In this document: positions 1 through 32,000 of the stretch, in pieces
Layout of the letters: each line of letters starts with the position of its first letter
How positions within the stretch are numbered: position 1 is the stretch's first letter
Assembly (NCBI GenBank): GCA_038858525.1
Contig: JAWCFL010000010.1
Coordinates: forward strand, 1-32,000
Length of the DNA stretch: 32,000 nucleotides
Direction: 5' to 3'
From: Candidatus Jordarchaeales archaeon
Lineage (GTDB): Archaea; Asgardarchaeota; Jordiarchaeia; Jordiarchaeales; Freyrarchaeaceae
Program-made: the position numbers and the translations under genes
Notes under the pieces: generated by a model
What the model saw: the letters and a program-made list of their open reading frames with translations, nothing else
Told to the model about the DNA's origin: nothing
Database searches by the model: none

Positions 1-269
1 GCTTTCTTCATGTACTCGAACACAGATTGCACATCTGGAGGAATACACCTTGGATGAATACCGATAGCGGGATGAACTCTGACAAATGATCCGCTAAGCC
101 TCAATGGCTCGGCTTCAATAATGTGCCTGAAATGATCTATTAACGTCGCCGGACTGGATGGAACAACAGGGTAGAATGCAACGGAAACAGCATCAGTTAA
201 CCCAGCGAAGCCTAATGTTTCGAAGTCCTCAAGTGACCTAAAAACAGAATGAACATGAGAATCGATCAT
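1..269 (-). CDS. TatD-family metal-dependent hydrolase/DNase, N-terminal part (runs off the window edge)
   Basis: Not in the ORF track; translated by hand from ATG at 269: MIDSHVHSVFRSLEDFETLGFAGLTDAVSVAFYP...AIGIHPRCIP. DxHxH and GIHP are TatD-family motifs. GGAGGT RBS upstream. Confidence 0.85.
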   Translation of the reverse strand, partial: MIDSHVHSVFRSLEDFETLGFAGLTDAVSVAFYPVVPSSPATLIDHFRHIIEAEPLRLSGSFVRVHPAIGIHPRCIPPDVQSVFEYMKK

Positions 270-470
270 AAACACCAAAATGGTTACCTCCCTGAAAAGA
301 AAGAAGAAAGAGAGAAGATTTAAAGATAAAGCTCCAGTTGTTAATTGGAAGCGTATGACAAATCATGATTTTTAATTCGACGTTTATCGTAAACCGTCAT
401 TTTTCGAACAAAAATATTTAAAAGTCATAGCAGCGCCCTCAAGAAGCTGAAAAAAATTGGAGGGTAATGA

Positions 471-815
471 ATGAAGCTGGGTGGCATAATTGTCCTTATA
501 GGCGGTCTGCTGGGACTGATAACACCCTTGCTAGGAGCGCAGATGATGGCGCAACTAACAGGTGGCGCCGGCGCGATGGGCTTGGTTCTCTTGATCATCG
601 GCTTGCTAGTGTTAATCTTCGGCATCATGATGACCATGGGGAAAATGGTCAAGATCAACACTATTTTAGCTCTAATTCTAGGGATCATTGAGCTACTGCT
701 AGCAGTAGTACTGATGTCATCGCTAAGCTTTGCAGTTCTAGCAGTTCTCGGCGGTCTCCTCGCCATAATAGGGGCAGCGGTTGCAATTCTAATGGAAGGT
801 GCTCTCGGAGCATAA
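471..815 (+). CDS. Small hydrophobic membrane protein, about 4 TM helices, function unknown
   Basis: 114 aa, almost entirely G/L/I/A/V/M, four hydrophobic stretches. GGAGGG RBS and a TATA-like TATTTAAA upstream, T-tract downstream. Confidence 0.75.
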   Translation: MKLGGIIVLIGGLLGLITPLLGAQMMAQLTGGAGAMGLVLLIIGLLVLIFGIMMTMGKMVKINTILALILGIIELLLAVVLMSSLSFAVLAVLGGLLAIIGAAVAILMEGALGA

Positions 816-840
816 AGGCGCTAAACGTCTTCTCATCGAA

Positions 841-860
841 TTTTTCTTTTTCTTATTTTT
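841..860 (+). terminator. Oligo-T archaeal terminator after the small membrane protein gene
   Basis: TTTTTCTTTTTCTTATTTTT 25 nt after the stop codon. Confidence 0.5.
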
Positions 861-935
861 GAAACTTAAAGCGTTAAGAGCCATGTTAAGAAATTTTAAT
901 TTGGGCTAAGATGAAACCCTTTCATAGGGATATAG

Positions 936-2183
936 ATGGTTGGTCCTCAACTTCCTCGCGAAATCTGCGTTTTATGTAAAGGTTCACGGCTTCTTTGTGG
1001 TAAGCCTAGGTGCCCCATACTTATGAAGATGCAATACCTTGTTCCGGTTAAGGATTCCGTGCTGAAGCAGGATATTTCGGGCTCTTCTCCACCTTCGTTT
1101 TTTGTAGGGCATTTCGGTTATCCCCGGGTATTTGTCGGTCCAATGTTGCCTCCGGTTGCCGGAGAAGACACGATTATTTTTGATAGGGTGGAGGAGTGGT
1201 TTGGAAAGAGCATTGAGGAGATTTTAGGTTATAGGAGCCTGCTTGTTAGGGGAATGATTAAGACGGACGTTAAGGGAAAATGGGAACGCATACTCTTGGA
1301 TGCACAGGAAGCTGCGATGAGTTTCAAGCCGGTCGACATGGAGGTTCTCTTAGAGAGAAAGCCGCGTTTCAGGGTGGAGTTCGACAGCCACTCGCAGCCT
1401 ATGGGTCCTTCGGCGCCTTTAAAAAACCTTAAAGTTGTGGGGGAACTTGTTGTTCCGCGTAGTGTTAACAGAGTTGTAGGAGATACTGATCTTAAAGCTT
1501 CGGAGGGTGTAGTGCAACTTTACCTTGAGGGGATGCCTGTAAGTTATATTTCGCGGTTGTTTTCAGCTGCTCTGCTCGGAGTGGAGAGAGATAGGCGGCT
1601 TGTTCCAACCAGGTGGGCGATAACGGCGACTGATGACATTGTATCTCGAAAAATCCTTTCAAAAGTTAAGACTTACTCTGAGATAGACCAGATTCTTGTT
1701 TTTAAGGAGTCTTACCTCGACAACCACTTCGTAATACTTATGATTCCACATGCTTGGAGTTTTGAGCAGCTTGAGGCATGGTATCCTGGCACAGCTTGGC
1801 TCCTTAAAGGTAGGAGACCCATTGTAGTAGGGGACTATGAAGGATATAGAGGGCGAAAAGACTATGCTAGCAACGTCTCAGGTGCCTATTATGCTGCACG
1901 CTTAGCGGTGGCAGAATACCTTGATAGGATCAAAAGACAAGCACTTGTAATAGTGTTCCGTGAAGTTAGGCCAGGATACATTATGCCTCTGGGTGTTTGG
2001 GTTATAAGAGAAACAGTTAGATCAGCTTTAAATAGGGAGCCAAGGGTATTTGATGAAATAAGTGAAGCGCTAAAGTACGTGAAGGAAAATCTTAAGCTCG
2101 AGTGGGATTATTGGAGGACAAAAAGCAGGCTCTTAGAGTTATTATTGAAACAAAGGACGATTAAGGAGTTTCTTGGCTCCTGA
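936..2183 (+). CDS. nreA: Nre-family DNA repair protein (PCNA-interacting)
   Basis: N-terminal CVLCKGSRLLCGKPRCP Cys cluster, GSSPPSFFVGHFGYPRV, RRLVPTRWAITATDD, GAYYAARLAVAEYL and a C-terminal PIP-box QRTIKEFL, all typical of archaeal Nre. Confidence 0.92.
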   Translation: MVGPQLPREICVLCKGSRLLCGKPRCPILMKMQYLVPVKDSVLKQDISGSSPPSFFVGHFGYPRVFVGPMLPPVAGEDTIIFDRVEEWFGKSIEEILGYRSLLVRGMIKTDVKGKWERILLDAQEAAMSFKPVDMEVLLERKPRFRVEFDSHSQPMGPSAPLKNLKVVGELVVPRSVNRVVGDTDLKASEGVVQLYLEGMPVSYISRLFSAALLGVERDRRLVPTRWAITATDDIVSRKILSKVKTYSEIDQILVFKESYLDNHFVILMIPHAWSFEQLEAWYPGTAWLLKGRRPIVVGDYEGYRGRKDYASNVSGAYYAARLAVAEYLDRIKRQALVIVFREVRPGYIMPLGVWVIRETVRSALNREPRVFDEISEALKYVKENLKLEWDYWRTKSRLLELLLKQRTIKEFLGS

Positions 2184-3516
2184 GGCGATTAACGAGTCTT
2201 TCAACCTGCTCGACCGCTGTTCCTATGTAGTTCTTAGGGTTCAGCCATTCTTCGAGCTCTTCTTCAGTAACTAGGCTTCTTAGGGTTTCATGCTCAAGTA
2301 TTGCTTTCTTGAACGGGATTTTTTCCCTAGCACATTTTAGTGACAATTCTCTAAGAATCTCATGCGCTTCTTGCCTGCCCAATCCTTTCTTAACCAGGTT
2401 TAGCATAACGTTTTCACTCATCATGAGACCACCGGTAAGGTTTAAGTTTCTCGCTATGTTTTCATAGTTGAACTCCAGCCCCTTGAGTATCTGAACGATT
2501 TCAGAGAGAATATAGTCTAAGAGAATGAATGATTCCGGAAGAATAATCCTTTCAGCTGACGAGTTTGTGAGGTCGCGCTCGTGCTCTAGGAGGGCGGCGT
2601 TCTCTAGTGCTGGGAACACGTGAGACATTATAACTCTTGAAATGCCGCATACTCTCTCCGACCTGTGAGGGTTCCTCTTGTGACTCATAGTTGAGGAGCC
2701 AACTTGCTTGGCGCCAAACGGCTCAGAGACTTCCCCGATCTCCGTCCTCTGAAGATCCCTGATCTCCTTAGCTATTCTGTTAAGTGTCGCTGCTATAAGA
2801 GCGTTAAGGAAAATCAACTCAGCATAGTTATCACGTGGAACTATTTGATTGGCGATTTCAACCTCACCTATGCCCAGCTCCTCCATCACGAGCCTCTGAA
2901 CATCGAATCCCTCCCTGCCGAACCCAGCCATAGTGCCAACAGCCCCACTCATCTTCCCCACAATAACTCTCCTAGCGCACTCTCTTAGCCTCTCTAAGTG
3001 CCTGTTAACCTCACTAGCCCATATAGCGAACTTCATTCCATACGTGAATGGAAGAGCATGCTGACCATGAGTTCGCCCTACACAAACGGTCTCCTTGTGT
3101 TCCATCGCTAAGCCAAGCAGCACATCCTTTAACTCCCTAAGCCGCTTCTCAATTATTCTGGTGGCATCCTTTAGCATTAAAGCCCAAGCAGTGTCAACAA
3201 TGTCGTAGCTTGTTGCACCCAGATGCACATATTTTCCAGCATCTCCTTCGCAAACTTCGGATAGAGCTCTAACCATAGCCATAACGTCATGGTCAATCTT
3301 CTTTTCGATTTCCTTGACCCTCTCAAGTTTCACATATTTAACTGAAGCTTTACGAGAAATTTCCTCTGCAGCCTCTGAGGGTATCCGTCCTAATCTAGCA
3401 TGAGCTCTCGCGAGTGCAGCCTCAACATCTAGCCACCTCTGAAGTTTATTCTCTTCCGTGAACACCTTCTTCATTTCGTGCGTGTAATACCTATATTCGC
3501 ATGGATGAACACTCAA
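2161..3516 (-). CDS. purB: Adenylosuccinate lyase
   Basis: HLGATSYDIVD, GRTHGQHA, GSSTMSHKRNP fumarase/lyase signature, HERDLTNSSAER. TTG start. Convergent 23-nt overlap with nreA. Confidence 0.96.
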   Translation of the reverse strand: MSVHPCEYRYYTHEMKKVFTEENKLQRWLDVEAALARAHARLGRIPSEAAEEISRKASVKYVKLERVKEIEKKIDHDVMAMVRALSEVCEGDAGKYVHLGATSYDIVDTAWALMLKDATRIIEKRLRELKDVLLGLAMEHKETVCVGRTHGQHALPFTYGMKFAIWASEVNRHLERLRECARRVIVGKMSGAVGTMAGFGREGFDVQRLVMEELGIGEVEIANQIVPRDNYAELIFLNALIAATLNRIAKEIRDLQRTEIGEVSEPFGAKQVGSSTMSHKRNPHRSERVCGISRVIMSHVFPALENAALLEHERDLTNSSAERIILPESFILLDYILSEIVQILKGLEFNYENIARNLNLTGGLMMSENVMLNLVKKGLGRQEAHEILRELSLKCAREKIPFKKAILEHETLRSLVTEEELEEWLNPKNYIGTAVEQVERLVNRLRSQETP

Positions 3517-3588
3517 CTAACACCACCAAGACACCCTCTTTATCCCCCCTGAGGGGAGGAGAGGAAGAAGCAGCTTAATCAGTTTCTC

Positions 3589-3610
3589 AAAGAAAAAGGA
3601 AAAATTAAAA
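3589..3610 (-). terminator. Oligo-T tract downstream of alba
   Basis: Minus strand TTTTAATTTTTCCTTTTTCTTT about 30 nt after the alba stop. Confidence 0.45.
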
Positions 3611-3639
3611 CTCGGCAAACTAAATGGGAGATACGATGT

Positions 3640-3915
3640 TCACTTCTTAGCCAGCACTATTTCGATCGTTGAGACGTTGATTGGGTTGCCAGCCTCTGTG
3701 TTTATTGTCTCAGTGCCTATTCTTATTTCCTTGGGGTAAACGTCGCTCATGAACCTGTTTCTGACAATCTCTGCCACGTCTACTGCTCTACTAATTGACC
3801 TTCCCCTAGCTTTTATGACAACTTCGTCCTTTCCATTGTGGAACAGGGTTATGCAAGCTAAAACATAGTTCATTACAGGTTTACTTCCCACGAATATGCT
3901 GTTTTCATCTGACAT
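3640..3915 (-). CDS. albA: Alba (Sac10b-family) chromatin/RNA-binding protein
   Basis: [52 protein letters not shown] 8 nt before ATG. Confidence 0.97.
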
Positions 3916-3980
3916 TTTTATTTCCTCCTGTCTATGTTAGAGCCGCCAATGAATTCTTGGTCGTTGGATATAACTACGAC

Positions 3981-4000
3981 ATAAATAAAAAGTTTTCGGG
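3981..4000 (-). promoter_or_regulatory. BRE + TATA promoter of alba
   Basis: Minus strand CCCGAAAAC-TTTTTATTTAT, purine-rich BRE abutting a TATA box. Confidence 0.55.
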
Positions 4001-4127
4001 TTCAGTTAGATCATCAATAATGCCCTATCTCTTAGACAGCCCTTTAATCGTGTAAAAAATGGGAGATATATTTTTTATTGTGTATGGTTTTTAAGAAATC
4101 TGAAGTTGATTAACGAGGGAAAGGAAG

Positions 4128-6080
4128 ATGATCAGGGAGTTTTATGTGTTTCAGAGGTCAGGAAACCCGGTGTTCCATAAAAGTTATGGTGAAAAAAGGG
4201 TTGATGAAGCTCTTCTTTCAGGATTCCTTGCGGCCGTCTTCTCCTTTGCGAAGGAGATAGGGCATGGTGAAATACAAAGCATGGTGATGAAGGATACTGT
4301 CTTTGTATATGAGGTAGCGGGGGATCTCATATTTGCTGTTGCCGTAGACATAGATGACGATGAAAATGCAGCGAGAAGTTTTCTTTCTCAAGCTATTTCA
4401 CTTTTCTCTGATTTTTACAAGGGTAGAGAGGAACAAGCAATCGACTTTTTCGGCGAAATACTGGGGCCGTTAATTATCGAGTATAACTCTCGGCTTATGG
4501 TTAAGGAAGTTTTCTGCACCCCTTTCCTGATTTCAGACGAGGAGGAAAGCGAAGAAGTTTCTCTTGCCGTGGCTTTCTTAATGTTGGAAAAGATGAAAGG
4601 TCAGAGGATCGGTTTACTTAAGAGGAAGAGCGTGTATATCCGTTCTGTTGCTAAGATCCTTTGGCCATTCTGGATTGTTCCTGCGGAGGCAGGAAGTTGC
4701 TTGATAGTGGATGGCTTGTTTAGGGAGCCAATTACAATAAAGTGTTTTTCACCTCCGGATTTGAAGGAAGAGGATCTAATAAGTTCGAAAAGCGACCCCT
4801 TGAAAGCGATCGATAAAATCGCCCGGACTTTGAAGGAGAAGGGCACTTATGAGACTTTTTCGATACCTGGCCTAGTTGGGTACGAATATGTTCAAGAGTT
4901 GACTTCGTTTTTCTCTTATGCACGAACCTCTAAGGTTAAGGATGCGGCCATTTTAAGTCCTATCATTGGTGAGGCTGAAGTTAACGGTGTGAAGGAGAAG
5001 TTTCTAGAGGTACTTAAGGCCGTTAAAGAAAACGCTGAAAAATTGAAAATAATAAGTGAGAAGGTAGTTGAGACGGCGGAGACGCATATTAAGAGTTTAG
5101 AAGAAGAAAAATTAAGGATAGAAAACGAATACCTAGAGAAAATTGAGAAGCTTAAGCAGGAAATCAGTGAAGAAAAGAGGAAGGCTGAGAAGGAAAAGAG
5201 CCAGATAAGGAGGGAGATAGGAGAATGGGCTTGCCAAATGGCAGGAAGAGATGTTGAGAACGCAAAGGAGGGTATGATTTCTCTTTCATCCTTCATGACG
5301 AGCGTCATCAATTTCGTTTCTAGTTCGCTTAAAGCAAGTGAGGGAGAGGAGGACAAATTAGGCCTTTTGGAAGAGTTTGTTTCGTTATTAGAGAAGTTAA
5401 AGTCCGAAATGAAAAATGTAAGTGAGGACATAAGACGTGTCGAGAAAGCAGTGCGTTTAGTTATTAATGAAGCACAGAAAAAGTACCAAGTCGCTGAGCA
5501 ACAAATCGAGAAAAAAATTTTGAACATGGAAAAAAGGGTGGATGACGTTAAGAGAGAAATGGAGGTGCAACTTTCATCAATAAGTAGGGTTAAGGAGAAG
5601 TATCGTGAAAAATTGAAGGGTATTTATAGTTACTTGGAAAAACACTTAAAAAGCCATGAGGCAGATATAGCTACGCTAACTGGATCCATGACAAAAACAT
5701 TTAATTTTGAAGGGGCATGCGTCATTTACTTGGTTGCTTACATAGCTGAGTTAAACGAGAACGGAAACACACAAACGATGATAATACCACCTGTGAACCT
5801 CACCAAGAAGCTCGAGGAAAAAGTGAAAATGGATGATGTGGCAAGCAGGTTGATGATGAGCTTTTTGAAAAAGAGGTTTGAAGAGCATTTAAGGGAACGC
5901 TGGTTCGCCGAAGAAGTTAGGAGGATTCTTGATGAAATGAACCTTCTTAAGCAGAGGGAGCTAGAGCCAAAAATATATGATGGATTGAATTCCCTGCTTC
6001 AGAGAGAATTCATTACAAAGAAAGAGTTCTCCTTAATGAAAATGAGTATGATAGAGCTTTTCAGGGAGAAGCCTAAATAG
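4128..6080 (+). CDS. Longin-domain protein with long coiled coil (Asgard eukaryotic-signature type)
   Basis: Residues about 1-120 (MIREFYVFQRSGNPVFHKSY...DEALLSGFLAAVFSFAKEIGHGEIQSMVMKDTVFVY...LIFAVAVD) fit the longin pattern. About 285-510 is E/K-rich heptad coiled coil with globular segments on each side. No TM helix or signal peptide. Confidence 0.75.
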   Translation: MIREFYVFQRSGNPVFHKSYGEKRVDEALLSGFLAAVFSFAKEIGHGEIQSMVMKDTVFVYEVAGDLIFAVAVDIDDDENAARSFLSQAISLFSDFYKGREEQAIDFFGEILGPLIIEYNSRLMVKEVFCTPFLISDEEESEEVSLAVAFLMLEKMKGQRIGLLKRKSVYIRSVAKILWPFWIVPAEAGSCLIVDGLFREPITIKCFSPPDLKEEDLISSKSDPLKAIDKIARTLKEKGTYETFSIPGLVGYEYVQELTSFFSYARTSKVKDAAILSPIIGEAEVNGVKEKFLEVLKAVKENAEKLKIISEKVVETAETHIKSLEEEKLRIENEYLEKIEKLKQEISEEKRKAEKEKSQIRREIGEWACQMAGRDVENAKEGMISLSSFMTSVINFVSSSLKASEGEEDKLGLLEEFVSLLEKLKSEMKNVSEDIRRVEKAVRLVINEAQKKYQVAEQQIEKKILNMEKRVDDVKREMEVQLSSISRVKEKYREKLKGIYSYLEKHLKSHEADIATLTGSMTKTFNFEGACVIYLVAYIAELNENGNTQTMIIPPVNLTKKLEEKVKMDDVASRLMMSFLKKRFEEHLRERWFAEEVRRILDEMNLLKQRELEPKIYDGLNSLLQREFITKKEFSLMKMSMIELFREKPK

Positions 6081-6082
6081 CT

Positions 6083-7204
6083 TCATGCATTAATTTTTAT
6101 GATCTCGTATGTTGTTGTCCTTTGGGCGGGTATTCTACCGCAGTCTCTTATTATCCTTTCTATTTCGCTTGGGGGGAGGTATTCTCCACTAGTGGATCCC
6201 GCTATTCTTGATATGTTCTCTTCCATTAGGGTTCCACCGAAGTCGTTGGCGCCCACGTTTAAGCAGAACTGGGCAAACTTCACACCAAGCTTAACCCATG
6301 AAACCTGTATGTTCTTTATTAGGTCGCCTAGCATCAACCTAGAAACCGCGTGTACTTTAATGTCTTCCAGTCCAGTTGCTCCCGGCCTAGATAAACCTGT
6401 TTTGTACAAGTTTGTCTTCTCGTGGACGAAGCTTAGAGGAACGAACTCTGTGAATCCTCCTGTTGATCTTTGAATTCGCCTGAGAAGGTCTATGTGTATC
6501 GCTTTGTCTCTTTCGCTTTCAATGTGACCATACATCATTGTGCTTGAAGTAGGTATTCCAATCCTATGAGCGGATTTAATTATTCGCACCCATTCGGCAA
6601 CTTTAATTTTGCGAGGGCACACTACGCGCCTAACCCTATCAACGAGTATCTCGGCGGCTGTTCCCGGCATCGAGTTCAACCCATTTTCTTTAAACGCTTT
6701 AAGCACTTCTTCCACATTCATGCCGGAGTTGACTGAAGCGTGCTTCACCTCCATGGGGCTAAAGGCGTGAATATGTATGCTGGATGAAACTTCTCTAACG
6801 GCTCTCAAAATATCTAAATATGTTTCTAAGTCCGCGTCGGGATGCAAACCACCCTGTATGCAGACCTCCGTCGCGCCAAGCTTAACGGCTTCTAAAACCT
6901 TCTTTTTTAGAGTTTCTAGGGGAGTGACATATCCTTCAGGGGAGTTGGGTGGTCTGCTGAATGCACAAAAGAGACAGTCATTTATACAAATGTTGGTGAA
7001 GTTTATGTTCCTGTTAATGACATATGTTACAACGTCTCCCACTATACGGCGTCTTAGTTCGTCGGCGACGTGAATCAGGGCGAAGAGCTCTTCACCCGTA
7101 ACCTTAAAGAGAATTTCAGCTTCTTTAACTGTAATAAGATGGCCATCTAAGGCTCTATCAAGTATATAACTTACTTCGCCATCTATAACGTTTAGCAGGT
7201 TTAA
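6083..7204 (-). CDS. cofH: FO synthase subunit 2 (radical SAM)
   Basis: NRNINFTNICINDCLFCAF (CxxxCxxC), EVCIQGGLHP, MPGTAAEIL, NIQVSW, GANDFGGTLMEENIS. The ORF track starts at GTG 7042, but the frame stays open with CofH-like sequence (ILDRALDG...ADELRRRIVGD) up to the cofG stop. The start is therefore placed at 7204 and is non-canonical (see findings). Confidence 0.9.
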   Translation of the reverse strand, partial: LNLLNVIDGEVSYILDRALDGHLITVKEAEILFKVTGEELFALIHVADELRRRIVGDVVTYVINRNINFTNICINDCLFCAFSRPPNSPEGYVTPLETLKKKVLEAVKLGATEVCIQGGLHPDADLETYLDILRAVREVSSSIHIHAFSPMEVKHASVNSGMNVEEVLKAFKENGLNSMPGTAAEILVDRVRRVVCPRKIKVAEWVRIIKSAHRIGIPTSSTMMYGHIESERDKAIHIDLLRRIQRSTGGFTEFVPLSFVHEKTNLYKTGLSRPGATGLEDIKVHAVSRLMLGDLIKNIQVSWVKLGVKFAQFCLNVGANDFGGTLMEENISRIAGSTSGEYLPPSEIERIIRDCGRIPAQRTTTYEIIKINA

Positions 7205-8298
7205 GGGTATCGCCTCCTGAAACCTTCTTTATCAGAAAGCGAAGCAACAACTTCAGCTACGGTATCTGAAAGGAAACAACCTTTTTTAATATACTTTGGG
7301 TATACGGGAAGCCTCTCTCTTAAGGTTGCGCCTACGCTTGCAACCATTTTCTCGATGGTTTCAATGCTTGGCCATGGGTTAGATGGATTAATGTAGTCTG
7401 GAGTTATGGGAGATATTCCTCCTAAATCGTTAGCGCCCATTTTGATCAATGAGGTTATTTTTCCCGGGTTCAGGTTTGGTGGAATCTGCAGGCTGATATC
7501 TTCCTGAAGCGTGACTCTTGCTAAAGCTACAATTTTTGAGAAATAGTTGAAGTCAGGTGGGGGATGGAAGCTCATCGGAGTATCCTTCTTCGGGATAAAA
7601 TTTTGTATAATGACTTCTTGGATATGCCCGTATTTCTTGTGGAGAGAACGTATCGCTTTAAGGCTTGCAATAACCTCACCTATTGTTTCGCCTATTCCGA
7701 TCAGGAGACCTGTTGTGAATGGAACCTTCCACTTTCCAGCATAATCAATCGTTTTCAGTCTTAGTTTAGGTTGTTTTCCAGGACTGTGTTCGTGGGGGCC
7801 GCCTGCGCCACATAATCTTTTGCTTGCGTTTTCAAGCATTAAGCCCATACTAGCATTTACCTCTTTAAGAGCTTTAACTTCTTCTTCGGTAAGCACGCCC
7901 GGATTACTGTGAGGTAGGAGGCCTAATTTGAGGGCCTCTAAGCACATGTCATAGAGATACTCCACAATGGAGCTGTAACCCATTCTTTGAAGTTCTTGCC
8001 GTATTGAGGGGTAAGCTTCCTCGGGTTTCTCTCCAAAGGTGAACAGTGCCTCTGAACAACAGGCTTTTTTTCCCTGTAACAGTATAGATTTGACTTCTTC
8101 AGGACGGAGAAGCCGGGCGTCGCTATCCCAAGGTTCTTTTCTAAAACCGCAGTAAGCGCACTTATTTCTGCAGAGGTTTACAAGTGGAATGAAGACGTTT
8201 TTTGAAAAAGTTATAGTGTCGCCGAAAGACCTCCTTCTTATGCTGTCAGCCAGCTGACCGACGCACTCTAACTCCTTCCACTCGCATTTTTCCAGCAA
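7201..8298 (-). CDS. cofG: FO synthase subunit 1 (radical SAM)
   Basis: ITFSKNVFIPLVNLCRNKCAYCGF, EALFTFGEKPE, LLPHSNPG, NASMGLMLE, PFTTGLLIGIGE, QIPPNL, GANDLGGISP. TTG start with GGAGG 8 nt upstream. Confidence 0.94.
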   Translation of the reverse strand: MLEKCEWKELECVGQLADSIRRRSFGDTITFSKNVFIPLVNLCRNKCAYCGFRKEPWDSDARLLRPEEVKSILLQGKKACCSEALFTFGEKPEEAYPSIRQELQRMGYSSIVEYLYDMCLEALKLGLLPHSNPGVLTEEEVKALKEVNASMGLMLENASKRLCGAGGPHEHSPGKQPKLRLKTIDYAGKWKVPFTTGLLIGIGETIGEVIASLKAIRSLHKKYGHIQEVIIQNFIPKKDTPMSFHPPPDFNYFSKIVALARVTLQEDISLQIPPNLNPGKITSLIKMGANDLGGISPITPDYINPSNPWPSIETIEKMVASVGATLRERLPVYPKYIKKGCFLSDTVAEVVASLSDKEGFRRRYP

Positions 8299-9416
8299 TT
8301 ATTTTGCCTCCTCGCCTTGGGAAATGAACCTAATATTTTCACGAAGCCGGCCTTCATGCCTATTTTTTCAATGGATTCCCTAACTTCAGGCTGCTCTATA
8401 TGCCCCTCCAAGTCTATGAAGAAAATGTAGTCGCCCAATATTTTTTTGCTAGGCCTAGATTCTATCCTAGTAAGGTTAATGTTCCGTTCTTTGAACTCCT
8501 CAAGGACCTCACATAGCGCTCCCGGTCTATCCTGAAGTAGGAAGATCGCTATAGATGTCTTGTCCTCGCCCGTAGGTGGCATGTCCTTCGTGCCTATAAC
8601 TGCAAAGCGGGTCTCGTTAGTCTGCTCATCCTGTATTCCTCTCGCAAGAACCAGTAGACCATAAAGCTCTGCCGCCATGGCACTACCTATAGCTGCAACA
8701 TCGTGAGCGTCATTTAGAGCTACCAGCCTAACGGCCTCCGCTGTGCTGCTTGTCTCGTAGAGGCGGGCTTGGGGCAGGTTTTTAGCCAAAAAGTTTCTAC
8801 ACTGCGCCAAAGCTTGAGGGTGAGAGTAAACAGCTGTTATCTCGTTAAAATCTATTTTTTCTTTACCTAACAAGCTGTGCTCTACGGGAAGTATTATTTC
8901 ACCACAAATCTTAACGTTACTCCTAACGAGGAGGTCTAGAGTGGTAGTCACGGATCCTTCTACTGAGTTTTCTATGGGTAGAACTCCCATGTCGGCATGT
9001 CCATTCTCAACCATGGAAATTACTCCTGATATGGTGGTTATAGGGATAAGCTCCGCGTCAATATCATTAAAGAACTTTCTTGTTGCTTCCTCAGTGAACG
9101 TTCCTCTTGGCCCGAGATATGCGACCCTGAGGAGGTTTTTCCTAATTTCGTGCTCAATGTCTCTTCCTTTCTTGATTATCCTCATAAAAATGTCCTGTGT
9201 AAAACTCCAATCTAAACCCTTCTCTTTAGATATCCTTTCAACCCGAGACATTATTTCTGCTTCTCTCTGCACGTCCTTTACGCCGAGTTTAAGGCGAGAC
9301 TTAACGTGTGCTATTTCCTTGATAAGGTTCATTCGCTCCGCAAGCAACTCAATAAGTTTTTCGTCCAAAACATCAACTTTACTTCTTAGCGCTCTCAGCA
9401 ATTTCTCGTCAGACAA
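8268..9416 (-). CDS. pheA: Bifunctional chorismate mutase / prephenate dehydratase with ACT domain (P-protein)
   Basis: N-terminal AroQ-type CM (LRSKVDVLDEKLIELLAER...REAEI), VAYLGPRGTFTEEA, PIENSVEGSV, SHPQALAQC, NETRF, INLTRIESRP. TTG start. Confidence 0.95.
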   Translation of the reverse strand: MSDEKLLRALRSKVDVLDEKLIELLAERMNLIKEIAHVKSRLKLGVKDVQREAEIMSRVERISKEKGLDWSFTQDIFMRIIKKGRDIEHEIRKNLLRVAYLGPRGTFTEEATRKFFNDIDAELIPITTISGVISMVENGHADMGVLPIENSVEGSVTTTLDLLVRSNVKICGEIILPVEHSLLGKEKIDFNEITAVYSHPQALAQCRNFLAKNLPQARLYETSSTAEAVRLVALNDAHDVAAIGSAMAAELYGLLVLARGIQDEQTNETRFAVIGTKDMPPTGEDKTSIAIFLLQDRPGALCEVLEEFKERNINLTRIESRPSKKILGDYIFFIDLEGHIEQPEVRESIEKIGMKAGFVKILGSFPKARRQNNCWKNASGRS

Positions 9417-9460
9417 TAGCGAGCTCCCCTAAAAATCTTGATAACACACATAAGTTCCTT

Positions 9461-9478
9461 TTTTTAAAAATTTTCCCG
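9461..9478 (-). promoter_or_regulatory. BRE + TATA promoter of the pheA-cofG-cofH unit
   Basis: Minus strand CGGGAAAA-TTTTTAAAAA about 45 nt upstream of the pheA TTG. Confidence 0.55.
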
Positions 9479-9539
9479 AGAGACGCTGAACGAATAAACG
9501 CGTCAAAGAGGGAAACTAAAAACGGATTTTGGTTTTTAA

Positions 9540-10316
9540 TTAGGAGGACCTTTTCTCTCCAGCTTTCTTTGCTGCCTCTATGATTTTTTTAAGTTTTTCT
9601 CCTTTGTCCTTTAGCGCTGTCTCTTCTATCATTGTTCCTTGCACGATCATGTCTGCTCCTGCCTCAACGACTTCTACCGCGTCATTCTCAGTTCTAATTC
9701 CTCCACCTACTATGAGGGGTATGTCTATTGTTTTTGAGACCATGGAAATCATCTCGTTAGGAACATGGCTGCTCGCTCCTGACCCTGCTTCGAGATAGAC
9801 CAGTTTAAACCCCATGTACTGGGCGGCTAGCGCGTAGGCAGCGGCTATCTGAGGCTTGTTTCTAGGCAGCAAATTAGCCTCACTCATGTAGCCTACTGTT
9901 CCCCCGGGCTCAACGACTAAGTAAGCCATTCCTATGGGCTCTAGTCCGTAAAGTTTAACTGCAAATGCGCCTAGTGCTTGAGCTTTAGTTATGAAGTAAG
10001 GGTTCCTCGAATTTAAGACGCTCATGAAGAATATAGCATCAGCAAGTTTGGAAACGCCTGAAACATTCCCTGGAAAAAGTATCACGGGTAAATCTGTTGC
10101 TTTCTTTATTTTTTCAATGGTTTCGTCTAAGATCCCGAAGGCGGTTGAGCCTCCCACCATTATAGCGTCAGTGCCTGCATCGTGGGCATGCTTGGCTATT
10201 TGCCCCGCAACTTCTGGAGGTTGTTTAAGAGGGTCAGGGTCTATTAATGTTAAGTGTACGACACCCTCCTCTGAGCGCACCTTCAAAAGGTAGTTGAAAA
10301 CTCGGCCATAATTCAT
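9540..10316 (-). CDS. Geranylgeranylglyceryl phosphate synthase (group II)
   Basis: HLTLIDPD, IMVGGS, ILFPGN, EPGGTVGYMSE, YLEAGSG, VGGGIR. Start moved from 10391 to ATG 10316, which has a GGTGA RBS and a promoter inside the longer extension. Tyr at the position of the aromatic anchor (Trp141 in Methanothermobacter) suggests a hexameric form. Confidence 0.95.
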   Translation of the reverse strand: MNYGRVFNYLLKVRSEEGVVHLTLIDPDPLKQPPEVAGQIAKHAHDAGTDAIMVGGSTAFGILDETIEKIKKATDLPVILFPGNVSGVSKLADAIFFMSVLNSRNPYFITKAQALGAFAVKLYGLEPIGMAYLVVEPGGTVGYMSEANLLPRNKPQIAAAYALAAQYMGFKLVYLEAGSGASSHVPNEMISMVSKTIDIPLIVGGGIRTENDAVEVVEAGADMIVQGTMIEETALKDKGEKLKKIIEAAKKAGEKRSS

Positions 10317-10361
10317 TAGTATCACCTGGGAGTTGTAATAGCACTCAAAAATTAGGAAATA

Positions 10362-10380
10362 AATTAAAAAACTTTTATCG
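10362..10380 (-). promoter_or_regulatory. BRE + TATA promoter of GGGP synthase
   Basis: Minus strand CGATAAAAG-TTTTTTAATT. Confidence 0.55.
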
Positions 10381-10426
10381 CCTTCAGCCATGCGAGACAG
10401 GTTATCAATGTAATAAGTCTTGAAAG

Positions 10427-10849
10427 CTATTTTGCTTCAATTTTTCCTCCTTCTTTTTCTGAGGGGAGTTGAGTTTTCACGGAGAAGCCGTAGCTGGTAA
10501 GGTAACTTGTAAGGAACGAGCCGCAAAAAGCGTGGCTAAAAGTTGACTGCGTCACGGTTGCCGCTCTCATAAGAGAGCATGCTTCAGGGGAGCATTCAAA
10601 CCGGTACTTTTTTCCATCCTGCTTGAAGGAGGGGAGCCCCAGCGCCTTCAAAATAAGGTTCAAGTAGGTTATCGCGTATCCTTTATCTTTCCCGAAGGCT
10701 TTTTGGACGCGAGATGCGAGTGCTTGACCTATCATTTCCGAGTAATCTTTTGCGTGCCCGATACCGTCAATAAAAATATAGGTTTTAACTATTAAGTCGA
10801 GAGTGAAAGACTTTAGGGCTTCTAATAATTCATCCTTGGAAAATGACAA
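10427..10849 (-). CDS. Hypothetical protein, probable V4R/H-NOX/Bet3-like fold
   Basis: 140 aa. Helical N-half with G-x-A helix (MIGQALASR) and LKALG, then a beta-hairpin, ECSPEAC and HAFCGSFLTSYL, the order seen in V4R-superfamily proteins. TTG start. Confidence 0.5.
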   Translation of the reverse strand: MSFSKDELLEALKSFTLDLIVKTYIFIDGIGHAKDYSEMIGQALASRVQKAFGKDKGYAITYLNLILKALGLPSFKQDGKKYRFECSPEACSLMRAATVTQSTFSHAFCGSFLTSYLTSYGFSVKTQLPSEKEGGKIEAK

Positions 10850-10943
10850 TTATAATCCCTCTTTTCTAACTCTATTCTTAGCTTAATTTTAGTTTCGTTT
10901 TTAATTATTTTTATTTCGTTCTAGTCTTTTCTCGTAAAGGCAG

Positions 10944-11438
10944 TCATACTTTTTCATCGCTTTCCTTAATTTTTGAGATCAGCTCGTCGTATGAATCTTT
11001 GTCCGTTTTTATTGTTAAGAATCCCTTAACGAGTTCTACTCCCTCGAGTTCCCTTATTTTTTCGAGTACAAGTCTACGCATTTCGGATACATCTCTGCAC
11101 ACAACCTTAACCATCAAGTCGTTGTCTCCCAGTAATCTGTGAATTTCGACTACTTCGGGTATTTCAGCCAAAAACTTTATGATTTTTTCTTCTTTTGCGG
11201 GATTGATATTGATTAATACGAAGCCTTTCGTTATGTATCCTAGGGTCTCCATGTCCAGCTTCACGGTGAACTGCTTAATGACCCCTCTTCGCTGCAGACT
11301 CCTAACTCTGCTATAAAGTGTCGGCTCTGAAACGCCAAGTTCCTCAGCCACCTTTCTGAGGGGCTTGCGTGCATCTTTACACACTGCTTCAAGAATTTTT
11401 TTATCCAATGAGTCCAACTTAACCTTGTTTCTCCTCAA
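10944..11438 (-). CDS. Lrp/AsnC-family transcriptional regulator
   Basis: LDSLDKKILEAVCKDARKPLRKVAEELGVSEPTLYSRVRSLQRRGVI HTH plus RAM domain (LLGDNDLMVKV). Confidence 0.95.
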   Translation of the reverse strand: MRRNKVKLDSLDKKILEAVCKDARKPLRKVAEELGVSEPTLYSRVRSLQRRGVIKQFTVKLDMETLGYITKGFVLININPAKEEKIIKFLAEIPEVVEIHRLLGDNDLMVKVVCRDVSEMRRLVLEKIRELEGVELVKGFLTIKTDKDSYDELISKIKESDEKV

Positions 11439-11765
11439 ATTACATTTATTCCTCCTTCAGCTATGTGATTTTTCCAATTTTTGTAATTTATCCAGAATCC
11501 TTTATAGAAATTTCGTATATTAAATTTTTCTGATAAAAATATTCCATTTATTGTGGAAATAACAATTTTTTCGTTTATTTTTTGCGAAATTAACAAAACA
11601 TTTGTCATGTTTCATCCCGCTAATTATCAATGAAGCTTGGCATGAGTCAGAGAGTATTTTTAATCTGAAAAAAGATGAGAGAATATTTAAAATTTTTTAT
11701 AGGAAACCGGAGAGGAGGCTAACGTCGTTTTAGTTTAATATTTAATCCAGAAATGGTGAAAGGCA

Positions 11766-12491
11766 CTAAAGTGAGAGAGTTTCTAAGTCGTGTGCAAGTA
11801 TGACTTCACCGTCAAAGAATTTTTTAGCCTCCTCTACTAGGAGGAGCTCTCTTCCCTCAAGTATCCAAGGCCAGTGGAAAAGCACAAGTTTTTTGACTTG
11901 GGCTTCCTGCGCAATTTTTCCTGCGTCTCCCGCTGTGCTGTGCTTGAGCATGTGTGCGAGATGCCTTTCATTGTTGAGGAATGTTGCTTCATGTATTAGT
12001 ACGTCGCAACCGTGTGCTAGGTTAATTACTGAGTTGCATGGTGCCGTGTCGCTTGAGTAGCACACCTTTATGTTTCCTCTTTCAATTTTTAGGGCAAATG
12101 TTTCAGGGTGATGATCTGTGGATGCAAACTTTACGTCTTCGAAGGCTGGCTTATACTCGATGTTAAACGTCAGTTTTTCTAGAGGCGTTCCAAATGCTTT
12201 GAGGAGGGAGAATACTAGGTTTTCCACGTAGCTTGGGCCGCTGATAAATAAAGGAGTTCTTCTTCCATGAAGCCATAAAGTCCAGATTAGAGTGGTTATT
12301 CCGGCTGAGTGGTCTAGGTGACTGTGCGTTATTATCACGCGTTTAATAGGGCTTAAAAGACCTGCTGAGATAAGCCTTTGGGTGGTTCCCTCTCCGCAGT
12401 CTACCAGCAGTTCTTCGTCTATTAATATTGAGGGGAGACTTCTGGTTGGAGTTGGTATGCTGGCGGCAGTACCAAGAAACATGATCTCCAA
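11766..12491 (-). CDS. RNase Z/ElaC-like metallo-beta-lactamase-fold phosphodiesterase lacking the flexible arm
   Basis: FLGTAASIPT, LVDCGEG, THSHLDH (HxHxDH), YSSDT, LIHEATF, HSTA, LFH. Only 241 aa. TTG start with GGTGA RBS. Confidence 0.85.
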   Translation of the reverse strand: MEIMFLGTAASIPTPTRSLPSILIDEELLVDCGEGTTQRLISAGLLSPIKRVIITHSHLDHSAGITTLIWTLWLHGRRTPLFISGPSYVENLVFSLLKAFGTPLEKLTFNIEYKPAFEDVKFASTDHHPETFALKIERGNIKVCYSSDTAPCNSVINLAHGCDVLIHEATFLNNERHLAHMLKHSTAGDAGKIAQEAQVKKLVLFHWPWILEGRELLLVEEAKKFFDGEVILAHDLETLSL

Positions 12492-12567
12492 GTTGGATCA
12501 CCAGTAAATTAAAAGAGGGAGAGGACGCTATTATTGTTTCTCAGACAAATGGGATGGTGGCCTATGT

Positions 12568-13281
12568 ATGAATGCCGAGAAGGAGATGAAGAGGATTTTA
12601 GAGGGGCTTGTTGAGGGTGCAGGAATAAGAGGGGCAATCCTGACAACTAAGGAGGGGTTTTCAAGGATGAGTGCCGGCGAAGTTGATGAGAATGTCGCGC
12701 CTGTTATTGCATCATTATCATCCATGTCATCTCAAGTTCTTCATGGTTTCGCTAAGAAGGAACTGGATTACGTGTTAACAAGGTCTAAGGCGACGGTCGT
12801 GATTAGTGTTCCTGTCGGGACGCGGATGAATTTGGCAGTTTTCGTCGATAGGGATGCCGTGGAGCTTGAGGGAATAGAAACAGTAGTGTCCCGCGTTAAG
12901 GCAACGTCCATCCAGTTGGCGGCCATAGATGAAGTGACAAGTTACGAGGAGGGAAGCGTACTGTACATGGTTAAGAAAGAAGTTCCGGAAGCGTTCATGG
13001 CTGCGGTTTTGACTATTGAAGGCATGCCCCTAGACGTTTACCCTTCCTTAGATTACGTGACATCAGCAGGAGTGCTGAGCGCTGTCTCTATGGTTTGTGA
13101 TAAAATTGTTAAGGAGGATGAAAACGAGTACTCCGTTATAGTGGGTGGAGACGCTATTATCATAGTATATAAGCTCCCGCAGAGTAGAGTGCTGGCAGTA
13201 GGAATAAGTAAAGAGAAAAAGGTGGGGGAGTATCTCATAAAAATCAGAAAAATAGTGGATAGCGTGGAGAGGACTGTTTAA
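12568..13281 (+). CDS. Tandem roadblock/LC7 (LAMTOR2-like) domain protein
   Basis: Two roughly 115-aa units: ILEGLVEGAGIRGAILTTKEGF...ASLSSMSSQV...LAVFV and EAFMAAVLTIEGMPL...SAVSMVCDKI...VLAVGIS, each with roadblock alpha-beta-beta-alpha-beta-beta-beta-alpha order. Confidence 0.8.
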   Translation: MNAEKEMKRILEGLVEGAGIRGAILTTKEGFSRMSAGEVDENVAPVIASLSSMSSQVLHGFAKKELDYVLTRSKATVVISVPVGTRMNLAVFVDRDAVELEGIETVVSRVKATSIQLAAIDEVTSYEEGSVLYMVKKEVPEAFMAAVLTIEGMPLDVYPSLDYVTSAGVLSAVSMVCDKIVKEDENEYSVIVGGDAIIIVYKLPQSRVLAVGISKEKKVGEYLIKIRKIVDSVERTV

Positions 13282-13366
13282 CAAAAGATTAAGTATTTCA
13301 CTCATTTGTTCATGTTCAGCTGTTAAAAATAAGTAAGAAGAGTTTCCATACTACTCCGTTTTTAAG

Positions 13367-14569
13367 ATGGTTAATTGGTGTAATGCTATGATGGAGAGCT
13401 TGCTTGTTGTCGGTTTTAATGCAAGACCTATAGCGGCTCAGGCAAAGAAATGTGGATTTCGCGTCTTTGCTGTAGATTACTGGGGGGATGTCGACATTTA
13501 CATGTGGGTTGACGACGTCGTTGTGATAAGAGAGCATGCTGAGCCTCATGCTGACTTCGCCGAAGCAGCTGTCCAGCTGTCCCAGCGTATAGCTCAAAAG
13601 TACGGCATCGATGGAGTTCTCATTGGAAGTGGGCTTGACGACAGGTGGGATTGCTTAGAAAAAATACAGGATATTGCACCCATAATTGGAAATACGCCTT
13701 CTAAGGTTAGAAGAGCGAGAAATAAGGTCGAACTTTATAAGGCTCTAAAAAGAAAAATGGGAATTAATGTTCCGGAGACTATCGCTGTTGAGGATTGTAG
13801 AGAGGCTATTGTTGCCGCTCGTGATTTGGGATTTCCTGTTGTAGTGAGGCGGGAGGCGGGGGGAGGAGGACTTGGAGTGCATCTGGCTCGTGATGAGGAT
13901 GATGTTAAAAGACTTTTCCATTATTTGTGTAAGGGAGCGTGTAGAGTTATCGTTCAGGAGTACGTCATAGGGGAAGATGTGAGTGCTTCCGTCTTGTGTG
14001 ATGGTGAAAAAGCTGTTACGTTAACAGTTAACAGGCAGCTGATAGGGGTGCCTTGGCTTGGAGGAAAGGAATTCATTTACTGTGGGAACGTGGTTCCCCA
14101 CGAGTTGGAGGAGGTTTGTAGGGTTACGGGTAAGGTTGCTGAGGAAATATGCAAGTTTTTAGGGCTTGTAGGCTCTAACGGTGTTGATTTTGTTTTGAGA
14201 GAAGGAGAACCTGTCTTCATAGAGGTTAATCCTAGGTTTCAGGGGACTATCGAATGCGTCTCTATGGTGACAGGAATGAATATCGTTGAAAAGCATATTG
14301 AAGCGTGTCATGGAGTGCTTCCAGAAAAAGTTACCGTGAAGGAGTTTGCCGCAAAAGGCATAGTGTATGCAAAAGAAAAATCGGTTGTTCCCGACCTTAA
14401 AGGATTACCCTGCCTTTACGATATAACAAAGCCAGGAGAAATAGTTGATGCTGGGAGGCCTATATGTAGTATTCAACTAACCGCATCAACTCCGGAACAC
14501 TGTATAAGGAGACTTAGAGAATTAGCGGAGGTAGTTTATGGGAAATTGGTGCTGATACGGGATGAATGA
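13367..14569 (+). CDS. ATP-grasp carboxylate-amine ligase (MJ0776-like family, linked to C1-carrier cofactor synthesis)
   Basis: LLVVGFNARPIA...VDYWGDVD, GGGGLGV, VQEYVIG, GSNGVDFV, IEVNPRFQGT. The real start may be ATG 13388 or 13391. Confidence 0.75.
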   Translation: MVNWCNAMMESLLVVGFNARPIAAQAKKCGFRVFAVDYWGDVDIYMWVDDVVVIREHAEPHADFAEAAVQLSQRIAQKYGIDGVLIGSGLDDRWDCLEKIQDIAPIIGNTPSKVRRARNKVELYKALKRKMGINVPETIAVEDCREAIVAARDLGFPVVVRREAGGGGLGVHLARDEDDVKRLFHYLCKGACRVIVQEYVIGEDVSASVLCDGEKAVTLTVNRQLIGVPWLGGKEFIYCGNVVPHELEEVCRVTGKVAEEICKFLGLVGSNGVDFVLREGEPVFIEVNPRFQGTIECVSMVTGMNIVEKHIEACHGVLPEKVTVKEFAAKGIVYAKEKSVVPDLKGLPCLYDITKPGEIVDAGRPICSIQLTASTPEHCIRRLRELAEVVYGKLVLIRDE

Positions 14570-14589
14570 GTTGATATGTTTATTCGTTT

Positions 14590-15669
14590 TTATCGCTCTC
14601 TTTTTCCTTCTATGAATTCTTCAACCCACTGGCGGGCTACGCTGTCTGGAACTTGTACTGGAGGATGCTTGAAGGCGTAGGATGACATGCTTATCAATGG
14701 ACCTGAAATCCCGCGGTCTAGTGCAAGCTTAACTGCCCTGATGACGTCAATGACCACTCCAGCACTGTTTGGTGAGTCCTCGACGACAAGTTTCACGTCA
14801 ATTGATATTGGCCTATCACCAAATTTTTTCCCTTCGATTCTTATGTAACAGATTTTTTTGTCTCCGAGAAACGGAACATAGTCTGACGGTCCTATTCTGA
14901 CAGGGAACTCGTATGGCACGAGGCTTGTCACGGCTTCAGTTTTGCTTATACGCTTGGTCTTTAGCCTTTCCTCAACGGTCATATTCAGGAAGTCGGTATC
15001 TCCGCCTATGTTTAACTGATACGTGCCTTCTATTTTCACTCCTCTATTTATAAGGAGGTCTACTAATGTTCTATGGAGAATAGTGGCTCCTACCTGGCTT
15101 TTTATGTCGTCTCCAGCTACAGGTAACCCTGCTTTTTCAAACCTGTCAGCCCATTCCGGGTCTGAAGCGATGAACTCAGGGATACAATTTATGAATGCGC
15201 ACCCGGCATCGAGAGCTGCCTGTGCGTATATCCTAGTTGCTTCATAGCTACCAACCGGAATGAAGTTTATCAGCATCTCAGCCCCAGAGTCCTGAAGAGC
15301 AGATGCAACATCAACTGCTTCAGTTTTGCTCTTGTCATAAGTGTAGAAGGCATCCACCATGTGTGGTGCTACCCCATCAGATATGGGCCCAGGCAACACT
15401 TCTACACCTAACTTTGGAACATCGGCGAACCTTTCAACGCAGTTGGGCTCCGCAAAAATAGCTTCACTAATGTCCCGCCCGATTTTATTCTTATTAATAT
15501 CGAAAGCACAGACAAATTCTATGTCTCGGGGATAGTATCCTCCAAAATTAACGTGCATTAGTCCAGGTATCTTATCATCTTTCTTAGCATCTTTGTAATA
15601 GTATACTCCTTGGACTAGTGCTGAGGCACAGTTGCCAAGACCAGCAATAGCCACCTTGATTCTTCCCAA
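14590..15669 (-). CDS. ino1: myo-inositol-1-phosphate synthase
   Basis: AIAGLGNCASALVQG, GDDIKSQVGAT, YQLNIGGDTDFLNM, KRISKTEAV, VEDSPNSAG. TTG start with GAGGTG RBS. Confidence 0.96.
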   Translation of the reverse strand: MGRIKVAIAGLGNCASALVQGVYYYKDAKKDDKIPGLMHVNFGGYYPRDIEFVCAFDINKNKIGRDISEAIFAEPNCVERFADVPKLGVEVLPGPISDGVAPHMVDAFYTYDKSKTEAVDVASALQDSGAEMLINFIPVGSYEATRIYAQAALDAGCAFINCIPEFIASDPEWADRFEKAGLPVAGDDIKSQVGATILHRTLVDLLINRGVKIEGTYQLNIGGDTDFLNMTVEERLKTKRISKTEAVTSLVPYEFPVRIGPSDYVPFLGDKKICYIRIEGKKFGDRPISIDVKLVVEDSPNSAGVVIDVIRAVKLALDRGISGPLISMSSYAFKHPPVQVPDSVARQWVEEFIEGKRER

Positions 15670-15874
15670 CAGTTGCCACCTCGCTGAGAAAGTTTATCAC
15701 AAACATTAACGAACATAGAGCGCATTATTTAATCAAAAAAATATTTAAACGCCAACGAAGCTGAAGCTATATTGGAAGACGTTATTTTTAAAAGTTTTTC
15801 TTTTTGCATTTAACGTAAAACAAAATAAGGGAAAGTTGAAGCTTTAAATTAATGAGGACGTAAGCTTGCGGGTT

Positions 15875-17875
15875 CTATATTTTTGTGGCTATTTCTGTCG
15901 CTTCTCTGATGGCTTCTAGCGCCTTCCTAGGGTTTATACAATCACCCACAGCGTAAACTTCAGCAACCTTTCCTTCGAGTTGCTTTATGAGCTCATTGTT
16001 CGGCTCAGCGCCTACCGCTATTACCACGGTGTCTGCTTCGAAGAACTGCTCTCCATTGTTGACGATTACGCCCTCATCCGTTATTTCATCTACTCTGGCG
16101 TTTGTCACTATTCGCACTCCTCGTAGCTCTAAGCTTTGCCTAATTGTCCATCTTGTTGTTAGTCCTATGTCTCTTCCTATTCGTTCCATCATTTCGACGA
16201 TAACTACATCTCTGCTTTTCCTTAGGAGCTTTAAAGCTCTCTCGGGCGACAGCGCTCTTCTTTCGAGGAGGAACACCATTGTTTCAGCGTCTATTGAGCC
16301 TTCATCGGTCAGATATAGGGCCGTTTCGCATCCGACCCCTCCGCCTCCAACAATAACAACTTTTTCTCCAACGTCAACTTTTCCAGCGAGTACATCATGG
16401 GCGTAAACCACGTTTTTTCTTTCTATTCCGGGGATCTTTGGCCTTATAGGCCTAGCTCCTGTTGCGACTACTACGACGTCTGGCTTCACTTCATTAACCA
16501 GTTCAGGAGTGACCTCTGTTCTAAAAACCACTTTTATTCCGAGCTTCTCTATCTGTCTGCAGAGGTAATCCACGAAAGTTTTAAACTCTCTTCGCTCCTT
16601 GGGTGCGCTTGCCAAAAGTAGTTGGCCGCCTAGCCTGTCCGTTTTCTCGTATATTGTGACGTCGTGCCCTCTCTTCTTCAGTATTATTGCCGCCTGCATT
16701 CCTGCTGGTCCTCCTCCGGCAACGAGAACCTTTTTCGGCTTCACTGCAGGTTTGAGTTCGAGTTTCTTCTCTCTTCCCGCAGCAGGATTAACAAGGCAGG
16801 TGACTGGTTGCAACATGAAAACACTATCGAAGCACCCCTGTGTGCAAGCGATGCATGGCCTTATCTCGTCGAACCTTCCTTCAGCAGCTTTTACAACAAA
16901 TTCAGGGTCTGCTAAGAGCCCTCTGGCTATTCCAACTAGGTCAGCCTTCTTACGTCTAAGGATACGCTCTGCGAGTAATGGGTCGTTTATTCTGTTGCAG
17001 GCTATTACTGGTATTCCAACTGCGTCCTTTATGTTCTCAGCCAAGTATATGTAGGCTCCTCTTGGAACGTTCATGGTTAACTGGGGGATTGTGGTTTCAT
17101 GCCATCCTCCAGTTACGTTTATAATGTCTACTCCAGCGTCTTCAAGTTTGGCTGCGAATACCTTTGCCTCGTGGAAGTCATTGCTTCCCTCCATGAAGTC
17201 GTCTCCGCTGACCCTAAATATAATGGGGAAGTTCGCTCCTACTTTTTCTCTTACGCGTTCTATTACTTCAAGGGCAAACGTCATCCGTTGCCTTAGGTTT
17301 CCTCCGTACTTGTCTGTCCTTCTATTCGTTAGCGGGGAGAGGAACTGTCCTATGAGGTATCCGGCTGACGAGATTATTTCGACGGCGTCGAAACCTGCCT
17401 CCTTAGCTCTTCTTGCAGCTTCACCGTAGTCTTCAATCGTTTGCTCGATTTCTTCTATTGTCATTCTTTTCGGGATTTCCCTCGTCAACTTAGACATTAT
17501 AGAGGACGGTGCATGAGCCTTGTCCCCTATAATCATGGAAAAAGCATACCTTCCAGAGTGATAAAGTTGAGCCGCAATTTTAGCTCCGTAACTTTTAACT
17601 GATGAGGCAAGCCCTTTCAGGCCGGGAATGAATCTATCGTCGGAAATGCCTATCATTGATGGAGCACCCATAGCATACTTGTTTATGTAGCATCCGCCGA
17701 CTATTATTAGGCCAACTTGGTTTTTCGCTCTTTCAACATAGAAATCTACCAGTTTTTCGGTCACATGACCGTTTTCGCAGTAGCCTAGGTGCATTGCTGG
17801 CATTACCACTCGGTTGCGTAGTGTCATCCCCCTTATTGTTATAGGCTCCAGAAGTTTTTCAAGTTTAAAAGACAC
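15875..17875 (-). CDS. NADH:flavin oxidoreductase, 2,4-dienoyl-CoA reductase (FadH)-like, FMN/FAD/4Fe-4S
   Basis: OYE barrel (LRNRVVMPAM, GYLIGQFLSPLTNRRTDKYGG), CIACTQGC...C Fe-S motif, VAGGGPAG and VGGGGVG dinucleotide motifs. Start placed at GTG 17875 (GGTGA RBS) rather than 17923. Confidence 0.9.
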   Translation of the reverse strand: MSFKLEKLLEPITIRGMTLRNRVVMPAMHLGYCENGHVTEKLVDFYVERAKNQVGLIIVGGCYINKYAMGAPSMIGISDDRFIPGLKGLASSVKSYGAKIAAQLYHSGRYAFSMIIGDKAHAPSSIMSKLTREIPKRMTIEEIEQTIEDYGEAARRAKEAGFDAVEIISSAGYLIGQFLSPLTNRRTDKYGGNLRQRMTFALEVIERVREKVGANFPIIFRVSGDDFMEGSNDFHEAKVFAAKLEDAGVDIINVTGGWHETTIPQLTMNVPRGAYIYLAENIKDAVGIPVIACNRINDPLLAERILRRKKADLVGIARGLLADPEFVVKAAEGRFDEIRPCIACTQGCFDSVFMLQPVTCLVNPAAGREKKLELKPAVKPKKVLVAGGGPAGMQAAIILKKRGHDVTIYEKTDRLGGQLLLASAPKERREFKTFVDYLCRQIEKLGIKVVFRTEVTPELVNEVKPDVVVVATGARPIRPKIPGIERKNVVYAHDVLAGKVDVGEKVVIVGGGGVGCETALYLTDEGSIDAETMVFLLERRALSPERALKLLRKSRDVVIVEMMERIGRDIGLTTRWTIRQSLELRGVRIVTNARVDEITDEGVIVNNGEQFFEADTVVIAVGAEPNNELIKQLEGKVAEVYAVGDCINPRKALEAIREATEIATKI

Positions 17876-17957
17876 ACCTATCACCTTTTTGTCAATTTTG
17901 GTCAATAATTTACGGAGACGCATATTTAAGGCTTCATCAATAGAAGTGTGGATTATA

Positions 17958-17974
17958 GGGAAAGATATATTAAA
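17958..17974 (+). promoter_or_regulatory. BRE + TATA promoter of pdxST
   Basis: GGGAAAGA-TATATTAAA about 48 nt upstream of the pdxS ATG. Confidence 0.5.
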
Positions 17975-18021
17975 GAAACATCTTTAGTAAAGATGAAAAT
18001 TGAATAATTGGAGGAAAAGCC

Positions 18022-18927
18022 ATGAAGGCCAGTGTTGGAACAATATGCGTGAAGAGAGGGTTCATGAAAATGCAGAAGCACGGCGTCATAATGGATGTTA
18101 CTAGCGTTGAGCAGGCGCAGATTGCTGAGGATGCAGGAGCGGTTGCAGTAATGGCCCTAGACAAGTTGCCTTATGACGTCAGAAAGGCGGGGGGTGTTGC
18201 TAGGACGGCTGGCCTGAAGGTTATAGAGGAAATAATGGATCATGTTTCGATACCGGTCATGGCTAAGTGCAGAATTGGACATGTCTATGAGGCAAGGGTA
18301 CTGGAGGAGTTGGGTGTTGATGCTATAGATGAATCCGAAGTTTTAACTCCAGCTGATGAGAAGAGGCATATTTGGAAGTGGGACTTTAAGGTTCCATTCG
18401 TAAATGGTGCGAGGGATCTCGGTGAGGCTTTACGAAGAATAGAGGAAGGAGCTTCCATGATAAGAACGAAGGGGGAGGCGGGAACGGGTAATGTTGCTGA
18501 GGCTGTGCGCCACATGAAACTTGTGAGGAGTGAAATAAGAAGGGTGAGAGCTGTAGTTGAGGAGGAGGACTGGCAGGAGATCGTTGCTTTGGCTCGTGAG
18601 TTTAGGGTTTCCTATCAACTGGTTTACGAGGTCGGAAGGCTTGGAAGGCTGCCTGTTGTTAACTTTGCTGCTGGCGGCATAGCTACTCCTGCTGATGCCG
18701 CTTTGATGATGTCACTTGGTTGCGATGGAATATTTGTTGGGTCAGGGATCTTTAAGTCTGAGGATCCTATGGAGCGGGCAAGGGCAATAGTTTTAGCGAC
18801 GTCATTTTGGGATGACCCGGAGATTGTGGCTGAAGCCCAGAGGATGATAGATGAAAGAAAGTCCATGATTGGCATCGGCGTCAGTGAGCTCGAGCTGAAA
18901 ATGCAAGAAAGGGGGGCTGAAGCGTGA
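18022..18927 (+). CDS. pdxS: Pyridoxal 5'-phosphate synthase, lyase subunit
   Basis: [56 protein letters not shown]. Confidence 0.97.
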
Positions 18928-19532
18928 GAAGCATTAAAGTTGGTGTACTTGGATTTCAAGGAGCGATCGAGGAACACGTAGATATCACGAGAAGAGCGCT
19001 TAAAGAAGCGGGGCTGAGTGGAGAAGTTAATGTTGTGAGGAGACTGGAGGAAGTTGAAGTTTTGGATGGACTGATAATTCCTGGTGGAGAGAGCACAGTG
19101 ATAGGCAGTATGATGGAACGCACGGGTATAATGGATTATTTAAGGCGAACAAGGGGGAAATTTCCCGTTTTTGGAACTTGTGCGGGCATGATTGTGTTAT
19201 CGAGAAAGGTAAAGGATAGAGTATTAGGTGATACTAATCAGCCAACCGCAGGGATACTTGACGTCTCCGTTGAAAGGAACTCCTTTGGAAGGCAAGGAGA
19301 CTCCTTTGAAACTGAGCTAGAAATACCAGCGATTGGCGGTCTTTATAGGGGCGTCTTCATTAGGGCACCCATAATATTAGATGTAGGAAGCGAAGTCGAA
19401 GTTTTATGTAGATTGAATGGAAGAATAGTAGCGGTGCAGCAAGAAAAAATAATGGCCACAGCATTCCACCCCGAACTAACAGACGACCCGAGAATTCACA
19501 TCTTCTTCATCAAGAAAATAATTTCAGATTAA
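18924..19532 (+). CDS. pdxT: Pyridoxal 5'-phosphate synthase, glutaminase subunit
   Basis: [37 protein letters not shown] overlap with pdxS. Confidence 0.97.
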
Positions 19533-19807
19533 AAGTCGTCAGCAGTTTTAAGATAAAAAGTTAATTTCGAATTTTCTTGCCAAATCTGTTTGCATACGGC
19601 TTTAGGGAGTATTAGATAGTGTTAGTGGTTGAGTAATCAAAAGAAAGGAACGAAGTTGTCTGTAAAATCGTCAATGAACTAGGAGAGAAACAGGGATTAA
19701 ATTAGGTGTTAACATGTGGCAACGTAGAGTTGCTTGTTTAAGGTCTTCCTGAAAAAGAGGGGGTCTACGTAATTTTTATTGGTATATTTTGTTTTTTTGT
19801 TTTTGAC

Positions 19808-20290
19808 GTGAGACTAGAGGTTGGTGGGTTTTTGCGTAAGGTTTTCGTTATAGGTGTAGGAAATTATCTTTTGGGAGATGAAGGAGTGGGGATTCATATT
19901 GTAAACAGGATGAAGGAGCACTCGTTACCTGAAAAAGTGGAAGTTGTTGATGGAGGAGTGGGAGGCTTGTTTTTACTGGAGTTTCTTGAAAAGGCTGAAA
20001 AAGTTATTCTTGTGGATGCAGTTTTAGGTGGCGGGAAGCCCGGTGATGTATACATTGTTAACTCTGAAGAGCTTGAGAGGAGTAAGATTAAGAGCTTGTC
20101 GTCTTTGCATGATATGACTGTCCAATTACTGGTGAAGGTTGCTAAGGAATTGAATGTTTTACCTAAACTGTTCTTGGTTGGGGTTGAACCAAAAAACTAC
20201 AGTGAAATAGGAGACGCTCTTTCGCGAGAAGTGGAGGAAGCTATACCAAAAGTCATAGAAACAGTCTTTAGGCTTATTAATGATTGTTGA
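19808..20290 (+). CDS. [NiFe]-hydrogenase maturation protease (HyaD/HycI family)
   Basis: IGVGNYLLGDEGVG, VDGG, LVDAV, SLHD, LVGVEP. The start may be TTG 19832. Confidence 0.9.
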   Translation: MRLEVGGFLRKVFVIGVGNYLLGDEGVGIHIVNRMKEHSLPEKVEVVDGGVGGLFLLEFLEKAEKVILVDAVLGGGKPGDVYIVNSEELERSKIKSLSSLHDMTVQLLVKVAKELNVLPKLFLVGVEPKNYSEIGDALSREVEEAIPKVIETVFRLINDC

Positions 20291-20314
20291 ACAAGAAAAG
20301 GGAAGGGATAAGAA

Positions 20315-21106
20315 TTGAGAGGACCTTTTGCAATGAAGATCCATAATGCCTCTGAGGAGCGAGAAAGCAATCTCGTGTTGGCTTTAGATGTTTCAACCAA
20401 GGTTAAGGATGAAAGAGATATTCGTGAGCTTTGCGGAAGAGCTAAGACCATTTTGGATGATACTGAAAGATTCATAGCGGGCTTAAAAGTGAATTTTCAG
20501 CTTCTGCTTCCTTTAGGTTTGTATGGTTATCTGCAAGAGGTGCTGGATGCCGCTAGGGCGTATGGCTTACCGACGATCATGGACTGCAAAATAAATGACG
20601 TTGAACATACTAACAGGTGGGCTGCTACTCATTTTTTTGATGCGGGGTTTGATGCTTTAACTGCAAACCCCTTCGCTGGTTGGGAGGGAGGATTAAAAGG
20701 AGTATTCGATGAGGCAAGGAGACGCGAAAAGGGAGTCATACTTTTGGTTTACATGTCACATCACAGTGCTGAAGAAAACTATGGACGAGAAATAGTATTA
20801 AGTGACGGCAAGGTAAAGCCTTGCTACAGGTTTTTCGCGGAGAAAGCAGTTGAGTGGGGCGCCGATGGCGTCGTGGTGGGAGCCACGAGACCAAATGTGA
20901 TAAGTGAAGTGAGAAAAATGCTACCTAAAGATGTGCTCATATTTAGTCCTGGGGTCGCTATTCAAGGAGGAGACGTCGAGACAGTTTTTAGGGCAGGAGC
21001 TGACTACGCAATAGTTGGACGCATAATATGTGAGGCGAAAAAACCTGGGGAAACCGCTAAGTGGTACGTAGAAAGAATTAAAAGTGTTTTACGAGACAGA
21101 GGTTAG
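20315..21106 (+). CDS. pyrF: Orotidine 5'-phosphate decarboxylase
   Basis: LALD, GLK, DCKINDVEHT (DxKxxD), VVGAT, SPGV, IVGRII. Alternative start ATG 20333. Confidence 0.93.
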   Translation: MRGPFAMKIHNASEERESNLVLALDVSTKVKDERDIRELCGRAKTILDDTERFIAGLKVNFQLLLPLGLYGYLQEVLDAARAYGLPTIMDCKINDVEHTNRWAATHFFDAGFDALTANPFAGWEGGLKGVFDEARRREKGVILLVYMSHHSAEENYGREIVLSDGKVKPCYRFFAEKAVEWGADGVVVGATRPNVISEVRKMLPKDVLIFSPGVAIQGGDVETVFRAGADYAIVGRIICEAKKPGETAKWYVERIKSVLRDRG

Positions 21107-21609
21107 CGTTCCCCGAGTCCTTTGAGTTTTTTTATCATATTTTCAAGTAATTTTTCAAGTTGAGGATACGTTTTTTCGAAGAGTTCGGTCCGCCTTTTTG
21201 CAGCTTTAACGCCTTCCATGACTTTCAGTACCGCAGAGAACTGCTCTTCAACTCTATTAGCCAGATCCCTTTCTAGGAGGGCTGAGCTTTTCATGTCGAT
21301 CAAGTCTTCTATGGCATGTTTAAGGTAGAAAGCGGCATCTTCAACGCTGTCCGCCTCAAGGACTTGCCTAACCCAGAACAAATGAGCTTCAAACTCACTA
21401 ATAACTTTTTTACGTGCTTGAATGTAGTCTCTTAGATCATCCAAGTAGGTCAGTATAGTATCCCAGAGAGCATTATACCCGTCAACCAAGTCCCCGCACC
21501 AATCTTCCACTTCTGGCTCGCCACCAATAACGCTTTTTATATAATCCTTGCAAAGCTTAAGGTACTCCTTTACCTCTCTTTTCACGTCACTCAGCATTTC
21601 TTCAAGCAT
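21103..21609 (-). CDS. Hypothetical all-alpha protein
   Basis: 168-aa ORF with a GGGGAGG RBS, amphipathic helices, fills the gap between pyrF and the next gene. Confidence 0.7.
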   Translation of the reverse strand: MLEEMLSDVKREVKEYLKLCKDYIKSVIGGEPEVEDWCGDLVDGYNALWDTILTYLDDLRDYIQARKKVISEFEAHLFWVRQVLEADSVEDAAFYLKHAIEDLIDMKSSALLERDLANRVEEQFSAVLKVMEGVKAAKRRTELFEKTYPQLEKLLENMIKKLKGLGER

Positions 21610-21852
21610 GCTTCCTCCCCGAAAACCTCCCTTTTCCCGTTCACTCCGCTTATATTTACAGTAATTTTCTTCTAAAAATATTATCTTCTTACCTTTTCAG
21701 CCACCAGAGGCAGTAATGATTCTTTAATTATCGGGGGAACATAGACTTATCAACTCTTAAAAATCATCAAAAAAATTATCTACGAGTTTTGTCTTTTTTG
21801 AACAGGTAGTTGGAGTCTGCATATTTGAAAAGATTGTGAGGGAGGCGGCTGA

Positions 21853-23202
21853 TTGAGCTTCAGAGTTGGAGGGGTTGTCCTTTCACGGCTTTTACTAGCG
21901 CTATCTGTCATTTTAACCCCGATTTACTTTCTGCTTTTATTTGCTTTTTCACCAGTCAAATTACGTCCTGCTCCTTTACCATTTGACATAGTAGTTGCCA
22001 ATTATCCTTTATTTCATAGTATTTTGCAGTACTCTGGGTTTGAACAACCATGGATCATGGTGATTAACTACATTTTTGCTCCTCTTTTTTTCTCTCTTCC
22101 ATGGCTTCTTTTCGTTGCCTTGAACCACGAAAGGATTATCAGAACCTTTGAGGTGCTGGACGCAACGACGACGATAGTTCCTCTAAGATACAGAATTTTT
22201 TACGGTTTTAATACATTGCTTTTACTGGTATTTTTCCTTCTCCCCGCCTTATTCCCTGTTTTGAGCGTTGTTTCAAGCGTGATTCTCGTTGGCAGGGTGC
22301 TTAACACTAGTGAGTGGTTCTGGAGACATGGAAAGATAGTGAAAATAGCTACATGCATTATAGCCTTCACCGTCATATGTTGGGGACCAGTTTACCTGAC
22401 CGCGTTATACTATTTGGAAAGGCTCCACGTTTTTCTAACTAGTTGGCTCTGGGACTTATGGGCAAACAACATGGTAATAACATACACTGTTTCCATGTGT
22501 ATAGTTAACGCGCTGGCTATAGGGTCTATTGTGTGGCTAATATTTGCTGGCTCAGCCGAGTTTGAAGCTAAGACCTTCGGAGTCGCTTTAACCAAGCCAC
22601 CTTATAGAGCAATAGCCATACTTGAAGCGGTGTTCTTCATATTATTCATTTATATCGGATTGCCATACATTTACGTTCCGGGGTGGCCTCCTCGTTACCT
22701 TATTTGGGGAAGCAACCCGAGCATCTTATATGACAGAATAAATTACATTTGTTTAGGCTTAATATCACTAGTTACTCTGGTGGGAATGACTAAAGGTCTA
22801 AGAAGACGCACATTCAATTTCTCTCTTTTTGGATTGATTATAGCTGGAGGATTCCTAGGGTTAGACATGGTTACAGGTAACTACATTAGGACGCTTGCCA
22901 TCCTGCCAAAGATGCTTACACCGTTTATCCTGAGCGTTACTTTATCATCTCCTTGGGGGCTTTTAACGATGGATATAAACTATTTTTTGAACCTTTATAT
23001 CCCCTACTATGAGCTTCCGAGAGCTCTCATGCAGAACTACTTTTTTGGAGGTGCGCAGACAGCGCTTACCCTAGCTATGTACGTTGTGATGCTCATCCAT
23101 AGCTCAGTGACTCACGTAACCAGCGCCATGACATTGACTGCGCTAATATGGGTTACCACGACCATTTACTGTTTCGCTAAGGCAGGGACAACGAGGGGGT
23201 GA
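21853..23202 (+). CDS. Polytopic membrane protein of unknown function (roughly 10-12 TM)
   Basis: 449 aa, many hydrophobic 20-aa segments, GGAGG RBS, TTG start. No family motif recognised. Confidence 0.75.
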   Translation: MSFRVGGVVLSRLLLALSVILTPIYFLLLFAFSPVKLRPAPLPFDIVVANYPLFHSILQYSGFEQPWIMVINYIFAPLFFSLPWLLFVALNHERIIRTFEVLDATTTIVPLRYRIFYGFNTLLLLVFFLLPALFPVLSVVSSVILVGRVLNTSEWFWRHGKIVKIATCIIAFTVICWGPVYLTALYYLERLHVFLTSWLWDLWANNMVITYTVSMCIVNALAIGSIVWLIFAGSAEFEAKTFGVALTKPPYRAIAILEAVFFILFIYIGLPYIYVPGWPPRYLIWGSNPSILYDRINYICLGLISLVTLVGMTKGLRRRTFNFSLFGLIIAGGFLGLDMVTGNYIRTLAILPKMLTPFILSVTLSSPWGLLTMDINYFLNLYIPYYELPRALMQNYFFGGAQTALTLAMYVVMLIHSSVTHVTSAMTLTALIWVTTTIYCFAKAGTTRG

Positions 23203-23266
23203 AAAATATGAGGGAGATACTTAATTTTTTATGTTCTTTCAGAGCCCCCTTGAAAGGGGGGATTAT

Positions 23267-23593
23267 ATGGTTGTCAAGCTTAGTAAGGGTAAAGTTGACG
23301 AGAACGTGGTTAGATTTTTGTTGGAAGCTGTTTCGGATTTAGAGCAAAGGCTTAGAAAGATTGAAAGGCAAGTTGACGTTTTGATTCAAGAGCTTTACGG
23401 GTTTAGGCTTCTGGAGAATGGAGAAAGCAGGGTGGAGGAAAAGGCAGTTGCAATAGAGAGAAGAGATGACAAAGGAGAGAGACATGCTGAAGAGGAGAAA
23501 GGCGGAGTTAGAGTTAACATCGAAGCAGAAATAAAAGAAGTGAAGAAAGAACAAGTAAAAACAGTTATTCCAACGGTTAAATTAGCGTCATGA
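23267..23593 (+). CDS. Hypothetical protein with short coiled coil and charged tail
   Basis: LEAVSDLEQRLRKIERQVDVLIQEL heptads followed by an E/K-rich region. ATG 23267 follows a G-rich RBS (the ORF track starts at 23231). Confidence 0.6.
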   Translation: MVVKLSKGKVDENVVRFLLEAVSDLEQRLRKIERQVDVLIQELYGFRLLENGESRVEEKAVAIERRDDKGERHAEEEKGGVRVNIEAEIKEVKKEQVKTVIPTVKLAS

Positions 23594-23704
23594 AAAAAGC
23601 AAGCTTCCTTGGGAAATGTATTTCTTCAATTGTAGTGATGGAAAGTTATTTATTTTACCTTCTGGAATTTTCCTATACCCTTAAAGGGTTAAGGGGGTTT
23701 TAGG

Positions 23705-23950
23705 ATGGGGTTGAGTGCTTATGTGCTTATTAAGGTTGCCTCTGGTCATGAGAAGCCGGTTCTTTCGAGGCTGAGGGAGCTCAAAAATGTTGAGTGCGCG
23801 GACCTTGTCTATGGGATCTATGATATAATACTGAAGGTTAACGTGAAGAACGTTGAGGAGCTTGATGACTTCGTTTTCGGAGTAGTAAGGCAGATGGATG
23901 GCGTTATGGAGACAATGACGTGCATTTGCTCTGGCGGAGAAGAAGGCTAA
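23705..23950 (+). CDS. Stand-alone Lrp/AsnC ligand-binding (RAM) domain protein
   Basis: AYVLIKVASG...VYGIYDIILKV...IRQM-like ending, 81 aa, no HTH. Confidence 0.9.
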   Translation: MGLSAYVLIKVASGHEKPVLSRLRELKNVECADLVYGIYDIILKVNVKNVEELDDFVFGVVRQMDGVMETMTCICSGGEEG

Positions 23951-24047
23951 ACTTGGTTACTAGCGCACCATGGACTAAGATGACTGGCAGAAGATTTTTT
24001 AGAGAAATTCTAATATCAAATTTAACTTAAGCGTGGAGGAGAAAGTT

Positions 24048-24407
24048 ATGAGCGGGAGTGTTGTGAAACCTGCAATACCGTTGCAGCTTAAAGGTTTGGC
24101 TGATCTAGTCAGGTTGCTGGTAACGTGGAGCAGGGAGCGGGGAACACATATATTCTACTTTGAGAAAGGCGGCAAGCATATTTACGGCGCTTTAATAGGG
24201 AGTTTTCCAGGCTACTATGAGCTAAGAGGGCTCCCATTGTTTATGTATATCGCAGATAAAGAGCCGCCTAAAGGAAACTTTATACGTTATGTCGGACACC
24301 AAGAGGAGAAAATAGAATTTGTTGATGCAGTGGAGGTCGACCCGAAGGCGACTTTTATACCAATAATTCGTCTCGCTAATCCTCCAGTTTTCGTAGGAGA
24401 GCTATGA
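24048..24407 (+). CDS. Conserved hypothetical protein resembling the Thermoproteota 'cren protein' family
   Basis: KPAIPLQLKGLADLVRL...YYELRGLPLFMY...EKIEFVD...IPIIRLANPP pattern recalled from that family. GGAGG RBS before ATG 24048. Confidence 0.6.
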   Translation: MSGSVVKPAIPLQLKGLADLVRLLVTWSRERGTHIFYFEKGGKHIYGALIGSFPGYYELRGLPLFMYIADKEPPKGNFIRYVGHQEEKIEFVDAVEVDPKATFIPIIRLANPPVFVGEL

Positions 24408-25219
24408 TTTAACTGCGTCCCGGATTTATAGTTGCTTTTAATTTTCTTGCAAAGCGCAGTAAAGAGAGGTGAAAGAAGAGCCAAAAACCAGGTAACAACT
24501 CTTAATCTTGTTATGCGGGTTATGAACTTAATGGCAGGTGCATCTTCATAGAGTAGCCAGTATGGATGGTTAATTATGTGTGCGAAGCCGTTTTCTGTAA
24601 GTAATTTGGCGAGTTGCTTGTATGTTACGAGTGAAGGCAGTTCAGCATTGACCTTAAGCATCATCGAAGCGATCTTATTCGCGATCTTCCTGGGAAGTAA
24701 AGTTAACCCGATTATTCCGGTGTGTGGCTCCACGGGATATAGCCTGTTGGGTGTTGTTAGAAAGAGACGTCCTTCATCGTCGAGGACTGAATGAATTTCT
24801 TTAAGCAATTTGTGTTTGTCTTCAACATGTTCCAGGACGTCATTGCATATGGTCAAGTTGAAGCATCCTTCTTTAAATGGCAGGTTTAGGCCGCTAGCTA
24901 GGATAAAGTCGATTACGCCGTTCTTCGCTTTTTTAGCGTTTAGTTTTGCAAGTTGAATTGCAAGAGAATTTATTTCGATTCCGACAACTTGGTTAGCATG
25001 ATTTGCTAACGTTAAGCATGCTCCTCCTACTCCGCAACCCACGTCGAGAACCCTTAGCCCAGAGACGCTTCTAAGAAACACTCTCATTTTTGCGACGTAA
25101 GTTTCAGCTCTTCTTTCAGCGTTTTTAAACCATGAGAACCATGCTTCATAGTTTCCGAGGGACTTTAATGGTTCAAGACTACGCCTCAATGCCTCCTCGA
25201 ACTCTATTATTTCGCTCAT
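24287..25219 (-). CDS. Class I SAM-dependent methyltransferase
   Basis: VLDVGCGVGG motif I, ASGLNLPF, CNDVLEHV, TTPNRLYPVEPH. The last ~50 aa overlap the opposite gene and look like read-through. Confidence 0.85.
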   Translation of the reverse strand: MSEIIEFEEALRRSLEPLKSLGNYEAWFSWFKNAERRAETYVAKMRVFLRSVSGLRVLDVGCGVGGACLTLANHANQVVGIEINSLAIQLAKLNAKKAKNGVIDFILASGLNLPFKEGCFNLTICNDVLEHVEDKHKLLKEIHSVLDDEGRLFLTTPNRLYPVEPHTGIIGLTLLPRKIANKIASMMLKVNAELPSLVTYKQLAKLLTENGFAHIINHPYWLLYEDAPAIKFITRITRLRVVTWFLALLSPLFTALCKKIKSNYKSGTQLNHSSPTKTGGLARRIIGIKVAFGSTSTASTNSIFSSWCPT

Positions 25220-25314
25220 TAGTAGCCCTCCGTAGGGGGAATCATAGAAAGATTATTTTTTAGGTTTAAATTAGTTTTCTGGGAGAAAAGAATAAGTCTT
25301 AGAGCTGAGCTGAG

Positions 25315-26238
25315 TTGAACGTTATCGCATCGTGTGGCAAGGTAAAGATATACAGGTGTAAAACGAATTATTTCTCTTTGTTTAATAGTCCCTATTACGC
25401 TCATAGTTATGGAGGGGCGATCGACATTTATTTCTTAGATGAGGAGCGCGTTTTTCCATGTTTAACCCCTGGTAGGATTGTCGGTATTAGAACAGTTAAA
25501 GCGGCATCTATGAAAAAGTTCTATCATAGTGACTTTGATTATGTGACGCTGATCGAGAGCAGAGAAGACCCAAGTTTAATTGTCAGAATAATGCATATTA
25601 AACCATTCGTGAAGGAAGGAGAACACTTAAATGTAGGAAGACCCGTGGGGGAGCCTTTGCGGAGCGGCTTTTTTGATCCTTGGACAAGTTTACACGCTCA
25701 CTTAGAGATAAAAACTCCCGATTACGCCTTTAGAGCGAAAGGCTCCCTCCCTATAGACTTGAAGATCGATGGTGAAGTTGAAGGTGAAGCGGTGGAGGAT
25801 ATTCTCTTTAGGGTAGTCCATGTCAACGATTTTTTTGTGCTGGTAGAGCTTGAAGAAGGATGCACGGTAAGGTTAGGAGAAGTTAGAGGGTTAGGAGTCA
25901 AGATCGGAGGGAGCATTGGAATTCTCGATTGCGGTTTCCCTCACTATGCAAGGGGGGGAGTTATGCTTGCTCAGGGGAGTAAGGTACAATTAGGCGACCA
26001 GGTTAAGCTTGGTGGTCTAGTTATAGGGAGAGTAAATGGTTTTATACATAATGGAGCCCGAGTTCTCTTAGAGAAAGTTTCTCTGGAATGTGAGGGGGTT
26101 CGGTTGAGAGGGATTTCTGCTTTTCTAAGTTTAAATGAGAAATGCTTAATGAAATTAATCCCTTTAAAGGGAGAGAAAGTAGAGTTCAAGAAGGGAGAAA
26201 TCATTCGGTTAGAGTTTAACAAGGAGGGTTTCCGTTGA
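25315..26238 (+). CDS. M23/LytM-like zinc metallohydrolase-fold protein, cytoplasmic, function unknown
   Basis: SPYYAHSYGGAIDIY (H...D), IMHIKP..VKEGEHLNVGRPVG, LHAHLEI (HxH) in M23 order. No signal peptide. Confidence 0.6.
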   Translation: MNVIASCGKVKIYRCKTNYFSLFNSPYYAHSYGGAIDIYFLDEERVFPCLTPGRIVGIRTVKAASMKKFYHSDFDYVTLIESREDPSLIVRIMHIKPFVKEGEHLNVGRPVGEPLRSGFFDPWTSLHAHLEIKTPDYAFRAKGSLPIDLKIDGEVEGEAVEDILFRVVHVNDFFVLVELEEGCTVRLGEVRGLGVKIGGSIGILDCGFPHYARGGVMLAQGSKVQLGDQVKLGGLVIGRVNGFIHNGARVLLEKVSLECEGVRLRGISAFLSLNEKCLMKLIPLKGEKVEFKKGEIIRLEFNKEGFR

Positions 26239-26516
26239 CTGGAAACGCTAGGTTAAAGGTTCCAGGAGGAAAAATGATAGAGGCGGAGGTAGAGTTAGAG
26301 GGAAAATTGATAAGATATGTGCGGATAACAGGTGACTTTTATTTTCATCCTGAGGAGGAACTTGAAGAGCTGGAAGAAACATTGAAGGGGGCACCTATCC
26401 ATGCATTATATGAACTTGTCGAAAAGTTTCTTAAAGAGAAAAAGGTTACGCTTGTTGGGATTGATGCAAAAGACATCGTCAAAGTGATACTTAATGCAGC
26501 TGGGCAACGAGATTAA
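26235..26516 (+). CDS. lplB: Lipoate-protein ligase C-terminal accessory subunit (LplB-like)
   Basis: KVPGGKMIEAEVE...VRITGDFYFHPEEELEELEETLKG...GIDAKDI, typical of the LplA C-terminal domain. TTGA overlap with the upstream gene. Confidence 0.85.
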   Translation: MTGNARLKVPGGKMIEAEVELEGKLIRYVRITGDFYFHPEEELEELEETLKGAPIHALYELVEKFLKEKKVTLVGIDAKDIVKVILNAAGQRD

Positions 26517-26523
26517 TTTATTT

Positions 26524-27837
26524 TTAGAGAGATTCACGAGTTTGACTTATTAATTCTTCTGATATTATTTTTTCTTTGCCTTCCCAGAGTTCTTCAAGAA
26601 TTAAGTCAAAGATTCTCGAAGCCACAATTTTTTTGTTCGAGAGAGAAATGTGATGAACGTTTTCCCTTTTATCTATTACGTAGACTTCGTTGGATTCTGC
26701 GGAGAAGCCTGCGTTCGGCTTTGACACGTCGTTGGCGACTATCATATCCAAGTTTGCGTTTCTAAGTTTTTTTATCGCTCGTGAAATTAGCTCTTCTTTT
26801 GAGACCCCGTACTCTGCTTTAAACCCAACTAAGAAGGCCTTTGGTGCAGCTAATCTTATAGCGTCTATCACTTTAGGCAAAGGCTTCAGGGAGATTTGGA
26901 GGTTCTCTTTTCCAGATGGTATTTTTTCGTTAACCTTGCTTTCAGGGGCATAATCTGAGACCGCCGCGGCGCATATTATTATGTCATAGCATTTTTCTCC
27001 TACTTCGGAGAGAGCGGCATCTAGCATTTCCTTTGTGGTTTCAACTCTAATGACCTTAACGTTGAAAGGAGGCTCCGCCGTTCCGGGACCATATATGAGG
27101 GTTACCTCTGCGCCTCGGAGAGCTGCTTCTTCCGCCAGCGCGACGCCCATCTTGCCACTACTAGGATTACTAATGTACCTTACTGCATCTATGTATTCTC
27201 GTGTTGGTCCTCCAGTGATTAAAACCTTTAGTCCTTTCATGTCCTTTTTCTTTGAGAGAATTTCGATTACCCTAGCTACTATCGTGTTTATGTGGGCGAT
27301 TTTCGCTTTTCCTTCTTCAAAGCGGGGGCCTATTATTTCGATTCCATACGCTTCTAGGCGTTTTAGGTTTTCTAGTATTATTGGGTGGTGGTACATCGAC
27401 TCGTGCATTGCAGGCACAACCACTACAGGGATCTTCGCGCCTATCGCCGTTGTGACTACCGTGGTAACGGGAGTGTCGTCAATGCCGTAAGCGATCTTGC
27501 TTATTGTATTTGCTGTGGCTGGAGCAACGAGCACTATGGAAACGGCGTTTGGGTGTTCTCCAGCAAGAGAGATGTGCTCTACCATTCCAGTTAGCTCGGT
27601 TACAACAGGATTTCCTGTAGCCCACTCCATTAGCGCGGGGGAGATCAGTTTTGTAGCTGCAGGCGACATCACCGCATATACTTCTGCCCCGTGACGCATT
27701 AATTCTCTAGCAATTATTGGACATTCTACTGCCGCCACGCTACCTGTTATGCAAAGAGCGATCTTTTTCCCCTTAAGGATCTGGCTTTTAGTCCCGATGA
27801 TCTGCTTCGAGGTGTGTTCGGGAAGCAATAATAACAA
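26524..27837 (-). CDS. coaBC: Phosphopantothenoylcysteine decarboxylase / phosphopantothenate-cysteine ligase
   Basis: ITGSVAA, APATANTISK, PAMHESMY, ITGGPTREYIDAVRYISNPSSGKMG, AAVSDY, VGFKAE, IVAND. Confidence 0.97.
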   Translation of the reverse strand: MLLLLPEHTSKQIIGTKSQILKGKKIALCITGSVAAVECPIIARELMRHGAEVYAVMSPAATKLISPALMEWATGNPVVTELTGMVEHISLAGEHPNAVSIVLVAPATANTISKIAYGIDDTPVTTVVTTAIGAKIPVVVVPAMHESMYHHPIILENLKRLEAYGIEIIGPRFEEGKAKIAHINTIVARVIEILSKKKDMKGLKVLITGGPTREYIDAVRYISNPSSGKMGVALAEEAALRGAEVTLIYGPGTAEPPFNVKVIRVETTKEMLDAALSEVGEKCYDIIICAAAVSDYAPESKVNEKIPSGKENLQISLKPLPKVIDAIRLAAPKAFLVGFKAEYGVSKEELISRAIKKLRNANLDMIVANDVSKPNAGFSAESNEVYVIDKRENVHHISLSNKKIVASRIFDLILEELWEGKEKIISEELISQTRESL

Positions 27838-28015
27838 CCCCGAAGTGATAGTGTAAATTCACGTTTCAAGTTAACCTTTAGACAACAGGCATATTTAAGC
27901 TTTTAAACACAAAAAAAGTAGTATAAATAGTCTTTAAATTTACTCCAAAAATAAATAAAATAAAAATATACTATACAACAAGAAACATGCGATGAGATAT
28001 ATGATTACTCCCACA

Positions 28016-28990
28016 TTAATGCGTCCTGGTCAAGTGTGAGTTACCGAGATATTTTGGTTTTAGGACAGCGTTGTAATGGTCTCTGAGGCTATATTCTGCT
28101 ACACCTAAAGACTGCGCAATCAATTTCTGTGTCAAAATGGAGGAGCAACCTCTCCGGAGTGCTAGAAGTTTATCGGCACAGTATATTACTGCCGCAGTGA
28201 AAATGTATGGTCTTCTTCCGCCTTTCTCCTTCTTCGTCTCGGCGAGGATCCTCATGCACATACTTATTAGCTCTCTTCTGTAATCCTCAACACTCATCCC
28301 TTTTTCCTCTAGTTTGAGAATGACATTTTTCGATCCTAGCAGGGCGTTTATCGCTCTTGGAAGGTATTCTTCACTTCTACGCAGTGTTTGATGTACACCT
28401 GTAACTTTTCGGATTAAAAATGCTGCCTTCAGCAACTTTTTTGGGGCAACTTTGTATCCCATCGATTTGAAGGCTTCTGTTATTTCTATTAGTGTTACCG
28501 GCGCATGCGTTTTCTGCTCTCTTACGGCGTGAAGGAGGCATGCTGCCATGAGGAGTATGTGGTTACTAACTTTTAGTTGCTGGATGGCACGTTTGTACAA
28601 GTTTATTGCGCGCTCCCTTACAATGGCTGGGAGATCAAGGCGTTCAGATACATATTTGAGTGCAGAGAACGCTCTATAGTGCGTCGCACATAGAGTTCTC
28701 ATCTTGTCTTGAATAGCTTTGATTTTCAGTCTTTTGTAGATGGCTTGGCTTTTAGGTGAAACCATATTACCCTTCGAGTCTCTAAAGATGAAGGCGTCTT
28801 TGTAATCAATGTAACTTCCTACTTGAGTTTCAGGGTACACCCATGCACCTCTAGTATGCTCCTTTGAGGATATGTAGAAAAGAGGGGATACTATGTGTCG
28901 CTCAACGACAAGCCCGCAGTTTGGGCATACATAATAACCTTCATATTCTACAGCGTCCACGTCACATTCCTGGCATTTCAAAAGGGACAC
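28016..28990 (-). CDS. tfb: Divergent transcription initiation factor IIB (TFB) paralog
   Basis: Zn ribbon CQEC-x12-CPNCG, two cyclin-fold repeats (LDLPAIVRERAINLY...AACL; GRRPYIFTAAVIY), C-terminal HTH TQKLIAQSLGVAEYSLR. Start is GTG 28990 or 29017. Confidence 0.85.
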   Translation of the reverse strand: MSLLKCQECDVDAVEYEGYYVCPNCGLVVERHIVSPLFYISSKEHTRGAWVYPETQVGSYIDYKDAFIFRDSKGNMVSPKSQAIYKRLKIKAIQDKMRTLCATHYRAFSALKYVSERLDLPAIVRERAINLYKRAIQQLKVSNHILLMAACLLHAVREQKTHAPVTLIEITEAFKSMGYKVAPKKLLKAAFLIRKVTGVHQTLRRSEEYLPRAINALLGSKNVILKLEEKGMSVEDYRRELISMCMRILAETKKEKGGRRPYIFTAAVIYCADKLLALRRGCSSILTQKLIAQSLGVAEYSLRDHYNAVLKPKYLGNSHLTRTH

Positions 28991-29307
28991 ACGTAACACC
29001 CTTAACGGGAAACCCACACCGAAAATTAATCTCTTTTCAGGATGAGGAGGAAGCTATAGAGGACTGTGTGGTACCATAAGAAAACCATTAAGACTCTTTA
29101 AGAAGAAAGAGGTAAAGTAGACTAAAAAAGAGCAACGAGCAACTAAGTTAGGTCATCGTATACGCCTTGAATCTTTAGCCTGGCCAATCTGAAAATCTTG
29201 CGTAATACTCTTTAAAGGGATGTAAAATGTTCCCCTGCGTGTAATTAGTTTAAGCTTCAAGTGAAAGCGAATAAGCGTATTTACCTATGCTTTCGCTTTT
29301 CATCAAA

Positions 29308-29324
29308 GAAAAAGTCTTATATTT
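29308..29324 (+). promoter_or_regulatory. BRE + TATA promoter of the pantoate kinase operon
   Basis: GAAAAAGT-CTTATATTT about 50 nt upstream of ATG 29375. Confidence 0.5.
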
Positions 29325-29374
29325 TTTGAGTAAATGGGGGTAACGGAAATTAATCGTGCCAGAAGAGAAAAAGG

Positions 29375-30310
29375 ATGGTTTTACAGTTGACCTCCAAATT
29401 TTCGAAGGCTTTCTGTCCGGCGCATATCACGTGCTTTTTCCAAATATTTGACAAGTCAGGAAACCCGCTAGAGGTCGGGTCTAGAGGCGCCGGGATATGT
29501 TTGGACAGAGGAATAACTACCATGGTTAAAGTGGAGATTGCTAAGGAGAACCATTTGGAAATAATTATTAACCCAGATATAGGAGAGCCTAAAGTTACTA
29601 GAAGTGCGGCTGAAAGAATGGTGAAACTTGCAAACGAAAAGTACTCGAAAAACTACAAGGTAACCGTGATGCAAAAAATGGATGTTCCAGTGTATGCTGG
29701 GTTTGGCTCTAGCGGTGCTGCAGCCTTCAGCACTGCCTTGGCTCTCAATGACGCATTAGGGTTAGGCCTCACGAAAAATAGGGTAGGGCAGATAGCACAC
29801 TTATCTGAGATTGAAAATCTCACGGGGCTAGGCGACGTTGCAGCCCAAAACGTTGGAGGCGTAGAAATAAGGGTAAAAGAAGGGGCACCGGGTTATGGAG
29901 TAGTGGACAACATACCGGTCTCGGAAGAATATGTTGTGGTCTGCGGCTCAATAGGCGGATTAGAGACGAAGAGCGTAATTTCTCGAAAAGATAAGAAGGA
30001 ACAAATAAATGCGGCTGGAAAAAGCCTCGTAGAAGAACTGATAAAAGACGCGACAATAGAGAAAGTGGCTCTTTTAGCGAAGAGGTTCACTATGGAAACA
30101 GGGTTAATGACGAAAAAAGTAGAGGAAGCGATTCTTGCACTTGAAAAAGAAGGGTTTGAATATTGTGGTATGATAATGCTGGGTGAAAGTGTCTTCTGCA
30201 TCACCACCAAGAAAAAGGCAAAAAAAGCATATAGGGTGCTTAGAAAATGTATGCCTCAAGGCTTCATTAAGATTTGCAAAATAGATTTTAGAGGAGCAAG
30301 ACTGGTGTAA
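29375..30310 (+). CDS. Pantoate kinase (GHMP family)
   Basis: AFCPAHITCFF, GSRGAG, PVYAGFGSSGA, AHLSEIENLTGLGDV, GMIMLGESVF, adjacent to phosphopantothenate synthetase. Confidence 0.93.
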   Translation: MVLQLTSKFSKAFCPAHITCFFQIFDKSGNPLEVGSRGAGICLDRGITTMVKVEIAKENHLEIIINPDIGEPKVTRSAAERMVKLANEKYSKNYKVTVMQKMDVPVYAGFGSSGAAAFSTALALNDALGLGLTKNRVGQIAHLSEIENLTGLGDVAAQNVGGVEIRVKEGAPGYGVVDNIPVSEEYVVVCGSIGGLETKSVISRKDKKEQINAAGKSLVEELIKDATIEKVALLAKRFTMETGLMTKKVEEAILALEKEGFEYCGMIMLGESVFCITTKKKAKKAYRVLRKCMPQGFIKICKIDFRGARLV

Positions 30311-30330
30311 AGCCAGTAGAGGGAAAAAAG

Positions 30331-31128
30331 ATGGACGAAATTCCGCCAGGTCACCCTAGGGCTGAGTCATTAAGAATAAGGCATAAGTTGATTCATGGAA
30401 TGGAGAACAAAGTTGTGGCTAAAGCAGGACTTATCGCGCATGGTAGAGGAGAAGCGTTTGATTATCTTTTAGGCGAGAAAACCCAACCACCAGCAATGGA
30501 AGCGGTACGTGCTGCTGTTTCAGCTCTCCTGCTAGCAAAGTACCCTGTTATAAGTGTTAATGGCAACCTGGCGGCTCTATCACCAAGAGAGGTCGTGGAG
30601 CTTGCTAAAGAAGTAAACGCCAAAATAGAGATAAATCTCTTCTACAGAAGTCAAGAAAGAATTGAAGCAATAAGGAAAGTTCTGGAGGAAGCAGGGGCAA
30701 AGGAGATCTTAGGGGTAGGAGAAACCGCCGATGGAGAAATTCCAGAAATATCAAGTGTTAGGAGAGTTGTTGACCGGCGAGGTATAATGATAGCAGATGT
30801 AGTCCTCGTTTCCATTGAGGATGGTGATAGAACGCAAGCACTTAGAAAACTGGGAAAAACGGTTATCGCTATAGATCTAAACCCGCTTAGTAGGACTGCA
30901 AAGTACGCTAACATAACAATAGTCGACAATATAGTTAGATGTATGCCTCTCCTCGTAGAAGAAGCAAGAAGGCTCAAAGGATACCCAAAGGAGCGACTGA
31001 AAGAGATTGTAGAAAAATACGATAATAAGAAGGTTCTGGCAGACATGTTAAGAATAATAAGAGATAGGTTAACAGCAATAGCTGAAGCTGGAGGAACCAT
31101 ACCTGACGACTTTGAAAAAGCACTTTAG
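30331..31128 (+). CDS. 4-phosphopantoate--beta-alanine ligase (phosphopantothenate synthetase)
   Basis: IPPGHPRAESLRIR, GLIAHGRGEAFDYLLGEKT, VISVNGN, EINLFYRS, EDGDR, IDLNPLSRT, VDNIVR. Confidence 0.96.
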   Translation: MDEIPPGHPRAESLRIRHKLIHGMENKVVAKAGLIAHGRGEAFDYLLGEKTQPPAMEAVRAAVSALLLAKYPVISVNGNLAALSPREVVELAKEVNAKIEINLFYRSQERIEAIRKVLEEAGAKEILGVGETADGEIPEISSVRRVVDRRGIMIADVVLVSIEDGDRTQALRKLGKTVIAIDLNPLSRTAKYANITIVDNIVRCMPLLVEEARRLKGYPKERLKEIVEKYDNKKVLADMLRIIRDRLTAIAEAGGTIPDDFEKAL

Positions 31129-31160
31129 AATTCAGAAAAAGACTATCAAAGGGGTACAAG

Positions 31161-32000
31161 TTGAGAGTTGCAGTCTTGGGAGCAGGAGCTATAGGAAGCC
31201 TTTTCGGGGGAATGCTAGCAAGAACCGGTGTTAAGGTAATACTGATAGGCCGGAAAGAACATGTGGAAATGATAAGAAAAAGAGGATTAAAGATAATAGA
31301 GGAAAGCGGGGAGGCTTTTACAGTTAGAGTGGAAGCAACGACAAACCCACTAGAGGCGGGTAAAGCAGATACAGTCTTCTTAACTGTTAAGGCATACGAC
31401 ACTAGGAGGGCAGCAATGGATGCTAGGCCATTGTTAAAAGAAGACAGTTTAGTTGTTTGCATGCAAAACGGGTTAGATACGGAGAAAGAAGCTGCTGATG
31501 TCCTAGGAAAGGAAAACGTTTTTCGAGGGGTAACTTCTGAGGGGGCTCAGCTCGTGGAGCCGGGAGTTGTGCGTCATGCTGGTAGAGGAGAGAGCTTAGT
31601 GGGGTCTCCTTTCGGTATCTCGCTGCAAAGAGCAAAGAGCGTTGCCGAGATTCTTAGAGAAGCGGGCTTTAATGCAAATGTCACGGACAACATTGAAAGA
31701 GAAGTTTGGGGAAAGGCGCTCGTTAACGCCGGAATAAACCCTATTGGGGCTATAACGGGACTTAGAAACGGTGAGATACTTGAGCATCCACCCCTCTTAG
31801 AAGTTATGAAGAAGCTTATTGCGGAGGGGAAAAAAGTTGCTAAGAAGCATAATATCACATTGACGGAGGACCCCTTCACTAAAGCTGTCAAGATTGCAGA
31901 GATGACTGCCACTAACAAGAACTCCATGCTTCAGGATATAGAAAAGGGCAAAAAAACTGAAATAGACTATATTAATGGTGCGATAGTTGCTTATGGTAAA
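31161..32000 (+). CDS. panE: 2-dehydropantoate 2-reductase (runs off the window edge)
   Basis: Not in the ORF track; translated by hand from TTG 31161: MRVAVLGAGAIGSLFGGML...LTVKAYDT...MQNGL...WGKALVNAGINP...NSMLQD...TEIDYINGAIV. Confidence 0.94.
   Translation, partial: MRVAVLGAGAIGSLFGGMLARTGVKVILIGRKEHVEMIRKRGLKIIEESGEAFTVRVEATTNPLEAGKADTVFLTVKAYDTRRAAMDARPLLKEDSLVVCMQNGLDTEKEAADVLGKENVFRGVTSEGAQLVEPGVVRHAGRGESLVGSPFGISLQRAKSVAEILREAGFNANVTDNIEREVWGKALVNAGINPIGAITGLRNGEILEHPPLLEVMKKLIAEGKKVAKKHNITLTEDPFTKAVKIAEMTATNKNSMLQDIEKGKKTEIDYINGAIVAYGK

Follow-up and report, generated by a model that had tools for sequence, protein, structure and literature searches.

What might a longin domain control when it stands at the head of a long coiled-coil protein in an archaeon? 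The question is raised by one open reading frame in the window, by which we mean the whole stretch of 32,000 nucleotides analysed (forward strand of contig JAWCFL010000010.1, GenBank assembly GCA_038858525.1, from a Candidatus Jordarchaeales archaeon). Genes for longin and roadblock domains and for small GTPases are numerous in Asgard archaea, and to our knowledge almost nothing is known about what the corresponding switches control. The original prediction, made from the nucleotide sequence and its translations, described the 650-aa product as an N-terminal longin-like unit followed by two globular segments on either side of a charged heptad region. The strings that it quoted for those segments are present, KILWPFWIVP...LIVDGL at residues 176-197 and VIYLVAYIAEL...IIPP at residues 532-556. 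Below, residues 1-125 are called the head and residues 126-650 the body.

A conserved and syntenic gene in Jordarchaeia

The features of the gene are collected in Table 1. Its ATG start lies behind a probable ribosome-binding site, judging from the motif and its spacing, and is backed by homologs sharing the N-terminus MIREFYVF.... Four close homologs, 45-73% identical over the full length, are found in MAGs labelled Jordarchaeales and Freyarchaeota. In other Jordarchaeia-type MAGs the gene order is that of the window, running from Nre through adenylosuccinate lyase and a divergent Alba gene to the 650-aa gene, with convergent cofH- and cofG-like radical SAM genes, pheA and PcrB on its 3′ side. 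With housekeeping genes on other strands as its neighbours, the gene appears monocistronic, and its context is uninformative on function; the conservation of these neighbours reflects general synteny, and no conserved operon partner of the body gene was found across the Asgard loci examined.

Table 1. Features of the longin-hairpin gene and its product, with positions in the window
Feature	Residues	Position	Strand	Basis
Whole ORF		4128..6080	+	Uninterrupted ATG to TAA, 650 codons + stop; full-length orthologs, kept synteny
Likely ribosome-binding site GAGGG		4115..4119	+	8 nt 5′ of ATG, read from sequence
Longin domain	1-125	4128..4502	+	Fuz_longin_1 profile matches, head-profile PDB matches, predicted secondary-structure order
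N-proximal alpha/beta base	126-282	4503..4973	+	AF2 body model, pLDDT mostly 86-98; column conservation
Coiled-coil arm 1	282-403	4971..5336	+	AF2 helix, body residues 157-278; heptad enrichment
Hairpin tip	404-406	5337..5345	+	Variable, gapped among homologs
Coiled-coil arm 2, antiparallel to arm 1	407-519	5346..5684	+	AF2 helix, body residues 282-394
Post-hairpin beta strands, back to base	520-560	5685..5807	+	Body residues 406-419 and 422-428, pLDDT 95-98
C-terminal five-helix domain, basic (pI 9.3)	561-650	5808..6077	+	AF2 helices, body residues 443-521

The DNA of the window recurs in hot-spring metagenomes from several independent studies (word share 0.9-1.0), which rules out an assembly artefact. 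The gene is thus real, conserved and syntenic in Jordarchaeia. In one metatranscriptome library (X15), two contigs match the window at 99% identity or more, over 4461-4734 and 5917-6244; DNA carry-over is possible for this library, and its contigs are therefore no proof of transcription.

The longin head and its paralogs

The N-terminal longin domain proposed originally is borne out by profile comparison. The head of the 650-aa protein itself (P0001) reaches 23.7 bits against Pfam Fuz_longin_1 (E 5.9e-5; cut-off 26.1 bits), and a full-length homolog of 684 aa (P0006) passes the cut-off with 30.1 bits. Among 70 aligned heads, Fuz_longin_1 is matched by 27 (best 3.9e-9), Clat_adaptor_s by nine and Pfam Longin by six. 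Fuz_longin_1 (PF19036) is the first longin domain of FUZ, MON1 and HPS1. Compared with the PDB, a profile of the 70 heads retrieves TRAPP Bet5 (3.4e-5) and MON1 (5.2e-5), with weaker matches to TRAPPC1, VAMP7, Sec22b, AP sigma and MglB.

Longin domains follow the topology beta2-alpha1-beta3-alpha2, and an N-terminal helix would mark a roadblock domain. The full-length AF2 model of our protein places head elements at E4-8, E14-19, H27-43, E51-55, E58-63, E66-73, H79-97 and H104-121, with pLDDT of 41-53 because the alignment held just five sequences; in this low-confidence model their order, bb-a-bbb-a-a, is that of a longin. We accept residues 1-125 as a longin domain which, from its profile matches, is probably of the GEF-platform kind represented by MON1, FUZ and TRAPP-Bet5. 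With the first longin of MON1/FUZ/HPS1 and with Bet5/TRAPPC1 it shares profile similarity over about 95 residues and the order of longin elements; in contrast to the MON1 and TRAPP longins, the 650-aa protein has no known partner longin subunit or TRAPP core and is fused to a coiled-coil module. GAP-type longins of the FLCN/NPRL2/SMCR8 class bear a GP motif, at strand 2 or immediately ahead of it, together with a catalytic arginine finger (PMC12290439). The loop before strand 2 of the head reads S-G-N-P (G12, P14) rather than GP; G12 is at least 90% conserved in the 70 heads, and the loop proline is confined to close relatives.

Among 1.84 billion representatives, a profile search picked out 463 matches and three classes of protein, 15 of full length, 70 headless bodies and 79 head-only proteins, so that the homologs with and without a longin head that the original prediction had proposed to look for do exist. 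Longin paralogs of the head are joined to varied C-terminal modules: those of the head-only relatives include an Arf-family GTPase, a prenyltransferase toroid, a winged-helix domain, Prok-RING and TackOD1, the Arf-like GTPase being the commonest fusion partner seen. The genome of the window encodes 14 head paralogs, two of which are continuous with an Arf-like GTPase in a single reading frame (301 and 316 aa), and it also encodes, on contig 2, a stand-alone Arf-like GTPase of 162 aa of the same type as the fused ones. Rag-like and MglA-like proteins likewise count among its small GTPases, and a tandem roadblock protein is encoded at 12568-13281. Elsewhere in the phylum, frames that contain this GTPase are often 285-320 aa long, and others span 600-668 aa. 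The longer frames were considered as GTPase-body fusions and rejected, being multi-longin proteins with a GTPase and no body match.

Neither longin domains as such, nor their expansion in Asgard archaea, nor fusions that join them to diverse modules are new. Longin-GTPase fusions have been described in Asgard archaea (Tran et al. 2024, PMC10933270), as have fusions of Asgard longins with Vps28-C and adaptin appendage domains (PMC10936438). The former involve the same head paralog family, to which the two fusions in the window's genome belong, but the C-terminal partner in the 650-aa protein is a hairpin body and not an Arf/Rag-like GTPase. In the literature searched we found no description of a longin-hairpin protein. 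What is new is that the partner of the longin is a widespread, undescribed archaeal hairpin family and that several Asgard classes carry the fused form; named organisms with a longin-headed body are Candidatus Jordarchaeum, other Jordarchaeia, an Odinarchaeota MAG and Candidatus Hermodarchaeum (Hermodarchaeia).

The hairpin body and its stand-alone relatives

The body was modelled with AF2 from an 88-sequence alignment of bodies alone. A MAFFT alignment mixing full-length, headless and head-only sequences put the headless N-termini on the head and was kept out of folding, and the five-sequence AF2 run on the whole protein gave a poor fold except for the hairpin. For residues 126-650 the mean pLDDT was 91.9 and pTM 0.79. 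At the centre of the model lies the antiparallel coiled-coil hairpin that had been anticipated, an intramolecular pair of helices (arms 1 and 2 in Table 1) of about 115-120 residues each. The E/K heptad region on which that expectation rested also stands up to counting, hydrophobic residues occupying 0.57-0.67 of the a/d positions in three of four segments vs 0.31-0.36 overall. After the second arm the chain returns to the start of the hairpin, and both flanking segments are confidently modelled; in protein numbering the model comprises an alpha/beta region at 127-275, two long strands at 531-553 and five helices at 568-646. The idea that the two globular segments come together at the base fits this prediction, in which both have pLDDT above 90 within one chain, and the alpha/beta base would accordingly be composed of the segments flanking the coiled coil.

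The 88-sequence alignment is most strongly conserved in the base (P132, F133, K176, W179, P180, W182, D195-G196-L197, P210) and in the post-hairpin strands (Y538, P554-P555); the C-terminal domain (N605, L607, G619-L620, L623) is also well conserved, and the hairpin tip is conserved least. Most of the conserved columns hold P, G, W, Y or aliphatic residues. Neither [AG]x4GK[ST] nor GK[ST] occurs anywhere in the 650-aa protein, and no membrane segment was found, the top 19-residue hydropathy (1.68) falling in longin strands that include charged residues. A soluble, non-enzymatic protein is the best explanation of these features; the conserved set appears unlike catalytic residues.

Sequence searches with the body returned no characterised relative. 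The whole body gave just compositional coiled-coil matches to PDB sequences, e.g. apolipoproteins; profiles of the N-proximal base and the C-terminal part gave best E values of 0.05 and 0.7 against the PDB. With E values up to 0.1 admitted, a Pfam search of all 87 segments from the base and the C-terminal part revealed no recurring family except zinc ribbons appended in two members, and NCBIfam yielded coiled-coil noise only. Fold searches with the 525-residue model listed helical arms of SMC, Smc5/6, chemoreceptors and BAR domains, with scores that the search programs themselves rate as noise, and as these arms filled the list, the search effectively bypassed the base. In line with the original prediction, which recognised no characterised protein of this architecture, no characterised family combining a longin with a hairpin body was found in Pfam, NCBIfam, the PDB sequence and fold searches or the literature searched. 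Compared with the head profile by hhalign, the base and the C-terminal domain reached a probability of at most 1.4%; the base is thus not detectably a second longin.

Like SMC/Rad50 arms and chemoreceptor hairpins, the body has a long antiparallel intramolecular coiled coil that reunites N- and C-proximal segments, and fold searches do return SMC arm fragments, Smc5/6 arms and chemoreceptor cytoplasmic domains. That the protein is a divergent member of either type is nevertheless largely refuted, and we give the idea next to no credence. Each assignment misses a defining feature: for SMC/Rad50 there is neither a Walker A motif nor an SMC_N or AAA_23 Pfam match, and for a chemoreceptor (MCP) neither an MCPsignal or HAMP Pfam match nor a membrane segment. 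In contrast to both systems, the 650-aa protein lacks ABC ATPase motifs, HAMP and an MCP domain, and the structural matches cover helices only and lie within noise.

On one point the picture has to be corrected, as the body is not peculiar to this protein. Proteins of about 540 aa that consist of the body alone form an autonomous family, with a wide distribution across Asgard archaea and Bathyarchaeia/Thermoproteota. The 70 headless clusters, all of roughly this length, have their N-terminus at the LPF motif (residues 131-133 of the 650-aa protein) and align from profile positions of about 130 to about 645; their named sources are Bathyarchaeia and Hermodarchaeota. These headless proteins (e.g. 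P0015 from Bathyarchaeia and P0014 from Hermodarchaeota, the latter a partial record whose row in the body tree is only apparently headless) are homologous to our protein over residues of about 130-650, with E to 1e-33 and beyond. They share its predicted fold and the motifs LPF...PxW...DGL...YxPxY...PP...NLL...GL but differ in lacking a longin head and, in the Bathyarchaeia branch, in being co-encoded with a conserved P-loop protein.

In the phylum of the window the body was found in 255 of 301 genomes (about 85%) and in 79 of the 90 of high quality, in frames of about 650-736 aa with a head or about 520-570 aa without one. The genome of the window has a headless body paralog on contig 31, and a closed genome of the same order likewise has a second, headless copy. 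A family that occurs in so large a share of the sampled phylum, yet has no Pfam model, no solved sequence relative and no annotation, deserves attention irrespective of its longin-headed form. A quick maximum-likelihood tree of the bodies has two halves (SH-aLRT 99). All sequences that were taken from genomes of the window's phylum, with or without a head, fall in one half; the other is headless throughout and includes the Bathyarchaeia example. The headed bodies cluster in the Asgard half, and at least two state changes are needed on the tree; the longin head was added to the body in some Asgard lineages.

In two distant Bathyarchaeia-type loci a gene for a P-loop protein of 580-596 aa with the Walker A motif GEPGTGKS lies 40-48 nt downstream of the headless body gene, in the same orientation. 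This P-loop family numbers more than 1,300 proteins, most of them named as Bathyarchaeia; at 57-61% identity it is remarkably well conserved but unannotated, and searches of the PDB, Pfam and NCBIfam revealed no relatives. The pairing may point to an ancestral role of the body and is not directly applicable to the window's protein. It does raise the alternative that the body is a subunit of an NTPase-driven machine whose ATPase has been replaced or is encoded elsewhere in Jordarchaeia, with the longin as regulator, an alternative also suggested by the size and identity of the P-loop family and by a coiled-coil hairpin on a globular base, which recalls SMC-like architectures. Against it, searches of the window's genome and 10 relatives of its order did not find the P-loop family, no P-loop gene lies beside the body gene in the Asgard loci examined, and the body itself has no nucleotide-binding motif. 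We consider this alternative unlikely.

In the ESM Atlas, independently predicted structures from archaeal clusters (Bathyarchaeota, Promethearchaeota, Thermoproteota and Thorarchaeota) superpose on body residues 2-522 with TM of 0.57-0.69. In a Thorarchaeota cluster of this set (745 aa, TM 0.62 by query), 12% of the members carry EAP30 (ESCRT-II), and another superposing cluster bears zinc ribbons.

Both of these domains, along with the Asgard-specific Znr-PH-CC-SB proteins and the longin-Vps28-C fusion described earlier (PMC10936438), would suit a body family that is an accessory of an Asgard ESCRT or ubiquitin sorting system. We nonetheless regard such a role as very unlikely: no ESCRT domain was detected in the 650-aa protein or its aligned relatives, ESCRT genes were not found nearby, and Bathyarchaeia, too, have the family, there paired with another partner. 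The C-terminal extension of one relative (P0151), taken up as an EAP30 lead, gave no ESCRT match, and nothing else was found for it in the PDB.

What the longin head might control

Since a longin input is here covalently tied to a defined, conserved and confidently folded module, the 650-aa protein is a candidate output of Asgard GTPase/longin signalling, and one that is expressible and testable. The reading that we tentatively prefer, although we would stop short of calling it probable, is that the longin serves as an input head, of a type mostly wired to Arf/Rag-like GTPases in this lineage, and that through it an elongated scaffold is controlled or localised, with the conserved base and the basic C-terminal domain as working surfaces. 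The head belongs to a large Asgard paralog family whose members would act as interchangeable N-terminal input domains, and the body, which also exists alone, would be an ancient archaeal effector module. We infer that the head would bind a small Arf/Rag-like GTPase or a GTPase-longin partner and that this binding would place or switch the body. The body in turn would act as a scaffold or adaptor through its base and C-terminal domain, with the hairpin as a spacer, an oligomerisation element, or both. Recruitment by a GTPase and a role as tether or filament are suggested by analogy, from what longins do elsewhere and from the paralogous heads fused to Arf-like GTPases. Against such a GTPase-scaffold reading stand the lack of an operon partner, a longin score of the protein's own that falls under the Pfam cut-off, the low confidence of the head model and the P-loop pairing in Bathyarchaeia, which hints at an ancestral role of the body unrelated to small GTPases. 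A complex prediction for the longin head with the stand-alone 162-aa GTPase scored 0.00, which is no verdict, and was counted neither way.

Some longin domains work without GTPases, e.g. in SNAREs and AP sigma subunits, and in the longin R-SNAREs (Ykt6, Sec22b, VAMP7) the longin domain folds back on the coiled coil. The head could likewise be GTPase-independent, an intramolecular regulator or a dimerisation or adaptor domain that controls assembly or partner binding of the hairpin body. We hold this to be rather unlikely, although a fair amount can be said for it: the head profile also matches VAMP7, Sec22b and AP sigma, and six heads match Pfam Longin; the paralogs are fused to many non-GTPase outputs; and an N-terminal longin followed by a coiled-coil-forming region resembles the layout of the R-SNAREs, to which there are weak profile matches. 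The best matches, however, are the GEF-type longins Bet5 and MON1, and the most frequent partner of the head family is a GTPase. The resemblance to R-SNAREs also has its limits, as the 650-aa protein has no SNARE motif, membrane segment or lipid-anchor motif and instead carries a hairpin of 2 x 115-120 residues on a globular base. Membership of the R-SNAREs was rejected on the grounds that there is no Synaptobrevin/SNARE Pfam match and no C-terminal hydrophobic segment.

A bolder form of the preferred reading, in which a GTPase acts through the longin head, is that the hairpin body is an undescribed structural machine of TACK and Asgard archaea and that capture of a longin in several Asgard classes made it a direct effector of small-GTPase signalling. 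We think of this as a long shot. If true, the body would have its counterparts, and perhaps its descendants, in the coiled-coil tethers and scaffolds that GTPases recruit in eukaryotic membrane traffic. By arithmetic, the hairpin of the 650-aa protein is roughly 17 nm long.

Hairpin bodies without a longin head

The genome to which the window belongs (G000) carries a second hairpin body, which lacks a longin head and lies close to an end of contig 31 (see table). In Bathyarchaeia-type contigs, at loci L004 and L005, the headless hairpin gene is followed 40-48 nt downstream by a gene on the same strand for a P-loop protein of 580-596 aa with the motif GEPGTGKS. This partner belongs to a family of over 1,300 members, with identities of 57-61% and without exception named 'hypothetical', for which no relative was found in Pfam, NCBIfam or PDB. 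A search of G000 and 10 relatives from the window's order did not turn up the partner. Downstream of the headless paralog in G000 lies an ORF that the end of the contig truncates, and this ORF is not related to the P-loop protein.

Hairpin-body, longin and GTPase genes, the P-loop gene of Bathyarchaeia-type contigs and a neighbour in the window
Feature	Location	Strand	Remark
Headless hairpin-body paralog	G000 contig 31:16589-18058 (= L024:8578-10077)		499 aa; body-profile match, E 1.4e-26
Longin + Arf-like GTPase fusion	G000 contig 46:9407-10246	minus	316-aa open frame
Longin + Arf-like GTPase fusion	G000 contig 17:38134-38973		301-aa open frame
Stand-alone GTPase	G000 contig 2:103883-104368		162 aa
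Multi-longin + GTPase protein	L085:1146-3113		other genome of phylum
Multi-longin + GTPase protein	L087:1615-3606		other genome of phylum
Multi-longin + GTPase protein	L088:1212-3194		other genome of phylum
Multi-longin + GTPase protein	L089:1737-3659		other genome of phylum
P-loop protein	L004:7701-9491	as headless hairpin gene	Bathyarchaeia-type contig
P-loop protein	L005:4518-6263	as headless hairpin gene	Bathyarchaeia-type contig
cofH-like radical SAM ORF	window 6083-7042	minus	convergent neighbour

Longin heads and Arf-like GTPases

The longin-head profile gave 14 matches in total across G000, whose longin/Arf-like GTPase fusions contain the same GTPase as four proteins of 640-663 aa from other genomes of the phylum, each with 2-4 longin-like repeats. 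Within the window, ORF 12568-13281 had no match to this profile at E up to 0.001 and therefore falls outside the head family of the 4128-6080 protein.

Strain variation, gene start and possible transcription

A strain variant is represented by a contig of 59.8 kb from a different study of hot springs. It differs from the window by five substitutions across 3999-6400 and by an AA insertion at position 4124, which falls shortly before the ATG, within the spacer that separates this start codon from the putative ribosome-binding site. The convergent cofH-like ORF encodes only 319 aa when counted from its first GTG, compared with 370-372 aa in orthologs at syntenic loci. Its real start is probably farther 5', either at a codon other than the standard start codons or on the far side of a sequence difference.

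Window positions 4461-4734 and 5917-6244 are each matched at 99% or more by one contig of a single sediment metatranscriptome library, the latter contig spanning the longin-hairpin stop codon and reaching the 3' end of the cofH-like gene. These two contigs hint weakly at transcription of the longin-hairpin gene, with DNA carry-over as a possible source.

Follow-up and report, generated by a model that had tools for sequence, protein, structure and literature searches.

The DUF8155 gene of a Candidatus Jordarchaeales archaeon overlaps the gene for LplB, the small subunit of a bipartite lipoate-protein ligase, and its homologs are co-located, recurrently and across lineages, with lplA, lplB, lipS1 or lipS2. 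The family very probably functions in protein lipoylation. Our proposal for its role, to which we assign a probability of about 0.35, is that DUF8155 would be the first acyl-lysine hydrolase of the metallo-(M23-fold) type in cofactor metabolism. Together with LplB/LplA it would hydrolyse and re-ligate octanoyl/lipoyl groups in a cycle, and in this way salvage or proofread them or redistribute them among carriers; it would then be an undescribed component of the LplAB-LipS1/LipS2 system, common to Asgard archaea, Bathyarchaeia and Thermoprotei.

The DNA analysed, referred to as the window, comprises 32,000 nt (assembly GCA_038858525.1, contig JAWCFL010000010.1, positions 1-32,000, forward strand). 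The following features are discussed:

25315-26238, plus strand: DUF8155 gene, coding for a probably cytoplasmic M23-like protein of 307 aa (open reading frame with TTG start and TGA stop)
25336-25764, plus strand: predicted N-terminal M23/LytM-fold domain, residues 8-150 (VIA-align, Foldseek)
25402-25425, plus strand: H30-x6-D37, a variant of the M23 motif HxxxD (codons 25402-25404 and 25423-25425, both residues invariant)
25594-25596, plus strand: H94, invariant, putative counterpart of the mid-domain His of M23 (paired by hhalign with the His of YMHL in E. coli MepM)
25693-25701, plus strand: H127-A-H129, HxH motif, invariant (aligned to the HLH of MepM and of the M23 domain of the phage 2638A endolysin)
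25789-26235, plus strand: predicted C-terminal beta-barrel domain, residues 159-307, DUF8155_C, with the loop L204-D205-x-G207-x-P209-H210-Y211
26223-26238, plus strand: GGAGG ribosome-binding site inside the DUF8155 gene and TTGA stop/start overlap, read from the sequence
26235-26516, plus strand: LplB, small subunit of the bipartite lipoate-protein ligase, 93 aa (TTG start; NF053749 and PF10437 above their cutoffs)
26524-27837, minus strand: CoaBC, convergent with LplB and first gene of an archaeal CoA-biosynthesis cluster (TIGR00521, 414.9 bits)

The junction of the first two genes reads cgTTGAct at 26235-26238: as described in an earlier note made from the letters of the window, the TGA of the 307-aa frame (26236-26238) overlaps the TTG of an LplB-like gene (26235-26237). 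The GGAGG (26223-26227) is located 7 nt upstream of this TTG, and the conserved N-terminal motif of LplB, KVPGGK, is encoded upstream of the sole alternative start, ATG 26274; the spacing of the one and the position of the other support both the TTG start and the coupling. This translational coupling suggests that in this genome DUF8155 and LplB are made together, and the two proteins may act as a pair. By its profile matches the downstream frame is a bona fide LplB gene: NF053749 scored 67.3 bits against a curated equivalog cutoff of 65 (NCBIfam, residues 7-88 of 93) and Pfam Lip_prot_lig_C (PF10437) 27.2 bits against a cutoff of 24, and the protein belongs to the stand-alone class of about 90 aa, so that its tentative naming as LplB-like holds.

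None of the window's six frames encodes LplA, LipS1 or LipS2, as had been claimed for LplA. The description of LplB as an orphan is correct within the window and does not extend to the genome, which encodes the large subunit of a split LplA (contig C30), a LipS2-LipS1-Lpl(AB)-DUF116 cluster, with the fused Lpl(AB)-DUF116 on contig C9, and three GcvH carriers.

In order to assess whether DUF8155 is linked to lipoylation beyond this genome, as a neighbourhood survey proposed in the earlier note would show, the loci of its homologs were examined. In an unbiased set, 32 loci had 5 kb or more of flanking sequence on both sides; 19 of them had a gene for LplA, LplB, LipS1 or LipS2 within 5 kb, against a chance expectation of roughly 1-3% (calculated from 3 lipoylation loci in the 2.09 Mb of this genome). 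Unbiased clustering of all neighbours placed the LplA/LplB cluster first, with 36 loci, followed by a cluster of 11. The association with lplA and lplB that the survey was meant to detect is therefore strong and repeatedly rearranged, and it includes lipS1 and lipS2; the association with gcvH or E2 genes, also envisaged, was not found in the DUF8155 neighbourhoods.

At least seven different gene orders link DUF8155 to lipoylation genes, and in the family tree the linked loci fall into no fewer than six deep clades. DUF8155 is overlapping with or adjacent to a following lplB in 10 loci (intergenic gaps of -4 to +14 nt). The order DUF8155, LipS2, LplA, LplB was observed in all seven fetched loci of another Asgard family, f7, and in one further locus (L034); by coordinates, it occurs in at least 25 of the 28 positive genomes of that family. 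Ten Bathyarchaeia loci show lplB-lplA convergent with DUF8155, the 3' ends overlapping by 11 nt, and lplB-lplA is found 1-7 kb upstream of DUF8155 in eight loci and directly upstream in another (L080). In all 10 complete Thermoprotei genomes a DUF8155-like gene closes the order Lpl(AB), LipS1, LipS2, and a single locus (L140) holds an all-in-one cluster. In many of the linked loci the genes form an operon on one strand, overlapping or separated by 0-25 nt.

The genomes with the Thermoprotei form of the operon are 1.8-3.0 Mb in size and have the appearance of cultured strains. In family f7 a gene of the GGR family located upstream of DUF8155 was considered as a LipT candidate; its best match, DGGGPL reductase, scored 464 bits where the cutoff is 580, and the gene was not counted as evidence.

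Sixty of 201 sampled Asgard genomes were positive for DUF8155, and all 60 carry LplA and LipS-type genes; DUF8155 is absent from the Asgard families that lack LipS2. It is also missing from entire Asgard families that have both LipS2 and LplA, which indicates that the protein is not essential to the pathway. The phyletic profile of LplA itself is uninformative, since this gene is present in 190 of the 201 genomes.

The assignment to DUF8155 comes from precomputed matches to PF26482 and PF26483, found for P0001, which is identical to the window protein, and for nearly all homologs. Scans of the window protein with Pfam and NCBIfam profiles, in a library without these two entries, yielded nothing. 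No assigned function was found for this Pfam family, and the literature on DUF8155, archaeal lipoamidases, LipX and cytoplasmic archaeal M23 proteins yielded no description of the window protein. The family is single-copy and widely distributed across Asgard families, Bathyarchaeia and Thermoprotei. A search for fused forms of 584-2000 aa yielded none, and the representative search gave only proteins of about 130-390 aa. One homolog is automatically annotated as MepM/NlpD.

The AF2 model of the protein (pLDDT 93.2, pTM 0.91) shows the M23/LytM fold in the N-terminal domain. Compared by VIA-align, it superimposed on EnpA (6smk) with Z 11.8 and an rmsd of 2.8 A over 118 residues, and on lysostaphin, LytM and SpoIIQ with Z 10-11; the top Foldseek matches were M23 proteins throughout, with a probability of 1.00 to many M23 chains. 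At the level of sequence the relationship is faint: 18 of 25 family members matched PF01551 weakly (24-26 bits at best, for a gathering cutoff of 28.7), the window protein had no match to this profile at E <= 0.1 and did not reach the Pfam M23 cutoff, and the family profile, run against the sequences of the PDB, returned one marginal match to an M23 domain (E 0.21). Together with the alignment of the motifs to a true M23 enzyme, these comparisons bear out the M23/LytM relationship that the earlier note had read from the sequence; the hybrid motif that the note ascribes to both the LytM fold and lipoyl domains carries no weight here.

The residues named there, H-x6-D and HxH in M23/LytM order, were recovered as H30-x6-D37 and H127-x-H129, with H94 between them as the mid-domain His. 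In P0030, residues 31-135 aligned to positions 4-92 of PF01551, starting just before the GLD of the motif; the Asp region of H30-x6-D37 aligns with the M23 profile and the His lies three residues farther off than in HxxxD. All five residues (H30, D37, H94, H127 and H129) are invariant in the alignment of 25 homologs and in a wider alignment of 12 sequences which includes a branch at 22-24% identity. Invariance of the candidate catalytic residues at this distance argues for an active enzyme as opposed to a degenerate LytM-type regulator. The Thermoprotei branch has lost two arginines and the loop RSGFF..W, which most of the family conserves without exception, so that substrate contacts may differ between branches.

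The loop of the C-terminal domain (204-211) consists of invariant or near-invariant columns in the 25-homolog alignment, and P209 is still invariant among the 12 sequences. The fold of this domain matched Pbp11 (7anu), the barrels of MreC, PF0907 and protease half-barrels weakly, with Z values of 5-6.5 that correspond to background and do not allow an assignment; an ESM Atlas search gave no usable match.

Hydropathy analysis (Kyte-Doolittle) detected neither a signal peptide nor a membrane segment in the window protein: residues 1-19 have a mean of 0.02, and the highest 19-residue window reaches 1.36. The absence of an export signal, and with it the cytoplasmic location put forward before, is in agreement with these values. 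From fold, residues and hydropathy, DUF8155 is probably a cytoplasmic hydrolase, putatively zinc-dependent.

DUF8155 resembles M23/LytM proteins such as lysostaphin, LytM, EnpA, MepM and ShyA in its beta-fold (Z 10-11.8), in the order of the residues (His...Asp, mid-domain His, HxH) and in the weak PF01551 signal of most members. It differs from them in having Hx6D instead of HxxxD and scores under the Pfam cutoff, in carrying its own C-terminal beta-barrel, whose conserved loop belongs to a domain packed onto the M23-like one, and in its genomic context, which is cofactor assembly and not the cell wall. M23 enzymes are extracytoplasmic, whereas DUF8155 would be cytoplasmic, in hosts without murein; to our knowledge, neither Asgard archaea nor Bathyarchaeia nor Thermoprotei possess this polymer.

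The archaeal LplAB-LipS1/LipS2 route to lipoylated proteins was established recently, leaving open the source of free octanoate or lipoate, the upkeep of lipoyl groups and their movement between carriers, and the roles of accessory genes (PMC10332631). A conserved enzyme-like protein wired into the lipoylation clusters of several archaeal phyla, among them the Asgard archaea to which eukaryotes are related, is a concrete candidate for an undescribed step of this route.

As to the reaction, hydrolysis of the N6-octanoyl/lipoyl-lysine amide is our best guess, held tentatively. The groove of M23 enzymes is narrow and their usual substrate is an unbranched Gly-Gly or cross-bridge amide; some of them (MepM, ShyA) hydrolyse amides formed with the amino group of a side chain (D-Ala-mDAP). 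DUF8155 would work with the archaeal LplA/LplB ligase and the LipS1/LipS2 lipoyl-synthase pathway as follows: the M23-type groove would accommodate the unbranched lysyl-octanoyl/lipoyl arm in place of the usual amide, a water molecule activated by Zn would split the N6-acyl-lysine amide, and the freed octanoate or lipoate would be re-activated by LplA/LplB with ATP. An amidase within a biosynthetic operon requires a rationale, and we propose either that acyl groups would be salvaged from carriers that have been damaged or degraded, or that carriers which bear a wrong acyl group or have reached a dead end would be proofread.

The same amide is hydrolysed by the known lipoamidases, namely Lpa of Enterococcus faecalis (amidase-signature family), the sirtuins CobB and SIRT4, and biotinidase. 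DUF8155 has no sequence or fold relation to these enzymes, and the window protein had no Pfam match to Amidase, SIR2 or CN_hydrolase. If the acyl-lysine hydrolase reading is true, a metallo-M23 lipoamidase would represent a new way of hydrolysing lipoyl-lysine, and a fold familiar almost exclusively from enzymes that cut cell walls would have been re-used intracellularly for cofactor metabolism. The amidotransferase LipL of Bacillus likewise handles octanoyl/lipoyl groups already on a carrier lysine, which DUF8155 is proposed to move or remove, but it belongs to the LplA/LipB fold family and its mechanism passes through an acyl-enzyme thioester; M23 sites lack a nucleophile of this kind, and any transfer would therefore need hydrolysis followed by ATP-dependent re-ligation. 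Unknown enzymes that replace LipL may exist (PMC10332631).

We see only a little less than an even chance that DUF8155 acts in the lipoylation pathway in some way other than as an acyl-lysine amidase, as a peptidase, another acyl hydrolase or an adaptor; the linkage evidence for such roles is identical. As a peptidase it would trim lipoylated carriers or imported lipoyl-peptides, and another enzyme and the ligase would then recycle the cofactor. HDAC-family enzymes are the classical acyl-lysine deacylases, and in 7 of the 10 Thermoprotei operons an HDAC-family gene (PF00850) directly follows DUF8155; this neighbour is a more conventional candidate, and if it is the deacylase, DUF8155 would do something else. 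Against trimming, neither peptide transporters nor proteases recur in the neighbourhoods. As an acyl hydrolase, DUF8155 would release octanoate from acyl-CoA or acyl-AMP for the ligase, which takes free acids only. M23 enzymes, however, are amide hydrolases, and no enzyme of this fold is known to us that acts on thioesters or phosphoanhydrides. In favour of such a role, the literature has yet to settle where archaeal LplAB obtains its free octanoate (PMC10332631).

As a metal-binding adaptor, DUF8155 would present the carrier or LplB to LipS2 or LplA. The tight coupling to LplB fits a physical partnership, but the complete and invariant set of catalytic residues argues against a purely structural role. 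The degenerate LytM factors EnvC and NlpD, activators of Zn amidases, provide a parallel in that a LytM-fold gene lies beside that of a Zn amidohydrolase, HDAC-like in the Thermoprotei operons; EnvC and NlpD have lost their metal ligands, whereas DUF8155 retains all of these residues. Accessory genes of unknown role are also found in bacterial LipS1/LipS2 clusters: LipT, a flavoprotein, LipX, a putative glutamine amidotransferase whose gene start overlaps the slpl(AB) stop, and LipY accompany sLpl(AB)/LplAB-LipS1/LipS2 (Tanabe et al. 2023, PMC10332631). DUF8155, which that study does not mention, is similarly an accessory gene of putative role embedded in or overlapping ligase and synthase genes, but it is unrelated to them in fold and occurs in archaeal clusters.

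It is unlikely that DUF8155 is a housekeeping cytoplasmic metallopeptidase unrelated to lipoate, its linkage being inherited synteny or chance. Thirteen of the 32 well-flanked loci, and several whole clades, have no lipoylation neighbour; the near-universal LplA of Asgard archaea makes the phyletic profile uninformative; and in the clade of the window the gene pair always adjoins CoaBC too, an example of synteny that is retained without functional meaning. Synteny alone, however, would not restore proximity after each rearrangement, as the number of gene orders and of deep clades in Asgard archaea, Bathyarchaeia and Thermoprotei would demand, and the tightly spaced same-strand operons also speak against this explanation. 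No other gene family or functional theme recurs in the loci without lipoylation linkage.

A role as an amidase of CoA or pantetheine metabolism is very improbable. A CoA cluster (CoaBC, pantoate kinase, phosphopantothenate synthetase and ketopantoate reductase) adjoins the pair in the window and in ten arrangement-A relatives, but CoaBC is convergent with the pair and not co-transcribed, the CoA neighbourhood is confined to this one clade (cluster c2, 11 loci, against 36 for the Lpl cluster), and CoA genes are absent from the arrangements of family f7, Bathyarchaeia and Thermoprotei.

That DUF8155 is a peptidoglycan hydrolase exported or injected against bacteria, like the archaeal M23 protein Woldo, is scarcely credible: the M23 fold and the automatic annotation of one homolog would agree with it, archaeal M23 peptidoglycan hydrolases exist and about two-thirds of archaeal PGH homologs have no recognised signal peptide (PMC12352652), but the window protein has no signal peptide, membrane segment or peptidoglycan-binding domain, fused forms are rare, and the family is single-copy, widely held and operonic with cofactor-assembly genes, whereas Woldo-type genes are rare and bacterial-derived (PMC12352652). 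If DUF8155 is an acyl-lysine hydrolase of cofactor metabolism, the MepM/NlpD annotations on archaeal DUF8155 genes need correcting.

Two overlapping genes were identified, coding for a DUF8155 protein and for LplB, the small subunit of the bipartite lipoate-protein ligase:

25315-26238, + strand: DUF8155 protein, TTG start, 307 aa
26235-26516, + strand: LplB, TTG start, 93 aa

The junction reads cgTTGAct: the TGA of the first gene and the TTG of the second share a 4 nt overlap. This LplB start is supported by a GGAGG 7 nt 5' of the TTG and by the LplB-conserved N-terminal KVPGGK motif, which is encoded 5' of the sole alternative start. The 93-aa protein was identified as LplB by NF053749 (67.3 bits, cutoff 65) and PF10437 (27.2, cutoff 24). 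The translational coupling in this genome suggests joint production of the two proteins, possibly as a complex.

The DUF8155 protein carries H30-x6-D37, H94 and H127-x-H129; the 307-aa ORF, the H-x6-D/HxH order and the TTGA stop/start overlap described in the earlier note were thus all present in the sequence. The claim that the protein has no export signal was also borne out: no hydrophobic N-terminus was found, residues 1-19 having a Kyte-Doolittle value of 0.02 and the highest 19-residue window one of 1.36. All six frames of the window lack the catalytic large subunit LplA, whose absence had been noted, and the lipoyl-synthase pair LipS1/LipS2. LplB is therefore an orphan in the window, as had been claimed, but not in the genome, where lipoylation genes were located on other contigs:

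C30:18121-18732, at the contig end: split LplA large subunit
C9:43179-46840 (L002, L087): cluster of LipS2-like gene, LipS1 and a 543-aa LplA+LplB+DUF116 fusion
C11:61456-61818, C24:21200-21553 and C2:5186-5548: three GcvH-type lipoyl carriers

In the C9 cluster the LipS2-like protein scored 210 bits, under the cutoff of 270, and LipS1 241 bits. The fused and the split ligase indicate two ligase systems in this genome; no E2-type lipoyl domain was found in it.

Local Pfam and NCBIfam scans gave zero matches for the DUF8155 protein, and its membership in PF01551 was rejected by Pfam's own threshold. The identical protein and its homologs have precomputed matches to two more recent Pfam families, PF26482 (DUF8155) and PF26483 (DUF8155_C); the source names found for homologs were all "hypothetical protein", except for one auto-annotation as MepM/NlpD. 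With 301 clusters at E <= 0.001 in a search of 1.84 billion representatives, this is a small, compact family; lengths are about 130-390 aa among the best 150 matches listed, and no fused forms occurred among the homologs searched. In a 25-member alignment H30, D37, H94, H127 and H129 are invariant, as are NSPY before H30, the RSGFF..W loop before HxH and the C-domain loop LDxGxPHY. From this alignment AF2 produced a confident model (pLDDT 93.2, pTM 0.91), whose Foldseek top matches were M23 proteins without exception. Residues 8-150 matched the M23/LytM domain of EnpA (Z 11.8, rmsd 2.8 A, 118 residues), and lysostaphin, LytM and SpoIIQ at Z 10-11. Weak PF01551 matches, the best at 1.2e-5 and under cutoff, were obtained for 18 of the 25 members; the family profile aligned HxH to the HLH of the phage 2638A endolysin M23 domain, and hhalign placed H94 on the His of YMHL and H127/H129 on HLH of E. 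coli MepM. Residues 159-307 form small beta-barrels in the model, matching Pbp11, MreC and PF0907 at background level (Z 5-6.5). Judged from sequence and model, this is a cytoplasmic protein that has diverged from M23 peptidases but retains a complete predicted set of catalytic residues.

In a same-genus genome the DUF8155 match (G006:C2:180215-181132) contains one in-frame TAG, and stops also interrupt the frame of the matches in two further genomes (G009, G167); pseudogenes or assembly errors may account for this.

A neighbourhood survey, which the earlier note had asked for, was performed on 76 loci fetched from species-representative genomes of Jordarchaeia, Freyrarchaeia, other Asgard archaea, Bathyarchaeia, Desulfurococcales and one Thermoplasmata; ORFs were called and all neighbours clustered without prior labels. 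The commonest neighbour cluster by far was LplA/LplB (36 loci), followed by CoaBC (11 loci). Among these loci plus the window, 32 had flanks of at least 5 kb on each side, and LplA, LplB, LipS1 or LipS2 was found within 5 kb in 19 of them; for flanks of at least 3 kb on each side, such a gene was found within 3 kb in 19/38. The former compares with a chance linkage of about 1-3%, estimated from three lipoylation loci in the 2.09 Mb genome. Several arrangements were observed:

Type A: DUF8155 then LplB, overlapping or at most 14 nt apart; window and nine relatives
Type B: DUF8155, LipS2, LplA, LplB on one strand; 7/7 fetched loci of Asgard family f7 (seven genera), also L034, with LipS1 convergent
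Type C: lplB-lplA convergent to DUF8155, with an 11-nt overlap of the 3' ends; ten Bathyarchaeia loci
Type D: lplB-lplA 1-7 kb upstream of DUF8155, same strand; eight loci
Type E: lplB-lplA directly upstream of DUF8155; L080
Type G: Lpl(AB), LipS1, LipS2, then a divergent DUF8155-like gene; 10/10 complete 1.8-3.0 Mb Thermoprotei genomes
Type H: LipS1, DUF8155, LipS2, LplB and LplA all adjacent; L140

LipS1 and LipS2 were identified by NCBIfam equivalog scores over cutoff (341.5 vs 270 and 249.2 vs 230). By coordinates, type B occurs in at least 25 of the 28 DUF8155-positive f7 genomes.

DUF8155 was present in 60 of 201 sampled Asgard genomes (28/86 of high-quality ones) and LipS2 in 137; LplA, found in 190, is uninformative as a profile. 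LipS2 was detected at E <= 1e-40 in 57 of the 60 DUF8155-positive genomes, the other three having LipS1 beside LplA plus a divergent radical-SAM gene, and DUF8155 was absent from all eight families without LipS2 (51 genomes). Several LipS2-bearing families lack DUF8155, which indicates an accessory, not an essential, function.

The analysis establishes the fold of DUF8155, its conserved catalytic set, its location in the cytoplasm and its linkage, and the protein very probably works in lipoylation (probability about 0.85). It would cleave an amide within the pathway. Hydrolysis of the N6-octanoyl/lipoyl-lysine amide, guessed at earlier, is a tentative assignment, favoured because unbranched methylenes flank this bond, as they do the Gly-Gly bonds that M23 grooves prefer. 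Amides of side-chain amino groups are already cleaved by some M23 enzymes (MepM, ShyA). The freed octanoate or lipoate would be exactly what is used by the ATP-dependent ligase encoded alongside, an enzyme that takes free acids only (PMC10332631), and cleavage with re-ligation would create a salvage or proofreading cycle.

The Thermoprotei branch, at 22-24% identity, retains the invariant H30, D37, H94, H127 and H129 and has lost the RSGFF..W loop and R140. On the same strand 3' of its operon, a gene of about 340 aa occurs in 7/10 loci (L127-L136; e.g. L130:7346-8371, + strand); all three scanned copies match the histone-deacetylase family PF00850 (188-216 bits), and the gene is predicted to encode the second Zn amidohydrolase of this lipoate operon. 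Being the more conventional candidate for an acyl-lysine deacylase, this neighbour implies that DUF8155 may have another job there; it could cut lipoylated peptides or carriers as a peptidase, supply free octanoate or serve as an adaptor.

That DUF8155 is a housekeeping peptidase unrelated to lipoate is unlikely: its linkage to lipoylation genes was re-created repeatedly, linked loci being spread over at least six deep clades in a tree of 90 family members. Loci without these genes showed no alternative recurring theme (neighbours were ADH, PurP-like, FrhB, PIN, glyoxalase-like and RraA). A CoA-related amidase would fit the genes that follow in the window:

26524-32000: CoA-biosynthesis cluster, CoaBC (- strand) first
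28016-29017, - strand: TFB gene, interrupting the cluster
29375-30310, + strand: pantoate-kinase-like GHMP kinase
30331-31128, + strand: phosphopantothenate synthetase
31161-32000, + strand: ketopantoate reductase, extending past the window end

This cluster, however, adjoins DUF8155 in one clade only, and convergently, making such an activity very improbable. An exported, Woldo-like peptidoglycan hydrolase is barely credible: known archaeal M23 hydrolases are of bacterial origin, modular and often equipped with signal peptides (PMC12352652), whereas the DUF8155 family has neither signal peptide nor wall-binding domain and shares operons with cofactor genes.

LipT, LipX and LipY are the accessory genes named in the key papers on the LplAB-LipS1/LipS2 pathway, where an M23-like protein does not appear, and no description of the DUF8155 protein was found in literature searches on DUF8155, archaeal lipoamidases, LipX or cytoplasmic archaeal M23 proteins. 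We rate it as a known fold placed in a new cellular compartment and pathway, its reaction being a candidate only.

In f7 (L092-L098; e.g. L092:1599-2972, + strand) a flavoprotein of about 457 aa, of the geranylgeranyl-reductase family, is encoded immediately 5' of DUF8155-LipS2-LplA-LplB, preceded by a TrmB-like regulator. Its best match is DGGGPL reductase (445-464 bits, short of the 580 cutoff); the gene may encode either an electron donor resembling LipT or just the lipid reductase. In nine Bathyarchaeia loci (e.g. L028:9628-9888, + strand) a conserved basic 87-aa protein, with no Pfam or NCBIfam matches, is encoded about 70 nt 5' of DUF8155 in the same orientation; visual inspection suggests a small winged-helix regulator.

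Elsewhere in the window, two ORFs gave no Pfam match, one of 650 aa (4128-6080, + strand) and one of 449 aa (21853-23202, + strand); the latter is kept in the same place in two relatives and, with many hydrophobic stretches, looks like a polytopic membrane protein. At 6083-9416 (- strand) a pair of neighbouring radical-SAM genes, of which one is CofH/MqnC-like, is found beside a chorismate mutase-prephenate dehydratase-ACT gene.
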